From Verrucomicrobia bacterium GWF2_51_19 (GTDB lineage: Bacteria; Verrucomicrobiota; Verrucomicrobiia; Opitutales; UBA12508): a stretch of 64,000 nucleotides of DNA. The stretch is from positions 22,621 to 86,620 of the forward strand of contig MIDP01000039.1 of NCBI GenBank assembly GCA_001831095.1. The letters are read 5' to 3'. Each line of letters opens with the position of its first letter. Positions within the stretch are counted from its first letter, which is position 1. Shown in pieces: positions 1-64,000 of the stretch. The notes under the pieces were generated by a model that did no database searches, was not told the origin of the DNA, and saw only the letters and a list, made by a program, of their open reading frames with translations. A program made the position numbers and the translations under genes.

Positions 1-328
1 AAATGCCAACCACCTCACCGGCCTTGAGTAAGGCCAAAACTTTTCTAAATGCACCGACATCTGAATCGCCATCGCGGTCGACTGGGATGGTATTCAAGCC
101 CTCTAAAATATGGCCTTTGTTGTTATAAAAGAGCGTCTTGCGGGCAAAAAAGTGAATAGGACGCTGTATCCAAATGCCGGCCAAAGGAGGATCAAAGAAG
201 CTGACGTGGTTGGAGGCCACGAGGCAAGCTCCATCTTTAGGAATGTTGAGTTCGCCAATGACTTCGCAATCGTAGATTGTGCCAAAGACGTAACGGCAGC
301 AATTAACTCCTATGTTAAAAAGGTTCAT
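1..328 (-). CDS. plsC: 1-acyl-sn-glycerol-3-phosphate acyltransferase-like, N-terminal part (runs off window start)
   Basis: Hand translation of the minus strand from ATG at 328..326 gives MNLFNIGVNCCRYVFG...CLVASNHVSFFDPPLAG...LNTIPVDRDG, with the NHxSxxD and IPVDR acyltransferase blocks. It is absent from the ORF track because no stop lies inside the window. Confidence 0.75.
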   Translation of the reverse strand, partial: MNLFNIGVNCCRYVFGTIYDCEVIGELNIPKDGACLVASNHVSFFDPPLAGIWIQRPIHFFARKTLFYNNKGHILEGLNTIPVDRDGDSDVGAFRKVLALLKAGEVVGI

Positions 329-377
329 TTCGCGTCTTGATATTGACTCGAAAAATCTCAACATTAGCAACCTTAAA

Positions 378-500
378 AAGATAGATGCAAAATGTCTCTA
401 TAGCGGCGTTCTCGTCGCTCGGGCTAAGTCACGTACCAACGTACGCTCCTGTCGCCCTTGTTCCTGCGGCCTTGCTATAAAGCCATTTTGCATCTATCTT
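378..500. repeat. R1 nested-hairpin repeat, copy 1
   Basis: Outer arms AAGATAGATGCAAAATG (378-394) and CATTTTGCATCTATCTT (484-500) are perfectly complementary. The core ...CTATAGCGGCGTTCTCGTCGCTCGGGCTAAGTCAC CGTAC caac GTACG CTCCTGTCGCCC... is shared with 9 other sites. Confidence 0.9.
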
Positions 501-542
501 ATGTCGTTGATATTCAATTAGTTACGAGACCTGTCTTATAAA

Positions 543-2300
543 GTGAAGAGAGTTACCCTAATACCGTTGTTATTTTTGCACGTACAGGCCTGGGAAGTCG
601 AGCCAGCGACTAAAGACAAGTTGACGGCCTATAAATATGTTGAAGAGGGCCAGCAGCTTGCACAAGAAGCGATCCCACTTGACTCCAACACGTATCAGCA
701 ATGGAACAGCCTCGAGGCCATGCTGAATCAGCTGCCGAGCGTTTGTGCAATCTCTTCGTTTTATGGCGGCAATACATCTCTTTTCGTTCGAGGAGCCAAC
801 AGCAATCACAACGCCGTCTTCCTCAATAAGCGCAGCTTTCCTTCAGGCTTTGCCAACGATTTCAATTTCAGCCATTTCCCCATCTTTGACTCGGATTCTG
901 TTTTGCTCAAAACCGATATACAGAGCCCGATCGGAGGCACTCTTGAGATAACGACTGGCCCTGCCAGCTTTAACGAGGTTGGTATCGAAGGCGGGTCCTT
1001 CGGGTTTCATCGCGAACACGTCAATTTTTCAAAGACAACACCGACATCGCAATTTCACCTCTGGCTGAGCGAAACACAGACACAGAACGTCGACCCGCAC
1101 AACGCCTATAAGGGACGTTCCTTTTGGGCTCATTGGAGGCGGATCAAGGATGCCTATACTTACGAGCTCTTGAGCTATGGCTATTACGAACAAATCGAAC
1201 TGCCGGGCCCACGTGTTAGCGGGTTCCCCAGATTGGCCGATTATCAAGATCGTCAAACCTACCTTATCTCGCCCGGATTGCAGATTTCCGCCGAGAAGCG
1301 TTATCGATTGTTTGCACACTACGCCTTCTCTTTGGACAGCATGGATTCGCTGGCATCCAACAACCTCGTTCAAAATGAGACCTTCAACCACGAAGCTTTT
1401 GCCGCATTTAAGTGGAAGGGGCAAACATTGGCCACCTCGACATCCTTACGCGCGTTGTCCCAATGCTTGCAACAATCGCAACCCACGTCCTTCGACACAA
1501 CCTGGAACTCTCTCCACGCACAACAATCGTGTACCTGGAAGGGTGACCTGTTGCAGATTAAGGCCAACACGGGCGCCTTTCGACATTCGCAATTTTCTTC
1601 CGACTGGAGCTGTGGATTGCGAGCCGAGGTAACACTTGGATCGTGGACGCCATTTGCTTCCTTCGCGCGCTCCATCCACTACCCCACTCCAAATGACTTT
1701 CTCTACAGCCAGTCACATTCGTTGAAAACCGAAAAAGCCTATCGCTCTCAAATGGGGATAAAAATCGCCCTGAATGACACGCTACAACTGTCTTTGTGCG
1801 GGTTCTACAACGTCCTCTTTGACTTGATTGAATGCGACCCATTTCCACCCTACGACACCTACAACGTCGCCAAGGCAAACATTTACGGGCTCGAATCTTC
1901 GCTCGTCTTGAAAAAAGAAGCACTGAACGCCTACCTCAATTGCACCTATTGGCACGCCTACGCCAAAGACGGCCTGGGCGTTTATCAAAATGGCAACCGC
2001 CTTCTACGTCGCCCAAAATATAAGCTCACGACCGGCGCCCAATACGCCTTCACTCGAGCACTATCGGCCGGTATCGACCTATCCTTTCGCAAAGATATTA
2101 TCGATATCGACCCAAGCACCTACCAACGCATCTCCGGCGACGACACCCTCACCTTGCGCATTTACACCACCTATTTCATTACACCCGAACTCCTCCTTTC
2201 AGCCCACGTCGAAAACCTACTCAACGATAAATACCAGGAAATTCGAGGATACAACTCGCTTCCCCTGCAGGCCTATGTCGGCATCAAATATAGATTTTAA
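543..2300 (+). CDS. TonB-dependent receptor-like outer-membrane beta-barrel (small, BtuB-sized)
   Basis: 585 aa ORF with GTG start. It has a hydrophobic N-terminus, a plug-type block NTSLFVRGANSNH, and a C-terminal barrel ending YVGIKYRF (terminal aromatic). Confidence 0.7.
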   Translation: MKRVTLIPLLFLHVQAWEVEPATKDKLTAYKYVEEGQQLAQEAIPLDSNTYQQWNSLEAMLNQLPSVCAISSFYGGNTSLFVRGANSNHNAVFLNKRSFPSGFANDFNFSHFPIFDSDSVLLKTDIQSPIGGTLEITTGPASFNEVGIEGGSFGFHREHVNFSKTTPTSQFHLWLSETQTQNVDPHNAYKGRSFWAHWRRIKDAYTYELLSYGYYEQIELPGPRVSGFPRLADYQDRQTYLISPGLQISAEKRYRLFAHYAFSLDSMDSLASNNLVQNETFNHEAFAAFKWKGQTLATSTSLRALSQCLQQSQPTSFDTTWNSLHAQQSCTWKGDLLQIKANTGAFRHSQFSSDWSCGLRAEVTLGSWTPFASFARSIHYPTPNDFLYSQSHSLKTEKAYRSQMGIKIALNDTLQLSLCGFYNVLFDLIECDPFPPYDTYNVAKANIYGLESSLVLKKEALNAYLNCTYWHAYAKDGLGVYQNGNRLLRRPKYKLTTGAQYAFTRALSAGIDLSFRKDIIDIDPSTYQRISGDDTLTLRIYTTYFITPELLLSAHVENLLNDKYQEIRGYNSLPLQAYVGIKYRF

Positions 2301-2344
2301 AAAGCCCTTGCAAAATGGCGGAAAAAGCACAAGAATAGTTGTGA

Positions 2345-3346
2345 ATGGACGAACTCGACAATACCCATCCCAAGCGCAACGAAGGCCTCTTTTTTTATTG
2401 TGTGCTCGATAGACAGGGCGGCGCCAGCTTTTTTTCGTCGTGGCGTACACTGTTCGATAACTGGAAAACTGACCATTTTATCTGGGTCCATCTCAATCAC
2501 CGCAGTCCAGCTGTTCAAAAATGGCTGAGGGAAGAGAGCGGCGTGCCTTCTGTAGTGGCCGAATCCATGCTCGAGGAGGACGTTCGCCCGCGCGAATACA
2601 CACATGAGGATGGCCTGTTGCTCCTTTTGCGCGGTGTCAATTTGAAGGAGGGCGCCGTCCCCGAAGACATGGTGTCTATGCGCCTCTGGATCACGAAAAA
2701 CCGCATCGTCACGCTGCGTTTTCGCGAAAATATGACAACGAAGTCAATCCAGGACGAGCTCATCACGCAAAAAGGCTTTCGCACGCCCAGCGGCTTTTTG
2801 CTAAAAATGCTCGACAACATGGTCACACCCATCGATTCCTCCATCGATGAAATCGACGCGCAGCTAGACGAAATCGAGGACGGACTGCTTCTCGCACGCA
2901 AGGAAATGACACTTTTGCCGACCATTCATATCCGCCAACGCATCGCCCATTTTCGAAAACACCTAGCCCCTCAACGCGACCTCTTGGGCAAACTCTTTCA
3001 CGAACACCTCTCGTGGCTCGACGAACGAGATTCACTCTTTATTCGCGAAGAGGCAGATACCGCCATTCGTTACATCGAAGAGCTCGACTTCCTCCGCGAG
3101 CGCTGCACCATCATTCAGGAAGAAGTCAATAACGCCCTCTCCTACACGATGAATTCCCGAATCTATTTGCTCGCCATCGCCACCGTCATCTTTATGCCGC
3201 TCACTCTCATGACGGGCCTCTTGGGCATCAACGTCAACGGCATTCCCTATTCGGACAGCAAATATGCCTTTTTCGGCGTCTGCGGACTCCTCGGTGTCAT
3301 GGCATTCTTTCTGTTCCGACTCCTAAAACGAAAGCGCTGGCTTTGA
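2345..3346 (+). CDS. zntB: CorA/ZntB-family divalent metal transporter
   Basis: 333 aa with a large cytoplasmic domain and two C-terminal TM helices. The LLGINVNGIP motif (GxN) resembles the ZntB GVNxGGIP signature. Confidence 0.7.
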   Translation: MDELDNTHPKRNEGLFFYCVLDRQGGASFFSSWRTLFDNWKTDHFIWVHLNHRSPAVQKWLREESGVPSVVAESMLEEDVRPREYTHEDGLLLLLRGVNLKEGAVPEDMVSMRLWITKNRIVTLRFRENMTTKSIQDELITQKGFRTPSGFLLKMLDNMVTPIDSSIDEIDAQLDEIEDGLLLARKEMTLLPTIHIRQRIAHFRKHLAPQRDLLGKLFHEHLSWLDERDSLFIREEADTAIRYIEELDFLRERCTIIQEEVNNALSYTMNSRIYLLAIATVIFMPLTLMTGLLGINVNGIPYSDSKYAFFGVCGLLGVMAFFLFRLLKRKRWL

Positions 3347-3477
3347 AAAGACAGGTGTAAAATAGCGCCAAAATGCGTTTCGCGCTCCGCCGACTGCCTT
3401 ACGTACGTCTTATGTACGCTACGGCAGATCGTACTCGCGCAAAGCCACATTTTTGCATCTATTTTACACCTGTCTTT
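3347..3477. repeat. R2 imperfect-palindrome repeat, copy 1
   Basis: Arms AAAGACAGGTGTAAAATAG (3347-3365) and CTATTTTACACCTGTCTTT (3459-3477). The interior GCGTTTCGCGCTCCGCCGACTGCC..CGTAC gtcttat GTACG..GGCAGATCGTACTCGCGCAAAGCC is homologous, inverted, to 3700-3790. Confidence 0.85.
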
Positions 3478-3480
3478 AAT

Positions 3481-3678
3481 CTAACTAAGCGAACACCAAC
3501 GGGTTTTTAGGCTATTTTGCATCAGTCTTAAAAGGTGAAAAGACCTCTCCTAACGGCTTTTTTAGGCAGGTTTTAACAACTTGCAAAACGTAAAACCCGT
3601 TGCAAAAGGCCGTCAAAGTTTGGCTTTGCATCTATTTTACAGCTGTCTTTAATCTAACCAAACGAACACCAACGATAT
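3481..3678. repeat. Degenerate or recombined R2-derived fragments
   Basis: AATCTAACNAANCGAACACCAACG is repeated at 3478-3501 and 3651-3674. An R2 left end (AAAACCCGTTGCAAAAGGCCGTCAAAGTTTGGCTTTGC) is fused to an R2 right end (ATCTATTTTACAGCTGTCTTT). Arm-like AAAGACCTCTCC is also present. Confidence 0.6.
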
Positions 3679-3807
3679 AAAACCCGTTGAAAAAGGCCGT
3701 CAAAGCTTGGCTTTGCGCGAGCACGATCTGCCGTAGCGTACATAGAGGTACGTGAGGCAGTCGGCGCAGCGCGAAACGAGCTTTCACGGCCTTTTTCAAC
3801 GGGTTTT
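3679..3807. repeat. R2 repeat, copy 2
   Basis: Arms AAAACCCGTTGAAAAAGGCCG (3679-3699) and CGGCCTTTTTCAACGGGTTTT (3787-3807) are perfectly complementary. The right arm touches the pntB stop codon (3806-3808). Confidence 0.85.
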
Positions 3808-5266
3808 ACATGCTTTTGAACTCAGAGACTATAGCCGCCACAGTAGCTTTGGCGTCACCGTAGATCATGCTAGCATTGGGCATTGTAAAGAGTTTGTTTT
3901 GGAGTCCGGAAAATCCTGTCCCTTGACCGCGTTTGAGAATGAAGACCGATTTGGCTTCATGAGCTCTTATGATGGGCATTCCGTATATGGGCGACGTGGT
4001 TTCGTTGATGGCAGCGGGGTTGACGACGTCGTTGGCTCCTATGACGATGGCAACGTCGACAGAGGGCATCGTCGGGTTGACAGTGTCCATTTCGACGAGC
4101 TGTTCGTAGGGCACATCTGCCTCGGCGAGCAAGACATTCATGTGGCCAGGCATGCGTCCAGCGACGGGGTGTATGGCATAACTGACTTCAGCACCATTGT
4201 TTTCCAAAAGTTGACCGAGCTCCTTAACGACGTGTTGCGCTTGAGCGACGGCCATACCATATCCTGGAACGAAGACAACCCGTTGGGCGGCCTCTAGTAC
4301 ATGATAGGCGTCGGAGGCTGAAATCGCCTTGGGCTCAACATCATCGCCATCGGACTTCTCCTGAGCGCTCGAGCCGAAGCCGCCGACAAGGACATTTTTA
4401 AGCGAACGGTTCATGGCCTTGCACATGATGACAGAGAGAATGATACCGCTGGTTCCAACGAGGCAGCCGGAGACGATGAGGACGTTGTTGGCAATGATAA
4501 AGCCGGCGGCGGCGGCGGCGAGTCCGGAAAGGCTGTTGAGAAGTGAGATAACGACAGGCATGTCACCGCCTCCGATTGGCAAGACGCCGAGAATGCCGAG
4601 AACGAGCGACACTATAATGATCGCAAAGAGGCTGACGTGTGCCCATTGACCACCCTGAACAAAGAGGACTGTTGCGGCCAGCATCGCCAAAAGGAGAAAC
4701 GCGTTGAACGGCTTTTGGCCCTTAAAGACCATCGCACGTCCAGAGACCATCCCGGAGAGCTTTGCATAGGCCAGCACACTACCTGTAAACGTAATGCCGC
4801 CAATAATGATCGCCGAAGCAATGGCGATTTGAATGTAGTTGATTTCGTTGGAAAACTTCGCAACCCAATCGATGGCTTGCAAGTTGACATCGTATAAGGA
4901 CAATTCTGGGCCAAAGAGGTTTTCCAAGTAATGCGGCCAGCCGACACGCCGCATTTCTTCGGCTTCTGCCCAACCGACGAGGAGGCTACCGAGGCCTCCA
5001 AACCCGTTCAACAGGGCAACCATCTCTGGCATGGCCGTCATCTTGACACTGTAAGCCAAAACAATGCCCAGTGCCGAGCCAATCGCAATACCAGCCAAAA
5101 TCCACGTATAGCTCAGGACGTGTTGATCCATCATTGTGGCCACAATGGCAATCAACATGCCAACAGCCGACACGACATTGCCGCGACGAGCCTGGGCAGC
5201 GGATCCCAGCATTTTAATGCCGAAAATAAACAAAATAGACGCGATGATGTAGGCTAAAGTGAGCAT
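3806..5266 (-). CDS. pntB: NAD(P) transhydrogenase subunit beta
   Basis: Multi-TM N-terminal domain plus a C-terminal dIII domain (GYGMAVAQAQ, HPVAGRMPGHMNVLLAEA). Start placed at internal MLTLAYIIASILF just after the pntAB stop; the track ORF extends to 5341. Confidence 0.9.
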   Translation of the reverse strand: MLTLAYIIASILFIFGIKMLGSAAQARRGNVVSAVGMLIAIVATMMDQHVLSYTWILAGIAIGSALGIVLAYSVKMTAMPEMVALLNGFGGLGSLLVGWAEAEEMRRVGWPHYLENLFGPELSLYDVNLQAIDWVAKFSNEINYIQIAIASAIIIGGITFTGSVLAYAKLSGMVSGRAMVFKGQKPFNAFLLLAMLAATVLFVQGGQWAHVSLFAIIIVSLVLGILGVLPIGGGDMPVVISLLNSLSGLAAAAAGFIIANNVLIVSGCLVGTSGIILSVIMCKAMNRSLKNVLVGGFGSSAQEKSDGDDVEPKAISASDAYHVLEAAQRVVFVPGYGMAVAQAQHVVKELGQLLENNGAEVSYAIHPVAGRMPGHMNVLLAEADVPYEQLVEMDTVNPTMPSVDVAIVIGANDVVNPAAINETTSPIYGMPIIRAHEAKSVFILKRGQGTGFSGLQNKLFTMPNASMIYGDAKATVAAIVSEFKSM

Positions 5267-5270
5267 AGAA

Positions 5271-5561
5271 TTATTTTCCTTTTTTCTTGTTGTGGAACAT
5301 GGCGAGCATGCGGTCGGTGACGAGGTAGCCTCCGACGACATTGATGGTGGCCAAAATGACGGCGATAAAGCCGAGAATGGCCGTAAAATTCAGCCCTGTC
5401 GAGGCGCCCGTGGCGATGATCGCACCGACAATTGTGATGCCTGAAATCGCGTTGGATCCAGACATCAGCGGCGTGTGGAGTTGCGACGGCACTTTCGATA
5501 TCAGCTCAAATCCGAGAAATCCCGCCAAAGCAAATATGAAGAGGAGTAACAGTATGTTCAT
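5271..5561 (-). CDS. pntAB: NAD(P) transhydrogenase subunit alpha part 2
   Basis: 96 aa membrane protein with the HTPLMSGSNAISGITIVG block typical of PntAB. Confidence 0.85.
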   Translation of the reverse strand: MNILLLLFIFALAGFLGFELISKVPSQLHTPLMSGSNAISGITIVGAIIATGASTGLNFTAILGFIAVILATINVVGGYLVTDRMLAMFHNKKKGK

Positions 5562-5669
5562 ACGTTGAAAAAGTTACAATAACCGGCCGAAAAAGCAACC
5601 GGATTTTCCAAAAAAGCGCCAATTAAACAACGAAGCGCAGCCCTCGGACATTAAATTGGCCGGCATCCA

Positions 5670-6662
5670 TTACATGCGTTCCAAAAAGCCCGTCTTGCGG
5701 TAGACCTTGGAAAGCATTTTGTAGGCGCGCTTTTGTGCGTTTTCGGCACCTTGTTGCAGGATCGTTTGCAGGTAGGTCTTGTCGTCCATGAGCTCTGTGT
5801 AGCGCTTGCGGAGCGGCCGTAGCATCTCGATAACGGCCTCGGCAACGGAATTTTTGAACACGGAATAACTGCTGCCAGCGTAATCCTTTTCAAGGGCCTC
5901 GATGGACTTCCCCGTGGCCGCTGAGAGAATGGCGAGGAGGTTGCTGATGCCAGGCTTGTTGACAGCAGAGCGAATTTCGGTTTCGGAATCCGTGACGGCG
6001 CTGCGAAACTTCTTTTGCAGGCTCTCGGGCTCTTCAAACAAATAGAGCGTGCCGAGGGCGTTGCTGTCCGACTTCGACATCTTGGCTGTCGGCGTCTGAA
6101 GCGACATGATGCGTCCCCCGCTCTTGAGAATGTAGGGCTCAGGCACGTTAAAGGTCTCTGAATACGTGCTGTTAAAGCGGATAGCGAGGTCACGGGCCAA
6201 CTCCAAATGCTGTTTTTGATCCTCGCCCACGGGCACGAGTTCGGTATTGTAGAGGAGAATGTCAGCGGCCATCAGAACGGGGTAAAAGAGCAGTCCGGCA
6301 TCGACATTTTCACTTTTCTGCTGCTTGTCTTTAAACTGGGTCATGCGTTGAAGCTGGCCAAGGGGTGTCATGCAACCCAGCACCCAAGCGAGTTCCGCAT
6401 GACCAATAACGTGTGATTGAATAAAAATGCTGCACTTTTGAGGATCGAGCCCACAGGCGATGTACTGAGCGGCACAAGTCAGGGTTCTCCGGCGCAACTC
6501 GGCTGGATTTTGCCTGATGGTAATCGCATGCTGATCGACGATAAAAAAGAGCGAGTCGTAGTTGGCCTGCATCTCCGTCCAATTTCTCAACGCACCCAAA
6601 TAATTGCCCAAATGGAGCTCTCCTGACGGCTGCGCGCCAGACACTAAAACCTTTGAAGTCAT
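5670..6662 (-). CDS. trpS: Tryptophan--tRNA ligase
   Basis: Class I motifs: GELHLGNY (HIGH-type) and KMSKS (TAKMSKSD). Start taken at MTSKVLVSGAQPSG; the track ORF starts at 6698. Confidence 0.9.
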   Translation of the reverse strand: MTSKVLVSGAQPSGELHLGNYLGALRNWTEMQANYDSLFFIVDQHAITIRQNPAELRRRTLTCAAQYIACGLDPQKCSIFIQSHVIGHAELAWVLGCMTPLGQLQRMTQFKDKQQKSENVDAGLLFYPVLMAADILLYNTELVPVGEDQKQHLELARDLAIRFNSTYSETFNVPEPYILKSGGRIMSLQTPTAKMSKSDSNALGTLYLFEEPESLQKKFRSAVTDSETEIRSAVNKPGISNLLAILSAATGKSIEALEKDYAGSSYSVFKNSVAEAVIEMLRPLRKRYTELMDDKTYLQTILQQGAENAQKRAYKMLSKVYRKTGFLERM

Positions 6663-6709
6663 GGCACTCTTTATGCACGCCTCGAACGAGCTTCGCAACT
6701 CAAAATTAT

Positions 6710-6740
6710 AAGACCTGTATAAAATAGCGCCAAAATATCG
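6710..6740. repeat. R2 left-end fragment
   Basis: AAGACCTGTATAAAATAGCGCCAAAATATCG matches the R2 copy 1 left end AAAGACAGGTGTAAAATAGCGCCAAAATGCG. No partner arm was seen. Confidence 0.5.
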
Positions 6741-6812
6741 AGCAGCGATGAAGTCGAAAAAGATTTGACAGGACCTCCATTTTCATTGTGTATAAGTCTA
6801 TAGCACTGAGAA

Positions 6813-7250
6813 ATGCGCAAATACCTATGCAGTTTGAGCCTTGTGGCGGTCGCCTTTGGAGCGTCTAAAATGACGCCTAATGAGCCCATTGATCACTTTT
6901 GTATGCCCATGTTTGCGCAAACTGGCTACAAGGCCTGGGATTTGAAGGGAGAAAAGGGCGTTTACTTGGACGAAAAAAACATGATCGTCCAGACCATGCA
7001 GTTAAATGTTTTCAACGGCAAAAAAGGCTCCGAACAAGAGCTCGACATCCGCAGCCCCAACGCCCGCATTCTCATGCAGGAAAATAAGGCCATCGGCGCA
7101 GCCAGCCCCATTGAAATTCGCGGTAAAGATTATACGCTCTGCGGCTATAATTGGGAGTGGGATGGCGCCGTTAAAAAAGTGACCGTTCATGAACGCGTGA
7201 ATGTTGTGTTTAATCAAGGATTTGGAGACGTTTTGCATGAAAACGATTAG
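6813..7250 (+). CDS. LptC-like / OstA-family periplasmic protein
   Basis: 145 aa with an N-terminal signal/anchor, directly upstream of and overlapping the lptA-like gene. The call rests on position and size; sequence similarity is weak. Confidence 0.4.
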   Translation: MRKYLCSLSLVAVAFGASKMTPNEPIDHFCMPMFAQTGYKAWDLKGEKGVYLDEKNMIVQTMQLNVFNGKKGSEQELDIRSPNARILMQENKAIGAASPIEIRGKDYTLCGYNWEWDGAVKKVTVHERVNVVFNQGFGDVLHEND

Positions 7251-7731
7251 CCTGATTTGTTTTGCAACCTCTCTGTGTGCGCAAGAAACGCTCATCACCA
7301 GCGATCACGTTGAAATGGTCACCGAGCCGACGCAAAATGTCTTTCACTTCACTGGCAACGTCAAGGTTTCTGGAACCGACCTGCGTGCAGAAGGCGATTC
7401 CATGACCGTCTACTCGGCTCACAAGGAGGGGCAATCGTCGGCAGGTATCGGGTCTATTGATAAGATTTTTGCCAAGGGCTCCGTGTTGATCGTTCAAACG
7501 GAACGTGAGGCGAGGGCCGGCTCGGCAGAAATTTACCCGACCGAGGGCCGACTCGTCCTCATGGACTCACCTGAAGTCAAAGAGAAGGACGGCATTGTGC
7601 GCGGCGAAAAGATTGTCTTCGTCAAAGGAGAACACAGGGCGATTGTCGAGGGAGCGGGGCCTACACAGCGGGCCACTGTCCTTTTGCCCAACATGGCACA
7701 TGTTGACATTGACGCCGACAAGAAGGATTGA
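7237..7731 (+). CDS. lptA: LPS transport periplasmic protein LptA (OstA-like domain)
   Basis: Signal peptide MKTISLICFATSLCAQE followed by the OstA-type pattern (ITSDHVEM..., FTGNVKV..., LRAEGDSMTVY, A.G.V, A..AEIY). Start placed at the internal ATG. Confidence 0.65.
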   Translation: MKTISLICFATSLCAQETLITSDHVEMVTEPTQNVFHFTGNVKVSGTDLRAEGDSMTVYSAHKEGQSSAGIGSIDKIFAKGSVLIVQTEREARAGSAEIYPTEGRLVLMDSPEVKEKDGIVRGEKIVFVKGEHRAIVEGAGPTQRATVLLPNMAHVDIDADKKD

Positions 7732-7738
7732 CCCCTTC

Positions 7739-7862
7739 AAAGACCGATGAAAAAGGGCTCTATAGCAAGGCCCGAGGAGCGAGGGCGACAGGAGCGTACG
7801 TTGGTACGTGACTTAGCCCGAACGACGAGAACGCCGCTAGAGACCCTTTTGCATCGGTCTTT
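7739..7862. repeat. R1 repeat, copy 2 (opposite orientation)
   Basis: Arms AAAGACCGATGAAAAAGGG (7739-7757) and CCCTTTTGCATCGGTCTTT (7844-7862). The apical hairpin is CGTAC gttg GTACG. It fills the whole gap between convergent stops at 7731 and 7864. Confidence 0.9.
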
Positions 7863-7863
7863 T

Positions 7864-8985
7864 TCAGCGGCCTTTCCACAAGAGCTCAATAAAATGCAGC
7901 CATAGAAACGCGCGGAGGTGATTTTTGGGCAGAAACTGTTCGTATTGGGCGCATTTTTTAGTTGGGGCGTTGGCTAGGTGGAGGTTGTGGAGGTCAGCAT
8001 AGGAAAAGGCACCGTATTGGCGGTAGTGATCAACGGCCGCTGGAGTCAATTCCGGCAGGGATCCAAAGAGGTGCATGTGGCCGCGAACAACTTCTAAAAA
8101 CCAATCTTGTCGCATTGTCAACAGGAGGCCATTTTGCGCACCTTTTAGGGTTTTGTGCGGAATGTAAAAAGAGACGGTGGGATGTTTTTTGAAAAAGAGG
8201 CCCAGTGTTTTGGCGACACAGAAACAGCCGCTGGCGACAATGCGGTCTATAATTGGCACACTGTGCTGGACAAATGGGCTGCGTTTCGGCTTTTGGAAAG
8301 TCACCGTGGAGTCGTCGAAAGGCAGGCATTCTTTGCCATCGTGGACGCAGTTGTGCAAGACCGTCTTGGGGGGAATGTAGGTGTTTGGCGCAATCAAGAC
8401 ATTCGACAGGCGCGTTCCCTGACCGATACAGCTGCCGCGGCCGATGCGAACGTTGGGGCCAACCGTGACATGGTGTTCGATGCGGACATCCTTTTCAATC
8501 CAAATGGGGTCGCAAAACCGAATGCGTCCCCAATAGTCCCACCAAAAGGCGCAATTTTGGAGGTTGCCGCTGCTGTGCTCGCGCTGGAGCCATTGTTCAT
8601 TGAGCTGGTACCAGTACTTAATGAGTCCCTTTTGCGGCATGCTGTCTGGCGCCTTCAAGTACGGCAACCGGCTCATGACGTAGACCGAGCGATTGAGCAA
8701 TCCCGGGTGACTCGACAGGATGCGCAGGCGCAAAGAAATGTTGTGTTTTGCCAAAAAGGTGCGAATTTTTCGCGGCGATTCCGTGTATAGGTGGACCTGC
8801 GTCGCGCCCTTGTCCTTTGCGAACTGCAGCCAATGTTCCAAGAGCGAACGATCCCCCACCGGCCAGAGAACAAATGGATCGCGCGAAACGATAAGGGTGT
8901 CGAGATGCTTCCACGGAGGCGCCACCAGGCTTAAAATGCGCTCCTCACCGATTTCCCATTCCCTACTTGCCGAAAGTGCTTGCAC
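7864..8985 (-). CDS. Hexapeptide-repeat (left-handed beta-helix) protein with NTP-transferase-like N-terminus; function unknown
   Basis: 373 aa with GTG start. The central region EKDVRIEHHVTVGPNVRIGRGSCIGQGTRLSNVLIAPNTYI is an LbH repeat. The C-terminal part (IIDRIVASGCF..., GHMHLFGSLPE) faintly resembles sugar-transferase domains. Confidence 0.4.
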   Translation of the reverse strand: MQALSASREWEIGEERILSLVAPPWKHLDTLIVSRDPFVLWPVGDRSLLEHWLQFAKDKGATQVHLYTESPRKIRTFLAKHNISLRLRILSSHPGLLNRSVYVMSRLPYLKAPDSMPQKGLIKYWYQLNEQWLQREHSSGNLQNCAFWWDYWGRIRFCDPIWIEKDVRIEHHVTVGPNVRIGRGSCIGQGTRLSNVLIAPNTYIPPKTVLHNCVHDGKECLPFDDSTVTFQKPKRSPFVQHSVPIIDRIVASGCFCVAKTLGLFFKKHPTVSFYIPHKTLKGAQNGLLLTMRQDWFLEVVRGHMHLFGSLPELTPAAVDHYRQYGAFSYADLHNLHLANAPTKKCAQYEQFLPKNHLRAFLWLHFIELLWKGR

Positions 8986-9044
8986 GCACTGATATAAGCA
9001 TAAAAACGCAAGGAGTGCAATTACAAAGCCGTTGAAGCCACTCT

Positions 9045-9641
9045 CCCCTCAATCATTAGCGACATTTTATTACCGCGCATCGGTTTTCCGATGCGCCCTG
9101 GATGCGCCATTAGAGAGCTCGGCGGGTCTAGGAAGCCTTTTGTGGCGAACTCCTTCGGCGCTCGGGAGCGGCTTTGGCTGTGAAAAAACAAGATATTGAA
9201 ATGGATTTGTCGTTGTTTTTAGAAAAGAATCTTCAAATATAGTATTTTTATAAAAAGTCAAGCTTTTTCGTAAAAATTTTCGGCACGGCAGAAGCTCTTT
9301 TAATATTTACATAATCCAAAAAACAATCTCGATTCCCGCATTCTGGGCTGCATCTAGCATATGCGTTATAGCTCGATGGCTTTGATACTGCGTTGGGTAT
9401 TATATAGCTGTGTATATCGGCCCTAAATATAGCCTCGACGATTTATTGCAAAAAAGCTTGACTTTTTGTTTAAAAAATTATATCAGACATTAAATACAAA
9501 AAATGAATATTTAAAATCCCAATCAATATCAGATATTAAAAAAAGTCAGCCAAAGCCGCTCCCGAACGCAGAAGGAGTGCGCCACCAACAGATCACGAGA
9601 CCCGCCGAGTTCTCGCCAACTAAACGTCGAAGTGCAACACT
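9045..9641. repeat. L element, locus 1 (two divergent units plus central segment; right terminus missing)
   Basis: Terminus CCTCAATCATTAG at 9047-9059 and hairpin GCGCATCGG-tttt-CCGATGCGC at 9075-9096. The GC core spans 9097-9185 (minus strand). TTGACT boxes lie at 9261-9256 (minus) and 9458-9463 (plus). The locus is colinear with 24210-24600. Confidence 0.8.
9070..9261 (-). other. L-unit ORF (63 codons, TTG start inside the box); coding status unresolved
   Basis: Track ORF MTFYKNTIFEDSFLKTTTNPFQYLVFSQPKPLPSAEGVRHKRLPRPAELSNGASRAHRKTDAR. The C-terminal half is conserved with 24286..24597 and 9466..9651. No SD was seen. Confidence 0.35.
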
Positions 9642-9651
9642 TAAGACTTAG
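9466..9651 (+). other. L-unit ORF (61 codons, TTG start), diverged copy
   Basis: Track ORF ...KKSQPKPLPNAEGVRHQQITRPAEFSPTKRRSATLKT. Its tail overlaps the MNT gene 3' end on the opposite strand. Confidence 0.3.
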
Positions 9652-9928
9652 CTTGCAAGACTTCGCAGTGCTTTAAAATGTTTTTGTGGAACGATTCTGG
9701 TATCTTTTCCCAATACAGCACATCGACGCGAAAAGGCAGGTCTGAATCGTCAAACGCGGCTTTCAACTGTTGGGTTTTGTCAATTGGACTTTTAAAAACG
9801 ATGTCTAGGTCAGACGTCATTTTGGCATTTCCAAACACGCGAGAACCAAAGGCCAAAACCTCTTCTCCAGGAATTGTTTCACGCAAAATGGCCAAAACAA
9901 TCTGTAGTTCTGAAGGAGCGACCTTCAT
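9641..9928 (-). CDS. Minimal nucleotidyltransferase (MNT, HI0073-like antitoxin-type)
   Basis: 95 aa. LAFGSRVFGNAKMTSDLDIVF contains the GS...DxD polymerase-beta-type NTase motif. There is a 4-nt overlap with the upstream HEPN gene. Confidence 0.8.
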   Translation of the reverse strand: MKVAPSELQIVLAILRETIPGEEVLAFGSRVFGNAKMTSDLDIVFKSPIDKTQQLKAAFDDSDLPFRVDVLYWEKIPESFHKNILKHCEVLQAKS

Positions 9929-10326
9929 CGATTCGCTCTCTCTTCTAATTTTTTGGCCAAATACTGTACCGCTTCTAAAAACTGTGGAATGCTTTCGCAG
10001 GTCGCATTGGCAATCATAAGGTCGTAGGCATGCGTTGTCTTATTGCGCATCAGGCGGTACGCATCCCACTGGACGACACTGTCTTTTATGATTTCTGCCT
10101 CAAAGGCGTATCGAATGAGCTCCTTGAATGTTAGTGATTGGATTTCAGCAGAGACGACGTTCATCTCGAGGTATTTTTTAATCATTTTTACAGCTGCGTC
10201 ATAAGTATATTCAAAACGCTGAATGATGGAGTCTCGAACAAACTCATTTGGCGTTTTTTCATATACTTTCAAAGCCACGTCAAGCGTATCAATGGCCCTC
10301 TTTAAATGACTGACATCTAAATCCAT
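9925..10326 (-). CDS. HEPN-domain protein (HI0074-family nucleotidyltransferase substrate-binding protein, toxin-type)
   Basis: 133 aa helical protein carrying RNKTTHAYD (Rx4H HEPN motif followed by Y). Confidence 0.8.
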   Translation of the reverse strand: MDLDVSHLKRAIDTLDVALKVYEKTPNEFVRDSIIQRFEYTYDAAVKMIKKYLEMNVVSAEIQSLTFKELIRYAFEAEIIKDSVVQWDAYRLMRNKTTHAYDLMIANATCESIPQFLEAVQYLAKKLEERANR

Positions 10327-10395
10327 ATGCTACTAAAGTCTAATTCGACACCTACAGCACGGTCAAGCATCAAGAGCACGGTTTCGCAACGACTT

Positions 10396-10641
10396 TCACC
10401 GCCTCCCCATGTATTTCTCGATCAACTGGTAGAGGTAGGTGAGCTGTTCATCGTGGTCGCGGACGAACTTGGCGATCTGTTCCCGGATCTCGCGGATCTC
10501 GGCCAAAATGTCTTCTTTCAGCTCGAAGTAATCGGCCTGCAGGCCCATCTTGGTATTTTTGAGCGTGTCTTGTATCTTTTTCTCGAAAAAGTCTAATTTT
10601 TCTGCAATATCTTCGTCCGACATACTTTCAATATGAAGCAA
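10396..10641 (-). CDS. Hypothetical small coiled-coil protein
   Basis: 81 aa, E/K/D rich, with no recognisable motif. It is co-oriented with the HEPN/MNT pair. Confidence 0.35.
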   Translation of the reverse strand: MLHIESMSDEDIAEKLDFFEKKIQDTLKNTKMGLQADYFELKEDILAEIREIREQIAKFVRDHDEQLTYLYQLIEKYMGRR

Positions 10642-11190
10642 ACGGACGCCAAAGACAATAAAAAAATGGACTTTTCCGATCTCTCGAGACGAATCGACAA
10701 CTGCCCTACAACGTGGATTCGGGTGTCAATCGCGGCCCAGGCGCTTGAGCTCTGCCAACGCAACCACATACAACAGTCTTTTCCTGTCTCCACGTCGAAA
10801 AAGGAGCCATGCAACATCGAGAACTCCTTTGGGACGCCGCGCGGGCTGCACGTCATCGAGGCGAAAATCGGCGAAAAGGCTCCATGGGGCATGATTTTTG
10901 TGGATCGTGTGGCTCGCGGGAAATGTTTTTGGCAATGGCCGCCCTCGCCGGAAAGCCTCATCACAAGCCGCATTCTTCGTCTCCGAGGGCTCGAAAACGG
11001 CATCAACGCTGGCCAAGACAAGTCTGGCAATGTCTGTGATTCCTTCGCCCGCTACATCTACATTCACGGCACCAATCGCGAAGATTGCATAGGTCGGCCG
11101 TTCTCCAAGGGCTGCGTCCTCCTGAACAACGCTGACATGATCGACCTCTTTGATCGCGTCACAGAAGGGACACCTGTCTGGATATTTTAA
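10633..11190 (+). CDS. L,D-transpeptidase (YkuD domain)
   Basis: IYIHGTNREDCIGRPFSKGCVLLNNADMIDLF is the catalytic H...G.S.GC(V/I) signature. Confidence 0.8.
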   Translation: MKQTDAKDNKKMDFSDLSRRIDNCPTTWIRVSIAAQALELCQRNHIQQSFPVSTSKKEPCNIENSFGTPRGLHVIEAKIGEKAPWGMIFVDRVARGKCFWQWPPSPESLITSRILRLRGLENGINAGQDKSGNVCDSFARYIYIHGTNREDCIGRPFSKGCVLLNNADMIDLFDRVTEGTPVWIF

Positions 11191-11239
11191 AAAATTTTGT
11201 TTGCCCTTCTTACTTTTTTTGAAACCATCAATTTTCTTC

Positions 11240-11983
11240 ATGGAACAACACTCACGCGCTCATGGCCGCGAACACAACGCATTGCGGCCCATCACCTTTC
11301 AACCCAACATCGCGCCGAACGCCTCTGGGTCGGTCCTCGTTCGCTTTGGCAACACACAAGTCATCTGCGCCATCACGCTCGAGAAAAAGCTGCCCAAATG
11401 GATGCTCCGCGAGGAAAACAAGACCGGCTGGCTGTCCGCAGAATACTCGATGCTCCCCTACTCCACCCTCGAGCGTAAACAACGCGACATCTCCAAAGGC
11501 AAACTCGATGGCCGCACGGTCGAAATCCAACGCCTCATTGGCCGCAGTCTACGCGCCGTCGTCGACCTCAAGGCCCTCAACGACTACACGCTCTGGATCG
11601 ATTGCGATGTTCTCCAAGCCGACGGTGGAACGCGAACAGCGTCTATCTCAGGGGCCTATGTCGCAGCCAGTCTCGCCTTTCGCAAACTCCTCCAAACGGG
11701 CTCTCTCGCTCAAAACCCACTCAAAAGCGCCGTGGCAGCCGTAAGCGTCGGTATTCTCAACAACCAGGCCCTCCTCGACCTCGACTATCTCGAAGATAAA
11801 GACGCCGCCGTCGACTTCAACGTCGTCATGACCGACTCCGGCCAGTTTGTCGAAATACAAGGTTCCGGCGAAGAATCCACCTTTTCCGAAGACCAGCACA
11901 ACGCCCTCCTCGGCCTCGCCAAGTCCGGCATTCGCAAAATCCTTCAGCTCCAACAAGAGGCCATCGCGTCAGCGACATTTTAA
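11240..11983 (+). CDS. rph: Ribonuclease PH
   Basis: RPITFQPNIAPNASGSVLVRFGNTQVICA...DCDVLQADGGTRTASISGAYVA. Start placed at the ATG at 11240 (MEQHSRAHGR). Confidence 0.9.
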   Translation: MEQHSRAHGREHNALRPITFQPNIAPNASGSVLVRFGNTQVICAITLEKKLPKWMLREENKTGWLSAEYSMLPYSTLERKQRDISKGKLDGRTVEIQRLIGRSLRAVVDLKALNDYTLWIDCDVLQADGGTRTASISGAYVAASLAFRKLLQTGSLAQNPLKSAVAAVSVGILNNQALLDLDYLEDKDAAVDFNVVMTDSGQFVEIQGSGEESTFSEDQHNALLGLAKSGIRKILQLQQEAIASATF

Positions 11984-12082
11984 AGACTGAGGAGCGCATA
12001 TTGATCTTCAATTAAAAGTCTTAGCATCCTTAGCTGTGACTCAAACCTTATCAAAATCGGGTAAATTTTTATAGCTTCAAAG

Positions 12083-12655
12083 ATGAACTTAATCATTACA
12101 GGCGGCTTCGCCCGCAGCATTCGACTGAAGTGCCCCAAGCAGAGTGATGTCCGGCCAGCGACAGACTTTACGCGACAGGCAGTCTTTTCATCCCTAGGAG
12201 ACCTCGTGGCGGGCTCAAATGTGCTGGATGTATTTGCCGGCGTCGGGTGTTATGGCCTCGAGGCGCTCAGTCGTGGAGCTACTGCGGTTACATTTGTCGA
12301 CAAAAACCGCTTTCACTTGGCCGACCTCAATGTCAATTTGGCGGCCGTCACTCGCAACATTCCACAAAAGGTGGATGTCCGCATCGTCTGCGCTGACTTT
12401 TTCCTCTTTGTGACGAAAAACGTGCCCAATTTCGACCTCGTTTTCCTAGATCCGCCATATGCGCTTTCACTGGAACGGGCCGCCGAAATACTGCTGTTGA
12501 GCGCCGAACACCTTCACGATGGCGCGCACATCGTCTTTGAAATGCCGGCCGATCTGTTACCGCCGGAAGTGCCGTCGCTAGAGCTGCTGAAAACCTTGGG
12601 CAAGACGGGTAAAGGAAAGCCGCGTGTCGCTATTTTTAAGAAAAGACCTGTGTAA
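12083..12655 (+). CDS. rsmD: 16S rRNA (guanine966-N2)-methyltransferase
   Basis: RPATDFTRQAVFSSL, LDVFAGVGCYGLEALSRGA and the LDPPYA motif. The last codons lie in an R-arm-like sequence. Confidence 0.8.
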   Translation: MNLIITGGFARSIRLKCPKQSDVRPATDFTRQAVFSSLGDLVAGSNVLDVFAGVGCYGLEALSRGATAVTFVDKNRFHLADLNVNLAAVTRNIPQKVDVRIVCADFFLFVTKNVPNFDLVFLDPPYALSLERAAEILLLSAEHLHDGAHIVFEMPADLLPPEVPSLELLKTLGKTGKGKPRVAIFKKRPV

Positions 12656-12745
12656 ATTTTTAAGAAAAGACATGCGTAAAAGGATCTCTAGGTCTCGTTG
12701 TTTTGGTGCGCGCGAAACAAGCTTTCACAGCATTTTGCATAGGTC
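12633..12745. repeat. R2 remnant with 24-nt tandem duplication of the arm
   Basis: TTTTTAAGAAAAGACCTGTGTAAA (12633-12656) and TTTTTAAGAAAAGACATGCGTAAA (12657-12680). They are followed by GCGCGCGAAACAAGCTTTCACAGCATTTTGCATAGGTCT, an R2 right end that abuts the tRNA. Confidence 0.6.
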
Positions 12746-12823
12746 TGGGGTGGCTGACCGGGCTTGAACCGGCGACCCTCGGAACCACAATCCGATGCTC
12801 TGGCCAACTGAGCTACAACCACC
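12746..12823 (-). tRNA. tRNA-His (GUG)
   Basis: The reverse complement GGTGGTTGTAGCTCAGTTGGCCAGAGCATCGGATTGTGGTTCCGAGGGTCGCCGGTTCAAGCCCGGTCAGCCACCCCA was folded by hand. It gives a 7-bp acceptor with an extra 5' G(-1), anticodon loop TTGTGGT, a GGTTCAAGCC T-arm, discriminator C and an encoded CCA. Confidence 0.9.
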
Positions 12824-12911
12824 ACACGAAAAACGTCCTCTAACGAAAATCATCTGAGCAGCGATGTCAACGATTTTTTAGCAAAAACCAAAGACTTTAC
12901 CCAATCGCGAG

Positions 12912-13697
12912 CTAAAGAATCGAGGCAAAGAGCATCTTGGTATACTCGTGTTGCGGGTCTTTGTACAGGACATCGGCTGGCGCTTGTTCGACGACTTTCC
13001 CGCGGTTGAGAACAACAACGGTGTCGCTGACGTGCTCAATGACAGCCATATCGTGCGCAATAAAGAGATAGGTGAGATTGAGCTCAGCCTGGAGGTCTTT
13101 GAGTAAGTTGATGATTTGGGCCTGAATGGAGACGTCGAGGGCGCTGACTGGCTCATCGCAGAGGAGAATTTCGGGCTCTACGGCAAGTGCACGAGCGATG
13201 CCAATGCGCTGTCGTTGACCGCCACTGAACTCGTGTGGGTAACGATGAATGCTGTTTTTTGGCAATTGGACGAGGTCGAGGAGGCCAGCAATGCGTTTAG
13301 CGCGTCCAGTCCTTGAGAGCGAGAAGTGGATATCGAGCGGCTCGCCGATAATGCCATCAATCGTCATGCGCGGGTTCAGCGAGTTGAATGGGTCTTGAAA
13401 GACCATCTGGATTTTTTTTCGAAAGGGGAAAAAGTTTTTCTTGGAGAGCGTGTTGAGCTCGATGTTTTCGTAAAAAATGCGGCCAGCCGTGAGCGGTGCC
13501 AGTCGAATGATGCTCCGAGCGAGCGTGGTCTTTCCGCTTCCACTCTCGCCTACCAGGCCAACTGTCTTGCCTTTTGCCACCTCAAAGGAAACATCATCAA
13601 CGGCCTTGATCACGCCAATCTGTCGCCGCAAAATGCCGCTGAGAATAGGGTAATGTATGCTGAGGTTTTGGATTTTAAGAAGCGGATGCGTTTTCAT
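12912..13697 (-). CDS. Oligopeptide/dipeptide ABC transporter ATP-binding protein (OppF/DppF-like)
   Basis: Walker A GESGSGKTT, signature FSGGQRQRIGIARAL, Walker B ILLCDEP, and C-terminal opp-type tail DPQHEYTKMLF. Confidence 0.85.
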   Translation of the reverse strand: MKTHPLLKIQNLSIHYPILSGILRRQIGVIKAVDDVSFEVAKGKTVGLVGESGSGKTTLARSIIRLAPLTAGRIFYENIELNTLSKKNFFPFRKKIQMVFQDPFNSLNPRMTIDGIIGEPLDIHFSLSRTGRAKRIAGLLDLVQLPKNSIHRYPHEFSGGQRQRIGIARALAVEPEILLCDEPVSALDVSIQAQIINLLKDLQAELNLTYLFIAHDMAVIEHVSDTVVVLNRGKVVEQAPADVLYKDPQHEYTKMLFASIL

Positions 13698-14521
13698 AGA
13701 CTTTCGTAATCAATGGTCTTCAGGCGATGTTTTTTTTGGCCCAGTCGTGGAATGCAAGCGAGGAGCGCCTTGGTATATGGGTGTTTGGTGTGCTCCATGA
13801 CAGCCTGCGTAGAACCCTCTTCGACAATTTTGCCGCGAAACATCACCAAAACGCGATCCGCGAAGTTCTGGACGAGACTGAAATTGTGCGTAATCAGCAC
13901 AATAGCCATGTTGTGACGTTCGCGCAAACGCCGTAAGAGGTCGAGGATTTGCTTTTGAATGGTGACGTCGAGGGCAGTTGTAGGCTCATCGGCAATGAGT
14001 ATTTTTGGCCGGCAAGCGAGGGCCATCGCGATCATAACGCGTTGCAACATACCGCCAGAGAGCTCATGTGGGTAGGCGTCGTAGCGTTTTTCTGCCTCGT
14101 GAATACCGACTTCCTTCAGCGCTTTTACGACGCATTGACGCACTTCTCTCTCTTCTGGGAAATGCAACTTGACCGCTTCAGCGATCTGATAACCGACTGT
14201 AAAAACAGGGTTTAAGGAGGTCGACGGCTCTTGAAAAACGTAAGCTATCTCCTTCCCGCGAATGGCCTGTAGGCTCTTTTGTGGAAGTGTTAAGACGTCC
14301 TTCCCGCGATAATAGACATGTCCATCGACCTCACAAGCCGGTCGCTCTGGCAACAAACGTGTCAACGACAATGCCGTAACGGATTTCCCGCTGCCGCTTT
14401 CACCGACAATGGCCACCGTCTCTCCTGCTGCGACTTCAAACGAAATCCCGCTCACTGCAGAAACAACTTCGCCGCGCATAGAAAAGCGCACACACAAATC
14501 CATTACCTCGAGCAATTGCAT
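13694..14521 (-). CDS. Oligopeptide/dipeptide ABC transporter ATP-binding protein (OppD/DppD-like)
   Basis: [36 protein letters not shown], and C-terminal [11 protein letters not shown]. Confidence 0.85.
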
Positions 14522-14584
14522 TGCGTTGCAACTCTACGTTTCTTCTGAGAAATGTAAAGTGAAAAGACCGCTGTAAAAGGTCCA

Positions 14585-14638
14585 ACAATCATTAGCGAAA
14601 TTTTAAAGCGCAATGGACGTGCGATCTTTCTAATTGAG
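14585..14638 (-). repeat. L-element 3'-module fragment
   Basis: The reverse complement CTCAATTAGAAAG..N21..AAAATTTCGCTAATGATTGTTG aligns with 24542-24600 (CTCAATTAGAAAGGG...TTTTTCGCTAATGATGATTGAGG). Confidence 0.55.
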
Positions 14639-14677
14639 AATATAGGCCAAATTAAACGTCTTTAACGCTGGCCTGTT

Positions 14678-14802
14678 AATCTCGTTGTTAAAATCGCTTC
14701 CAGCGGTGTTCCGCGTCACTCGGGCTAAGTCACTTACCTCAAGTAGACTCCTGTCGCCCTCACTCCGCAGGCCTTGCTGGAAGCGATTTTAACAACGAGA
14801 TT
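14678..14802. repeat. R1 repeat, copy 3 (divergent arms)
   Basis: The 24-nt arms AATCTCGTTGTTAAAATCGCTTCC and GGAAGCGATTTTAACAACGAGATT are perfectly complementary. The core is CGGGCTAAGTCAC TTAC ctcaa GTAG ACTCCTGTCGCCC. Confidence 0.85.
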
Positions 14803-14806
14803 TAGA

Positions 14807-14843
14807 GGTTACGGGCGCTGGGGAGTACCCAGAGGCCCGTAAC
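14807..14843 (-). terminator. Stem-loop downstream of rpsT
   Basis: GGTTACGGGC..(CTGGGG agtac CCCAG)..GCCCGTAACC begins 21 nt after the rpsT stop. The U-tract is weak. Confidence 0.35.
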
Positions 14844-14863
14844 CTTGGGATGGGAGAAAAGTC

Positions 14864-15175
14864 TTAGACGCTGGCTGCTTCAACGGGCTGGCTCTGTTCT
14901 TGAGTCACGGCAGTCGTCTTTTGAAAAATGTGCTTGGAGACGGCTGACTTATGTCGGCTGGCCTTATTGGGGTGCACGATGTTAATCTTAACAGCCTTAT
15001 CGAGCGCGGAAATGTAGGCCTCGGAGCAAGCTTTAACTTCAGCTGCGTTGCCTGATTGTGCGGCCGCGGCGACTTTCTTTTGCATAGTCTTCAGCTTGCT
15101 GCGAACTTGGCGGTTGCGTTCAGTCCGTTTGATCGTTTGACGGATACTTTTTTTAGATGCCCTTTTATTAGCCAT
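14864..15175 (-). CDS. rpsT: 30S ribosomal protein S20
   Basis: MANKRASKKSIRQTIKRTERNRQVRSKLKT..., a typical S20 N-terminus; 103 aa. Confidence 0.9.
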   Translation of the reverse strand: MANKRASKKSIRQTIKRTERNRQVRSKLKTMQKKVAAAAQSGNAAEVKACSEAYISALDKAVKINIVHPNKASRHKSAVSKHIFQKTTAVTQEQSQPVEAASV

Positions 15176-15234
15176 TTGAAAATTTTCCTGATTGAGTTGC
15201 GTTATCCTTGAGAAGTTATGTTTTTTGTCAAATA

Positions 15235-15987
15235 TTATTTTTCTAATTTTTCCAACAGGACGTCATCGATGTAGAAATTGGCAAAGACGCTCTTAACGTC
15301 TTCGAGTTCTTCTAATTTTTCCACCAATTTGAGGATTTTTGCGGCCGTCGCTTCATCGGTGATCGATACGAGGTTGCTCGGGATGTAGGCGACTTCGGAC
15401 GAGTCTGTTTTAATCTTTTTGTCTGAAAAGACGCGGACGAGGTTGTCAAAGTCGTTGATGGCGCAGATGACTTCGAAGTGATCACCCTTGTTGACGACGT
15501 CTTCGGCACCAGCCTCTAATGCGAGTTCCATGAGTGCGTTTTCGTCAACGGCCTCGGTGTCTAGGAGAAACTGGCCTTTTCGCTGGAAATTGAAGGCCAG
15601 TGCGCCAGCTCCGGCGAGGTTTCCACCCCACTTGCCGAGAGTGCTGCGGACTTCCGATGCGCTACGGTTTTTGTTGTCGGTCGTGACTTCAATAATGATG
15701 CCAACGCCACCCTGTGCGTAGCCCTCGTACGTAAGCTCCTCGATGAGCGTACCGGCAATTTCGCCCGTACCTTTTTTGATAGCGCGGTCGATGTTGTCGG
15801 CGGGCATATTGGCTTCCTTGGCCTTCAATATCAACGTTCGAATGCGTGGGTTGAACTCGGGATCGCCGCCGCCTGAACGTGCTGCGATGGTAAGCTCTTT
15901 GCTCAAAATGCTGAAAATCTTACCGCGTTTTGCGTCGATGACCGCCTTGTGGCGTTTGGTCGTTGCCCATTTGCTGTGTCCGGACAT
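15235..15987 (-). CDS. yebC: YebC/PmpR-family transcriptional regulator
   Basis: MSGHSKWATTKRHKAVIDAKRGKIFS...PADNIDRAIKKGTGE. Confidence 0.9.
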   Translation of the reverse strand: MSGHSKWATTKRHKAVIDAKRGKIFSILSKELTIAARSGGGDPEFNPRIRTLILKAKEANMPADNIDRAIKKGTGEIAGTLIEELTYEGYAQGGVGIIIEVTTDNKNRSASEVRSTLGKWGGNLAGAGALAFNFQRKGQFLLDTEAVDENALMELALEAGAEDVVNKGDHFEVICAINDFDNLVRVFSDKKIKTDSSEVAYIPSNLVSITDEATAAKILKLVEKLEELEDVKSVFANFYIDDVLLEKLEK

Positions 15988-16007
15988 AGTTTAGATCGGT
16001 TGAAAGA

Positions 16008-17666
16008 TTATGCCTTTTTTCGATTCGTCAACAACTGTTGCAAAATCGTCAAGAGGTTCTGGACCGTCCAGTATAGGACCAATCCTGACGGAAAATTATA
16101 ACAAATAAAGAGAAAAAACGCTGGCATGAATTGAAAAATGCGCTTTTGCGTCGAATCCATTGTTGGGCTGGGCGTCATCTGCATTTGAAGGAACATTGTA
16201 ACGCCCATGACCAGCGGTAACGGGTTGAATGGAAAGCCTGCTACGTGAAAGAGTGTGTCTGGAATAGACAGGTCGGAAATCCACAAAAATGGCGCAAAGC
16301 GGAACTCGGCCGTCGATCGCAACATGTAATAAAAGCCCAAAAAGATTGGCAATTGAATGAGGAGGGGCAGGCATCCGGCGGCGGGATTGACCTTGTTTTC
16401 CTTAAAGAGCTTCATGGTCTCCGTCTGCAGTTTTTGAGGGTTGCCCTTGTATTTTTCGCGGAGGGTCTGCAATGGTTTTTGAATGAGTGCCATGCGCTTT
16501 GACGAATTGACCTGCGCGGCAGTGAGCGGCCACAGCAGCAGCTTTACAAAGAGCGTCAACACGATGATCGTCCAGCCCCAGTTGTTCAAGACGCCGTGAA
16601 TGGCGTTCATGATGACCACCAAAATGCGGCTGATGAAGCCAAAAAAGCCGAATTGCATGATCAGGTCCTGCTTCTTTCCAAGCATATCGAGGCGCGTATA
16701 TTCTTTGGGACCAACGTAAAACTGGAGTCCGAGGATCTTTTCTGTCGTGAGTTCACCGAGGTCAAAGGAGAGGCTCGCCGTAATGCCTTCGTCAGCACCG
16801 ATCCACTTGGGACGCGCGAAAAAGCCCGTTGAGGCGACATTGGGCGTCATCAACGTTGCAAAAAACTGATTCTTGACAGAGCCCCATTCGAGGTTCGGCA
16901 CCGACTGCTCTTCGCGATCCTTGCCAGGGCTTCGACCGATGCCAAAAAAGCCATTGCTGGCCTTGAAGTCCTTGATCTTTACAATCTTGTCGGTCTTGCC
17001 GTTGTAATAGGTGAAATTGAGGTATTCACCGTAATTGTCACCGGGTGTCGCAGGAAACCAGCCAAGGTTCAGATAGACGCGAGAGAGCGATTGGGCGGAC
17101 GGCGTATGATTGATAAAACGCGTCTCGTGATCAATGAGGTAGGGCTCGCTTTCCTTTTCAGCATTGAGGGCTGAAAGTTTATAGCCGCGCAAAAGCTTGA
17201 GGCCTTCTGGGCTGATGTATTCAAACAAAATGCTGTCAGAGCTCTGCTTGACTAGCTTGTACAAGGGCGAAAAGTCAACCTCTTTGCCAGCATCCGACAG
17301 GGAAAGGCTCAGGGCAGGGACATCATTGCGGGCGTTGAAGACGTATGGATCCGTCGTGTCCTTGCGATCCGCATACTTCTTGAAGGCCACTGACTGAATG
17401 CCGCCCCCGCGATTGGTAAAGGTCACGCGAATGGCATCATTTTCCAACACGTAGAGCTCCGCCTTGTCAACCACCGTCGCCTGAATGACGGGCGCTTCCA
17501 CCTTCTTTTGCAGCAGCGTGGGCGCCGCCACGGGAGTTCCTGGAATGGACTCCACGTGTTTCACAACGACTTTCGCCGGCACTTCTTCTTGATGTTGGCT
17601 CTGGTAAATCCACAGCCCAAACGCAGCCGCTAAGCATAAGCCGCCTATTATTGTATCCCTATTCAT
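16008..17666 (-). CDS. yidC: Membrane protein insertase YidC
   Basis: 552 aa with an N-terminal TM helix, a large periplasmic domain, and the C-terminal 60-kDa IMP core (GCLPLLIQLPIFLGFY..., FPSGLVLYW). Confidence 0.9.
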   Translation of the reverse strand: MNRDTIIGGLCLAAAFGLWIYQSQHQEEVPAKVVVKHVESIPGTPVAAPTLLQKKVEAPVIQATVVDKAELYVLENDAIRVTFTNRGGGIQSVAFKKYADRKDTTDPYVFNARNDVPALSLSLSDAGKEVDFSPLYKLVKQSSDSILFEYISPEGLKLLRGYKLSALNAEKESEPYLIDHETRFINHTPSAQSLSRVYLNLGWFPATPGDNYGEYLNFTYYNGKTDKIVKIKDFKASNGFFGIGRSPGKDREEQSVPNLEWGSVKNQFFATLMTPNVASTGFFARPKWIGADEGITASLSFDLGELTTEKILGLQFYVGPKEYTRLDMLGKKQDLIMQFGFFGFISRILVVIMNAIHGVLNNWGWTIIVLTLFVKLLLWPLTAAQVNSSKRMALIQKPLQTLREKYKGNPQKLQTETMKLFKENKVNPAAGCLPLLIQLPIFLGFYYMLRSTAEFRFAPFLWISDLSIPDTLFHVAGFPFNPLPLVMGVTMFLQMQMTPSPTMDSTQKRIFQFMPAFFLFICYNFPSGLVLYWTVQNLLTILQQLLTNRKKA

Positions 17667-17669
17667 ATA

Positions 17670-17793
17670 AAAGACCTCTCCAAAATGACCTCTAGCGGCG
17701 TTCTCGTCGTTTGGGCTAGGTCACGTACGTCAGTACGCTCCCGTCGCCCTCGCTCCTCGGGCCTTGCTATAGGCGCATTTTGAAGAGGTCTTT
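17670..17793. repeat. R1 repeat, copy 4
   Basis: Arms AAAGACCTCTCCAAAATG (17670-17687) and CATTTTGAAGAGGTCTTT (17776-17793) have one mismatch. The apical hairpin is CGTAC gtca GTACG. The element sits 4 nt from the yidC ATG. Confidence 0.9.
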
Positions 17794-17866
17794 GTGTTTG
17801 ATTATTTGTATATGGAAATAGTATTAACATAAATAATCCTTAAGAAAGTTACATCGATTCTATTTT

Positions 17867-18118
17867 TTAGTCTGAATATTTTTGATGTTGTTTGCTCGCC
17901 GGTGGAAAGTCAACACCTCCGTGCGCAAAAGGATGGCAACGTAAGATTCGCCGTAGGCCCAAAAACGAGCCCTTCAAAAGTCCGTGATTCCGGATGGCCT
18001 CTTCGGTGTAGCGCGAGCAGGTGGGGTGATAGCGACATTCGACACGAATGCCAAGGCACGCGGGAATGACCGCCAATAAGCGGTACGCCTTGATTAACAC
18101 TATCCCAACGATTTTCAT
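17867..18118 (-). CDS. yidD: Membrane protein insertion efficiency factor YidD
   Basis: [15 protein letters not shown]...[18 protein letters not shown]. Confidence 0.9.
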
Positions 18119-18120
18119 GA

Positions 18121-18462
18121 TTAATGATCGTTTAGCTTCTCCACTCCCTTGAGGAATCGCCTTTCGAGTTCTGAAAACGGGTGATCGAGGGCCGTCCTTC
18201 GGGCGATGACAACTAGGTCAACGCTCTCCGTCAAGGCCTCTTGATGCTTTCTAAAGAGCTCGCGGAACTGGCGTTTGACTCGATTGCGAACGACCGAAGA
18301 TGTATCGACGCGCTTGGAGACAATCGCCGCAAATCGCCTGACACCTGTGTCCGTTGATAGGCACTGGAGAATGAAGGCGCCACAATCGACACGCGTCCCT
18401 TTTTCTCGAATAATGAGAAACGTCAACGTCTGTCGTATGTGTTGATCTCTGCTGTATCTCAA
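18121..18462 (-). CDS. rnpA: Ribonuclease P protein component
   Basis: 113 aa basic protein lying between rpmH and yidD. It contains the RNR-like block [14 protein letters not shown]. The TTG start overlaps the rpmH stop. Confidence 0.85.
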
Positions 18463-18602
18463 GAGACGATGAGCGCTAAACGTTGCCGACCTTTGCGGCG
18501 GCGGTTCGCAAGGACCTTGCGGCCCCCTACAGTTGCTTTACGAGCGCGAAAGCCACAACGACGGGCTCTCTTTAATTTTGAAGGTCTAAATGTTGGTTGC
18601 AT
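18459..18602 (-). CDS. rpmH: 50S ribosomal protein L34
   Basis: Hand translation gives [47 protein letters not shown] (47 aa). It is too short for the ORF track. Confidence 0.9.
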
Positions 18603-18701
18603 GATAAAGAGATGGAACAAAAATCTAAGAGCAACCCTATGTCAAGCGAAAAGCACTCATTTCAGCTTGATTTTGTGTGATGCGGGTGTATGTTTTGTCG
18701 C

Positions 18702-19874
18702 ATGTACAGAGGCTTAGTATTGTTGTTGTGTTTGGGGACTGTGTGGGGCGGTGTGATCGATTTGGGGACCATTCGTCGAGAGGCCGAACGCGACATTTTA
18801 AACATTTATGTGCAGAGCGGCGACAAGCAAATTTCGACATACGCCGAGCACGCATTGGCACTACATGGCGGTTTCCGGATGACTGCAAAAGACGAGGCTG
18901 TCTTTACCTTTGTATTAAAAGCAGAGGGATCCGGCTGTTCCTTAGAGATACGGTCGGGATACCCAGAACGCGCGCAGTTTCAAAAAACCTTTGATGGGCC
19001 CTTGTCGGTATCGACCCTTGAGGCCCTCGACTGTTGTGTAGAAAAAACCTTGGGCCTGCCTGGGTTTTTTACAGGCAAGGTCGTTTTTTCGAGCAAGCAG
19101 AGCGGTTTTGCAGAACTGTATGTGGCTGACCTGCTGTTTTCAAGCGTGAAGCAGCTGACACACGATCGGTCGGACTCGATTTTTCCACACTGGTTCCCCA
19201 ATGGACAGAAGCTGATCTACACAACCTATTTTCACAAAGGCTTTCCCGACCTCTACACCATTGATTTGCGGACAAGGGAACGGCGGCCCTTTGCGGCGCA
19301 TCAGGGAAGCAACACGGGTGGAACTCCTTCGCCAAACGGGCAAAACGTGGCGATGATTTTGTCGGCCACAGGCAATTCGGAGCTCTTTGTAAAAAACATC
19401 TCTGCACCACAATTACGTCGATTGACAAAGGACAGCGCTGTCAAAGCGTCTCCGAGTTGGTCGCCAGATGGGACGCGGTTACTCTTTGTTTCTGACCGGA
19501 CAGGGCTCCCGCAGATTTATGAAATTCAAGCGCTACGTGGCCCGGCAAAGCGCATCCCGACAAACATCAGCCGCCACTGCACCGAGCCAGACTGGAACCC
19601 AAGAGACCCCAACCTGTTTCTCTTTACGGCGGTCGTCGACAATCATTTCCAGATCGCGCTCTACGACTTCAATACGCGCCAAAGCCGCATCTTGACACAA
19701 GCCAACGCGGACAGCATCGAGGGTTCGTGGATCAATGACGGTCGCCATATCTTGTTTACGCGTCGGACGCCCGCAAAGCGATCGCTGTACGTGATTGATT
19801 CTGTGACTGGCAGAGAATCACCATTGTCGCCAGCAGAGATGAAGGACGCCGCACAGGGCCACTTTCATAAATAA
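18702..19874 (+). CDS. TolB-like periplasmic beta-propeller protein
   Basis: Signal peptide MYRGLVLLLCLGTVWG, then repeated propeller blades (FPHWFPNGQKLIYT, PSPNGQNVAMI, ASPSWSPDGTRLLFVSDRTGLPQIY, EPDWNP). Confidence 0.7.
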   Translation: MYRGLVLLLCLGTVWGGVIDLGTIRREAERDILNIYVQSGDKQISTYAEHALALHGGFRMTAKDEAVFTFVLKAEGSGCSLEIRSGYPERAQFQKTFDGPLSVSTLEALDCCVEKTLGLPGFFTGKVVFSSKQSGFAELYVADLLFSSVKQLTHDRSDSIFPHWFPNGQKLIYTTYFHKGFPDLYTIDLRTRERRPFAAHQGSNTGGTPSPNGQNVAMILSATGNSELFVKNISAPQLRRLTKDSAVKASPSWSPDGTRLLFVSDRTGLPQIYEIQALRGPAKRIPTNISRHCTEPDWNPRDPNLFLFTAVVDNHFQIALYDFNTRQSRILTQANADSIEGSWINDGRHILFTRRTPAKRSLYVIDSVTGRESPLSPAEMKDAAQGHFHK

Positions 19875-19880
19875 TAGTAT

Positions 19881-20177
19881 GCCTCAATCCATTCTGGCGG
19901 TATGGAACAATTAATAAGCTCGTTGCGGCACGTGATGCGGAAATTGAGATGGGGCATCGTGGATCATATAGAGATTGCGAATCGAGGGCGTGTTGTCACA
20001 CGCAGAGCTTGAGGGAGTTAGTACTTCTGTAGACGCATTCACCGCAGACCGGTTAAAAACGCAGGAAGTTGTTTTCACTCTTTTGGTGAAATTTAAATTA
20101 GAACACTCATGACCATGCAGGCCTCAATTAGAAAGGCAACGCGACCAATAGGACTTGTTTTTCGCTAATGATTGAGG
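19881..20177 (+). repeat. L element, locus 3 (truncated, no box or 5' core)
   Basis: Bounded by CCTCAATCCATT (19882-19893) and CTAATGATTGAGG (20164-20176). The interior joins a central-repeat tail (GCTCGTTGCGGCACGTGATGCGGAAATTGAGAT) to modules shared with 23700-23770 (inverted) and 24455-24600. Confidence 0.75.
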
Positions 20178-20205
20178 AGTATTTGAAAATAATTCAAAAA
20201 AATGT

Positions 20206-20235
20206 TTGACATTTTTGGAAAAATACAAATATTAT
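20206..20235 (+). promoter_or_regulatory. Sigma70-like promoter for the 20243 ORF
   Basis: TTGACA (20206-20211), an 18-nt spacer, then TATTAT (20230-20235). The ATG lies at 20243, implying a very short or absent leader. Confidence 0.45.
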
Positions 20236-20242
20236 CCCAGTT

Positions 20243-20527
20243 ATGAATATTAATAACATTTCTAATACTGCTCCTCTCGGATTCGACCCAATGGCCATGG
20301 AGTATAAGCCTTTGCGCACGATGCACAAGCATTACATTGACATGTTGCGCAGCGCCGTACACCAGGGTCTGATAGTTGATTTTGCGAGCGCGTGGATCAG
20401 CAACATCTCCTCGATCGAGTCCATCATTCAGGCCGTTCGCAACAAACGCCCAGCATATAAACAACTCAAAAATGAAGTGAATCGCCTTAATAGTATCGAA
20501 ACCGATACAAGCACCAGCAAGAATTAA
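20243..20527 (+). CDS. Hypothetical protein (94 aa)
   Basis: ORF MNINNISNTAPLGFDPMAMEYKPL... with no recognisable domain. It has a promoter-like element directly upstream and a hairpin terminator downstream. Confidence 0.4.
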   Translation: MNINNISNTAPLGFDPMAMEYKPLRTMHKHYIDMLRSAVHQGLIVDFASAWISNISSIESIIQAVRNKRPAYKQLKNEVNRLNSIETDTSTSKN

Positions 20528-20541
20528 CACCCCTTTGACGC

Positions 20542-20605
20542 AGACCGTTGCAAAATGGCGGCAGGACTCGAATAACGAGCTTTCCTCCGCATTTTGCAAC
20601 GGTCT
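20542..20605. terminator. Short R2-type hairpin (arms retained, interior mostly deleted); probable bidirectional terminator
   Basis: The 16-bp arms AGACCGTTGCAAAATG (20542-20557) and CATTTTGCAACGGTCT (20590-20605) are perfect and are followed by TTTTT. The loop ...CGAATAACGAGCTTTCCTCCG resembles the R2 right interior. It lies between convergent stops at 20527 and 20608. Confidence 0.65.
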
Positions 20606-20607
20606 TT

Positions 20608-20889
20608 TTAATGGGCAATGTCGAAGGAGGCGAAGGAGGCTGTACGCCAGGTGTTTTCAACTGTCGTGTGCTGAATGTGTGAGGTCATGGCCTGATCGAG
20701 AGCCTTCTTGAAGGCCAACACGTCGGTCGACTCGCCCTCCACCTCGAGCTGCACGCGCCCATCCGGCATGTTTTTGATAAAACCTTTGACGGGAAATGTT
20801 TGGGCGAACTGGAACGCTTTGTAGCGAAACCCGACGCCCTGAACATCACCCTCATAGAGGCATTTTAGAAAAAAGATACGCTTCTTCAT
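20608..20889 (-). CDS. acyP: Acylphosphatase
   Basis: 93 aa with VQGVGFRYKAFQFA...GFIKNMPDGRVQLEVEG. Confidence 0.85.
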   Translation of the reverse strand: MKKRIFFLKCLYEGDVQGVGFRYKAFQFAQTFPVKGFIKNMPDGRVQLEVEGESTDVLAFKKALDQAMTSHIQHTTVENTWRTASFASFDIAH

Positions 20890-21243
20890 GATCGCATCTT
20901 AGCATTATTTGGCATTCTTTGAAAGCAAAAAGTTATTCACAAGATTTTGTGAAGAACGTGAAAAAAACACGTCAATCGTGGTGGATGGACGGTGAAAAAG
21001 CCAAAGGGCAGAGTGCATGGTCGACGCGAAATGAGATTTTTATTGCACGGCATAAGCGTGTGCAAATGAATGACTTGCGCTATTCCGAATCCTTGCAATA
21101 TCGCCGCTATGGGTTTATTGGAGCCAGTCTTGGAGGCGAGCTTTAAGGATTGTCGCTATTTGTGAATAAAGCAAAGGATGTGTGCTTTTTTGATTGCTTC
21201 TGTAAAGCAAAAAACAGAGTGTAGGAGGTGTTTTCTAAATACA

Positions 21244-22971
21244 ATGCAGTGGATCAGCCTACAGAGCGTGAGTTTGGCTTTTGGACGGGATGCCGTGTTG
21301 GACAGGGTGTCCTTTGACATCTTTAAGGGCGACCGCGTGGGTGTCATTGGGAGAAATGGATGCGGAAAGAGTTCTCTGCTTAAGGTGATCGCCGGCCAGC
21401 TCGCCATCGACGACGGAAAGGTAGAGCGCGCTAAAGGCATTATTACGGGCTATTTGCCGCAAGATATACCCTCCTATAACGGGCCCATAAAGGACTTTTT
21501 GATGCAGGTGGGGAAAAGCCTCTTTGAGGTGGAAGCGGTCCTGTCGCAGTTCAATGTGCCCAACGAGGGCCGCTTTGAAGACCTCTCCGTGGGCCTCAAA
21601 CGGCGACTTCTGTTGGCCCGGGAGTGGCTCAAGCAGCCGGACATTCTGCTCCTGGACGAGCCCACCAACCACCTCGACATTCCATCGATTCAATGGCTGG
21701 AATCCCTGCTAAAAAAGTTCAAGGGGGCGGTCCTTTTCGTGACGCACGACCGCGCTTTCCTGCAAAACCTATCGTCGCGCATTCTCGAGCTCGACCGCGG
21801 CCAGGCCTTTTGTTTTGACTGCACATACGACGATTTCCTGAAAAAGCGGTCCAAGTTTTTCGAACAAGAGGCGGCACACCGGGAACAGTTTGACAAAAAG
21901 CTCGCAGCCGAAGAGCAGTGGATTCGGCGCGGCATCAAAGCTCGAAGGACGCGCAATGAGGGTCGTGTGCGCGCCCTGGAGGCTCTGCGTCTGCAAAAGT
22001 CGCAACAGAGGTCGCTTAGCGGCACGATCAACCTGGAAGGGCAGGCCTTCAAGCGTTCTGGGGACAAGGTCATCGAGGCAGAGCACCTCTCGTTCTCGTA
22101 CGCGTCGAGACCACTCCTTCAAGATTTCTCCTGCAAAATCGACCGCGGCTCCAAGATTGGCATTGTCGGCAACAACGGTATTGGCAAGACCACTCTCATT
22201 CGCCTGCTCCTAAAAACGTTGGTACCCTCTAGCGGAACTGTCGCCCACGGAACGAATTTGACGGTCACCTACTTCGATCAAACGCGCATGCAGCTAAAAG
22301 AAGAGCTGTCTGTCTTTGACAACGTTGCTGAGGGCCGCGAGTATGTCGTCATCAATGATAAAAGGCGTCACGTCATCAGTTATTTGGAGGAATTTCTCTT
22401 TGAGCCCGACCGCCTCAAAAGCCCCGTCAAGATGCTCTCTGGTGGCGAAAAAAACCGCCTGATGCTCGCCAAGCTATTTTTGACGCCGGCCAACGTCATC
22501 GTGATGGACGAGCCCACCAACGATTCCGATATCGAAACGCTCGAGCTCCTAGAGGCCTTTTTGCTGGATTACAAGGGGACGCTCCTTCTCATTTCGCACG
22601 ACCGCCTGTTTTTGGAAAACATCTGCGACACTTTCTTTTATTTAAAAGGTGATGGCGCCTGCGAGGTCCTCAATGAGTCACACCCGTTTCTCAAACCAAC
22701 GCAGGCCTCGGTAAAAGTCGAAAAGCCGGCCACAGTCGCGCCCATCACAGCGTTGCCAAAACGCAAGTTGAGCTATAAAGAGCAACAAGAAAAGATCGAT
22801 CTGCCTGGCAAAATCGAAACACTCGAAGCCGAACACACGGCCCTGCTTCAAAAAATGGCAGCCCATCAGGCCTACACCTCCGCAGCAGACGACGCCAAAC
22901 AACTGGCACACCTGGAATCCGCCATTGAAGCCGCCTATAGGCGTTGGTCAGTATTAGAAGAGAGCTGCTAA
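21244..22971 (+). CDS. ABC-F family ATPase (two ABC domains, no TM domain)
   Basis: Two cassettes, GRNGCGKSS/LLLDEPTNHLD and GNNGIGKTT/LSGGEKNRL/IVMDEPTNDSD, with a charged linker between them. Start placed at MQWISLQSV. Confidence 0.85.
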   Translation: MQWISLQSVSLAFGRDAVLDRVSFDIFKGDRVGVIGRNGCGKSSLLKVIAGQLAIDDGKVERAKGIITGYLPQDIPSYNGPIKDFLMQVGKSLFEVEAVLSQFNVPNEGRFEDLSVGLKRRLLLAREWLKQPDILLLDEPTNHLDIPSIQWLESLLKKFKGAVLFVTHDRAFLQNLSSRILELDRGQAFCFDCTYDDFLKKRSKFFEQEAAHREQFDKKLAAEEQWIRRGIKARRTRNEGRVRALEALRLQKSQQRSLSGTINLEGQAFKRSGDKVIEAEHLSFSYASRPLLQDFSCKIDRGSKIGIVGNNGIGKTTLIRLLLKTLVPSSGTVAHGTNLTVTYFDQTRMQLKEELSVFDNVAEGREYVVINDKRRHVISYLEEFLFEPDRLKSPVKMLSGGEKNRLMLAKLFLTPANVIVMDEPTNDSDIETLELLEAFLLDYKGTLLLISHDRLFLENICDTFFYLKGDGACEVLNESHPFLKPTQASVKVEKPATVAPITALPKRKLSYKEQQEKIDLPGKIETLEAEHTALLQKMAAHQAYTSAADDAKQLAHLESAIEAAYRRWSVLEESC

Positions 22972-22988
22972 TACATTTTTTATTGATT

Positions 22989-23600
22989 TTAGAACAATCG
23001 GGCTCCGTGACACCCAGCCAGGAAATTTTGAACGGCCATGGCGCAGAGGAGAAAGCCCGATAGCCGTGTTCCGATACGCAGCACGACGGGCGTAAACAGC
23101 TCAATCTTTTTAGCGGCGACGTAGAGGGCGATGTAAAGTGTGATTTCCACCAAGACAATCGCCAGGTAGACCGAAGCATGTTGCGTCGAATTGACCGCCG
23201 CCGACTTGAGGTTGATAACGGCCGTCAAACATGCTGGGCCGGCGATCACTGGAATGGCGAGGGGCGCGATCGTGATGTCGAAAAAGTGCTTTTCGCTGTG
23301 CATCGTATTTTCCTCCAACTTGCCCAAAATGAGGTCCATCGACGCGATAAAAAGAATGACGCTTCCCGCTATTTTAAAGGCATTGAGGCTGATGTTCATG
23401 CTCTCAAACAACTTGAGACCGAAGGCGGCTGTGAAGAGAAACAAGAGCAGCGCCACGATCGTCGCAATCGTCGCAATGCGCACGCGTTCGGCAGTCGTCC
23501 GATTGGCCGTAAAACTGATAAAGATCGCCACCACGGCAATGTGACTGCTGACGACAAAAAATTGCAGAAACGTTTTTTCAAAAAAAGCTAAGTTGGACAT
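22989..23600 (-). CDS. marC: MarC-family (UPF0056) integral membrane protein
   Basis: Six hydrophobic segments and typical size. Start taken at MSNLAFFEKTF (ATG 23600). The track ORF extends to 23702 through the L-element terminus. Confidence 0.7.
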   Translation of the reverse strand: MSNLAFFEKTFLQFFVVSSHIAVVAIFISFTANRTTAERVRIATIATIVALLLFLFTAAFGLKLFESMNISLNAFKIAGSVILFIASMDLILGKLEENTMHSEKHFFDITIAPLAIPVIAGPACLTAVINLKSAAVNSTQHASVYLAIVLVEITLYIALYVAAKKIELFTPVVLRIGTRLSGFLLCAMAVQNFLAGCHGARLF

Positions 23601-24000
23601 ATAAAGAGCATCTGTTACGCCAGAGAATCGACGGTTTGTCAAAGATTTTCGTGCACGTCCTGCAAGCCCCTCAATCATTAGTGAATTTTTACTACCGCGC
23701 ATCGGTTTTTCGATGCTCCCTTGAATGCGCCGTTAGAAGTAGTAACTCACTCCAACTCTGCGTGTGGCAACACGCTCTGGATGCGCCATTAGAGAGCTCG
23801 GCGGGTCTCGGGAGCCGTTTGTGGCGCACTCCTTCTGGGCCCGAAAGCGGCTTTTGCTGATTTTTGAAAAATAGGCGGAGATTGATTAGGGGTTTAGAAT
23901 ATTAGATTTTTATATTTAATATCTATTGTGTTTTTTAAATAAAAAGTCAAGTTTTTTCGTAATAAATCGGCGATACCTTATTCCTAGGCGAAAGGCACAT

Positions 24001-24209
24001 CACTGTAATGCCCAACGCAGCATCAAAGCCGTCGAGCTATGGCGCATAGGCTCGTTGCGGCAAAGAATGCGGAAACAAAGCCGTCGAGTTATCGCCTGCA
24101 AGCTCGCTTCGGCCATATTCAGAGCCAAAAGGAACGTCACTGCAAGGTCCAACGCAGCGCCAAAGCCGTCGAGCTATGGCGTGTAGGCTCGTTGCGGCAA
24201 AGAATGCGT
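24001..24209 (+). repeat. Two 72-nt direct repeats in the centre of L locus 2
   Basis: CACTGTAATGCCCAACGCAGCATCAAAGCCGTCGAGCTATGGCGCATAGGCTCGTTGCGGCAAAGAATGCGG (24001-24072) is repeated at 24138-24209 with 8 differences by hand count. A partial CAAAGCCGTCGAGTTATCGCC lies between them. Confidence 0.8.
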
Positions 24210-24285
24210 GAATTGAGATTGATGTTTATTGATTATGTAAAGATTAAAAGAGCTTCTGCCGTGCTGAAAAATTTTACGAAAAAGC

Positions 24286-24597
24286 TTGACTTTTTACAAA
24301 AATACTATAATCAAGGATTTTTATATAAAAACAGCGACAAACCCATTTCAATATCTTGTTTTTTCGCAGCCCAAGCCGCTCTCGAATGCAGAAGGAGTGC
24401 GCCACAAACGGCTACCGAGACCCGCCGAGCTCTCTAATGGCGCATCGAGGGCGGCTTGCAGACGCGGACCAGTTAAAAATTCAGGGAAGTGTTTTCACCA
24501 TTTGGTGAAATTTAAATTAGAGCACACATGGCCATGCAAGCCTCAATTAGAAAGGGAAAGCGGTCGGCATGACTTGTTTTTCGCTAATGATGATTGA
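24286..24597 (+). other. L-unit ORF (103 codons, TTG start inside the box); coding status unresolved
   Basis: Track ORF MTFYKNTIIKDFYIKTATNPFQYLVFSQPKPLSNAEGVRHKRLPRPAELSNGASRAACRRG... Of 10 codon differences versus 9070..9261 across the 31-codon core, 8 are synonymous. Confidence 0.35.
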
Positions 24598-24691
24598 GGG
24601 CAAGCCACCTCAATCATTATTGAATGACTGAGGGAGGGCAGTGCACACAAAAGTTGTATGGCTGAAGTGAACGCAACTAGAGCATCGACTC

Positions 24692-25171
24692 TTACGTCGA
24701 CTCTTCAGAATCGGTTGCTTCGTTGGCGGAGGGGAGGTCCTTTTCGCTCTTGAAGCTGCGCATCAGGACGTCGATGCGGCCAACGTTTTCGATGCCAAGG
24801 TTTTCACGAAGGCCGATGAGGATGGCGTTTTGAATGCGCACCGAGAGGCTCGAGAGCTGTTCGCCGGCGCGGAGAACGATTTTCACAAGGATGTGCAGAT
24901 TTCCGCGGTGCTCTTTGACCGATACTGATGGCCGATACGTGGATCCGACGCGCATGCAAGCGTTTGAAATGACGCCCAAGAGCGCCCGCTTCGAGACGGA
25001 AACGCGGCCGGTGTCGGTTTGGAGAATATCGATCGGGCGAAAACGGCGGCACATGCGAATGAGCAACCACAAGGCGATCACGGCCCCGATGATATAGATT
25101 TGCGGGGCCTCGTTCCAGTCGTAGACAATGTCTTTAAGCGTGTCCCAGGAAATTGAGTTGATGATGTCCAT
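24692..25171 (-). CDS. AmaP-like membrane anchor protein (Asp23-associated)
   Basis: 159 aa with one N-terminal TM helix (IYIIGAVIALWLLI) and an Asp23-like body. It lies directly downstream of the Asp23-family gene. Confidence 0.5.
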   Translation of the reverse strand: MDIINSISWDTLKDIVYDWNEAPQIYIIGAVIALWLLIRMCRRFRPIDILQTDTGRVSVSKRALLGVISNACMRVGSTYRPSVSVKEHRGNLHILVKIVLRAGEQLSSLSVRIQNAILIGLRENLGIENVGRIDVLMRSFKSEKDLPSANEATDSEEST

Positions 25172-25173
25172 GT

Positions 25174-25620
25174 TTATTCACTCGTTGTGTCTGCCCAGGT
25201 TTGCTCCTTAAGCTTTTCAGAGGCGGTTTGCAGGCGGACGCCGTCGATAATGACGTCGACGCGGTTAACATCTTTTAGGGTCATAGTCGAGACTTTTTCG
25301 CGGACGTTCTGTTGAATGCAAACGGCCACCCTTGCCAGCTCGACGCCGAAATTCAAAATGACGCGCACCTCGATGTCGTAATTGCCTGAGTCGGTTTCGG
25401 TGACGCGGACACCGCGGTCGGACTCTTTTTTAGAAAAGATTTCCGCAATGCCATCGACGAGGCTGCTGCCGACGGAGTGTACGCCCTCGACTTCGAGCGT
25501 CGACAAGCGCACAATGCTGGCCACGACCGAGTGATTGATCTTGATGTCGCCGAGAGATCCCTGTTCATCGGAAATCAATGGGACGCGATCGTTTGTGTCT
25601 GAAACTTTTTTCTTGTTCAT
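25174..25620 (-). CDS. Asp23/Gls24-family envelope stress protein
   Basis: GDIKINHSVVASIVRLSTLEVEGVHSVG... and the YDIEVRVILNFGVEL pattern. The ATG at 25620 is preferred over the TTG at 25635. Confidence 0.75.
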   Translation of the reverse strand: MNKKKVSDTNDRVPLISDEQGSLGDIKINHSVVASIVRLSTLEVEGVHSVGSSLVDGIAEIFSKKESDRGVRVTETDSGNYDIEVRVILNFGVELARVAVCIQQNVREKVSTMTLKDVNRVDVIIDGVRLQTASEKLKEQTWADTTSE

Positions 25621-25720
25621 AAGAGACCTTTGCAAAACGTATATTAAATATAAAATAACCTTTTGAAGAAATCAACCAACCATTTGTTTTTAGTTTTTAA
25701 AACAGAATCATTTTTACTCT

Positions 25721-25972
25721 CCGAAGACCTACACAAAATGTCGTCAAAGCTTGGCTTTGCGCGAGTACAATCTGCCGTAATAGCAGCGTTATCCATCCGG
25801 CTTCGCCAATTTTTTTGCGAAATATAAAAATGCATGCATTTTTGTGTTTCGCTTTAAAAGTTTTTTGGAGAGGGGGTCGGGGAGAGACTTTTTTTCAAAA
25901 AAGTCTTTCCCCGTGGCCAGTCGGCGCAGCGCGAAACGAGCTTTCACGGCATTTTGTGTAGGTCTTCTTCGG
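25721..25972. repeat. R2 repeat with about 130 bp internal insertion
   Basis: Arms CCGAAGACCTACACAAAATG (25721-25740) and CATTTTGTGTAGGTCTTCTTCGG (25950-25972). R2 left and right interiors are separated by an unrelated AT-rich segment that contains the hairpin GGGGAGAGACTTTTTTT-c-AAAAAAGTCTTTCCCC. Confidence 0.8.
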
Positions 25973-27332
25973 TAAATAGACCTTTGGGTGTTCTATCCAT
26001 AAACTCTTCGATGTATTTTGTTGTGGCGCTGCCGTTTCTAAAGACTGGGTCCTTCATAATGGCTTTGCAAAATGGAATGGTGGTCTTGATGCCGCGGATG
26101 ATGTATTCGTCGAGGGCGCGGTACATGCGGTCGATGGCGATGGCCCGGTTTCGACCGATGGCGATGAGCTTGCCAACCATGCTGTCGTAGAAACGCGGGA
26201 TTTCGTAACCGCCGTAAACATGGGAATCGACGCGGATACCGTGGCCTCCGGGCGGATAAAAGAGGGTGATGCGGCCGGGATTTGGCATAAAATTGCGCGC
26301 GGGATCTTCGGCGTTGATGCGACACTCGATGGCGTGCTTGGAAAAGCGAATGTCTTTTTGGTCGAATTCGAGCTCTTGTCCGCTGGCGATGAGGATTTGC
26401 TGCTTGATGAGGTCGATGTCGGTGATTTCTTCGGTGATGCCGTGCTCGACTTGAATGCGGGTGTTCATCTCCATGAAGTAGAAGTTGCCCTTTTTATCGA
26501 CCAAAAATTCGATGGTACCCGCGTTCTCATAACCGCAGAACTCGGCCAAACGGACGGCCATTTTGCCCATTTTTGAGCGCAGATCGGGCGTCAAGAAAGG
26601 TGAGGGCGCCTCTTCGATGAGCTTTTGGTAACGTCGTTGAATGGAGCAGTCGCGCTCGCCAAGGTGAATGACTTTTCCATGCGCGTCGGCCAAAATTTGA
26701 AATTCGATATGTCGCGGCTCTTCGATATACTTTTCGATGTAGACGTCGCCGTTGCCAAATGCCTTTTCGGCCTCCATACGGGCCGCGTTGAACTCTTTTA
26801 AAAAGGCAACTGAGTTGTGGGCCAAGCGCATGCCCTTGCCCCCGCCGCCAGCAACCGCCTTGATGATGACCGGGTAACCGATCTTTTCCGCGACTCGTAG
26901 GGCCTCTTTTTCATTACCGATGATTCCTTCGCTTCCGGGAATGATCGGAACCTTGGCTTTTTTGGCTATTTCGCGGGCCATGGCCTTGTCGCCCATCTGC
27001 GCGATCGTGGCTGGTTTTGGGCCAATAAACTTGATTTTGCAGCTCTCGCACTGTTCGGCGAAACGCGCGTTTTCCGAGAGAAAGCCGTAACCGGGGTGAA
27101 TGGCATCGACGTCGCCAATCTCGGCCGCGCTCAAGATGCGGTTGGCTTTGAGGTAGCTCTCGCTCGCCGGTGCCGGGCCAATGCAAATAGCCTCGTCGGC
27201 GAGCTGCACATGCAGAGACTGCTCATCGGCTTCGGAGTAAACGGCCATGGTCTTTATACCGAGTTCCCGACACGCTCGAACGACGCGCAGGGCGATCTCT
27301 CCGCGGTTCGCAATTAAGATTTTTTGTATCAT
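25944..27332 (-). CDS. accC: Acetyl-CoA carboxylase biotin carboxylase subunit
   Basis: [26 protein letters not shown]...; ATP-grasp blocks; 462 aa. The last 9 codons lie in the R2 arm. Confidence 0.95.
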
Positions 27333-27793
27333 GACTGACTGAGTTTGACCTTAAACATCGCTTGTCCGTACTCGACGGCTTGGCCATTGTTGACGAGTAC
27401 CTCGAGGATGGTTCCGCTGACCTCGGCCTGGATTTCATTCATGACCTTCATGGCCTCGATAATGCACACGGTCGTTTCGATCGTTACTTTTGCCCCAACC
27501 GACACAAAGGCTGGGCTGTCTGGAGAAGAAGCCGTATAAAAAGTGCCCACCATGGGCGATTTAATTAGGGCGACAGTCTTGTCATTGACATCCGCAACGG
27601 GAGTTGATGAAGCAGCGGCGGTCGTTGTTGGAGCGGCGACTGTTACCGGGGCCGCTGGAATGGGCGCCGTCAACACGGTACCATCTGCTTGACGCTTGAT
27701 GCAGAGCTTTAGGTCCTTCTCTTCGATTTGAAACTCAGTCAATTCTGACTGTTTCATCAAATCGACGATTATTTTGATTGCTTTGAAGTCCAT
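27329..27793 (-). CDS. accB: Acetyl-CoA carboxylase biotin carboxyl carrier protein
   Basis: A Pro/Ala/Thr linker followed by the biotinyl motif [12 protein letters not shown]. Confidence 0.9.
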
Positions 27794-27950
27794 GGGCTAT
27801 AGGTATGAAGGTTTTTTTAACAATAATCAATAAAAAAGACCGTCACGGAACATACTACAATTTTTGAGATTCAATTTGTTGGGTCAACAATCAGCATCCA
27901 CTTTTTCAGCCGATCACAGCCAAAAATGGCTAAAATCCAAGCGACCAGTA

Positions 27951-29573
27951 CTATTTACCGAGCGCCAGGGCGCGTGCGCGTTCAAACTGTTTGCGGAAGT
28001 GAGAGGCGAGAGTGTTTTGCAGTTGAATTTCGCGCAGGGGATCGTGGCCGGAAGCGATTTCGCGGATGGATGAGATGGCCTTGTCGTAATTGACGTTGGA
28101 GAAATCTGAGAAGACGGCCATGGCTTTTTTGTAGGCCTTTGGGTTGCGCGTTTCAGTCAGAGAGATTGCTTTCCATGCGGCGGAGAGCTCTTCCTGGACA
28201 TCCATAAAAGCTACTTTGGTGATAAAGCGAAGGGCTTCCATCGCTGGACGCGTCCAGGAGTCGTGAAAGGCAAATTTCCCCAAGCGCGCGTATGGATTAA
28301 TGGCACAGTCTAGGCGGTAGGGCTCGTATTCTTTATTGATGTAAAAGTCTTTGCGAATTGGGGCGCGGCAGACAGCGTATTTTTCAGGGCCTCCTGGTGT
28401 TCCGACCTTGAAGTCTAGTATTTTTTGTCCATCCAAAGAGATGACAAACTCTACAAAGGCCTGGGCAGCCGTTTTGTTAGGTGCTCCACGGAGAACGGCA
28501 ATGGGGTCGGGCGAAGGGAAGGATCCCACTGGATTAACGTAGCCCAGACGTTCGGATTGTGCTCGCGTCGCCAAGAGAGCCTGATAATATCGGCCATAGA
28601 AGTCGATGACGATGCCAACAGCGCAATTGCCATTGGCGACGTCGAGGGGGGTCTTTGTGGAGGCGTCGCTGTAATAACGGGTATTGGCGCACATTTTCTG
28701 GAGGACGCGGAGGCCGTTTAGCCAGCCCTCACGGACGATAGCCTGCTCTTTTTCGTTACTCACTGGGCCCTTTGCGGCGGCCTCGGTGTACAAGTTGAGC
28801 ATCTGTTCCTGAATGACCACTTCAAATGTCTTGAAGACGACGCTGCTCTTACCGGGGTCGACGATGGCCAGCTCCTTAAAGAACTTCGGGTCGGTGAGGT
28901 CCGTCCAGTGGTCTGGGACGCGGTTAAAATTGAGGGCCTTGAGCCTATCCTTGTTGTAGACGATGCCAAAAACTGTCAAGCAAACGCCGACCCAGCGTCC
29001 GTGCGGATCCCAGAGGCTTTCTCCTGCGAGCGTTGCCGGAATGGCGTCTTCGGTAAAGTACTCGGGGCACTTTTCAAACAGCCCGTGGTCGTCGAGGAGA
29101 CCGATGTCGGTGCTCTTTTTGAACTCGCTGACGCCGCCGCCAAAAACGACGTCCATGCCGCACGTAATTTCGTCGGACTCGAGAAAGGCCTTGCGCACCT
29201 GGGCATCGAGAGTGTCTTGAGTAATGTCGATCTTGGTGTTAAAAATGGCTGCCTGGACGACTTGTGACCACGCCTTCCCGCTCTGTTCCCACTGGTAACG
29301 GAAAGAGCTGGTGTACATCGAGTACAGGTAACGCATCATGTCGCTGGCGCCGCTCATAAATCGCCAATCGACCGTCACAGTGCGTCCCGTCTTCTCTTTG
29401 TACCAGCGTTTAAATGCCTGTTCTGTCTCGTACCGGATCGACTCGACGTGCGGTGTGACGACAACAACCGTATCGTCGGCGCTTCCGACCACCGTGGTTT
29501 TTTTGCTTCGAAAAACCAATGGCAACGCGATGACCAACGCGATTAATATTAGGATAATCCCTTTGCTTCTCAT
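27951..29573 (-). CDS. ABC transporter substrate-binding protein (type 2 periplasmic binding fold, substrate unknown)
   Basis: 540 aa with an N-terminal anchor MRSKGIILILIALVIALPLVF. It is adjacent to and co-oriented with an ABC ATPase. Family assignment rests on overall pattern only. Confidence 0.55.
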   Translation of the reverse strand: MRSKGIILILIALVIALPLVFRSKKTTVVGSADDTVVVVTPHVESIRYETEQAFKRWYKEKTGRTVTVDWRFMSGASDMMRYLYSMYTSSFRYQWEQSGKAWSQVVQAAIFNTKIDITQDTLDAQVRKAFLESDEITCGMDVVFGGGVSEFKKSTDIGLLDDHGLFEKCPEYFTEDAIPATLAGESLWDPHGRWVGVCLTVFGIVYNKDRLKALNFNRVPDHWTDLTDPKFFKELAIVDPGKSSVVFKTFEVVIQEQMLNLYTEAAAKGPVSNEKEQAIVREGWLNGLRVLQKMCANTRYYSDASTKTPLDVANGNCAVGIVIDFYGRYYQALLATRAQSERLGYVNPVGSFPSPDPIAVLRGAPNKTAAQAFVEFVISLDGQKILDFKVGTPGGPEKYAVCRAPIRKDFYINKEYEPYRLDCAINPYARLGKFAFHDSWTRPAMEALRFITKVAFMDVQEELSAAWKAISLTETRNPKAYKKAMAVFSDFSNVNYDKAISSIREIASGHDPLREIQLQNTLASHFRKQFERARALALGK

Positions 29574-29574
29574 A

Positions 29575-30645
29575 TTACTTTTTCAAAATGACGACATCCT
29601 CTGGCATTGCCGAAGCGAAGAGGCCCTTTCGGTTTGTTTGGCCCAGATGGCAGGGATTGAGCTCGGAGATTTTAAGACGGACGCCCTGTTTTTCAAATTC
29701 GTAGTGGGCGACCTCGCCAAAATAGGTGGCGTTACCGATTTCGCCGGCGATGCAGTTTTCAGAACAGGGTGTCGTCTCCAGTTTCAAGCTCTCTGGGCGG
29801 ATGCAGAGCCAAACGGAGTCGTCGACTTGCGGTGGGTGTGTCGCGTTTACGAGTGCGCCGCGGAAATTGCCGATTTCGGTCTCGACAAAACCTTCGCCGG
29901 CCCCGACTCGCAGGACTTTTCCAGGAATAAAGTTGGTCTCGCCGATGAAATTGGCGACAAAGCGGTTTTTCGGCCTCTTGTAGATTTGGAGCGGCGTCCC
30001 GACCTGCTCGACGACGCCCTTTGAAAAGACGGCGATGCGGTCGGCGATCGAGAGGGCCTCTTCTTGGTCGTGCGTTACGTAGATCGTTGTCAACTCAAAC
30101 TCTTTACAGATGCGGCGAATTTCAGAACGCATCTCGTTGCGCAGCTTGGCGTCGAGGTTTGACAGCGGCTCATCGAGCAGAAGGCATTGCGGCCGGACGA
30201 CGAGCGCCCTGGCGAGCGCCACGCGTTGTTGCTGGCCGCCAGAGAGCTGATTCGGCTTGCGTTGTGCGTAGGGCTCCATCTGAACCGATGCCAGGGCCGC
30301 CTCCACGCGCTCTTTGATTTCGTTACGGGAAATCTTTTTCTGCTCGAGGCCGAAAGCAACGTTTTGGTAGACCGTCATGTGTGGCCACAGGGCGTAACTT
30401 TGGAAGACCATGCCGGTGTTGCGCTTGTAGGGCGGGATTTTGGAGACATTGTCTTTGCCAAAAAAAACGGCCCCTTCGTCGGGCGTGTAGAATCCCGCGA
30501 GGAGCCGCAAGAGGGTCGTCTTGCCGCACCCGCTCGGTCCCAACAGAAAAAACAGCTCACCAGCCTGGATCGAGAGGTTGACACTATCCAGGGCCACCGT
30601 CGTTCCAAACTTCTTTAAAAGGTTCTCAACGCGAATGCCAATCAT
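29575..30645 (-). CDS. ABC transporter ATP-binding protein (PotA/FbpC/MalK-type with C-terminal regulatory domain)
   Basis: GPSGCGKTT, LSGGQQQRVALARAL, LLLDEPLSNLD, HDQEEAL. Confidence 0.85.
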   Translation of the reverse strand: MIGIRVENLLKKFGTTVALDSVNLSIQAGELFFLLGPSGCGKTTLLRLLAGFYTPDEGAVFFGKDNVSKIPPYKRNTGMVFQSYALWPHMTVYQNVAFGLEQKKISRNEIKERVEAALASVQMEPYAQRKPNQLSGGQQQRVALARALVVRPQCLLLDEPLSNLDAKLRNEMRSEIRRICKEFELTTIYVTHDQEEALSIADRIAVFSKGVVEQVGTPLQIYKRPKNRFVANFIGETNFIPGKVLRVGAGEGFVETEIGNFRGALVNATHPPQVDDSVWLCIRPESLKLETTPCSENCIAGEIGNATYFGEVAHYEFEKQGVRLKISELNPCHLGQTNRKGLFASAMPEDVVILKK

Positions 30646-30767
30646 TGGTCTATCTTTTCTCTAGATTTTTGACAAAAAGTCAAAACCTTTTTCCTAGAAG
30701 ATGCATACTACCTCAATCATTAGCCATCGAGGAAAAAGTTCACCAGTGATTTAGGTTTGATTTACCG

Positions 30768-32969
30768 TTACGGTTCAAACTTGAAGATCGCCGTCGACAG
30801 GGGTGGCAAGGTGAGGGTGGCTGAGTAGGGCCGGCCGTTCCAGGAGAGGGCTTCTGTCGCGATGGCACCCTTGTTGCCGATGTTGGATCCGCCGTATTCG
30901 GAAGCGTTGCTGTTGAAGATTTCCTTCCAGGTGCCGTGATGTGGCAGGCCAAAACGGTAATTGTCGCGCTGGACGGGTGTAAAGTTGCCGACGATGAAGA
31001 GTGTTTCGCCAGAATGTTTGCCGATGCGGAGAAAGCTGATAATGCTGTGTTCCCAATCATCGGAATTTATCCATTGGAAGCCATCGGGGTTGTAGTCGTT
31101 GGCTGCGATGCTACGGTGTTCGCGGTAGAGGTGGTTGAGGTCGCGGACGGCCCGCCGGATGCCCTCGTGATCCATGTATTGAAGCAGGTGCCATTCGAGG
31201 CAGCGGTCGTAACACCATTCAATCGATTGGCCGAAGTCGGAGCCCATGAAGAGGGTGTTTTTTCCGGGCCACATCCACATGTAGGTGTAGAGCGCGCGGA
31301 GCGTTGCCGCCTTTTCACTCATGTGCCAGGAGCCCATTTTCATCATCATCGAGCCCTTGCCGTGGACAACCTCGTCGTGCGAAAAGACCGATATAAAGTG
31401 CTCGGAATACTGGTAGAGCATGCCGAACGTGAGTTGCGAATGGTGGTGTTTACGGTGTACTGGGTCTTTTTTAAAGAACTCGAGGACGTCGTGCATCCAG
31501 CCCATATTCCACTTGAAATCGAAGCCGAGGCCGTAATCCGAGGTCGGGTGAGAGACGCGACCAAAGGCGGTCGACTCTTCGGCGATCGTCACAGCGCCCG
31601 GGTAGTAGTGGTGGATGAGGTCGTTGGTAGAGCGGAGAAAATCGATGGCACCAATGTTTTCCCGGCCACCGTATTGGTTTGGGACCCAGTTGCCATCTGT
31701 GCGGGAGTAGTCGAGGTAGAGCATCGAGGCAACGGCGTCGACGCGAATGCCGTCAATGTGGAAGCGGTCAAACCAAGACAGCGCGCTGCCGATGAGGAAA
31801 TTACGGACTTCGTGGCGGTCGTAGTTGAAAATGAGCGTTCCCCAGTCCTGATGCTCGCCTTGACGCGGGTCGGCGTGTTCGTAGAGGGCGGTGCCGTCGA
31901 AGCGGGCGAGGGCAAAAGCGTCCTTCGGGAAGTGCGCCGGTACCCAGTCGACGATCACCCCAATGCCGTGCCGGTGGAGCTGATCGACAAAATACATGAA
32001 GTCCTGAGGCGTTCCAAAACGGTGTGTGGGTGCGAAAAAGCCGGTCACCTGGTATCCCCAAGAGCCTGAGAACGGGTGTTCAGCTACGGGCATCAATTCG
32101 ACGTGCGTGTAGCCCATCTCTTTGAGGTAGTCAATCAGCTCATGGGCGAGTTCACGGTAAGTGAGCGGACGGTCACCATCATCGGCCTTTCGCTTCCACG
32201 AGCCCAGGTGCATCTCATAGATCGACATCGGCTCCTGCCGCCAGTTCGTGCGACTTCTGTGATCGAGCCAGCCAAAATCTTTCCAATCAAAGTCTTCAAT
32301 GTCCCAAATGATCGACGCGTTGTTCGGTGCGCCTTCAAAGTAGATGGCGTACGGGTCGCTCTTGAGCAGGAGCTCTTCGTGTGCCCCCCAGATCTCGTAC
32401 TTGTACTTCATGCCGCGTTCCAGGCCGGGAACAAAGAGCTCCCAGATGCCCGAAGAGCCCATCAGGCGCATCGGCAGATAATGACCGTCCCATTGGTTGA
32501 AGTCGCCGACCAAAGACACGCGCCTTGCCGACGGTGCCCAAACGGCAAACGCAACGCCCGAAACACCGTTAATTTCACATATCCGCGATCCGAGCTTGCT
32601 GTAGGCCCGGTGATGCTTGCCCTCGTTGAAGAGGTGGAGGTCTTCATCAGAGAGTGTCGGAAGGAAGCTGTAGGGGTCGTAACATTGGCGGATTTCGCCG
32701 TTGTACTGTTCGAGGCGCAAGCGGTAGGGAAAGACGCTGTTTTTGTCCGCAATGACGACTTCGAAAAGGCCATTTTCAGAGAGCCGCTGCATCGGGTAAC
32801 GCTTTTCTGGAGCGCTGGTGAAGTCAATGACCTCACAGGACATCGCGTTTTGCAAGAACGCTCGAACGACCACCCCGCCTTCCCTCAACGGGTGCATGCC
32901 CAGAATCGAATGGGGGTGTTTGTGTTGAGCGGATTCTATCGCCTCGAGATCAAGTTTTTTAATAAGCAT
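30768..32969 (-). CDS. glgB: 1,4-alpha-glucan branching enzyme
   Basis: GH13 blocks include HRHGIGVIVDWVPAHF, GIRVDAVASMLY and VTIAEEST. ATG 32969 (MLIKKLDLEAIE) is preferred over TTG 33014. Confidence 0.9.
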   Translation of the reverse strand: MLIKKLDLEAIESAQHKHPHSILGMHPLREGGVVVRAFLQNAMSCEVIDFTSAPEKRYPMQRLSENGLFEVVIADKNSVFPYRLRLEQYNGEIRQCYDPYSFLPTLSDEDLHLFNEGKHHRAYSKLGSRICEINGVSGVAFAVWAPSARRVSLVGDFNQWDGHYLPMRLMGSSGIWELFVPGLERGMKYKYEIWGAHEELLLKSDPYAIYFEGAPNNASIIWDIEDFDWKDFGWLDHRSRTNWRQEPMSIYEMHLGSWKRKADDGDRPLTYRELAHELIDYLKEMGYTHVELMPVAEHPFSGSWGYQVTGFFAPTHRFGTPQDFMYFVDQLHRHGIGVIVDWVPAHFPKDAFALARFDGTALYEHADPRQGEHQDWGTLIFNYDRHEVRNFLIGSALSWFDRFHIDGIRVDAVASMLYLDYSRTDGNWVPNQYGGRENIGAIDFLRSTNDLIHHYYPGAVTIAEESTAFGRVSHPTSDYGLGFDFKWNMGWMHDVLEFFKKDPVHRKHHHSQLTFGMLYQYSEHFISVFSHDEVVHGKGSMMMKMGSWHMSEKAATLRALYTYMWMWPGKNTLFMGSDFGQSIEWCYDRCLEWHLLQYMDHEGIRRAVRDLNHLYREHRSIAANDYNPDGFQWINSDDWEHSIISFLRIGKHSGETLFIVGNFTPVQRDNYRFGLPHHGTWKEIFNSNASEYGGSNIGNKGAIATEALSWNGRPYSATLTLPPLSTAIFKFEP

Positions 32970-33042
32970 ACGGTTTCCAATCTCTTTTCTAAGAGACGGC
33001 CCCGGCGACTTCAATGCTTTTTTAGATTTTTTTCCACACTAT

Positions 33043-33070
33043 CCTCAATCATTAGCAAAGGATTGAGGGG
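33043..33070. repeat. Solo pair of L termini (hairpin CCTCAATC..GATTGAGG)
   Basis: CCTCAATCATTAGCAAAGGATTGAGGGG lies in the glgB/ftsQ divergent gap. It carries the two terminus motifs back to back with no internal modules. Confidence 0.6.
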
Positions 33071-33128
33071 ATCTGTGTTTTACATTGACGGAGCGGATAT
33101 ACGTGTATTTTATTAATTCAAGTAATTA

Positions 33129-34019
33129 ATGAAGCAGAAAAAGGAAAGTGGATCGAGCTGGAAAGGTTTTTCGCAAAAGAAGAAGCGTGCGAAGCCCGAG
33201 GTGGCTGCAAACCGCGTCCGGCATTGGCGCGTGTGGGTTTGGGCGTTGATCGGGTTGGCATTGGTTAGTTTTGGCCTGTGGAGCTATGAGATGCATCGGT
33301 GCTTGTATATTCCAATTGCGCTGCAGCATGTGGAGAATTTGGATGTCAAGACCGATGGTGCGTTGCCAGAAAACACTACGGTTGGCCTGATAGAGCGCGA
33401 ACAAGGACGCCCGATGATGGCCGTTGATCTGGATGCCGTGAAGGCACGTTATGAGGCCTTATCGCAGGTTAAGGAGGTCGTGGTGACACGCGTTTTCCCA
33501 AAAACATTGCGAGTCGATCTCAAAGAACATAAGCCTTTACTGAAGATAGCAGTGAAGCGCGATCGGAAACCGGTATTGATGTTTGTGTCCGAAGAAGGTG
33601 TGCTCTTTGAGGCACGTGGCCTCATGAAACAGCAAGTGGAGTCTCTGCCCTACCTGACGGGTGTGGAGTTGAAAGAGTCTTCCGGAAGGCTGAAATCCCT
33701 GCCTGGGATGGAGTTGATTGCGTCTCTCATGAACCTAGCTAGAACACAATACCCCCATCTCTACAAGAATTGGAAAGGGTTTGCCTGCGATCACTTTGAT
33801 CCATCAAGCGGTGCCATTTGGTCACGTTTGCGCGTTGAAACCTCTAACGGCGCAGTGATTTTTGGTAACGCTCGTTTCGAAAATCAGTTGAAACGATTGG
33901 ACTTTATTGTGAAAAATGCAGAGAATGGCGGAGTGCCTGTAGCGCGCATCGATCTGTCGTTGAACGATGCCGCCGCGGTACAACTGGATCACAAGCGGAA
34001 GAAAGAGTTATTTCATTGA
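33129..34019 (+). CDS. ftsQ: Cell division protein FtsQ (POTRA domain)
   Basis: 296 aa with a basic N-terminus, one TM helix (VWVWALIGLALVSFGLW), and a POTRA-like VKEVVVTRVFPKTLRVDLKEHKP. It lies directly upstream of ftsA. Confidence 0.7.
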   Translation: MKQKKESGSSWKGFSQKKKRAKPEVAANRVRHWRVWVWALIGLALVSFGLWSYEMHRCLYIPIALQHVENLDVKTDGALPENTTVGLIEREQGRPMMAVDLDAVKARYEALSQVKEVVVTRVFPKTLRVDLKEHKPLLKIAVKRDRKPVLMFVSEEGVLFEARGLMKQQVESLPYLTGVELKESSGRLKSLPGMELIASLMNLARTQYPHLYKNWKGFACDHFDPSSGAIWSRLRVETSNGAVIFGNARFENQLKRLDFIVKNAENGGVPVARIDLSLNDAAAVQLDHKRKKELFH

Positions 34020-34020
34020 T

Positions 34021-35229
34021 ATGAAAAGTCGAATTGTGGGTGCAGTAGAAATTGGTACCTCTAAGGTGCTCGTGTTGGTCGGTGATTTTGTTCGCGGACA
34101 AACGCTGAATATCATCGGCATGGGGCAATCGACATCTGTCGGAGTTAAAAAAGGTGAGATTGTCGACTTTAAGGCGGCCAGTGGAGCGACGCATGCGGCA
34201 TTGATGGCTGCAGAAAAGAGCGCTGGTGTGCCCATTGAAAACATCTGTGTTGCGCAGACGGGAGCCCACACGCATGCCCTTTACCAGAGGGCCTCTGTGC
34301 GCATTCGTTCCTCAGACAACATCGTCGATAGTGCCGATATGCAGCGCGTCCAAGAAGAGGTAAAAAACAAAGAGTTGCCGACCTCTCGCACCTACATCCA
34401 GCACGCCTTTAACTGCTATTACGTAGACGGCCGCCCTGTTCTCAACCCACTGGGTATGGAGGGCCAATGTCTTGATGCCGAGTATTGGTCTTTCGACGGC
34501 GACACACAAAAAGTCAAACACACTATCAACATTCTCAATGGGTTTGGCCTTAGGGTAGAAGATATGGTTATGTCTTCGCTTGCATCGGCCTCTGTTGCAG
34601 CAACTTCTGTTGAGAAAAAACATGGCGTCCTCGTGATCGATATCGGGTGTGGAACGACTGATTACGCTGTTTTTAAAAACAACAAGATTGTCGCCGTTGG
34701 GTGTATTCCCGTCGGCGGAGATCACTGGACAAACGACCTCAGTCTCGGCTTGCGCGTCAGCGGAAAGCACGCAGAGAAAGTCAAAAAAGAGATGGGTAAT
34801 TGCATCGTTCCAGAGGCGGAGCGCGAAAAGAAGGTATGGATCATCGGTGACAAGACCATTGGCGACCGTTATGTACGTCAAGATGCCATTTTTCAAATCA
34901 TTCGGGCGAGGACGGAAGAGCTTCTATCGCTCATAAAAAAGTCAATTGAGGCCACATTGCCGCTGTCTGAGCTCGCTGGCGGTGCGGTCTTTACTGGCGG
35001 CGGATCTCGTCTGAAGGGGCTGCCGGAAGTTGGCTCGGATCTCTTTGGCATCGATGTTCGCCTCGCGGAAAACCCAACGATTGCGGGTGAAAGACTCCGC
35101 GACCCCGAATTCAGTACCGCCCTCGGCCTCCTTCACTTTTCCCTCAAAGAAAAGCACAAGGATTACATCACTGCCTCTGCCCGCACGGAGACACTCTTTA
35201 AAAAGATGAGCAAACTCTTCGTGATCTAG
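34021..35229 (+). CDS. ftsA: Cell division protein FtsA
   Basis: Actin-like ATPase: VGAVEIGTSKVLVLVG, VLVIDIGCGTTDYAVF, GGAVFTGGGSRLKGL. Start placed at MKSRIVGAV. Confidence 0.9.
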   Translation: MKSRIVGAVEIGTSKVLVLVGDFVRGQTLNIIGMGQSTSVGVKKGEIVDFKAASGATHAALMAAEKSAGVPIENICVAQTGAHTHALYQRASVRIRSSDNIVDSADMQRVQEEVKNKELPTSRTYIQHAFNCYYVDGRPVLNPLGMEGQCLDAEYWSFDGDTQKVKHTINILNGFGLRVEDMVMSSLASASVAATSVEKKHGVLVIDIGCGTTDYAVFKNNKIVAVGCIPVGGDHWTNDLSLGLRVSGKHAEKVKKEMGNCIVPEAEREKKVWIIGDKTIGDRYVRQDAIFQIIRARTEELLSLIKKSIEATLPLSELAGGAVFTGGGSRLKGLPEVGSDLFGIDVRLAENPTIAGERLRDPEFSTALGLLHFSLKEKHKDYITASARTETLFKKMSKLFVI

Positions 35230-35255
35230 GCCCGTTAGGCTCACTCATCGTAATG

Positions 35256-35313
35256 GCGCTTTTTGCATCCATTCTACACCGGTCTTGAATCTAACTAAAC
35301 GAATACCAACGAC
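35256..35313. repeat. R2 right-end fragment plus conserved flank
   Basis: GCGCTTTTTGCATCCATTCTACACCGGTCTTGAATCTAACTAAACGAATACCAACG aligns with 3445-3501 and 3625-3674. Confidence 0.65.
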
Positions 35314-35316
35314 ATT

Positions 35317-35436
35317 AGACCGATGATAAATGGTTTTCTGGCAAGGCCCGAGGAGAGAGGGCGACAGGAGCGTACATATGGTACGTGACTTAGCCCGAAA
35401 GACGAGAACGCCGCTAGAAACCATTTTGCATCGGTC
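35317..35436. repeat. R1 repeat, copy 5 (arms decaying), overlapping the dnaE 3' end
   Basis: Arms AGACCGATGATAAATGG and CCATTTTGCATCGGTC. The apical hairpin is CGTAC atatg GTACG. The dnaE stop TAG (35416-35414) is the CTAG of the conserved inner stem GCTAGA. Confidence 0.85.
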
Positions 35437-38400
35437 GCTTTTTGCGAAATGGTTTCTGGTATTCTGGGAGCTCTGCGACGGTCACCTCGACGGCTTTGAC
35501 GGCCGGGTGGCGTTGAAAAGCCTGAAAAGATTCTGGAGTCATGCGGCAAGCGAGGGATTTGGGAATGTCGCCGCCGAGGTAGAAGTGGTCGTTGAGTGAG
35601 AAGCCGATATTGACTTTTGTTGGGCCCTCATTGGCCTGGATAAAGGCCTCTAGCTTTTCGAGGAAATCGCGGGCGGCCTCGTTCGGGTGAAGGATGAAGC
35701 GATACTCTTTAATGAGGCCTGGCAGGCGATCGGGCAGGAGACAGTCCTGAACGGAGAGGCGCAATTGGTCATCTTTTTTCCGAACGGTGCCCTGCAAAAT
35801 GACGAGATTGCCGTCCGTGAAGAGGTGGCCGAACTTGGTAAAGGTGTCTGGAAAGGCGTTGATTTCGTACGATTCGTTTTTGGTCGACAGGCTGAAGAAG
35901 GCCCACGGGCGGTTATCTTTCTTGGTGAGGCGCTTGTTGACGTTTGAAATGACACCGCAGAGCCGAAAGCTTTCGCCGTCCGGCAAAAATTCAGCCTCGT
36001 GGGGCTTGAAGGAGTTCAGGCATTTATCGAGGCCGCAAAAACTGTCTAGCGGATGTCCGGAAATGTAGAAACCGAGCAGATCTTTTTCAAACTGCAACTT
36101 TTCCCGAAGCTCCATTTTCGGGCCATTGGTTGAGATCGTCATGTGGCTGTCTTCGGTTTCAAAGAAGTCAAACAGACTGCCTTGGCCGGCCTCTTTGTCC
36201 TTTTGAAGCGATGCCGCGGCGCTCAAGAGGCTCTCGAGGGAGTCAATAAGGTGTTGGCGGTCGACGTTCATAGTGTCGAAGCAGCCCGCACGAATGAGGC
36301 ACTCTAAGACACGTCTGTTGACGGCCCGGCCATCGACGCGGCTAACGAAGTCGGTAAAATCCTTGAAGGGCGGTTTGCGTTTTTCGAGAATGATGAGGGC
36401 CGCGCCATCACCGACTCCCTTAATGGCTCCCAGGCCGAATCGGATGGACGCCCCGCCTTCTTGAGTTGGCGTAAAGCTCTCCTGCGATTGGTTGATGTCG
36501 GGACCCAAAACGCGAATGCCCATGGCGTTGCATTCGTCGAGAAAGTGGGCGACCTTTTCGGCATTACCCAATTCGGATGATAGGACGGCGGCCATGAATT
36601 CGAGTGGGTAATTGGCCTTCAGGTAGGCGGTTCGGTAGGCCAACATGGCGTAGGCGGCGGAGTGGGACTTGTTAAAACCGTAGCCGGCGAACTTTTCCAA
36701 AATGCTAAAAATCTCTTCGGCCTTGGCGGCCTCGATGCCGTTGGTCTTTTGCGCGCCCGCCACAAAGATCGCCCGCTGTTCGTTCATGACCTCTGCTTTC
36801 TTTTTTCCCATCGCGCGACGGAGAATGTCGGCCCCTCCCAGCGTGTAACCGGCGATCACTTGGGCGGCCTCCATGACTTGTTCCTGGTAGACCATGATGC
36901 CGTAGGTTTCTTTGCAGATGGCTTCCAGCAATGGGTGAGTCACGGCGATGGTCGACGGGTCTTTTTTGCCGCGAATGTACTCGGGAATCCACTCCATTGG
37001 CCCTGGGCGGTAGAGGGCGATGAGGGCGATAATTTCGTCGATGTTGGAGATTGAAAACTGCCGACAGAGGCTCTGCATGCCGCCGCCTTCCAATTGAAAA
37101 ACGCCAACCGTGCGTGCCTCATTCATGAGCTTGAAGGCCGCCGGGTCTTCGAGGGAGACTTTTTCGATATCGAAATGGGGGTCTTTGCCCGACCGACGAA
37201 TGTTGGCCTCGGCTTCGGCGATGATGGTCAGCGTTTTCAGGCCAAGAAAGTCCATTTTCAGAATGCCGAGGGCTTCGATGTGATCTTTCGAATACTGTGT
37301 CGTCAGGGCGCCTTCCTGCAGTGTGACGGGGACAAAGTCGACGACAGGCCTGTCGCAAATAATGACGCCTGCCGCGTGGGTGCCCGAATTTCGGACCATG
37401 CCCTCGATGATGCGGCCCTCGTCAAAGATTTTCTCGACGAGCGCATTGGTGTCGCACTCGCGCCTTAGCTCTTTTGACTTTCTCAGGGCGCTATCGAGGG
37501 TCATATTGAGCTCGTCTGGCACCATTTTGGCGATGCGATCCGCCTCGGCATAGGGGAAATCGTTGACGCGGGCGAGGTCGCGAATGACCATCTTGGCGCC
37601 AAAAGTGCCAAAGGTGATGATGTTGGCCACGGCATCTTGACCGTACTTTCGACGTACGTAATCAATGACTTCACCGCGGCGGCGCATGCAGAAGTCGATG
37701 TCGAAGTCGGGTGGTGAGACGCGTTCTGGGTTGAGGAAACGTTCGAAGAGGAGCTTGAAGCGGAGGGGGTCGATGTCGGTGATTTTCAGGGCATAGGCGA
37801 CCAGGCTGCCTGCACCAGAGCCTCGTCCGGGTCCGACCGGTATGCGTTGCTCGCGGGCCCATCGAATGAAGTCCCAGACGATGAGAAAGTAATCCAAAAA
37901 GCCGGCGTTCCGAATGATTTTCAGCTCGTGATCGAGACGCTCCATGAGTGTTTTTGAGAGCGCCGCATCTTGCTCGTACGACGTCCCGTAGCGGTCTTTT
38001 AGGCCCTGTTTACAGAGCTCGTAAATGTAGCTGAAGTTGTCGACAGTGACTTCGACTGGACGTTGAAAGACTGGGTAATGGTTTTCGCCAAATGGAATCT
38101 TGAGGGCGCACATTTCGGCTACGAGGAGGGTGTTGTCGAGGGCGTCCTGACGCTCGCTGAAAACTTTGGCCATCTCGTCGCGCGATTTTATAAAATACTG
38201 GTGTTCGGGCATCCGCATGCGGTCTTCATCAGCGAGCTTTGAACCCGTCTGAATGCACAGTAGGGCGTCGTGCGCCTCCCAGTCGGATTGATAGACGTAA
38301 TGGGAGTCGTTTGTACAAACCACCTTGACGCCAAACTTGTCTGCCAAACAAAACAACTTTGGAACCACCTTTATTTGTTCCTCAATGCCGTGATTCTGGA

Positions 38401-38929
38401 CCTCGATAAAATAGTTTTCCTTGCCAAAAATGTCCAAAAATTGTTTGAGAAATCCTTCGGCCCGCGCGTCCTCTCCATTCAACAACAATTGCGGCAAAAC
38501 GCCCTGCAAGCAACCAGACAGGCCAATGAGGCCCTTCGAGTGCTTGGCGAGCAGGTCGAGATCGATGCGAGGCTTGTAATAAAAGCCCTTGACGTGCGCC
38601 TCGGAGACCAGCTTAACGAGGTTTTTGTAGCCCTCAAAGTTCTTCGCAATAAGGCCCATGTGGTGCAATTTGTGCTGTTCGCGCGGCGGCTTTTCGGTAT
38701 ATTTGCAGTCCTTGACGAGGTACATTTCGCACCCGACGAGCGGCTTAATGCCCCGCTGATTGGCCTCTTTGTAGAAATCGATGGCTCCATAGACGTTACC
38801 GTGGTCAGTCAGCGCGATCGCCGACATTCCCAATTCCTTGACGCGGTCCAGCAGCCGATCCAGCCGACACGCGCCGTCGAGCAAACTGAAGTCCGAGTGG
38901 ACGTGTAAATGGACAAAGTCTTTCACCAC
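35414..38929 (-). CDS. dnaE: DNA polymerase III subunit alpha
   Basis: 1171 aa with PHP domain FVHLHVHSDFSLLDGA, the polymerase core, and a C-terminal OB-fold. Confidence 0.95.
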   Translation of the reverse strand: MVKDFVHLHVHSDFSLLDGACRLDRLLDRVKELGMSAIALTDHGNVYGAIDFYKEANQRGIKPLVGCEMYLVKDCKYTEKPPREQHKLHHMGLIAKNFEGYKNLVKLVSEAHVKGFYYKPRIDLDLLAKHSKGLIGLSGCLQGVLPQLLLNGEDARAEGFLKQFLDIFGKENYFIEVQNHGIEEQIKVVPKLFCLADKFGVKVVCTNDSHYVYQSDWEAHDALLCIQTGSKLADEDRMRMPEHQYFIKSRDEMAKVFSERQDALDNTLLVAEMCALKIPFGENHYPVFQRPVEVTVDNFSYIYELCKQGLKDRYGTSYEQDAALSKTLMERLDHELKIIRNAGFLDYFLIVWDFIRWAREQRIPVGPGRGSGAGSLVAYALKITDIDPLRFKLLFERFLNPERVSPPDFDIDFCMRRRGEVIDYVRRKYGQDAVANIITFGTFGAKMVIRDLARVNDFPYAEADRIAKMVPDELNMTLDSALRKSKELRRECDTNALVEKIFDEGRIIEGMVRNSGTHAAGVIICDRPVVDFVPVTLQEGALTTQYSKDHIEALGILKMDFLGLKTLTIIAEAEANIRRSGKDPHFDIEKVSLEDPAAFKLMNEARTVGVFQLEGGGMQSLCRQFSISNIDEIIALIALYRPGPMEWIPEYIRGKKDPSTIAVTHPLLEAICKETYGIMVYQEQVMEAAQVIAGYTLGGADILRRAMGKKKAEVMNEQRAIFVAGAQKTNGIEAAKAEEIFSILEKFAGYGFNKSHSAAYAMLAYRTAYLKANYPLEFMAAVLSSELGNAEKVAHFLDECNAMGIRVLGPDINQSQESFTPTQEGGASIRFGLGAIKGVGDGAALIILEKRKPPFKDFTDFVSRVDGRAVNRRVLECLIRAGCFDTMNVDRQHLIDSLESLLSAAASLQKDKEAGQGSLFDFFETEDSHMTISTNGPKMELREKLQFEKDLLGFYISGHPLDSFCGLDKCLNSFKPHEAEFLPDGESFRLCGVISNVNKRLTKKDNRPWAFFSLSTKNESYEINAFPDTFTKFGHLFTDGNLVILQGTVRKKDDQLRLSVQDCLLPDRLPGLIKEYRFILHPNEAARDFLEKLEAFIQANEGPTKVNIGFSLNDHFYLGGDIPKSLACRMTPESFQAFQRHPAVKAVEVTVAELPEYQKPFRKKRPMQNGF

Positions 38930-39111
38930 CCTCTATTGTTACACTCAAATAGTCTAAGGCAATGCATTTTTTAGATACCCTTCACTGTTTTCGTCCGAGT
39001 GTTGCACTTCGACGTTTAAATGTGGTCTGTTGAATTTGAGTGTTGCTTTCTTTCTCAATCCACGTTTAGGATAAAAACACCTACCCATAGAAACTCTAAC
39101 CCCGGATTGTC

Positions 39112-40323
39112 ATGCATAAAAAAATGTTGTTTCTCTTCTCTCGTGAAAGTTCCTCTCAAAATCAAGATACCGATTCTTGCCGCCCTGGCAAAGAAAAAGA
39201 GTGGATACACCGCTTGGTTCAGGTCGAAGGGTTTGACTCGGTTGTCATCTTTTCGACGGCCAACAGTCTTCAACAAGCCAAACAATGGGAACAGGCCGTT
39301 CTCGCTGAAAATGTCGATGTTAGGTTTGTTCACGAGCTCCTCCCGCTCAAAGACAGCCAAGATTATCAAGAGGCCTTTGACGTTTTCCGCTCCTCATTTG
39401 AGTCCTACAGCGCTCAATACCCAAATACACGCTTTTCTATATTACTTAATTCTGGAACGCAGACCATTCAAGCCGTCTGGCTCCTTTTGGGCGCCTTCAA
39501 ACATATGCCACTAAATATTCTACAAATTCAAGAAAATCAAGACCCTGTGTCCGTCAAACACATCGTGTTGGCCAACAAAGAAGAACAGCAGGATTTTCTC
39601 GGCTCCATTCTAGAAGTGAAAGAACACTTGGCCTTTTTCCTCGACGATCTGCCGTTAAAAATGGGCCTCGTTGGGTCCTCCAAGCGCTTCAACCAAGCCC
39701 TGGAATCCTGTTTTAACTTTGCCGAACAAAACAGACACATTCTCTTTTGCGGCGAAGAAGGTGTGGGTAAAAAAACTTTTGCTCGCCTTGCAAAAGTCAT
39801 CAGCGAGTTTAGAAACAAAAAGTCATACACCATCGACGCGAGTGACCCATCTCAATACCAAGAATTGAATTTCGCCATTCAAAGCGACGAGCCATCGGCC
39901 ATTTCTGTCGACAAAATAGAGGACCTTCCCGAATCCTACCAAACAATGCTGCTCAATGCGATCGCTTCCCATCACTTACTTTTGTGCACGTCACAAAACA
40001 TCAAGGCCGTCCTTCCATCGCTCATCAATGCCTTCAGTGGCTCCATCATCAAGTTGCCATCTCTGCGCGAGCGCATCGAAGACATGCCTCAAATTATCAA
40101 GGCCGTCCTAGACCAAATTAACATCGCCAAGGGGACACGTCTAACCATTTCCTCTCGATCGATGAAATTGCTCATTCACCGTCGCTGGCCAGACAACATT
40201 CTTGGACTCTATCGGACCTTGGAAGCAGCGGCCATCGTCTGCGAGACTCGCGAAATCCTCCCCGAAGACCTCGGCCTTAAATGGATGCATAGCAAAGAAG
40301 CTTCCACCTTTGATCTGCAGTAA
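39112..40323 (+). CDS. RtcR-like protein: CARF-type N-terminal domain fused to a degenerate sigma54-interaction AAA+ domain (no GAFTGA, no HTH)
   Basis: The N-terminal block FSILLNSGTQTIQAVWLLLGAFKHMPLNILQI resembles the RtcR block HITTGTHVAQICWFLL...P.RLIQ. The AAA+ part has ILFCGEEGVGKKTFARL (Walker A with K in place of T/S), ISVDKIEDLP (DK in place of DE), LPSLRERIEDMPQI and WPDNILGL. Confidence 0.55.
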   Translation: MHKKMLFLFSRESSSQNQDTDSCRPGKEKEWIHRLVQVEGFDSVVIFSTANSLQQAKQWEQAVLAENVDVRFVHELLPLKDSQDYQEAFDVFRSSFESYSAQYPNTRFSILLNSGTQTIQAVWLLLGAFKHMPLNILQIQENQDPVSVKHIVLANKEEQQDFLGSILEVKEHLAFFLDDLPLKMGLVGSSKRFNQALESCFNFAEQNRHILFCGEEGVGKKTFARLAKVISEFRNKKSYTIDASDPSQYQELNFAIQSDEPSAISVDKIEDLPESYQTMLLNAIASHHLLLCTSQNIKAVLPSLINAFSGSIIKLPSLRERIEDMPQIIKAVLDQINIAKGTRLTISSRSMKLLIHRRWPDNILGLYRTLEAAAIVCETREILPEDLGLKWMHSKEASTFDLQ

Positions 40324-40455
40324 TTGGTCTTTGATAAGCAATAACTGCACTTGAACAAGCAAGACCAATGCAATCTTTTCCAGAAGTATGCATTTTTTGC
40401 TCAGGATGGAGTTTTTTTAGTTGCGCTCGATTGAAAAAAAAGCCTTTTTAGGGAC

Positions 40456-41109
40456 ATGGATTTATTGGCGCAATGTGTGGATGTCGTCATGCATTTGGAC
40501 ATGCATGTGGATATCTTGATTCAGTCGAGCGGGCTCTGGATTTATGCCATTCTGTTTGCCGTTATTTTTGCGGAAACGGGGCTAGTGGTGACGCCTTTTT
40601 TGCCAGGAGACTCGTTCTTGTTTGTATTGGGGGCATTCGCGGCTCGCGGCAGCCTTCAACTCATCCCCTTAACCGGCCTCTTGATTTTTGCCGCGGTCCT
40701 CGGAGACAGCGTGAATTACAGCATCGGCAAGTATTTTGGACACTGGTTATTAAAGGCACGGCTTCCCTTTTTCAAGAAGGAGTACCTCGCAAAAACACAC
40801 CGTTTTTTTGAAAAGTATGGCGGAAAGACAATTGTTTTGGCCAGATTTATACCCATCGTGCGCACGTTTGCCCCTTTTGTCGCTGGCATGGCCTCGATGC
40901 GTTACCCCCGGTTTTTCACCTACAATGTGATTGGCGGCATCGCTTGGATTGTCATTTTAATGGGATCCGGTTTTCTCTTTGGCAACATGAAGACCGTAAA
41001 AGAACACTTCTCGCTCATCACCTTCATCATTATTTTTCTCTCCATCTGCCCGGCCATCATCGAATGGTACCGCTCAAGACGTTCCCTGGATCCCGTTCCA
41101 AGTAAGTGA
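40456..41109 (+). CDS. dedA: DedA-family membrane protein
   Basis: [24 protein letters not shown]...[22 protein letters not shown]. Confidence 0.85.
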
Positions 41110-41165
41110 CTGATCGTTTTTTCTTATCTTGCCTTCAGCGGCGGTTGAGTTACTGTAAAGGCATC

Positions 41166-42167
41166 ATGGCAGAGACATTTCGATCGTCGATTGTGGCGTG
41201 CGTGTGGGATTTCGATAAAACTCTCATACCGGGCTATATGCAGGAACCCTTGTTTCAGGCGTATTCCGTTGATGAAGAAACATTTTGGCGGGCCGTCAAT
41301 GCGATGCCGGAACGCTATGCCCAACGCGGCCTGTCGGTCTCCACGGACACCATTTACCTGAATCACCTGTTGACATACGTCCGGCACGGGATCTTTAAAG
41401 GATTGAATAACAAGCGTTTACACGCGTTTGGTAAAGAGCTCTTGTTTTATCCAGGCCTGCCAAACTTCTTTAAAACACTCAAGACCGACATCGAACAGCG
41501 TTACGCTGAGGCGGGCATCAAGCTCGAACACTATATTATCAGCACGGGCTTGGCGGAAATCATTCGTGGCAGCGCGATCGCTCCCCACGTCGACGGCATC
41601 TTCGCCTGTGAGCTAATCGAGTCGCCATTGCCTCCGCATTTCGAGGATCAGTGCGAGATCGAGTTCAACGAGGATGCTGAAGTTTCACAAATTGGGCGAG
41701 CGGTCGACAATACGATGAAAACCCGCTTCATTTACGAAATCAACAAGGGCTGCAACAAAAACCGCTCCATCCACGTCAACGCCCCAATGCGCGACGAAAA
41801 CCGCCGGGTACCGATCAAAAACATGATTTACATTGCAGACGGCCCCAGCGACATTCCCGCCTTTTCCGTCATTCGCAACGAGGGCGGCAAGGCTTTTGCC
41901 GTCTACGATGAGGACAATCCCAAAGCCTTTGAGCAATGCGACGACCTCCTACAATCCAAGCGCATTCACGCCTACGGTCCCGCCGATTACCGCACCCAGA
42001 GCAAGACGGCCCTTTGGCTCCAATTGCACCTCACGCGCATCTGCGAAGACATCGTCGAAGAACACCACCGCACCCTTTCGAAGTCCGTTGGCAGCGTCCC
42101 CCAACACCTCCATTCACCCAAATCGGGCGCCCACCACGAACAGGGCTATCTGTTCCCCGCACCCTGA
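41166..42167 (+). CDS. HAD-superfamily hydrolase-like protein
   Basis: VWDFDKTL (DxDxT motif I), IISTG (motif II) and [11 protein letters not shown] (motif IV). ATG 41166 is preferred over GTG 41106. Confidence 0.55.
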
Positions 42168-42187
42168 TTCGCGTAAGACCGAAAAAT

Positions 42188-43327
42188 TCACATGCCCCTC
42201 GCACACACATCTGCGAGCGAAACCAGTGTCGCCTTTTCACTCAAGGCAAGCGTCTTGCTGTTGGGCGTGACGATGGTGAGACTGTCGAGGGGAATATCGG
42301 CCAAGGCAGTCATCATAGATTTCGTCAGAGATGGGTCTCCGTTCAACTTAAATTCAAACCCGCACAATTTCCCCTTGTGTTCAAAGAGAAGATCTATTTC
42401 ACTTCCAGTGGCGGTTCTCCAAAAATAACTGTCGCGCGGCTGAAAGACGTGGAGTATTTGATGTAAGGCAAAACCTTCCCAGGACGCGCCGAGTTTAGGA
42501 TGTTTTATGAGTTGATTGTAATCGTCAACACCCAACAAAGAATGAAGAATACCACTGTCTCGAATGTAAATTTTTGGAGATTTCACCATGCGTTTTTTTA
42601 CATTTGAAAACCAGGGCTTCAGGGCGGTGATCATGAAAGTATCGCATAGAATGTCTAAATAGTTTTTGACGGTCTTGTGATCGACGCCCATCGATTGACC
42701 TATTTCAGAGGTGTTGAGCAAATTTCCGTGATAATGCGAAACCATGTGCCAAAACCGCCATACATTTTGGAGAGATACCTTTTCCCCAAAAGCGAGAAGG
42801 TCTTTTTCAAGAAACGTTTTGATAAAAGCATCACGCCAGACATTGCTGAGCTGTGTGTCTTCCGCTAAAAAGGATTTCGGGAAACCGCCTCGCATCCAAA
42901 GTTTTTGACTGTCGTCGATTTCATTTAAACTGAATCCTTCTACGGGAATCAAGAACACCCTGCCCGCCAAGCTTTCTGAGGCATTTTGAGCGAGTGCGCC
43001 AGACGCGCTGCCCAGCAAAAGGAATTGGGCAGATGGCTTTTCTCTGTCGGCCAAAACTCTCAAAAAGGGGAAAAGCATAGGCAATCTTTGAACTTCATCC
43101 AATATGACGAGCCCCTGGAGTGTTTCCAGCAAGGTAAGATTTGTGGAGAGCAAATTCCAATCTCTTGGGTCTTCTAGATCGAAATAATGGACGTGTTCTC
43201 GTTTCGCGGCGAATGCTCGAGCGAGCGATGTTTTTCCGGATTGCCTTGGCCCCAAGAGCGAAACAATGGGAAAATGTTCAAGCCCATAGGCCAGTTTGGC
43301 AAGGTAGGATGTCCTTTCAATAATCAT
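42188..43327 (-). CDS. AAA+ ATPase with DUF4143-type C-terminal domain
   Basis: LLGPRQSGKTSLA (Walker A) and LVILDEVQRLP (Walker B), with the C-terminal region typical of this widespread orphan ATPase family. Start placed at MIIERTSYLAKL; the upstream extension runs into an R1 repeat. Confidence 0.7.
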   Translation of the reverse strand: MIIERTSYLAKLAYGLEHFPIVSLLGPRQSGKTSLARAFAAKREHVHYFDLEDPRDWNLLSTNLTLLETLQGLVILDEVQRLPMLFPFLRVLADREKPSAQFLLLGSASGALAQNASESLAGRVFLIPVEGFSLNEIDDSQKLWMRGGFPKSFLAEDTQLSNVWRDAFIKTFLEKDLLAFGEKVSLQNVWRFWHMVSHYHGNLLNTSEIGQSMGVDHKTVKNYLDILCDTFMITALKPWFSNVKKRMVKSPKIYIRDSGILHSLLGVDDYNQLIKHPKLGASWEGFALHQILHVFQPRDSYFWRTATGSEIDLLFEHKGKLCGFEFKLNGDPSLTKSMMTALADIPLDSLTIVTPNSKTLALSEKATLVSLADVCARGM

Positions 43328-43337
43328 AATATTGCAT

Positions 43338-43582
43338 AAGACCATTGCAAAAGTGTCTCTAGCAGCGTTCTTCCCACAGGCAAATGTGGCAATAAGTTCG
43401 TTATCCATCGTGATTCGCCTAGGTCACGCATTTCAATGCGCTCCCGTCGGCTCACACTCGGAAGCCTGCTTCTTGCCCCATTTGCCTGCGGGACTGTCGT
43501 TTGGGCTAGGTCACGTACCAACGTACGCTCCCGTCGCCCTCGCTCCTCGGGCCTGGCTATAGAACCATTTTTCAACGGTCTT
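43338..43582. repeat. R1 composite: one R1 nested inside another
   Basis: Outer arms are AAGACCATTGCAAAAGTG (43338-43355) and CATTTTTCAACGGTCTT (43566-43582). The inner element, about 43376-43490, has its own arms CACAGGCAAATG and CATTTGCCTG and an apical hairpin CGCAT ttca ATGCG. The host core resumes with GTCGTTTGGGCTAGGTCAC CGTAC caac GTACG. Confidence 0.75.
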
Positions 43583-43657
43583 ATATTGGGAGTTCGTCTC
43601 CCAATTTGCAAGGCGAAACCAAATAAAACGGATGAGTTTTTACAGTCTCTTACGATT

Positions 43658-44620
43658 TCACCCAGGCATTTGCCAATGGATGAGGCCGAGGTGGTAGTCA
43701 TTGATTGGCGGATTGGGGCTGGAATAATAGGCGGTGAGGCAAGTGTTGTTGCGGATCAGGGTGGACGGATAGCCGCAATCGAGGGCGTTTCCCGCAGACA
43801 GGATTTTGAGAACAACGGGTGCCGACCAACGGGCGCCGTCGCTAGAACCGATACGGTACGCGATGGCAAAACAACCGCGGTTGCGAATGGCATAGGTGAG
43901 AAGGACGCGGCTATCGTCGATGCGCGTGAGATCGGCCGGGTGTTGCATTGAGAGCGTCAGTGGGCCGAGGTTCCTCCAATAACGTCCCCATCGTGAGCGA
44001 TAGAGGTGGATATGGTGGTCAAAATGTGTCCGCGTGGCCGCCAGATAGCATTCGTGTGTGCGTATCAGTGCGCATTCGTTGGAGTCGCCCTTACCGAGCT
44101 CGGAACGCTTTGACCACTTATGGCCGCCGTCTTTGGATCTCAAAAAGTAGGTACGGCTGGGTTCTTGTCGACTGAACGCTCGGTAACCCGTACAAAACAG
44201 ATGCCCCTTGTTATTGCTCAAGACGCGGCCAAAGGGAATGAGTGCCGGCAAGCGTTTTGGGAGGTCGAGGTGCTTATCAACGGCCCATGTACGGCCGCCA
44301 TCCGAGGACCGCGAACACCACATTGGCTGCAGGGCTTTTTTTTCGTCGACCGAAACGCCCGATGAAACCACGATCCACTCGCCATTGTAAAGGCCAGCAG
44401 CGATGTGCATGCGATTTGCGCCCGGCTCGTGTGGCGCCGCGATACCGCGTTTTTCCCAATTTTTGCCAAAATCCGCACTGGCCCAACACTCCAAGTCCGC
44501 CTCAGATTCCCCATGCGTTGGCGCGTTGTGCAAGATACAGAAAACCTCCGCCCCGGTGTCTACCAAGACCGGCCAAGCGCAAACTCCTTGTATAGGTATT
44601 GTCGTTTCAACAGTCATCAA
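43658..44620 (-). CDS. BNR-repeat (sialidase-fold) beta-propeller protein
   Basis: Asp-box repeats SADFGKNW, SSDGGRTW and SKDGGHKW. 320 aa with no obvious signal peptide. Confidence 0.6.
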   Translation of the reverse strand: MMTVETTIPIQGVCAWPVLVDTGAEVFCILHNAPTHGESEADLECWASADFGKNWEKRGIAAPHEPGANRMHIAAGLYNGEWIVVSSGVSVDEKKALQPMWCSRSSDGGRTWAVDKHLDLPKRLPALIPFGRVLSNNKGHLFCTGYRAFSRQEPSRTYFLRSKDGGHKWSKRSELGKGDSNECALIRTHECYLAATRTHFDHHIHLYRSRWGRYWRNLGPLTLSMQHPADLTRIDDSRVLLTYAIRNRGCFAIAYRIGSSDGARWSAPVVLKILSAGNALDCGYPSTLIRNNTCLTAYYSSPNPPINDYHLGLIHWQMPG

Positions 44621-45066
44621 AAGTGTACCTCCAGCAGGTATCCTTTTTGCCTCAAAAATGCTAATGTCTGCTGTTCTGCAAGTCGCATCGCTTTGCGTTC
44701 AGCGGGATTGATGTCGTTGTATCCGGCGAGGTGCAGCCAGCCATGGATCAAGTACAACGTGAGTTCTTGTTCCAAAGTATTGTCGTTTTCAGGAGCGACA
44801 ATGCTGGCCCTTTCTGGAGATACGAGGATTTCACCAGCAAAATCAGGATCGTTGACGTAAAATGTTATGACATCAGTAGGGCTAGGATCATCGAGGTAGG
44901 TGGCGTGAATTTGGGCCAATTCGACATCTGGCAAAAAGGCAATTGAGAGCTCACCAGCGGTAATCTGAATATCAAAAGTGTCGAGTAAACGAAACAGAGC
45001 CCGAACGTTATTTTTCTTGCAAGAAAAGCCCTTGACGGCATTGAAAACTTCGACCGGCCTAATCAT
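44617..45066 (-). CDS. ybeY: rRNA maturation endoribonuclease YbeY
   Basis: The motif HGWLHLAGYND (HGxLHLxGYDH-type metal site). 149 aa. Confidence 0.9.
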   Translation of the reverse strand: MIRPVEVFNAVKGFSCKKNNVRALFRLLDTFDIQITAGELSIAFLPDVELAQIHATYLDDPSPTDVITFYVNDPDFAGEILVSPERASIVAPENDNTLEQELTLYLIHGWLHLAGYNDINPAERKAMRLAEQQTLAFLRQKGYLLEVHF

Positions 45067-47402
45067 TGCGGAGTGTCTATGAGAGCCCTATTTTCCTCCT
45101 TCTTCGGGTAGCTGACGCGCGCGTGGAGCATATTGAGGAGGGTGGAGTTGAAGCTCGTTTTGATTTTTTGAATTTCCTGAAAGGTGATCGGGCACTCTTC
45201 CAATTGATGGTCGGCAGTGCGCTCGGCGAAGAGGCGATCGATCAATTCTTCTATGCTCTGCGGCGTCAACTTTTGCAAACTGCGACTGGCGGCCTCGATA
45301 CAGTCGGCGAAAAAGACAATAGCGCTCTCTTTAAAGAGCGGTTTGGGGCCGTCATAGCGGAAGGTGCTCTCCTCAATGGGCTCGTCCGTGTTTGGGTTGT
45401 CCGCACGTAGCTTGAGTGCCTTGTGGTAAAAATACTGAATCAGCGTCGTTCCGTGATGCTGACAAATGATATCTAATACGATTTTTGGCAGCTTTTGTTC
45501 TTTGGCCAACTCAAGACCTTCTTTAACGTGGCTCTTGAGAATCAGGGCGCTCATTGAGGGGTTTTTCTCCTCGTGCGGGTTGATTCCTTCTTTCTGATTT
45601 TCGCTAAAATAGTCGGGCTTGAGGATTTTGCCGATGTCGTGGAAGAGGGCGCTCGCGCGGCAGATAAGTGGGTTGGCGTCGATCTCTACAGCGGCTCTTT
45701 CGGCGAGCGTTGCAACCATGAGGCTGTGGTGATACGTGCCTGGGGCCGACAACTGCAATTTGCGCAAAAGCGGGTGGTTGTAGTCTGTCAATTCAAGCAA
45801 AGTGATGTCGGTGGTGTAGCGGAAGAGGTGTTCCAATAGGGGGAAAATCCCGATCGCCAAAACGCCGGAAATGACGCCATTGGCAATCGACGCGAGCGCC
45901 TGGTATCCGATCATAGTAAAGGAGAACTCATCGATCAGACGACCCACAAAAAAGGCGCAAATGCCCAAAATGACTCCCCCAATGGCACCGGCTCGTATCA
46001 CGCGGCTTCGGAAACGGACATCCCGACAAGCCTGAATACACGCCGCCCCGGCGAGCAAAGCGGGGAATAAGACATCGATGCCGCACCCTTGCATCGCCGC
46101 TGCAAAGGCGCTCAAGAGAAAGGCCATCAGGAGACCAGCCGAGGCATCGATCAGAATGGAGATTAGAATCGTTCCCCAAAAGATTGGCAAAGTAAAAGGC
46201 AATATACCCAAGAAAAAGACATTTTTGCCCAAAAAGACGGAATTACCGAGCTCCATGAGCATGCGCATGAAGAAGAGGTTAAAAAAGAGAACTAGAAAAC
46301 TCATGCCGATACAGCGCTTAGAATAGCGCATGCGGGAAGGAATAATGCGCACGTAGAGGCAGGCAAAGAGCATGACAACGGCAGTAAACAGATAATTGCG
46401 CAAAAAGTGGGTATCAATTCCAAGACCCATTTCTTGACGCTCGCGGACCTTTTGACGGTAAACGTTTAGCTCTTCATACTGCTCGGTCGAGACGATGGCT
46501 CCCCGCGGAATGATGACATCGCCATCTTTTCTCTTAACCACAATAGGATCGGTTGACTCTAGAAAGTTTTGTATGCGTTTTTGTGTCGTCTCCGGGTCGT
46601 AGACAAGGTTGGGCTTTATACCAAGTTTCAAAATGTGGAACAGAGCAGAAGAAATATCTTCTGAAATATCTAAAGCCCAGATATTCATGCGGAGAAAGCG
46701 CATGGCGTCCGCTTCAGACTGAATGTGAGTGTCTTTTTTGCGTCCGTCGATCTCTATGCTTAAAAAATATGGCACATTTTTATCTTGCATGGTCGACGCA
46801 TTGTTTTGGCCGTAAATACCTTCGCGGAAAATTTCTTTTAAAATGAATAGACCCTCGTCAATGAGCACATTGCGCTCTTTGGTGCTTAATTTTTCGAGGA
46901 TCAGGGTGAGATCAGGTGCGTTGAGCTTGAGGTTTTCTTTAGTGGAAAAAGTGTCCCTAAATTCCTTGATGAGCTGTAGGCGGTTAGTATCGTGGCCTTT
47001 GATGATTTTTTCAACTAACTCAGCGAGCTCTTTTTTGAGTAGTTCGATTTTTTGGCTAAAGAGATCATAGACGCTGCGGTCGATCTGGTAAGCGGGGGCA
47101 ACCATTTGCTGGCGTTGCTCCTTGAAGAGCTTGGTGCGCTCCTCGCTCTCATAGGAAAAGTCGAATTCGGCAACAATCTGTACACGAGCCATTTGATTTG
47201 GAATGACCTTGGGCCCCGTTCCTGATTGGTTCCAGAAACACACCCACGAGAGCAACAACGTCGCGCAAACAAACAAGCCTATACTCGTCCACTTGTATTT
47301 TTCGAAAAAGGCAAGGTGTGGGTCTGCATCGATGTCGACGCGCTTCCGACGGGCTTCAACGACGAGGTCCTTTTTGGTTTTTCGTTTGAGAAAGGGAAAC
47401 AT
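45063..47402 (-). CDS. 7TM-receptor HD-domain phosphohydrolase (PgpH/YqfF-like)
   Basis: 779 aa with an extracellular N-domain, seven TM segments, and an HD domain (HHSLMVATLAE...ALFHDIGK...ICQHHGT). Confidence 0.8.
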   Translation of the reverse strand: MFPFLKRKTKKDLVVEARRKRVDIDADPHLAFFEKYKWTSIGLFVCATLLLSWVCFWNQSGTGPKVIPNQMARVQIVAEFDFSYESEERTKLFKEQRQQMVAPAYQIDRSVYDLFSQKIELLKKELAELVEKIIKGHDTNRLQLIKEFRDTFSTKENLKLNAPDLTLILEKLSTKERNVLIDEGLFILKEIFREGIYGQNNASTMQDKNVPYFLSIEIDGRKKDTHIQSEADAMRFLRMNIWALDISEDISSALFHILKLGIKPNLVYDPETTQKRIQNFLESTDPIVVKRKDGDVIIPRGAIVSTEQYEELNVYRQKVRERQEMGLGIDTHFLRNYLFTAVVMLFACLYVRIIPSRMRYSKRCIGMSFLVLFFNLFFMRMLMELGNSVFLGKNVFFLGILPFTLPIFWGTILISILIDASAGLLMAFLLSAFAAAMQGCGIDVLFPALLAGAACIQACRDVRFRSRVIRAGAIGGVILGICAFFVGRLIDEFSFTMIGYQALASIANGVISGVLAIGIFPLLEHLFRYTTDITLLELTDYNHPLLRKLQLSAPGTYHHSLMVATLAERAAVEIDANPLICRASALFHDIGKILKPDYFSENQKEGINPHEEKNPSMSALILKSHVKEGLELAKEQKLPKIVLDIICQHHGTTLIQYFYHKALKLRADNPNTDEPIEESTFRYDGPKPLFKESAIVFFADCIEAASRSLQKLTPQSIEELIDRLFAERTADHQLEECPITFQEIQKIKTSFNSTLLNMLHARVSYPKKEENRALIDTPQ

Positions 47403-47405
47403 AGA

Positions 47406-47900
47406 TTAAATACTTGAATCTGTTTGTAAGTCATTGCCCTTGAGGCGCTTCCATAACTCCAACAACGCTATTGGCAACACACGTGTTTGACCGAGTACCG
47501 GCATAAAATTGGTATCGCCGGTCCAACGTGGGACAATGTGTGCGTGAAGGTGTTGAGGAATGCCGGCTCCAGCGACGGCCCCAAAATTAATTCCTATATT
47601 AAAGCCATGTGGATTTAGACCTCTTTCCAGAATTTGTTTTCCTAGGAGAAGGGCATCAAAGAATTCCAGTTTTTCCTCCTCTGTCAGTGCGAGAATGTCG
47701 GCCACCTCTCTATAGGGAATGACAAGCAGATGGCCGGCGTTGTATGGAAAGCGATTGAGCGCTATGTATACCGTCTTGCCGCGATGGAGAATGAGTCCCT
47801 CTTCGTCGCTCTTTTTGGGAAGATCGACAAAAGGGTTAGCCGCATGCTCTTTAGGAGCCTCGACGTATGCCATCCGCCAATACGAATGTAGGTATTCCAT
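47406..47900 (-). CDS. HIT-family nucleotide hydrolase/transferase
   Basis: NRFPYNAGHLLVIP and the histidine triad GIPQHLHAHIVPRW. Confidence 0.8.
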   Translation of the reverse strand: MEYLHSYWRMAYVEAPKEHAANPFVDLPKKSDEEGLILHRGKTVYIALNRFPYNAGHLLVIPYREVADILALTEEEKLEFFDALLLGKQILERGLNPHGFNIGINFGAVAGAGIPQHLHAHIVPRWTGDTNFMPVLGQTRVLPIALLELWKRLKGNDLQTDSSI

Positions 47901-47945
47901 TCGGTTACTATCTAAAAAAAAATTGAAGAAAACAATCTAAAAAGG

Positions 47946-48752
47946 TCACAGTCGTGTTGCGAAGTCATTCAATACTTTTATGCGATCCGATGACGTATTA
48001 GGTGCGTCTCGGAGCGAGAGAATGAGGCCTTTAACGGCGTCGATGGGGGTAAACAGTAATCCGAAATCGGTAATTTTCTCAAGTTCGTCGGCGTGAAAGA
48101 GATTGCTCTGTTGAAGCGATTGGAGGCCGTTCCAGAGTTGGATCTTTTCTAAAACCTCCTGCAGCGGGACAGTTGGGACGTCATCGAGGGCCATTTCGAT
48201 GGACGAGCGGAGGTGCGCGTTTTCCAAAATTGTCGCAAAGGACGTCTTGAGGGCGATCGTCATATCATTCAGCTCTTCACTGAATGGAAACATGTGTTTG
48301 AGTGTGCCGAGCTGGCGGTTTAATTCGCGGAGTGTGGAGAGGTGTTCGAGGATCTGTTGTGGCTGAGCAACGAGCTTGTCGATACTCTTGTTGTGGAGGT
48401 CTGGGTAACGCTTTTTTATCTCTTTCAACAGCGACTGTATGGGCAGGCCGACGTCCTTAAACAGGCACTTTTTGATATTTTTAGCTTGTCGTTGGCTGAT
48501 GGCGCCACGGACTTCGCGGTTGTGGAGGCTCTTTGGAATATCGCCCTCGCGAATGCCCTCGCTGAGGGCCTTTTTGAAGTTGTGGGCGCGCACGGCCCGC
48601 CTCAAGAGCCCCGCCCGCACTGTTTTATTGGGGTCTACGATGTGGGCCTCGCCGGTCTTGGTCAAATGTAAAAACGAGCGCTTGCCAGATTGATCGGCTG
48701 TAAAAGATGAAAACTGCTCTGCAGCCTTCCAGCTGTTTCCGTTAATCTTCAT
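47946..48752 (-). CDS. Hypothetical protein (268 aa, helical, no signal peptide)
   Basis: Long ORF with coding-like composition and no motif I recognise. Confidence 0.45.
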   Translation of the reverse strand: MKINGNSWKAAEQFSSFTADQSGKRSFLHLTKTGEAHIVDPNKTVRAGLLRRAVRAHNFKKALSEGIREGDIPKSLHNREVRGAISQRQAKNIKKCLFKDVGLPIQSLLKEIKKRYPDLHNKSIDKLVAQPQQILEHLSTLRELNRQLGTLKHMFPFSEELNDMTIALKTSFATILENAHLRSSIEMALDDVPTVPLQEVLEKIQLWNGLQSLQQSNLFHADELEKITDFGLLFTPIDAVKGLILSLRDAPNTSSDRIKVLNDFATRL

Positions 48753-48881
48753 ACTGCCTACATGATAGCATTTTTATAACCCACTGGTCAATGCTGAAAA
48801 AATATAAGTTTAGACTAGAAAAAATACTCAAGAACTGCTTTGCTAATGTCAACTCTCTTTAATATTAACATCAAGGAGCGA

Positions 48882-49003
48882 GCCGGCATGAAAAATGGCT
48901 CTAGAGCAAGGCCCGAGGAGCGAGGGCGACAGGAGCCTACTTAAGGTAGGTGACTTAGCCCGAACGCCGCGAAACGCCGCTATAGACCATTTTCCGTGTC
49001 GGC
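48882..49003. repeat. R1 repeat, copy 7
   Basis: Arms GCCGGCATGAAAAATGG and CCATTTTCCGTGTCGGC; two of the three arm differences are G:T-type. The apical hairpin is CCTAC ttaag GTAGG. The element ends 7 nt before the ybaB ATG. Confidence 0.85.
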
Positions 49004-49010
49004 CAGAATT

Positions 49011-49319
49011 ATGGCAGGTGTAGGAAAATTACTCAAGCAAGCACAAAAGATGCAAAAGCAAATGGAGCAGCTCCAGCAGGAACAGGCTCAGAAACGTTAC
49101 GAGGTGTCGGGTGGCGGCGGGGCTGTCAAGGCAACAGTCAACGGCCAGGGTGAGCTGTTGGCGCTCGCGATCGACGCCGAATTTCTCAAGGAAGACAAGG
49201 GGCTGATCGAAGAGACGCTCTTGTCGACCATTCAGGAAGCGATGCGTAAGGCCAAGGCCAACAGCGAATCGGCAATGCAGGGCCTTTCGGGCGGCTTGGG
49301 CTTCCCGGGACTGATGTAA
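49011..49319 (+). CDS. ybaB: Nucleoid-associated protein YbaB/EbfC
   Basis: MAGVGKLLKQAQKMQKQMEQLQ...VSGGGGAVKATVNGQGELLAL. Confidence 0.9.
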   Translation: MAGVGKLLKQAQKMQKQMEQLQQEQAQKRYEVSGGGGAVKATVNGQGELLALAIDAEFLKEDKGLIEETLLSTIQEAMRKAKANSESAMQGLSGGLGFPGLM

Positions 49320-49321
49320 CC

Positions 49322-50401
49322 ATGGCCGACTTTGCGTGCAGTTTTGTATCCAGTAACGACGAGTTTTTGGCCAAAACCAAGGCACAGGAAATCTTCGCCA
49401 TCGCAATCGACGGACTCAACCCGTTCGCAGCAGAAACGATCGACGGTAATGTTCAAAACCTCGCCGAGCTAGAAAAAGTCTTCGAACGCCTGATGGAGGC
49501 CCTCACGACGCCGTCGTTGTTTGGCGATCAAAAGGTCGTTTGGCTGCGTCAGGTCAACTTTTTGACCGACTCCCAAACGGGCAAATCGGAACGCGCCAAG
49601 GAGATCGTCGAGGCCATTCAAGAGGCCATTCCCAGCCTCGTCAACACCACTTTCATCATCAGCGCGGCGCCCGTCGATCGCCGTACACGCGCGTTCAAGT
49701 GGTTTTCGACGCACACCGACTTTTCCTTTCTCGAGGCTCAAAAGGACCCGCAGGCCCTGAAGGACGCCATTAACGATGTCCTGAAAAAGGCGCACAAGGG
49801 CATCACTTCAAAAGCGCTCGATAACCTCCTCCAAAAGACCGACAACAACGCCCGCCTCGCCCTGAGTGAGACCGAAAAGCTAATCACCTTTCTCGGCGAC
49901 GACCCCACGATCGACGAAACGCTCGTCCATGCACTGGTTGCGGACGTCAGCGAAGATTTTTTTGAGTTCGTCGAGGCCTTCTTTTCGAAAAACTGGAAAT
50001 GGACGCTCGAGGCCCTCAATCGCTATTTTTTCAACAATAAAGAGGGCCGGCCGCTGCTCACTTCGCTGCAAAATCGCCTGCGCATCCTCATCCAAATCCG
50101 CGCCCTCCTCGATGCCGGCGAATGGCGTCTCGACTCCCGCGGCGTCGATCCACGCTCCTTTCAGGCGTCCAAAGCCAAATACGAGCCGTTTTTCGATTCA
50201 CATGAAAAGTCCTCCTTCAACCTCTGGACGCAGAACCCATGGTACCTCGGCAACATAGCCAAGTCCGCCCAACGCTTTACACTCGTCGAGCTGCTCTCAC
50301 TTCAAACGGCCGCCCTCGCGCTCTTCGAATCCCTCCTGGACTCCAGCATGTCTCAAAGAGACGCCTTTGAACGCTTTTGCCAGCACGCAAACATTGGGTA
50401 A
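49322..50401 (+). CDS. holA: DNA polymerase III subunit delta (probable)
   Basis: 359 aa with size and helical pattern typical of HolA (LFGDQKVVWLRQVNFL...). Sequence motifs are weak. Confidence 0.55.
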   Translation: MADFACSFVSSNDEFLAKTKAQEIFAIAIDGLNPFAAETIDGNVQNLAELEKVFERLMEALTTPSLFGDQKVVWLRQVNFLTDSQTGKSERAKEIVEAIQEAIPSLVNTTFIISAAPVDRRTRAFKWFSTHTDFSFLEAQKDPQALKDAINDVLKKAHKGITSKALDNLLQKTDNNARLALSETEKLITFLGDDPTIDETLVHALVADVSEDFFEFVEAFFSKNWKWTLEALNRYFFNNKEGRPLLTSLQNRLRILIQIRALLDAGEWRLDSRGVDPRSFQASKAKYEPFFDSHEKSSFNLWTQNPWYLGNIAKSAQRFTLVELLSLQTAALALFESLLDSSMSQRDAFERFCQHANIG

Positions 50402-50407
50402 AGTCCG

Positions 50408-51157
50408 CTATACTTGGCGGATGTAGGCAGACAAATTGTACTCCAAAAAGGTGCGTTTGATGGTGAATCCGAGCTTTTTATACAGCTTTTCAGCCATGGC
50501 AGTAGACGTCAAAATGGCCGTGAGGGCGCCTCGGCGGCGGGCATCCATGAGTGCTGTGTAGGAAACGGCCTCACCGAGACCGAGACGGCGCGCCTCAATG
50601 TGCGTGTTGACAAAAAACAGGCCAACGATATCGCCATCCAAAATTACCAGACTCGTCGACAACGGTTTCCCTTTGAAATAGCCAAGGTATAACATGCAAT
50701 CGTCTCCACATTGCTTTAACAGCGGACTTGCAAAGGCACGGGTCTGATCGACTTGTTTTTGAATGCGGCCCTGAGAGGCAATCTCGCACCAAATGCTCAG
50801 ATCATTCTCGTTTTCGACACGCTTAATGGTGATGTCTGGATTGAGCGTGATGGATGTTATCGAGTCTAATCGACAGACCATTTCTGGAACGGGATACGGG
50901 GCCTGCGCCGAACAAGATTTGAGCAATGTTTGTGATTTTGCACGTTCGTCGATATACCAGTAAACCAATGCAAAGCGGTAGGTCTCTCGAGTTTTTCTGA
51001 CAAACAGAGCATTTTCAATCTCTTCTTCCGTCCACACAAAGACCTTGTTCTGCGTCTTTAAGACCGTACTGCTGCCCATTTCGGCATGCGAAAACCCATC
51101 AGCCAGGTTCAGACACATCCACGACTTTTTTAAAAGACTGATAACAGAGAGGTCCAC
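50408..51157 (-). CDS. GNAT-family N-acetyltransferase
   Basis: The C-terminal half has VNTHIEARRLGLGEAVSYTAL (the R/Q-x-x-G-x-G/A acetyl-CoA site). Confidence 0.6.
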   Translation of the reverse strand: MDLSVISLLKKSWMCLNLADGFSHAEMGSSTVLKTQNKVFVWTEEEIENALFVRKTRETYRFALVYWYIDERAKSQTLLKSCSAQAPYPVPEMVCRLDSITSITLNPDITIKRVENENDLSIWCEIASQGRIQKQVDQTRAFASPLLKQCGDDCMLYLGYFKGKPLSTSLVILDGDIVGLFFVNTHIEARRLGLGEAVSYTALMDARRRGALTAILTSTAMAEKLYKKLGFTIKRTFLEYNLSAYIRQV

Positions 51158-51206
51158 ACTATTGAAATATCGTCCAAAAAATGGACAGCCTTTAATGAAA
51201 AGCGGT

Positions 51207-51791
51207 TTACTCGGTCTTCTTACCTAAGGCTGCACGAATGAGCGCTTCTGTGGAGGTCTTGGAGCCGAGTTTTTTGTAGAGAGGGAGGAGGACCTTTTCG
51301 GCGTCTTGCGGCTTGTAGCCCAGGGCGAGGAGAGCTGAAATAGCTTCTTGGAGCCGTGGTGGAGGCAGAGCGGCGGGTGTTAATTCCGGCAATTTCTTGT
51401 CTTGCAGTTCCAAAACGATGCGTTCTGCCGTCTTCTTGCCTATGCCTGGACACTCGGAAAGCAGTTTGACGTCATTCTGCGCGATGGCCATTTTGAGCGT
51501 TGACAGCGGTAATTTGCTGAAAATAGACAGGGCCGTTTTAGGACCGACGCCGGAAACCTTGTCGACGATGAGGCGGAAAAAGTCGCGTTCGGGCTGCGTC
51601 GCAAACCCGTAAAGCGTCTGGGCGTCCTCGCGGTAGACGGCGTGGATAAAGAGCTTGACGTGCTTATCGACTGCCGGTAGCGCATCATAGGTGGACAGCG
51701 GAATCCAGACCTGATAGCCGATGCCCTGTGTCTCAACTGTAACGGTGAGCGGTCCTTTTTCGACCAGTGTGCCTTGTAATGAAACGATCAT
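51207..51791 (-). CDS. ruvA: Holliday junction DNA helicase RuvA
   Basis: [31 protein letters not shown]..., with HhH motifs (VSGVGPKTAL and PGIGKKTAERI). Confidence 0.9.
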   Translation of the reverse strand: MIVSLQGTLVEKGPLTVTVETQGIGYQVWIPLSTYDALPAVDKHVKLFIHAVYREDAQTLYGFATQPERDFFRLIVDKVSGVGPKTALSIFSKLPLSTLKMAIAQNDVKLLSECPGIGKKTAERIVLELQDKKLPELTPAALPPPRLQEAISALLALGYKPQDAEKVLLPLYKKLGSKTSTEALIRAALGKKTE

Positions 51792-52465
51792 AGTATGTCT
51801 TTTATGGAATAGAGCCCAGGTGATTTATCAATAACCCACTGAGCCGCCTTGAGAGCGCCCTCGGCAAAGATATCACGATTCGTCGCGCGATGGGTGAGCT
51901 CGAGGCGTTCCGCGTTTCCGAAAAAAAACACCGTGTGCTCGCCAATCACCTGCCCGCCCCTCAGTGCCGCTATGCCGATCTCGTCTGGCGCGCGCATGTG
52001 GGCCCCCTGTCGACCGAGAACAATGTTGTCGCCCAATGACTTAGCCAATGTTAGGGCCGTGCCGCTGGGGGCGTCTTTTTTCTGTTTGTGGTGAATCTCC
52101 TGGATCTCAACCTGGAAGTCCGGTAGGGCCTTTCTCGCCGCCCTGACGAGCGCTCCAAGGACCGCCATGCCCATGGAAAAGTTACTGGCGTGCACAATGG
52201 GTACCGCTTTTGCCGCTTCACAAATAGATGCCATTTGGAGGTCCGTGTAGCCCGTTGTGCCAATCACAATAGGCTTTTTCAGTGAAAGTGCGCCCGCAAG
52301 CAGCCTTTTAAGCGCATCTGGGTGTGAGAAATCTACCCAAACATCGGCCGTTGCTCCAACGACAGACAGGTCATCATCCCGATCCGCCATAATGACGTCC
52401 CAGACGCCTGCAAGCTCTTTCACCTTGCAGCCCATGCGACCTTTACCGTGTATTAGCAATATCAT
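51788..52465 (-). CDS. dapB: 4-hydroxy-tetrahydrodipicolinate reductase
   Basis: [16 protein letters not shown] signature. Start placed at [12 protein letters not shown]. Confidence 0.85.
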
Positions 52466-53262
52466 GCTGTCTTCCAAACCGCCAGAACAGACTCAACCAA
52501 GGCCGGAAACTCCTTTAACGGAATCTGGCTGTCGGCGTCGGAAATTGCCTTTTCCGGACAGGGGTGTGTTTCGATGAAGAGCCCGTTTGCGCCAGCTGCC
52601 AGGGCCGCCTTCGCGAGCGGAAGAACGTACTGCCGCTCTCCACTGCTCTTTCCACCACCCGCTCCCGGCAATTGCACACTGTGAGTCGCGTCAAAGACCG
52701 TCGGGGCGTCGTTTTCCGCCATAATGCTGAAAGAACGCATGTCCACGATCAGTCTATTGTAGCCAAACGTCGTCCCGCGCTCCGTCTGCCAGATTTCTTT
52801 CGCCCCAGATGCCCGCAAACGCTCCACAATGAATTGCATCTCATTGGGCGAGAGAAACTGTCCCTTCTTGACGTTGACCGCCCGCCCAGACTGCGCCGCC
52901 GCAACGAGGAGGTCCGTCTGCCGACACAGAAAGGCCGGTATCTGCAAAACATCACAGACTTCCGCAATCGCCGGTACCTGGTCCGGTAAGTGCACATCCG
53001 TCAACACTGGCAACCCATACTTCATGCGGATCTTTTCTAAAATCTTCAGCCCCTCCTCCTCACCGGGCCCACGCTTGCCGCTCACCGACATTCGGTTAGC
53101 CTTGTCAAACGACCCCTTGAAAATAAACTGAATGTCCACGTGCTTCTTTTGCAAATCGGCTATCTTTTCAGCCACAGTAAACGATATAGACTCATTTTCG
53201 AGCGAACACGGACCCGCGATGAATAGCAATTTGTTCGCATTGTAAATAAGGTTATTTTTCAT
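52462..53262 (-). CDS. kdsA: 3-deoxy-8-phosphooctulonate synthase
   Basis: [42 protein letters not shown]. Confidence 0.9.
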
Positions 53263-54850
53263 AAGTTTTTTGAGTTGCTGCTATAAACGATTCAAAGAGT
53301 GGGTGGGCGGCGTTAGGTTTGGATTGGAATTCGGGGTGAAACTGGACGCCTACAAACCAGCGATTGTGAGGATTTTCGATCATTTCGACGAGGTTGAGGG
53401 CTTCGTTGTGGCCCGAAAAGACGAGGCCAGCGGTCTCGAAGGCCTGTTTGTAGGTGTTATTGAGCTCATAACGGTGGCGGTGGCGTTCCGATATCTTGTG
53501 CTTTTTGTAGATGGCGTGTGCGAGTGTGTTGTCTTTCAGCGTGCAATCAAAGGCGCCTAGACGCATGGACGCGCCCTTGCCTTCAACCTTTTTCTGCGTC
53601 TCCATGATATCGATAACGGCGTGTTCGGTCTTCGGGTCGAACTCGGTGCTGTTGGCGTTTAGGCAGATCACGTTGCGGGCAAACTCGATCACTGCAATTT
53701 GCATGCCCAGGCAAATTCCAAAATAGGGAATGTCGTGCTCGCGGGCGTAACGGGCGGCGGCAATTTTGCCCTCTGTGCCGCGATTCCCAAATCCTCCGGG
53801 CACCAAAATGCCGTTAACGTTGCTCAAGTGAGCCTCGACGCCGTCCGCTTCGATGGCTTCTGCGTCGATTCGGATAACCTCTACGCGGCAGTTGTTGGCG
53901 ATTCCACCGTGCGTCAGCGACTCGTAGACCGATTTGTAGGCATCCTGCAGTTCTACGTATTTGCCGACTAGGGCAATGCGAACCTTTCCTTCGGGGTACT
54001 TGAGGCGATTGACGACTTTTTCCCACTCAGACATGTCGATGGAGTTGCTGGCGAGGCCGAGCTTTTCGAGAACGAGGACATCGAGCTTTTCAGCGTGCAG
54101 GGCGAGTGGCAGCTCATAAATGGAGCATTCGAGGTCCTTTTCTTCAATGACAGCGCGTTCTGGAACGTTGCAAAAGAGGCTCAACTTTTTGCGGAGGTCC
54201 TGATCGAGGGTTTTCTCCGTGCGGCAGACGAGAATGTCGGGCTGTATGCCGATCTCGCGTAGGCGCGCGACGCTCTGTTGTGACGGTTTGCTCTTGAGCT
54301 CCCCAGCGGCCCTCAGGTAAGGGATCAGTGTGACGTGAACAAACAGGACGTTTTCGCGGCCCTTCTCGAGTGCGAATTGCCGCAATCCTTCTAAAATCGG
54401 CAGGCCCTCGATGTCGCCAATTGTTCCACCGATCTCCGTAATGACGATGTCGTAAGCGCCTTCTTCGGTCGCCCCGAGACACTTTTTAACCTGGTCCGTG
54501 ACGTGCGGAATGACCTGGACCGTGCTGCCCAAATAGTCGCCGCGGCGCTCTTTTCGTAAAACTTCGGCGTAGACTTGGCCCGACGATACACTGTTGGCGC
54601 GGCTCAGTTTGCAGTGGGTGAAACGTTCGTAATGGCCGAGGTCGAGGTCAGTTTCAGCGCCGTCTTCGAGGACGTACACCTCGCCGTGCTGAAAGGGACT
54701 CATGGTGCCAGGGTCAACGTTCAAATAGGGGTCAAACTTCTGCAACGAAACGCGGTAACCCCTGCCTTCCAGCAACGCGCCCAACGACGCAGCCGTCAGC
54801 CCTTTTCCCAATGAAGAAACCACGCCACCCGTTATGAAAATATGCTTCAT
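53252..54850 (-). CDS. pyrG: CTP synthase
   Basis: [17 protein letters not shown]..., with the GATase site GICLGMQ. 532 aa. Confidence 0.95.
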
Positions 54851-54944
54851 GGGAGAACCAAGGTAACACTTTATTGGCGACTATCAAGAGGAAAAATATC
54901 CAAAAGGCTAGCGTTGAATAAGTCTGGATGACCAGATAGTCTCG

Positions 54945-55367
54945 TCATTGCTTCAATGCCGAAAGGAGGGCGTGCCAGGCGAGTGTGGCGCATTTGATGC
55001 GGGCTGGGAACTGACGGACGCCTCCGAGCGCTGCTAAATCACCCCATTGGGCGGGGTCGATGGGCGCGTCTCCGGCGAGCATGCCGATGACTTTGTTGGC
55101 GAGTTCGGCCGCCTCTTGCTTGGGTTTGCCCTGGACAAAGAGAGTCATCAAAGAGCCTGAAGCCTGTGAAATCGCGCAACCCTGGCCGGTAAAACCGATG
55201 TCTTTAATGACATCGTTGTCGAGTTCGAGGTCGACGTTGATTTCGTCACCGCAGGTAGCGTTATAGCCTTCCGCCGAACACGAAACGCACTGGATCTTTT
55301 TCTTGTTGTGCGGGTTTTTGTTGTGCTCCAACAAGATGGATTGATACAGCTCAGCCAGTTCGTCCAT
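54945..55367 (-). CDS. sufU: SUF-type Fe-S scaffold protein (SufU/IscU-like)
   Basis: NATCGDEI, GQGCAISQAS and the IKCATLAW cysteine ligands. It lies downstream of sufS. Confidence 0.85.
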   Translation of the reverse strand: MDELAELYQSILLEHNKNPHNKKKIQCVSCSAEGYNATCGDEINVDLELDNDVIKDIGFTGQGCAISQASGSLMTLFVQGKPKQEAAELANKVIGMLAGDAPIDPAQWGDLAALGGVRQFPARIKCATLAWHALLSALKQ

Positions 55368-55369
55368 GA

Positions 55370-56548
55370 TTAGGATAGAATTTTAAGGGTTTTCTCGAGC
55401 GCTGCAACGAGACGGTCAATGTCATCAAAGGTGTTGTAAATGCCGAAGGAGATGCGGGTGGTGCCGGGCTCGTTGAGGCGCTTCATGAGGGGTTGGGCGC
55501 AATGATTGCCGGCGCGGATGGCGATCGTTTCTGTGTTGAGTGCTGTGGCAACGTCGTGCGGGTGGAGCTTGCCCAAACGAAAAGAGAGAATACCCGAGCG
55601 CTTTTTGGGATTGCCGATGATGGCGATGGCTGGAATCTCTTTAAAACGTTTCTGGGCGTAGGCGAGAAGGGTTTTATCGTGCTGCAGGAGAGTCGTTAGG
55701 CCAATCTTTTGAATGTAATCGATGGCAGCACCCATACCGATGGCGCCAGAAATGTTGGGTGTTCCCGCCTCGTAGCGCATGGGAGGCTCGGCAAAGCTTA
55801 TTTTCTCAAAACTGACACGGTGAATCATGCTGCCACCGCCCTGATAGGGTCTGGCGTTCTTCAGGAGCTCCTTTTTGGCGTACAAAATGCCAATGCCAGT
55901 CGGCCCATAGGCCTTGTGTGCGGAAGACGCGAAGTAGTCGCAATCGAGCTCACGAACGTCAACCTTCTCGTGGGCGAGACTCTGTGCGCCGTCGACGCAG
56001 ACAAGGGTTCCGTTGCGGTGGGCCTTCTCGATCAGCTCTTTGAGCGGGTTAACGGTGCCCAAGACGTTGGAAATGTGAGTGACGCAGAAGATCTTTGTTC
56101 GCGGCGTGAGCTTTTTGGCGAAGTCATCGAGGTCGAGGTCGCCGTTGTCGTCGATGTTGACCACCTGTAGCACGGCACCTGTCTTTTTCGCGAGCAGGTA
56201 CCAGGGAACGATGTTGGAATGGTGCTCCATTTCGGTGAGCAAAATCTCGTCCTGCGCGCCCAGTTGCTCTTCAAAGAGGTGGGCAACGAGGTTGATGCTC
56301 TCCGTGGTGTTGCGCGTGAAGATGACAGATTCGGCCCCAATGTACGCCGCGATGCGTTTCCTGGCTCCCTCGTAGAGTTGTGTTGCGTGCTCACTCAGGT
56401 CGTAGATGCCCCGGTGAACGTTTGCATTGAAGCGCTCGTAAAAGTCGCTAATGCAATCGATCACCGCCTGTGGCCGCTGAATAGTCGCCGCGCTGTCGAG
56501 GTAGACCAGTCGGGGATTGTTTTTAAATATGGGAAAATCATCCCTCAT
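55370..56548 (-). CDS. sufS: Cysteine desulfurase SufS
   Basis: Class V aminotransferase with SAHKAYGPTGIG (PLP lysine) and RAGNHCAQP (active-site Cys). Confidence 0.9.
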   Translation of the reverse strand: MRDDFPIFKNNPRLVYLDSAATIQRPQAVIDCISDFYERFNANVHRGIYDLSEHATQLYEGARKRIAAYIGAESVIFTRNTTESINLVAHLFEEQLGAQDEILLTEMEHHSNIVPWYLLAKKTGAVLQVVNIDDNGDLDLDDFAKKLTPRTKIFCVTHISNVLGTVNPLKELIEKAHRNGTLVCVDGAQSLAHEKVDVRELDCDYFASSAHKAYGPTGIGILYAKKELLKNARPYQGGGSMIHRVSFEKISFAEPPMRYEAGTPNISGAIGMGAAIDYIQKIGLTTLLQHDKTLLAYAQKRFKEIPAIAIIGNPKKRSGILSFRLGKLHPHDVATALNTETIAIRAGNHCAQPLMKRLNEPGTTRISFGIYNTFDDIDRLVAALEKTLKILS

Positions 56549-56675
56549 AAAAAGACCTCTGCAAAAAGACCTCTAGCGGCGTTCTCGTCGCTTGGGCTAA
56601 GTCACCTACGTTAGTAGGCTCCTGTCGCCCTCACTCCTCGGGCCTTGCTATAGGTCCTTTTGCAGAGGTCTTTTT
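56549..56675. repeat. R1 repeat, copy 8
   Basis: Arms AAAAAGACCTCTGCAAAAAG (56549-56568) and CCTTTTGCAGAGGTCTTTTT (56656-56675). The apical hairpin is CCTAC gtta GTAGG. The element directly abuts the sufS ATG (56548). Confidence 0.9.
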
Positions 56676-56714
56676 GACTGATAATCTATAGGTTTTAAAA
56701 AATAATGTGCGGCG

Positions 56715-57917
56715 TTAAACGTGCTTACGTAGTGGCTCAACCTGGTTGATCTGTTCCCAAGGCAGGTCGCCCTTTGTGAAGTGGCCGTAGTTGGTCGTCT
56801 TGCGGTAGATCGGGTTGAGGAGGTCGAGCTGGCGAATGATGTCCGATGGCTTGAAGCTGAAGACGGCTTTAACGGCGTCGATGATTTTGGAGTCGTCGAC
56901 GGTGCCCGTGCCAAAGGTGTCAATGTTGATGCTAGTTGGATTGGGGTAACCGATGGCGTAGGCCACCTGGAGCTCGACAATGCTGGCCAATCCCGCTGCA
57001 ACGATGTTTTTAGCGACCCAACGGCACATGTAAGCGGCGGAACGGTCGACTTTAGAAGGGTCTTTGCCAGAGAAGGCGCCCCCACCGTGACGGCCCCAAC
57101 CGCCATAGGTGTCGACGATGATCTTTCTGCCCGTGAGGCCGCAGTCGGCCGATGGTCCGCCCTCAACGAAGCGTCCTGTTGGGTTGATAAAGTACTGGGT
57201 CTTGTCGTGCAACAGGGCTGCCGGCAAGAGCTTCTTAATGACGGCCTCGATGCAAAATTCGCGAATTTCGGCGTGGCTGACGTCCGGTGAGTGTTGGGTG
57301 GAGAGGACAACGTTGTCGATGGCTGCCAATCGGCCATCTTCGTAACGGACGGCTACCTGCGATTTGCAGTCGGGGCGCAACCATTTCACCTTGCCCTCTT
57401 TGCGCAATTTCGCCAAATGACGCGTCAACATGTGTGCAAACATGACGGGGGCTGGCATCAATTCGGGTGTCTCTTTGCAGGCGTAACCGAACATGATACC
57501 CTGGTCGCCGGCGCCCTGTTCTGATGACATCTTGCCGTCGGCCGCTGCCGCATTGACTCCCTGTGCAATATCTGGTGATTGCTTTGTCAGACCGTTGAAA
57601 ATAAAGACTTTGTCGGCCGAAAAGGCGTCACTTGAGTCCGTATAGCCGACTTCGCGGATGGCCTCGCGCACGACCTTTTCGTAGTCGAGGTTTGCCCGAG
57701 TCGATATTTCGCCGCACAGGAAAACGCAGTTGCTCTTCACCATCGTCTCACAGGCGACGCGGCTGGCCTTGTCTTGCGTCAAACAGGCATCCAAGATGCT
57801 GTCGGAAATAAAGTCAGCCACTTTGTCGGGATGACCTTCGCTGACGGATTCAGAGGAGAAATCAAAACGCTGTAACATGAGAGTCCTTTCGTCACCCATC
57901 CAATAATTTTTTGACAA
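56715..57917 (-). CDS. metK: S-adenosylmethionine synthase
   Basis: [42 protein letters not shown]. Confidence 0.95.
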
Positions 57918-57932
57918 AAGGGCGAGCTTTTT

Positions 57933-58196
57933 TTAATCAAAAAGCGAAAAAGCGTGGCAACTCTCGACGACAAACCAAATGATGCCCGCCAACACGGCTG
58001 CAATCACGATGTAGAGGCGCAAGCGTCCCCAGCGACTGACGTCGTACTTGCCGAAATCGGCGGAATTGAGGGAGGTGTATTGAGCGCCTACCGTGCGTTT
58101 GGGCGAGCCATCCGTCGACTCATAGTAAATCTCGGCACACTTCCGGTACCGTCTTCTCCGCTTCCAATAAATCAATTTCCACAACCAATGCAACAT
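57933..58196 (-). CDS. Hypothetical small membrane protein
   Basis: 87 aa with a basic N-terminus and one C-terminal TM helix (LYIVIAAVLAGIIWFVV). Confidence 0.35.
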   Translation of the reverse strand: MLHWLWKLIYWKRRRRYRKCAEIYYESTDGSPKRTVGAQYTSLNSADFGKYDVSRWGRLRLYIVIAAVLAGIIWFVVESCHAFSLFD

Positions 58197-58241
58197 AGGT
58201 GTGGGTTTATCTTAATCACAAAGTCAGAGGGCTTGCAAGAT

Positions 58242-60884
58242 TTATTTAACGAGCTTGGCGGACGTTTTCTTGAAAAGTTCCATGGCGAGAATGATACTGC
58301 ATGTCGCGCCCAGCACCGTTACCCATTGTGTGAGTGTGACGGGCTGTATTTTCAGTAAGGCCTGCATGGAGGGGATATACATGGAAAAAATGTGAAGGCC
58401 TTGAGCTGCAAAGACACCGAGGATTAAAAGCGGGTTGTTTTTAAAGGGGACGCGAAAGGCAGAGAGGTACTCGGAGCGACAGTTGAAGACATGGAGGTTT
58501 TCAAACATGACCATCATGAGCAGGCTGAGGTTGCGAGCACTGAACTCATCGTAGCCGCTTTGAATCAAATACCACCAAAAACCAAACGTCACAAAGCCAA
58601 TGACGATCGCCGACAAGACGTTTTCCTGAATCATGCGACGGCTGAAAATACCTTCGTCAATGTGGCGAGGCTTTCGTTGCATGATGCCTTTTTCGCCCTT
58701 TTCGGCGGCGAGGGCAACCCCCTGGAGTCCATTGGTGACGAGGTTGAGCCAGAGTAGCTGTACGGCGGCGAGAGGCATGGGAAGGCCAAAGAAGAGGGCG
58801 AGCAAGAAGAGAATAATTTCGGAAAGCCCTGTGGAAATCAGCAGATAGACGACTTTTCGGACGTTGTCGAACGTGATACGGCCCTCCTCGACTCCCGCAA
58901 CGATGGAAGCAAAGTTGTTGTCGGTCACGATCATCGAAGAGACGTCTTTGGCGATGTCCGTACCGCCGCCCATGGCGACCCCAATATGCGCTTTTCTGAG
59001 TGCAGGAGCGTCATTAACGCCGTCTCCAGTAACGGCTACGCAGTGACCCGCGCGCATGAGGGCGTTGACGATGTCGAGCTTTTGTAAGGGCGAGACCCTC
59101 GCAAAGATCGAGTGGCCCTTGACGACCTCGAGGAGCCCATCTGGAGTCAATGCCGTTAGCTCTTTACCAGTGATCACCTCTTCTCGGGAACGCGCCATGC
59201 CCAGATCTTTACCGATGTGCAGGGCCGTCTCCGGGTGATCTCCAGTGATCATCACAACATGGATGCCCGCCCGCTTACAGACCTGGACAGCCTCAATTGC
59301 CTCCGGCCGCAGCGGGTCAATCAGGCAGATAAAGCCCAAAAAGTGGAGCGCATGCACGTCTTTCAACGAATGGGCGCCCTCTTGTGCGGTTCCCATCGCA
59401 ATGGAGAGCACGCGAAATCCCTGTGCAGAGAGCTCATTTGCCCGTTTTTGCAAGCTGTCCCTGTCCATGTCTGAGACCTTGCACAGGGGAAGCAAAACCT
59501 CTGTCGCCCCCTTGACAACGACTTGCGTGTCACCCTCTTTAAAAAACTTTGCCGCGTAGGCATGCTCGGACTCAAATGGAATTTCATGTGTCACGGAGAG
59601 TGATTTCAAGACGGCCTCAGGCGTCATGCCGTATTTAAAGGCCATCACTAAGAGAGCAACATCGACGTCGTCTCCGTGAAACGACCACTGATCGCCTTCA
59701 CGACGGAATTGGCCCTCGTTGCAGATGACGGCTGCCCTCATGAGCGCATCGAGATCTGCCTTTGCGCCAACCATGACGCTTTCATGATCTTGATAGACTT
59801 TGCCTTCGCCACTATAGCCTTCGCCCGTTAGCGAAAAAGCGGTACCATCGGCTAGGTAAACATTGCGAACCGTCTGTTTGTTGACCGTCAAGGTGCCCGT
59901 CTTGTCACTTGCGATACAGGTGCAACTGCCGAGGCCCTCGGCCGCAATGAGCTTTTTAATAATCACCTGACGCTTCGACATTCGCCAAACGCCTATGGAT
60001 AGGGCGATCGTCAAGGCAGCTGGAAGGCCTTCGGGAATCGCAGAGACGGCCAGGGCGGTGATCAGAAAAAAAGTGTCGAACATCGGCTTTCCGCGGAAAA
60101 TCTCTACAGCGGCAATCAAAATACAGGCCAAAACGACGACATAGCTGATCTGTTTAGCCAGTTTTTCCATTTGCACGAGTAGTGGCGGCTTACTGCCCTC
60201 GGTATCTGTCACGGCTTTGGCGATTTTGCCCATTTCCGTCCGTATGCCAGTTTCGACCACGATGCCCATGCCTCGACCCGAAACAACGACAGAGCCAGCA
60301 AATACTCGATTTTTCTGTTCCGCGATAGGCAGATCCCCTTTGTCGAGAGGATCGATATTCTTGCCAACGGCCATGGATTCCCCCGTCAACAGCGATTCGT
60401 CTGTCAAGAGAGTGTTTACGTGGATCAAGCGAATGTCGGCCGGGACCTTGTTGCCAGATTCCAGAAAAACGACGTCACCAGGAACCAACTGTTCTGCTGG
60501 AATGCTGTGTTCCTTTCCGTCTCGACGCACTTTGGCCCATACTTTGAGTAACTTTTGCAGCGATTCGATGCTCTTTTCGGCCTTCCACTCTTGAATAGTT
60601 CCAATAACAGCGTTGATTGTGATTACCAGAAAAATAAAAAAGCTGTCTTTCTTGTCTCCAATGACGTACGAGAGCACTCCTGCAACAATCAAGATGTAGA
60701 TCAACGGACTCAAAAACTGGTTGATGAAAATACTGATGAGCCCTGGAGCCTTTTTCTTTGGCAAAGCATTTTGACCGTAGAGCGCCGTTCGCTGCTTTAC
60801 CTCTTCAATGCTCAGTCCGTTCCGATCGGATCGCAACACTTCCAAAACCTTGTCAACACCCATTGAATGCCATTCGCTGTCCAT
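58242..60884 (-). CDS. P-type cation-transporting ATPase (type IIA/Ca2+-like)
   Basis: 880 aa with DKTGTLT (phosphorylation site), TGES, MITGDHPETA, TGDGVNDAPAL, and about 10 TM segments. Confidence 0.9.
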   Translation of the reverse strand: MDSEWHSMGVDKVLEVLRSDRNGLSIEEVKQRTALYGQNALPKKKAPGLISIFINQFLSPLIYILIVAGVLSYVIGDKKDSFFIFLVITINAVIGTIQEWKAEKSIESLQKLLKVWAKVRRDGKEHSIPAEQLVPGDVVFLESGNKVPADIRLIHVNTLLTDESLLTGESMAVGKNIDPLDKGDLPIAEQKNRVFAGSVVVSGRGMGIVVETGIRTEMGKIAKAVTDTEGSKPPLLVQMEKLAKQISYVVVLACILIAAVEIFRGKPMFDTFFLITALAVSAIPEGLPAALTIALSIGVWRMSKRQVIIKKLIAAEGLGSCTCIASDKTGTLTVNKQTVRNVYLADGTAFSLTGEGYSGEGKVYQDHESVMVGAKADLDALMRAAVICNEGQFRREGDQWSFHGDDVDVALLVMAFKYGMTPEAVLKSLSVTHEIPFESEHAYAAKFFKEGDTQVVVKGATEVLLPLCKVSDMDRDSLQKRANELSAQGFRVLSIAMGTAQEGAHSLKDVHALHFLGFICLIDPLRPEAIEAVQVCKRAGIHVVMITGDHPETALHIGKDLGMARSREEVITGKELTALTPDGLLEVVKGHSIFARVSPLQKLDIVNALMRAGHCVAVTGDGVNDAPALRKAHIGVAMGGGTDIAKDVSSMIVTDNNFASIVAGVEEGRITFDNVRKVVYLLISTGLSEIILFLLALFFGLPMPLAAVQLLWLNLVTNGLQGVALAAEKGEKGIMQRKPRHIDEGIFSRRMIQENVLSAIVIGFVTFGFWWYLIQSGYDEFSARNLSLLMMVMFENLHVFNCRSEYLSAFRVPFKNNPLLILGVFAAQGLHIFSMYIPSMQALLKIQPVTLTQWVTVLGATCSIILAMELFKKTSAKLVK

Positions 60885-60936
60885 ATGCCTACCATTGTAG
60901 AAAATGCCTGCCAGTTTACAAGCCCAAAGGCTGTTG

Positions 60937-61752
60937 TTATTGGCTGTCCCAGGCGAGCGTTCTATAGTTAGGCGGCGGCTGCACTGCCAGGGTGACAGTG
61001 CCGTTCAAGACCCTTGCGGTCGTTGGGATGGGAATGGCGTCTTGAGCTGTCAGTGTCACGGTATAGGTGCCGTTGGGAAGAGAGGCCTCGTAGGGCCATG
61101 CGTAACTGATGGTGCTATCGATTTCGTGAAAGTAGGTGTAACCGAGCATGGCGTTGACGTCAGTCAGGTTGCCTTTTTGCAGGTTTTCCCGAATGCGGGT
61201 AGAGCTGATGCGGTCTTTTTTGTAAAAATTCGAGAAAAGACCAAAGACGGCGATGTTTAGAGATTCCGCCAGGGCAATCATTTGGGAGAGGTTGCCGGAA
61301 CGCTCATGGCCGAAGTGGAAAGATTCGCCGACATAGATGGCTTCCAGCGTAGGGAAAAAGCGCTTGAGGGCATGGAGAAAGTATTCGGGGGACCTTTGGG
61401 CAAAGTTTTTAGTGAACTTCTTTTCTAAAATCACCTGAATGCCGCTATCGCGCATTTTCCGAAAGAGAACGGACCTCGGAAAGAGAAGTAAGGTGGGGGC
61501 TTCCGGCATCAACACCTTTCTCGGGTGAGGGGAAAAGGTTAGAATGCCAGAGATGCCATGACTCTTTTTGGCGCCTTCAACCGCTGCCCGAATGACGCAC
61601 ATGTGGCCAACGTGTAGGCCGTCAAACATGCCTACGGCGAGGTGAAGCGGTCGATCGCCGATTTCAGCAAAACGCGTTCCGGATGTTTTCACAGCAAACG
61701 AGGGGGTTAAGCAATACGAGGTGGAAGTGCTCGATAGGGGGGTATCAGGCAA
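60937..61752 (-). CDS. ribF: Bifunctional riboflavin kinase/FMN adenylyltransferase-like
   Basis: The N-terminal FAD-synthetase block [17 protein letters not shown] is present, in the usual position after truB. The C-terminal kinase half is poorly conserved and the start is uncertain (46-nt overlap with truB). Confidence 0.6.
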
Positions 61753-62411
61753 CTTTCTATGGCCAGTTTATCCATGCTTTCAAAGACGTCAAGCTGGATC
61801 GCATCTTGAATTGATAGATGACCGGAACGGGTGCGTCTAAGGGCTGTCAAATGCGCCCCACAGCCGATTTTTTGGCCGATATCATGGACGACGGAACGCA
61901 CGTAAGTCCCCTTCGTACAATGCAGGCGGAAGTCGAAGGACGTCAAATGAAAGTCCAACAAGGAAAACTCCATAATGCGGATAAAGCGCTTGGGCCGCTC
62001 GACCGTCTGTCCTTTGCGTGCCAACTTATACAGTGGTGTTCCATGTATTTTTTTTGCGGAAAACATGGGTGGCTCCTGGTACTGATCGCCCAAAAACGGT
62101 TGCATAAACTGTTTGAGATCATCGGATGTCAAAGATGGAACATCCTGAATAGCAACGATTTCGCCATCAGCATCGTAGGAGTCTGTGACTTCTCCAAGTT
62201 TCGCCGTGCCCTCGTAGACCTTGTCCAGCCCCATCAACGACTCGGACAACTTTGTCCCCTTGCCAACCAGAACGATCAACAGCCCCGTTGCCATTGGGTC
62301 GAGCGTTCCAGCGTGCCCGACTTGCTTGATGCCAAGCTTTCGCCTCACGCGGTAAACGACGTCGTGTGAAGTGATGCCACGGGGCTTGTCTATTAAAAAG
62401 ATCCCATTCAT
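61707..62411 (-). CDS. truB: tRNA pseudouridine55 synthase
   Basis: [17 protein letters not shown] and [17 protein letters not shown] 62411 is preferred over TTG 62438. Confidence 0.9.
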
Positions 62412-62459
62412 TGGTATGGTGTTGTACAACAAAGCCAACGCTTGTCAATTAAGACCGTT

Positions 62460-62581
62460 AAGACCGTTGCAAAATGTCCTCTAGCGGCGTTCTCGTCGTT
62501 CGGGCTAAGTCACGTACCAACGTACGCTCCTGTCGCCCTCGCTCCTCGGGCCTTGCTATAGAACCATTTTTCAACGGTCTT
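62460..62581. repeat. R1 repeat, copy 9
   Basis: Arms AAGACCGTTGCAAAATG (62460-62476) and CATTTTTCAACGGTCTT (62565-62581), with an extra AAGACCGTT duplicated at 62451-62459. The apical hairpin is CGTAC caac GTACG. Confidence 0.9.
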
Positions 62582-62623
62582 ACACATCATAAATTATTAA
62601 TAAACAAAGATTTATGAAGCATG

Positions 62624-62733
62624 TTATCAAAGCTTGGCTTTGCGCGAGCACGGACCTGCCGTAGTGTACATAGATGTACGTGTGGCCAGTCGGCGAAGCG
62701 TAAAACGAGTTTGCACTGCATTTTGCATATGCG
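62624..62733. repeat. R2 repeat (left arm missing)
   Basis: TCAAAGCTTGGCTTTGCGCGAGCACGGACCTGCCGTAGTGTACATAGATGTACGTGTGGCCAGTCGGCGAAGCGTAAAACGAGTTTGCACTGCATTTTGCATATGCG aligns with 3700-3800. Confidence 0.75.
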
Positions 62734-62768
62734 TCAACTTTGGCACCGTAATTGCTTCTTTAGGAGTT

Positions 62769-63515
62769 ATGGAAATTGGAATGTATGGCAGCGCGGGGGC
62801 ACTGAATGCGTTAGAGGCTTGGCAGCAGGTGCTCTCACACAACATTGCTTCGAGCACGGTTTCGGGGTTTAAAGCTACCGAAGTCGCCATTGAGGGAAAG
62901 CCAATGGCCAAGATGGAGTCCGTCTCGCAATCGGCCTTTCAGCAGATCATGGCTGGCACGACACCCAAAGTGGTTGAAAAGGTCAGCTTCAAGGACGGCC
63001 CCATTATGCAAACCGGCCAGGAGACTGACATTGGCATACAAGGCAAGGGCTTTTTCAAGGTCAGGACATCGGGTGGCAAGGAGCTCTACACGCGCGATGG
63101 CCAATTTCACTTTAATGCCGATGGCACGCTCGTCAACGCCGCTGGACATGCGGTCGAAGGCGACGGTGGCCCCATTGTTCGCGATATCACCAAGGGTCCA
63201 ATTCAGATGAACAAGCAGGGCCAGCTCTATCAAGGCAATGATTCTGTTGGTTCACTGGCCCTCTTCGACATTCCTGATTCCGCCAAAATGTTGCGCACCG
63301 AGGGTGGATTTATTCCCGAAGACCCCTTTACAGGCATTTCGAGAGTCACAGAACCTCGCTTCAGTCAGGGCTTTGTCGAGCAGAGCAACGTCGCGCCCAT
63401 CAACGAAATGGTCAATTTAATCAAGGTCAGCACGCTTTTCGAAGCCAACCACAAGGTCATTCAGGAAGGCGACAATCTTCAATCAAAGGCGATTGATAAC
63501 CTCGGTTCCAAGTAG
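62769..63515 (+). CDS. flgF: Flagellar basal-body rod protein (FlgF-like)
   Basis: AGGAG SD 3 nt upstream of the ATG at 62769. N-terminal rod motif ALEAWQQVLSHNIASSTVSGFK and C-terminal rod domain ...QGFVEQSNVAPINEMVNLI. Confidence 0.8.
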   Translation: MEIGMYGSAGALNALEAWQQVLSHNIASSTVSGFKATEVAIEGKPMAKMESVSQSAFQQIMAGTTPKVVEKVSFKDGPIMQTGQETDIGIQGKGFFKVRTSGGKELYTRDGQFHFNADGTLVNAAGHAVEGDGGPIVRDITKGPIQMNKQGQLYQGNDSVGSLALFDIPDSAKMLRTEGGFIPEDPFTGISRVTEPRFSQGFVEQSNVAPINEMVNLIKVSTLFEANHKVIQEGDNLQSKAIDNLGSK

Positions 63516-63555
63516 ATACCATGAGATACTCACAACTTATTGATAACCAATGCCT

Positions 63556-63675
63556 AAGACCTCCTCAAAATGAGCCTATAGCCAGGCCCGAGGAGGGAGG
63601 GCGACAGGAGCCTACTGACGTAGGTGACTTAGCCCGAGCGACTAGAACGCCGTGGGCCATTTTCAGGAGGTCTTT
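63556..63675. repeat. R1 repeat, copy 10
   Basis: Arms AAGACCTCCTCAAAATG (63556-63572) and CATTTTCAGGAGGTCTTT (63658-63675). The apical hairpin is CCTAC tgac GTAGG. The right arm ends at the flgG ATG. Confidence 0.9.
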
Positions 63676-64000
63676 ATGTTCCTAGCACTTACAACAGCAG
63701 CCACCGGCATGGAAGCCCAGCAAATGTACTTAAACATCATTGCTGACAACCTCGCCAATGCCAACACGAATGGTTACAAGAAGACCAAGACGGACTTCAA
63801 GGACCTGATGTACCAAAACCAGGGCCTGGGCGCAGACACCGGCACGGGCGCCGTCACGCCAAACGGCATTCAGATTGGCAATGGCACGCGTCTGGTCTCT
63901 ACCAGCAAGGTTTTCACGCAGGGCCAATTGACGCAAACTGGCGAAGAGATGGACTTTTCTATCGAGGGTGATGGTTTTTTTGAAGTCGAGATGCCAGATG
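63676..64000 (+). CDS. flgG: Flagellar basal-body rod protein FlgG, N-terminal part (runs off window end)
   Basis: Hand translation gives MFLALTTAATGMEAQQMYLNIIADNLANANTNGYKKTKTDFKDLMYQ...QGQLTQTGEEMDFSIEGDGFFEV. Confidence 0.85.
   Translation, partial: MFLALTTAATGMEAQQMYLNIIADNLANANTNGYKKTKTDFKDLMYQNQGLGADTGTGAVTPNGIQIGNGTRLVSTSKVFTQGQLTQTGEEMDFSIEGDGFFEVEMPD

Follow-up and report, generated by a model that had tools for sequence, protein, structure and literature searches.

Locus 1, the non-coding stretch between a hexapeptide-repeat protein gene and a pair of MNT and HEPN genes, is very probably a right-truncated copy of a non-autonomous, DDE-type transposable element with MITE-like, foldback organization. 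In its intact form, the "L element" is a transposable element of the foldback type, non-coding and dispersed; its family, MITE-like or BOX-like and hitherto undescribed, represents a class of mobile repeat that is ordinary in bacteria. The anatomy of L, its dispersal, its target-site duplications, its lack of coding capacity and the position of the break at locus 1 (9614) are all established directly. The original prediction described a portable pair of units. The pair corresponds to two inverted, non-identical arms, A and B, present across the mapped copies, and the terminal inverted repeats, the 7-8-bp duplications and the occurrence at about 16 unrelated loci support the portability, with the pair forming the interior of the transposable element. 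Throughout, "the window" is the whole 64,000-nucleotide stretch of DNA that was analysed.

The copies of L map to three loci in the window and about 13 in related metagenome contigs (numbered labels such as L002 stand for these). A search with a degenerate 39-nt core pattern returned 11 metagenome loci from two assemblies, which have repeats in common with the window and no genes. The architecture is the same across the roughly 16 copies (window plus the 11 metagenome loci). Read from the left, it consists of a minus-strand terminus (TERM), an HP hairpin or a TAIL module with or without INS, a minus-strand core, an arm, one to six 48-nt hairpin repeats, a second arm, a plus-strand core, an optional INS with HP or TAIL, and a plus-strand TERM. 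Within each arm, the AAAAGCTTGACTTTTT box is invariant and is followed, 14 nt on, by a TATAAT-like hexamer, then by an AT-rich leader and a GC-rich core of ~87 nt. The arms are inverted and unlike each other: the upstream segment is longer in arm A, and the two arms have different leaders. The 48-nt repeat between them (CENT) occurs in one to six copies per element, and the end modules (HP hairpin or TAIL, with or without INS) are interchangeable, occurring on either arm.

Complete copies measure 731, 884, 931 and 954 bp, and the overall difference between copies is ~10%. The centre of L has a GC content of 0.34, compared to 0.52-0.57 in the flanks, and the whole 931-nt copy at locus 2 folds back on itself (z=-14.8). 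This copy (23669-24599) is our complete reference; it runs TERM-HP-INS-core(B), then three CENT repeats, then arm A-core-TAIL-TERM, with GCAAGCC on both sides. The window also holds an internally deleted fragment on the plus strand (19977-20177), in which the left arm is absent and a core end, INS, TAIL and TERM are present. Within the near-invariant core, two short patches are hypervariable, at 9157-9167 in locus 1 and at the same positions in all copies. One flanks an invariant CG (CTCYCG-RRNN-C) and the other lies ~30 nt on; the changes are mostly transitions, and the patches form no consistent base pairs.

Both ends of L carry the inverted repeat (TTTCG)CTAATGATTGAGG. The arrangement CCTCAATCATTAG(CGAAA) ... 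(TTTCG)CTAATGATTGAGG bounds locus 2, L002, L003 and both elements of L008 on either side, and a complete L has 18-bp terminal inverted repeats, CCTCAATCATTAGCGAAA ... TTTCGCTAATGATTGAGG. The TTTCG extension is common to HP-type and TAIL-type ends (at least 30 ends), and the 13-mer CTAATGATTGAGG, which has 11 window matches at up to two mismatches against 1.1 expected, is the outer limit of every repeat module, with sequence outside TERM at once unique. Target-site duplications lie directly outside the 13-mer: TAAAGACG at L002 and GCATACTA at L003 (8/8 each), (C/T)AGAGGAA at the second element of L008 (7/8) and GCAAGCC at window locus 2 (7 nt). Since the duplications begin directly outside it, the 13-mer moves with the element. 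The genes next to L copies are unrelated housekeeping genes (TsaE, DnaJ-domain, glutamate dehydrogenase, glucosaminidase, Cache, MarC).

Several ends depart from this pattern. Two inverted terminus pairs, one forming a 186-bp mini-element at L010 and the other at L006, have no duplications. At L008 element 1 (7869-7948 and 8622-8692), the flanks carry not an 8-bp but a ~80-bp direct duplication, made up of the 3' half of TAIL, the terminus and ATTTAGCGTAATAGGT, which suggests recombination between element ends rather than simple transposition. Nor is the terminus specific to L: it ends other repeat modules as well and stands alone, free of any L core, at 30711-30723, 33043-33068 (33043/33056), 14583-14595 and 24608-24620. 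The copy at 33043-33068 is a back-to-back inverted pair with nothing between its members and, together with the solo copy at 30711, brackets glgB; the one at 24608-24620 lies 1 nt beyond the locus-2 duplication. The solo 13-mers are possibly solo ends or internally deleted derivatives, and there is a hint in them that insertions prefer existing ends. We rejected glgB as cargo of a terminus-bounded transposon (30711 to 33068), because no duplication flanks that interval and glgB is an ordinary gene.

L does not encode a protein. Its reading frames are broken by 1-2-nt indels that differ between copies, its translated identity is 37-58% where DNA identity is 82-90%, and its internal ORFs have no Pfam match, which together rule out the ORFs at 9070-9261, 9466-9651 and 24039-24437 as small-protein genes. 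No autonomous partner, that is, a transposase gene between the same repeats, was found in the 64-kb window or in ~110 kb of related contigs. The sole transposase-like ORF near an L copy is a 95-aa ORF with an HTH_38 domain at L005 (10146-10433), which adjoins a truncated L arm and is probably a fragment. HTH_38 is the N-terminal DNA-binding domain typical of IS30-family transposases, and the ORF suggests a relation to IS30, a family that leaves 2-3-bp duplications.

Beyond these contigs, the 39-nt core pattern has no match in 185,579 species-representative genomes or in viral contigs. The family is absent from Rfam, from the plasmid, phage and viral collections and from the literature searched, and we discarded a plasmid, phage or viral origin for L because no match turned up in those collections. 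Set against the features of a MITE, L has the terminal inverted repeats, the duplications, the absence of a conserved ORF, the dispersal and the AT-rich foldback, but at 731-954 bp its complete copies exceed the miniature size of roughly <500 bp. Together these traits point to a non-autonomous element of the cut-and-paste kind.

At locus 1, arm A retains all its parts, from the terminal repeat and HP module through the core to the leader and box; of the two terminal repeats of the element, only the left one is present. The left flank CACTCTCC (9039-9046) occupies the position of the duplication in complete copies; its partner on the right is absent, with no match at up to one mismatch in 9500-11300. 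The terminal inverted repeat, TTTCG plus CTAATGATTGAGG, spans 9047-9064 on the minus strand, with an exact 13-mer at 9047-9059. It is followed by the HP end module (9060-9096, minus), whose 9-bp hairpin GCGCATCGG-TTTT-CCGATGCGC lies at 9075-9096 and has no U-tract after it; a terminator scan makes no call there. The 87-nt GC-rich core of arm A (9094-9180, minus) is 87-89% identical to 23773-23859 and 24367-24453 and 91% identical to a 28-copy consensus. Its leader and upstream segment (9182-9322, minus) contain the invariant box AAAAAGCTTGACTTTTT at 9251-9268, with TATATT 14 nt after TTGACT (9261-9256). A single CENT repeat (9347-9394, minus; nhmmer E=4e-6) separates arm A from the upstream segment and leader of arm B (9430-9546, plus), where the nhmmer profile match starts at 9430 and the box lies at 9451-9468, with TTGACT at 9458-9463.

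These assignments bear out most of what had been proposed for the left side of the locus. Both TTGACT hexamers, the hairpin and the terminus are located as described, and the proposed core of the minus unit is recovered at about 9094-9180 (87% identity to 23773-23859). Colinearity with the plus unit of locus 2 runs for 229 nt at 89% identity when no gaps are allowed and for 249 nt at 88% when they are, and the one inverted central repeat that had been reported is the CENT copy given above. As proposed, the minus unit faces the GTG start at 8985, and the minus unit of locus 2 faces marC, with 68 nt between the terminus and the likely start codon of that gene (ATG at 23600).

The gene that arm A faces (7864-8985, minus) encodes a hexapeptide-repeat protein, and 61 nt separate the arm A terminus from its GTG; public annotation gives the same 373-aa product. 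In a search for an orthologous empty site, this protein has no match in the 185,579 species-representative genomes and, among 5.8 billion proteins, no homologue but itself. The nearest homologue of the neighbouring YkuD protein is 55% identical, and its contigs show no synteny. A variant of locus 1 without the L element would read as the junction GAAGCCACTCTCC followed by unique sequence. The window is identical to contig DPTP01000064.1 (GCA_003530575.1) over 12.4 kb, and L013, a Logan contig from SRR6482117, stops at window position 9485.

On the right, the element is cut. The core of arm B (9547-9614, plus) ends after position 68 of 87, where both local alignments to seven family members and the 28-copy nhmmer profile stop. 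The 26 nt between the cut core and the MNT stop codon (9615-9640) have no significant homology to the family, as 517 of 2000 shuffles score equally well, and the break thus falls 27 nt short of the stop codon (9641-9643). Two earlier claims change accordingly. Homology of the plus unit had been thought to end at 9641, exactly on the MNT stop, and alignments, nhmmer and shuffles all place the end at 9614. The plus-unit core had been called diverged, but at 89.7% identity to the consensus it sits within the range of the other 27 copies (81-96%) and is truncated instead. Beyond the HEPN gene there is no arm B remnant, end module, terminal repeat or CACTCTCC duplicate. The idea that the right end was replaced by the HEPN-MNT block consequently survives in part: the truncation of arm B and the missing end module, terminus and left-flank duplicate past the block agree with it, and the junction at the exact stop codon does not.

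The neighbouring block contains two minus-strand genes. The MNT nucleotidyltransferase gene (9641-9928, 95 aa; PF01909, E=3e-8) is convergent with arm B, and the HEPN (NTase_sub_bind) gene (9925-10326, 133 aa; PF08780, E=8e-29) overlaps it by 4 nt (9925-9928). GSx..DxD and Rx4H motifs are present in the MNT and HEPN translations, the HEPN gene has its own promoter-like site in a promoter scan (10366-10337), and the GC content of the block is 0.40-0.46, compared to 0.52-0.57 in the flanking genes. With adjacent MNT and HEPN genes, the block is a predicted HEPN-MNT toxin-antitoxin pair. It resembles HepT/MntA-type pairs in encoding PF01909 and PF08780-type proteins from overlapping genes. The usual MntA-HepT layout places the antitoxin (MntA) first; compared to canonical operons, the gene order here is reversed, with HEPN upstream of MNT. 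In a comparison by shared 5-residue words, the pair has no close homologue among 5.8 billion proteins.

We propose the following history for locus 1. A transposase acting in trans would move L, leaving a 7-8-bp target-site duplication. This copy probably inserted between genes, ~61 nt upstream of 7864-8985. A later deletion or illegitimate recombination, associated with the low-GC HEPN-MNT cassette, would then have cut the right side, taking the last 19 nt of the B core, the end module, the terminal repeat and the right-hand duplication, a loss of perhaps 70-220 nt of element plus the right flank. The copy would no longer be able to transpose, and any effect on gene 7864-8985 would plausibly be outward transcription from the arm A box.

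The original prediction went further and proposed that the units act as portable promoters or 5' leaders, in which case L would be a mobile bidirectional cassette that rewires the genes it faces (7864-8985 here and marC at locus 2). Such a role does not conflict with the transposon interpretation and would add a function to it; on the sequence features available, we consider it possible but doubtful. TTGACT (a 5/6 match) and its flanking A- and T-tracts are invariant in 28 of 28 units, and a TATAAT- or TATATT-like hexamer (4-6/6) stands at a fixed distance in both arm types, despite their differing spacers; the best-scoring -10-like hexamer is at the same 14-nt offset in 25 of 28 units. However, that spacer (14 nt in these 25 units and 15 nt in the locus-1 B arm) is shorter than the canonical 16-18 nt. 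A sigma-70-type test thus finds near-consensus hexamers but not the 16-18-nt spacing, and a promoter scan makes no call at the L boxes. The invariance of the box is equally explicable as a requirement for transposition. An invariant internal box 200-330 nt from the ends is not expected under neutral decay of a parasite, which means that the element may also do something.

The placement of L copies can be read in two ways. No terminator-like site intervenes between the arm A box and gene 7864-8985, nor is any promoter recognisable in the 61 nt from the terminus to the GTG at 8985. Of 20 element ends, about 15 point towards the 5' end of a gene, at 18-99 nt from the start codon, and at L008 only 10 nt separate an element from the ATG of a CopG/BrnA-type antitoxin gene that is intact. 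There is precedent in the promoter-bearing MITEs Correia/CREE, ERIC and BOX (PMC3488235, PMC3049150). Five ends, however, face gene 3' ends, including both B/A ends by MNT and by 24692-25171, and the 5' bias (binomial p about 0.02) would arise in any case, since intergenic regions with promoters are the longer ones and an insertion in other places is lethal. Where intergenic regions are as short as here (~115-170 nt before insertion) and promoter disruption is selected against, surviving insertions would come to lie 50-100 nt upstream of starts without any further cause.

A more specific version holds that L is a mobile bidirectional expression cassette, in which each arm would carry an unusual functional promoter, TTGACT-N14-TATAAT, that drives outward transcription through the ~87-nt core as a leader. 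We regard this version as rather unlikely. If it were true, transposition would rewire the hexapeptide-transferase gene, marC and, in a related genome, an antitoxin gene with a displaced promoter, and the cut arm at locus 1 would make antisense RNA across the MNT-HEPN operon.

The antitoxin gene in question (PF12441, E=2e-27) follows a complete L at L008 (9489-10507). The insertion lies 10 nt upstream of its ATG, and its 8-bp duplication (AGAGGAA) copies the Shine-Dalgarno region. With the ribosome-binding site duplicated in this way, 0.7 kb now lie between the gene and its native promoter. The antitoxin gene has no BrnT-like toxin gene beside it; a TPR-like ORF and then flhA follow. Two other promoter arrangements were tried and rejected. 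A hybrid promoter with TTGAGG at the element tip as -35 finds no consistent -10 at 16-18 nt into the flanks (by eye), and native promoters with the TTGACTTTTT box are represented by one intergenic match only (30674), the other exact matches being inside a coding gene. Similarity to the L box (GAAAAAGGTTTTGACTTTTTGTCAAAAAT; nhmmer with the unit profile, E=0.021) is also seen at 30660-30702, in what looks like the native promoter of an ABC-ATPase gene (ATG 30645). There a solo terminus comes first and the box-like site directly downstream of it, the reverse of the order inside L.

An alternative account of the right side of locus 1 makes the HEPN-MNT cassette itself the mobile unit, inserted into an intact L at a precise site that is its own end, the MNT stop codon. 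The low GC content of the block is in line with this, as is the fact that toxin-antitoxin genes adjoin L ends twice, here and at brnA in L008. A simple insertion should have left the remainder of arm B past HEPN, but none is there. The absence of an arm B remnant, a terminal repeat and a left-flank duplicate excludes simple insertion of the cassette into L. The homology break is also 27 nt off the stop codon, and the 5.8 billion proteins contain no other copy or close homologue by which the ends of a cassette could be defined. We find this account quite improbable and favour the loss of the right side by deletion or illegitimate recombination.

Still less likely is the view that L is a pair of divergent small-RNA genes amplified across the genome, each gene made up of a promoter, a leader, a structured core and a terminator hairpin. 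Each arm does look the part, with a promoter-like box followed after ~150-250 nt by a GC hairpin (HP) or a U-rich TAIL ending in CUUGUUUUUCG, and the core is the best conserved long block. Its structure, however, is not that of a conserved RNA. The fold is no better than that of shuffled sequence (z=-1.2 and -1.9), the covariation term from RNAalifold over 28 copies is -0.26, with one of 21 pairs compensatory, and the HP stem carries mutations in other copies without compensation. No canonical terminator is called, and the 3' modules are exchanged freely between arms. L has no Rfam family even at E<=10: over the window, Rfam reports only tRNA-His at the gathering threshold and nothing credible at E<=10 in either locus. 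We thus ruled out a known RNA family or conserved RNA structure for L on the basis of Rfam, fold z-scores and covariation.

Equally hard to sustain is the suggestion that the 13-mer CTAATGATTGAGG serves the host in promoter regions, as a cis-regulatory or protein-binding site beside which L accumulates: solo 13-mers do lie, gene-oriented, 46-71 nt upstream of starts (30711, 33043/33056, L010 4741/4914), but duplications lie directly outside the 13-mer, it faces gene 3' ends too (24599, L002 1031, L008 9489, L011 10472), it forms nested or tandem ends in other repeats (L005 9717/9768, L008 7918/7949, and an inverted copy inside TAIL), and intergenic regions of ~115-170 nt make a start-codon distance of 50-80 nt nearly forced.

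The window contains further repeats besides L. An unrelated family consists of a ~122-nt near-perfect palindrome with at least 10 window copies (379-500, 7740-7861, 14690-14797, 17671-17792, 35316-35412, 43461-43582, 48881-48977, 56552-56673, 62460-62581 and 63556-63652) and others in related metagenome contigs. The copy at 7740-7861 (fold z=-6.6) lies exactly between the convergent genes 7201-7731 and 7864-8985, and the palindrome looks like a REP-like, MITE-like or terminator-like element. A third group (3344-3810, 25710-25956 and 62593-62725; families D5, D7, D9 and D15-D17) has ~90% identity with related contigs.

L itself has practical consequences for sequence analysis. The public contigs L004, L005, L007, L010 and L013 end inside L, and the family thus breaks short-read assemblies. 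It could also mislead annotation, as ORF callers make phantom ORFs of 60-130 aa through it. More broadly, L shows that an uncultured lineage of Opitutae/Verrucomicrobia carries mobile intergenic repeats of mosaic build.

Comparison to known elements places L among the MITE-like and BOX-like repeats. MITEs are defined as AT-rich, highly base-paired sequences with terminal inverted repeats and target-site duplications (PMC3049150). L shares with bacterial MITEs the terminal inverted repeats, the 7-8-bp duplications, the absence of coding sequence, the AT-rich centre, the foldback, the many intergenic copies and the nested or clustered insertions. However, bacterial MITEs are typically <0.3-0.5 kb, whereas L is 0.73-0.95 kb or more and has arms unlike each other.

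In its modular plan, L resembles the BOX elements of pneumococci and other streptococci, which are built as boxA - n x boxB - boxC (PMC3049150). In both, an internal module of ~45-48 nt is repeated a variable number of times between two terminal modules that differ from each other, and both use alternative end modules (boxE/F in S. suis). The terminal modules of BOX are reported to stimulate downstream genes (PMC3049150). The two are unrelated in sequence. L is several times larger, its 8-bp duplications are clear, and each of its arms contains a long inverted core. The hosts also differ, BOX being found in Firmicutes and L in Verrucomicrobia.

As a mobile intergenic repeat that places outward promoter-like hexamers upstream of unrelated genes, L also recalls Correia elements (CREE) of Neisseria, ERIC of Yersinia and the 'putative mobile promoters' (PMC3488235). 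Correia elements are 100-155 bp long, have TA duplications and carry promoters that are terminal or partial (PMC3488235). In L, by contrast, the candidate boxes lie 200-330 nt inside the ends, as apparently complete -35/-10-like pairs with a 14-nt spacer. If these boxes are active, L would be a clean natural case of promoter mobilisation with a non-canonical 14-nt spacer.

Follow-up and report, generated by a model that had tools for sequence, protein, structure and literature searches.

The 64,000-nt stretch of DNA analysed here (referred to as the window) contains multiple copies of a hairpin repeat of ~125 nt, named R1, which in half of its copies probably lies in the ribosome-binding region of the gene that follows it, with a Shine-Dalgarno (SD) motif placed either inside its 3' arm, where it is predicted to be base-paired, or directly 5' of its stem. 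R1 is a lineage-restricted repeat with a covarying structure and a strong strand and orientation bias, and the sequence of its arms is associated with the genomic context of the copies.

A 21-nt pattern derived from the R1 core matched the window nine times, with 0.02 matches expected, and a tenth copy (373-502) was added with nhmmer. Additional loci were collected by a metagenome scan, which yielded 59 loci (525 kb) from three JGI metagenome data sets. Two assemblies were the source of 58 of the 59 loci and overlapped each other at 99.7-100% identity; neither overlapped the window at the DNA or the protein level. Most simply, these loci represent the rest of the contigs of the organism or population from which the window comes. 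The SufS protein of the window is 100% identical to that of Verrucomicrobia bacterium GWF2_51_19, a groundwater MAG. The 143 nhmmer hits obtained in the window and loci L001-L059 could be reduced to 90-93 unique full copies, a density of ~1 per 6 kb; overall, the ~590 kb sampled contained ~100 unique copies. No match to the core pattern was found in the GTDB representative genomes (one genome per species) or in the IMG/VR viral contigs, and nhmmer identified no R1 in 1.4 Mb of loci that had been selected by their similar DnaE, ~11 of which came from Opitutales/Verrucomicrobia MAGs. The closest DnaE proteins (52-58% identity) belonged to Opitutales and Puniceicoccales MAGs, and the closest SufS outside this population showed 55% identity. 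A Logan contig encoding the identical SufS protein breaks inside R1. In Rfam searches, only a tRNA scored above the gathering threshold in the window and nothing relevant was obtained for the flgG copy at E <= 10.

In R1, outer arms of variable sequence enclose a core of ~75 nt that is almost invariant. The arm consensus reads AAGACC-N5-AAAATGG-NNC-TATAGC ... GCTAGAG-GNN-CATTTT-N5-GGTCTT and the core is organized as AAGGCCCGAGGAGCGAGGGCGACAGGAGC-hairpin-GTGACTTAGCCCGAACGACGAGAACGCCGC. The element folds into one continuous rod of ~43 pairs with purine-rich internal loops in between, including three 5'-GA/3'-AG tandem mismatches and an invariant G.U pair. The outer arms form ~25-27 bp and are paired in nearly every copy, and in ~10 copies the arm sequences are wholly different. 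Double (compensatory) changes were observed at 27 of the 43 pairs and 90% of the cells were paired, a result that was matched by none of 500 shuffles; in slid controls, 30-42% were paired. The inner hairpin swaps G-C and C-G in a ratio of 54:29, a nearby pair alternates between A-U and G-C (62:22), and for the lone G-C pair between two of the G.A tandems two compensatory C-G cases were present. The sense RNA folds better than the antisense RNA in 81 of 86 copies (means of -58.1 and -52.0 kcal/mol, respectively, p = 2e-14), and in the outer stem G.U/U.G outnumbered A.C/C.A by 67:23. That the interior is conserved while the arms are free but compensated suggests that the function of R1 depends on its structure and that the core is read by some factor.

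Several other assignments for the element were considered. No ORF is conserved across the R1 copies, as every frame is disrupted by indels of 1-2 nt in the loops, and peptide coding on the antisense strand was rejected on the same grounds. A mini-ORF in the left arm (AUG-NNN-CUA-UAG) was discarded since its ATG is missing in several copies, including the sufS copy. The hammerhead-like motif CCGAGGA...GAA did not fit the ribozyme topology by eye and gave no Rfam hit, and a canonical k-turn was dismissed because visual inspection placed two base pairs between the 3-nt bulge and the tandem G.A. Insertion of R1 into older small terminator hairpins was also rejected, as no empty AAGACC-N5-loop-N5-GGTCTT hairpins were found and the element sizes peak sharply at 110-130 nt. 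A sigma-70 scan placed no promoter within any R1 body; two low-scoring sites, antisense to the minus-strand genes, begin at the outer end of the left arm of the sufS copy and run into the flank. The -10 box candidates TAGAGG and TATAGA lack a conserved final T by eye, and the left flanks of R1 contained no consistent promoter. A promoter in R1 finds little or only partial support.

The arm format of R1 is common to other hairpin families, namely R2 and a third family, and R1 belongs to a superfamily of hairpin repeats with one arm format. Arrays of the type hairpin-linker-R1 are frequent and are built with 3-4 recurrent linker families; in the window, an R2-family hairpin (62598-62735) lies next to the R1 copy between truB and flgF. 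In two copies an element is nested in the R1 core at the same position. One of these interruptions, in the copy at 43337-43585, was considered as an IS110-type insertion, which was rejected since the neighbouring 406-aa protein is an AAA_14/DUF4143 ATPase, whose gene begins a few nt past the right arm, and the insert is a 122-nt hairpin element. The coordinates of the copies in the window are listed in Table 1.

Table 1. R1 copies in the 64-kb window and motifs within the flgG copy; positions refer to the window.
Feature	Position	Strand	Remarks
R1, flgF/flgG gap	63556..63675	+	left arm 63556-63582, core ~63583-63651, right arm 63652-63675
GGAGG, right arm of flgG copy	63666..63670	+	candidate Shine-Dalgarno; paired in predicted fold
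CCTCC, left arm of flgG copy	63560..63564	+	pairs with GGAGG
R1, metK/sufS gap	56549..56675	-	AGAGG 56560-56556, spacer 7 nt, ATG 56548-56546
R1, yidD/yidC gap	17667..17793	-	GGAGAGG 17681-17675, spacer 8 nt, ATG 17666-17664
R1 upstream of ybaB, putative split ribosome-binding site	48873..49013	+	ybaB Pfam-confirmed
R1, CGATG window, convergent gap	7737..7868	+	LptA-like gene upstream ends 7731
R1, CGATG window, convergent gap ftsA/dnaE	35314..35445	+	
R1, CGTTG window, divergent gap truB/flgF	62459..62583	-	
R1, CGTTG window, core interrupted	43337..43585	-	122-nt third-family hairpin inside, 43374-43495
Divergent R1 copy downstream of rpsT	14677..14805	-	next gene start ~155 nt off
R1, TAGATG window, adjoins acyltransferase gene	373..502	-	found by nhmmer

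When genes were called with a home-made simple codon-usage caller, the 3' arm was followed by a gene start within 20 nt in 45 of 90 copies, compared to 3 of 90 for the 5' arm (p = 1e-10), and this adjacency to start codons holds across arm types. In co-directional gaps, 39 copies were in sense and 11 in antisense orientation (p = 9e-5), and 16 and 13 copies were found in convergent and divergent gaps, respectively. In the repeat-centred contig sample the strand of R1 mostly follows the flanking genes, and for the copies in the window with annotated neighbours it equals the strand of the gene on the 3' side. This match between R1 and the flanking genes points to transcription and not to replication as the process that is followed. 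We infer that R1 is transcribed together with its neighbours, mostly in sense with the gene on its 3' side, and that it would fold in vivo. Rather than being specifically a 5'-UTR element, R1 has the behaviour of a strongly sense-biased intergenic repeat with its 3' end tight against ORF boundaries. The genes that are located 3' of R1 are varied housekeeping genes. In the loci, rpiB, recN, mpl, flhB, lepA, rplN, groES, obg, ychF, fabH, sucD, and mnmG were recognized by their N-terminal translation only; Pfam confirmation covers the genes of the window, including ybaB, yidC, sufS, and flgG. The neighbours of R1 in the window are likewise housekeeping genes, such as dnaE, ftsA, yidC, metK, and rpsT.

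The sequence-only reading had proposed that R1 arms provide the SD sequence in front of flgG, sufS, and yidC, paired to an anti-SD in the opposite arm, and the sequences and coordinates could be verified: (G)GAGG is present 5-8 nt before the three ATGs, and CCTC(C) in the opposite arm. The right arm of the flgG copy is CATTTTCAGGAGGTCTTT, in which GGAGG is followed by TCTTT (5 nt) and by the ATG at 63676-63678; the predicted fold of this copy has a free energy of -56.4 kcal/mol and a z-score of -4.4. On the minus strand, AGAGG of the sufS copy is matched by CCTCT (56668-56664) in the left arm, and GGAGAGG of the yidC copy by CCTCTTC (17788-17782). The gene pairs flgF-flgG, metK-sufS, and yidD-yidC named in that reading are supported by Pfam, which identified FlgF/FlgG, MetK, a SufS-type class-V aminotransferase, YidD, YidC, and RnpA. 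The motif had been described as locked in a stem of 18-20 bp. The pairing is indeed predicted, but the stem is not an isolated one: it is the base of the ~43-pair rod, whose outer arm comprises ~25-27 pairs.

Twelve unique copies of 90 have a right-arm window that ends in GAGG or GGGG, and all 12 are located in front of a gene. Ten of them were start-adjacent by automatic calling and 11-12 after curation, versus 35 of the 78 copies with other arms (Fisher p = 0.027 and 0.0005, respectively), p-values that are optimistic because the R1 copies are related by descent. The suggestion that arm sequence correlates with context was thus borne out by an enrichment of GAGG windows beside start codons. 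Of the two windows that had been assigned to convergent gaps, CGATG was found in both convergent copies of the window, whereas CGTTG occurs in a divergent and a co-directional gap. The eleventh GAGG-type copy (locus L058) has an ATGATG 8 nt past GAGG, with an ORF that runs off the locus. The twelfth (L017, at fabF) has no canonical start, and one frame is open through the element from an ATG located 33 nt upstream. About one quarter of the start-adjacent R1 copies have a ribosome-binding motif as the end of the arm. The antisense strand of these arms also spells GAGG, but in that reading no copy was start-adjacent, and no GAGG-type arm was present among 48 R2 arms.

The spacing of the motif also falls within the usual SD range. 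The distance from GAGG to the start is 4-8 nt in nine of the 10 automatically called copies (13 nt in the tenth), with a median of 6.5 nt compared to 10 nt from arm to start in the other copies (p = 0.003), and the position of GAGG in the arms coincides with the genome-wide peak of GGAG/GAGG/AGGA at -14 to -9. SD use in this genome is low: these motifs were found at -14..-9 in 65 of 382 genes (17%), against a background of 10%. No 16S rRNA was present in the sampled DNA. An SD 4-mer at -18..-4 was present in only one of the 35 copies that are start-adjacent but have other arms, so that the arm is the sole remaining place for a conventional SD when R1 precedes a gene. That most R1-led genes would manage without an SD agrees with the low SD use in the genome. 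The GAGG-type copies share a left-flank box, AATCAACNACAA, and a CAAAGACC end, and they partly represent one subfamily and not 12 independent events, although GAGG-type arms occur on at least four core haplotypes.

In 10 of the 12 GAGG-type copies the predicted unpaired probability of the in-arm GAGG was ~0, and the start codon was ~45% open. The claim that folding of the element places the ribosome-binding site inside the stem is therefore supported at the level of a thermodynamic prediction. Because the stem is conserved in every context, the CCUC in the left arm may be a mere compensatory partner that keeps the rod intact and may not have been selected as an anti-SD.

Copies without a GAGG arm were scanned for AAGG, AGGA or GGAG within the 12 nt directly 5' of the stem. 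Such a motif was found in 15 of 35 start-adjacent copies versus three of 43 non-adjacent copies (p = 0.0003). A similar pattern was observed for the other hairpin families (4/12 start-adjacent versus 2/80), and in the antisense reading of R1 the motif was found in two of 68 cases. When the hairpin is omitted, the distance from SD to AUG is ~2-9 nt, as estimated by eye. The ybaB copy is an example with a unique flank: AAGGAG (48873-48878) is followed by 3 nt, the stem (~48882-49005), 5 nt, and the ATG at 49011-49013. Together with ~14 other R1 copies, it has what appears to be the layout of a hairpin-bridged split ribosome-binding site. Most of the 15 copies carry one of two linker families ending in AAAGG(A/T)A, and linker variants without AGG go with the non-adjacent copies. 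Since copies of a linker family are not independent, the SD 5' of the stem is regarded as a lead and not as a result. It would need a folded hairpin at initiation, and this fits poorly with a simple on/off lock. The two SD placements, in the arm and 5' of the stem, demand opposite folding states.

Combining these data, we favour a model in which R1 lies within ribosome-binding regions. Half of the copies have a start codon 2-18 nt past the end of the 3' arm, and the hairpin, once transcribed, would therefore physically occupy this region. Genes that need an SD would have acquired or retained one in one of two arrangements. In the first, (G)GAGG is found in the 5-nt window at which the 3' arms vary, at a spacing of 4-8 nt to the start, and a compensatory CCUC(C) in the 5' arm preserves the stem. 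In the second, the SD-like motif lies directly at the 5' foot of the stem, and folding of the hairpin would bring SD and AUG together. A fully paired SD in a stem of this length is normally expected to abolish initiation. As the in-arm SD is predicted to be base-paired, translation of flgG, sufS, and yidC would be damped, or would need either melting of the bottom of the stem by the 30S subunit or an RNase III-type cut; the in-arm SDs would then act at reduced efficiency, or once the bottom of the stem opens. Use of the motifs as SDs and any such unlocking step are inferred. An extension of this model, which we consider rather improbable, is that R1 and its sister families form a sense-oriented structured-RNA module in the initiation regions of at least 50 housekeeping genes, in which the invariant purine-rich core, with its tandem G.A and fixed G.U, docks a nuclease or trans-acting factor specific to it, by which the expression of all R1-led genes is set jointly as a regulon. 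The ribosome would then initiate across a folded 125-nt rod, with SD and AUG on opposite sides of the stem base or with the SD in the arm.

The long duplex could alternatively be a processing site, at which RNase III or another endonuclease cuts R1, separates the cistrons and leaves a short leader, and GAGG becomes accessible when the fragment with the 5' arm falls off or is broken down, so that R1 would punctuate operons. A continuous duplex of ~25 bp that extends into a 43-pair rod and the predicted inaccessibility of the in-arm SD as long as the stem is present are in line with this. Precedents exist, as Correia elements are cut by RNase III at their terminal inverted repeats and effects of RNase E have been described for ERIC (PMC10969869). 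However, a cut in the stem would part SD from AUG in ybaB and the 14 other copies with a 5' SD, so that an RNase III-type cut, by severing the split sites, is not a general rule, and RNase III, an enzyme of little sequence specificity, gives no reason for a core that is invariant. Processing as the main role of R1 is therefore considered unlikely. Alternatively, GAGG/CCTC might only be diagnostic of one R1 subfamily and resemble an SD by chance, with start proximity as the general placement of R1. The left-flank box and CAAAGACC end shared by the GAGG-type copies, the fact that half of all R1 copies are start-adjacent regardless, and the low SD use of the genome are compatible with such hitch-hiking. 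With a base rate of ~0.45-0.5, however, 10-12 start-adjacent copies out of 12 are not expected (p = 0.03 to 0.0003), GAGG is closer to the start and more tightly spaced than other arms (p = 0.003), at least four core haplotypes carry GAGG arms, and an independent SD placement, 5' of the stem, is equally context-dependent. We regard hitch-hiking as quite improbable.

R1 might also act at the DNA level, as a mobile or recombinogenic hairpin, for example a substrate of a single-strand HUH/Y1-type transposase like REP/REPIN, with the stem conserved for the sake of that process and RNA effects being by-products that the host tolerates or patches, e.g. by a re-created SD. The many dispersed copies, the element nested at the same position of the core in two copies, and the hairpin-linker arrays, which resemble BIMEs, fit with this, as does SD re-creation, and compensatory maintenance is known for REPIN hairpins. 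Against it, no target-site duplication was found: direct repeats flanking AAGACC...GGTCTT were no commoner than in shuffled pairs for k = 1-6, and a TA duplication at the R1 ends is indistinguishable from a 1-bp extension of the palindrome. No autonomous element or transposase with R1 ends was present among arm pairs 0.6-3.5 kb apart in the 590 kb, where the flanked genes were ordinary, and the sampled DNA contained no transposase or RAYT candidate. R1 is also without a GTAG/CGTC tag, its orientation tracks the local gene direction, which switches repeatedly within the 64 kb, and the asymmetry of the G.U type favours the transcribed strand, though single-stranded DNA of that strand is possible. 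A purely DNA-level role, with only partial support from these data, thus seems decidedly doubtful. Finally, the stem between an A-run and a T-run could be a (bidirectional) intrinsic terminator or attenuator, for which GAGG would be irrelevant. The arms read AAAAGACC...GGTCTTTT, and the copies at 7737-7868 and 35314-35445 tightly fill convergent gaps; at the former, the TGA of the hexapeptide-transferase gene that faces the copy is located at 7864-7866. But the T-run often consists of just 2-3 T, and in the 45 copies with a start within 20 nt there is no room for a promoter, so that read-through must be the rule there. A terminator scan flagged no R1 copy, but its loop limit of 3-8 nt excludes R1 by design. 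A terminator role finds little or only partial support, and as the explanation of R1 it is very unlikely.

The preferred reading, a hairpin repeat within ribosome-binding regions, bears on how such elements are seen. Small intergenic repeats tend to be dismissed as junk or, at best, assigned a role in termination or as RNase sites; R1 is located within the ribosome-binding region of dozens of essential genes, such as yidC, sufS, flgG, groES, rplN, lepA, obg, and others, and the SD seems to be accommodated in two ways, either within the arm or as a site divided by the stem. Confirmation of this would demonstrate the co-evolution of a spreading hairpin element with the translation signals of its host, and would yield natural examples of occluded and of bridged ribosome-binding sites on which initiation at structured leaders could be studied in an SD-sparing lineage. 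In addition, the invariant core stands out as an uncharacterised motif with structure at the RNA (or DNA) level.

Among known repeats, R1 is most alike to ERIC and Correia elements, as a small, non-coding, dispersed hairpin with inverted ends and an orientation bias that is located near ORF ends. ERIC (Yersinia/enterobacteria) and Correia/NEMIS (Neisseria) elements are intergenic, ~100-150 nt long, and have long inverted arms that form RNA hairpins; they are co-transcribed, show a context-dependent orientation bias, lie near or overlap ORF ends, and affect mRNA processing, with RNase III cleaving the terminal repeats of Correia elements and RNase E acting in ERIC (PMC10969869). A text search of one review found neither an SD/anti-SD pair in the arms of a repeat nor an SD split by a hairpin among the MITE functions given there (PMC10969869). 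These MITEs have conserved ends and a free interior, whereas R1 shows the reverse, with a near-invariant interior and drifting, covarying arms.

As to the size of the family, REP, BIME, and REPIN sequences can comprise hundreds of extragenic palindromes, and R1 shares with them the dispersed extragenic palindromes, the mosaic arrays with linkers, and stems that are kept by compensatory change. REPs are 20-40 nt long and carry a GTAG or CGTC tag (PMC3733652). R1 differs in its length of ~125 nt and its structured, conserved core, and it has no terminal tag; by its size and the missing tag, its sequence does not qualify R1 as a REP element. A third candidate, the integron attC site, was rejected. 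In attC, the R''/R' core sites RYYYAAC/GTTRRRY bound mobile cassettes; the arms of R1 read AAGACC.../...GGTCTT and its neighbours are housekeeping genes.

Both arrangements of the SD have counterparts in single genes. In phage T4 genes 38 and 25, SD and AUG are apart in the sequence and are bridged by a stem-loop, which brings them to a functional spacing. These are small, gene-unique hairpins, whereas the putative bridge in R1 is a 125-nt repeat, the function of which is suggested only by motif-context statistics. In RNA thermometers and RNase III-activated mRNAs, such as E. coli adhE, the SD is paired with an upstream sequence and expression requires melting or cleavage. In R1 an SD-like motif is likewise suitably spaced from the start and, in the predicted fold, paired to an upstream complement. 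Such hairpins that occlude the ribosome-binding site are gene-specific leaders, whereas R1 is repeated at dispersed sites and its conserved core is large.

In the genome, as covered by the window and the 59 metagenome loci L001-L059, GGAG, GAGG or AGGA was found at positions -18 to -4 in 17% of the 382 called genes, compared to 10% for the background. The genome appears to be poor in Shine-Dalgarno (SD) sequences, and its leaders are rich in A. At ybaB an SD-like sequence and the start codon lie on opposite sides of an R1 stem, and the ribosome-binding site is possibly divided by this 125-nt hairpin. Genome-wide, an SD-like motif (AAGG, AGGA or GGAG) within 12 nt 5' of the stem was enriched among R1 copies close to a gene start (15/35 vs 3/43 of the others, all without a GAGG arm).

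For fabF (locus L017), no ATG, GTG or TTG is present after its GAGG-type R1, a copy with a candidate SD in the right arm. A single open frame begins at an ATG located 33 nt 5' of R1, spans the whole element and continues into fabF. This R1 may be an in-frame insertion, or else the fabF start codon may be non-canonical.

An effect on the other end of genes is also considered. The R1 3' arm is faced by a gene on the opposite strand in 27 copies (among them the one where that gene has its stop codon at window 7864-7866, and copies in other convergent gaps of the loci). Since the called ORF of the facing gene ends within ~30 nt of the arm end in ~18 of these, mostly overlapping the arm, R1 may contribute stop codons or displace them. 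A tandem duplication of the R1 arm end was also seen in the window and, in a similar form, in L052; slippage or an earlier element may have left this footprint.

R2, a second hairpin family, shares the arm format AAGAC(C)-N5-AAAAT with R1, but its core (CAAAGCTTGGCTTTGCGCGAG ... GCGTAC-loop-GTACGTGAGGCAG) is unlike that of R1. R2 and R1 often stand head-to-head, separated by a linker of ~30 nt. A third family, R3, with arms CCCGCAGGCAAATGGGGC / GCCACATTTGCCTGTGGG and an inner hairpin similar to that of R1, is nested in the core of one R1 copy directly after ..CCCAAACGAC. Because the R1::R3 composite was found again in L030/L034 with different outer arms, it is suggested that R3 inserted site-specifically or that the composite itself has spread. 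The centre of a mini-hairpin with R1-type arms is short and unrelated. Larger repeats of several hundred nt (window 9045-9614 vs 23667-24434, plus tandem copies at 23976-24208) are 72-88% identical and were also present in L008, L016, L019, L020 and L022.

Repeat elements and associated gene starts (window coordinates unless a locus is named)
Feature	Position	Strand	Remarks
R2 hairpin	3345-3475	minus	
R2 hairpin	3678-3806	plus	
Mini-hairpin, 64 nt	20542-20605		R1-type arms (AGACCGTTGCAAAATGG...CATTTTGCAACGGTCT)
R2 hairpin	25722-25965	plus	internal insertion
R3 hairpin, 122 nt	43374-43495	minus	inside R1 copy 43337-43585
ybaB leader	48873-49013		AAGGAG 5' of R1 stem, ATG 3' of stem
Tandem duplication of R1 arm end	62451-62469		AAGACCGTT-AAGACCGTTG
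R2 hairpin	62598-62735	plus	
fabF with GAGG-type R1	L017:4400-4760	minus	

The head-to-head R2-linker-R1 arrays resemble BIMEs. Rickettsia palindromic elements are inserted in-frame, and the R1 at fabF may be alike. ERIC elements reportedly supply or displace stop codons, and R1 may act likewise.
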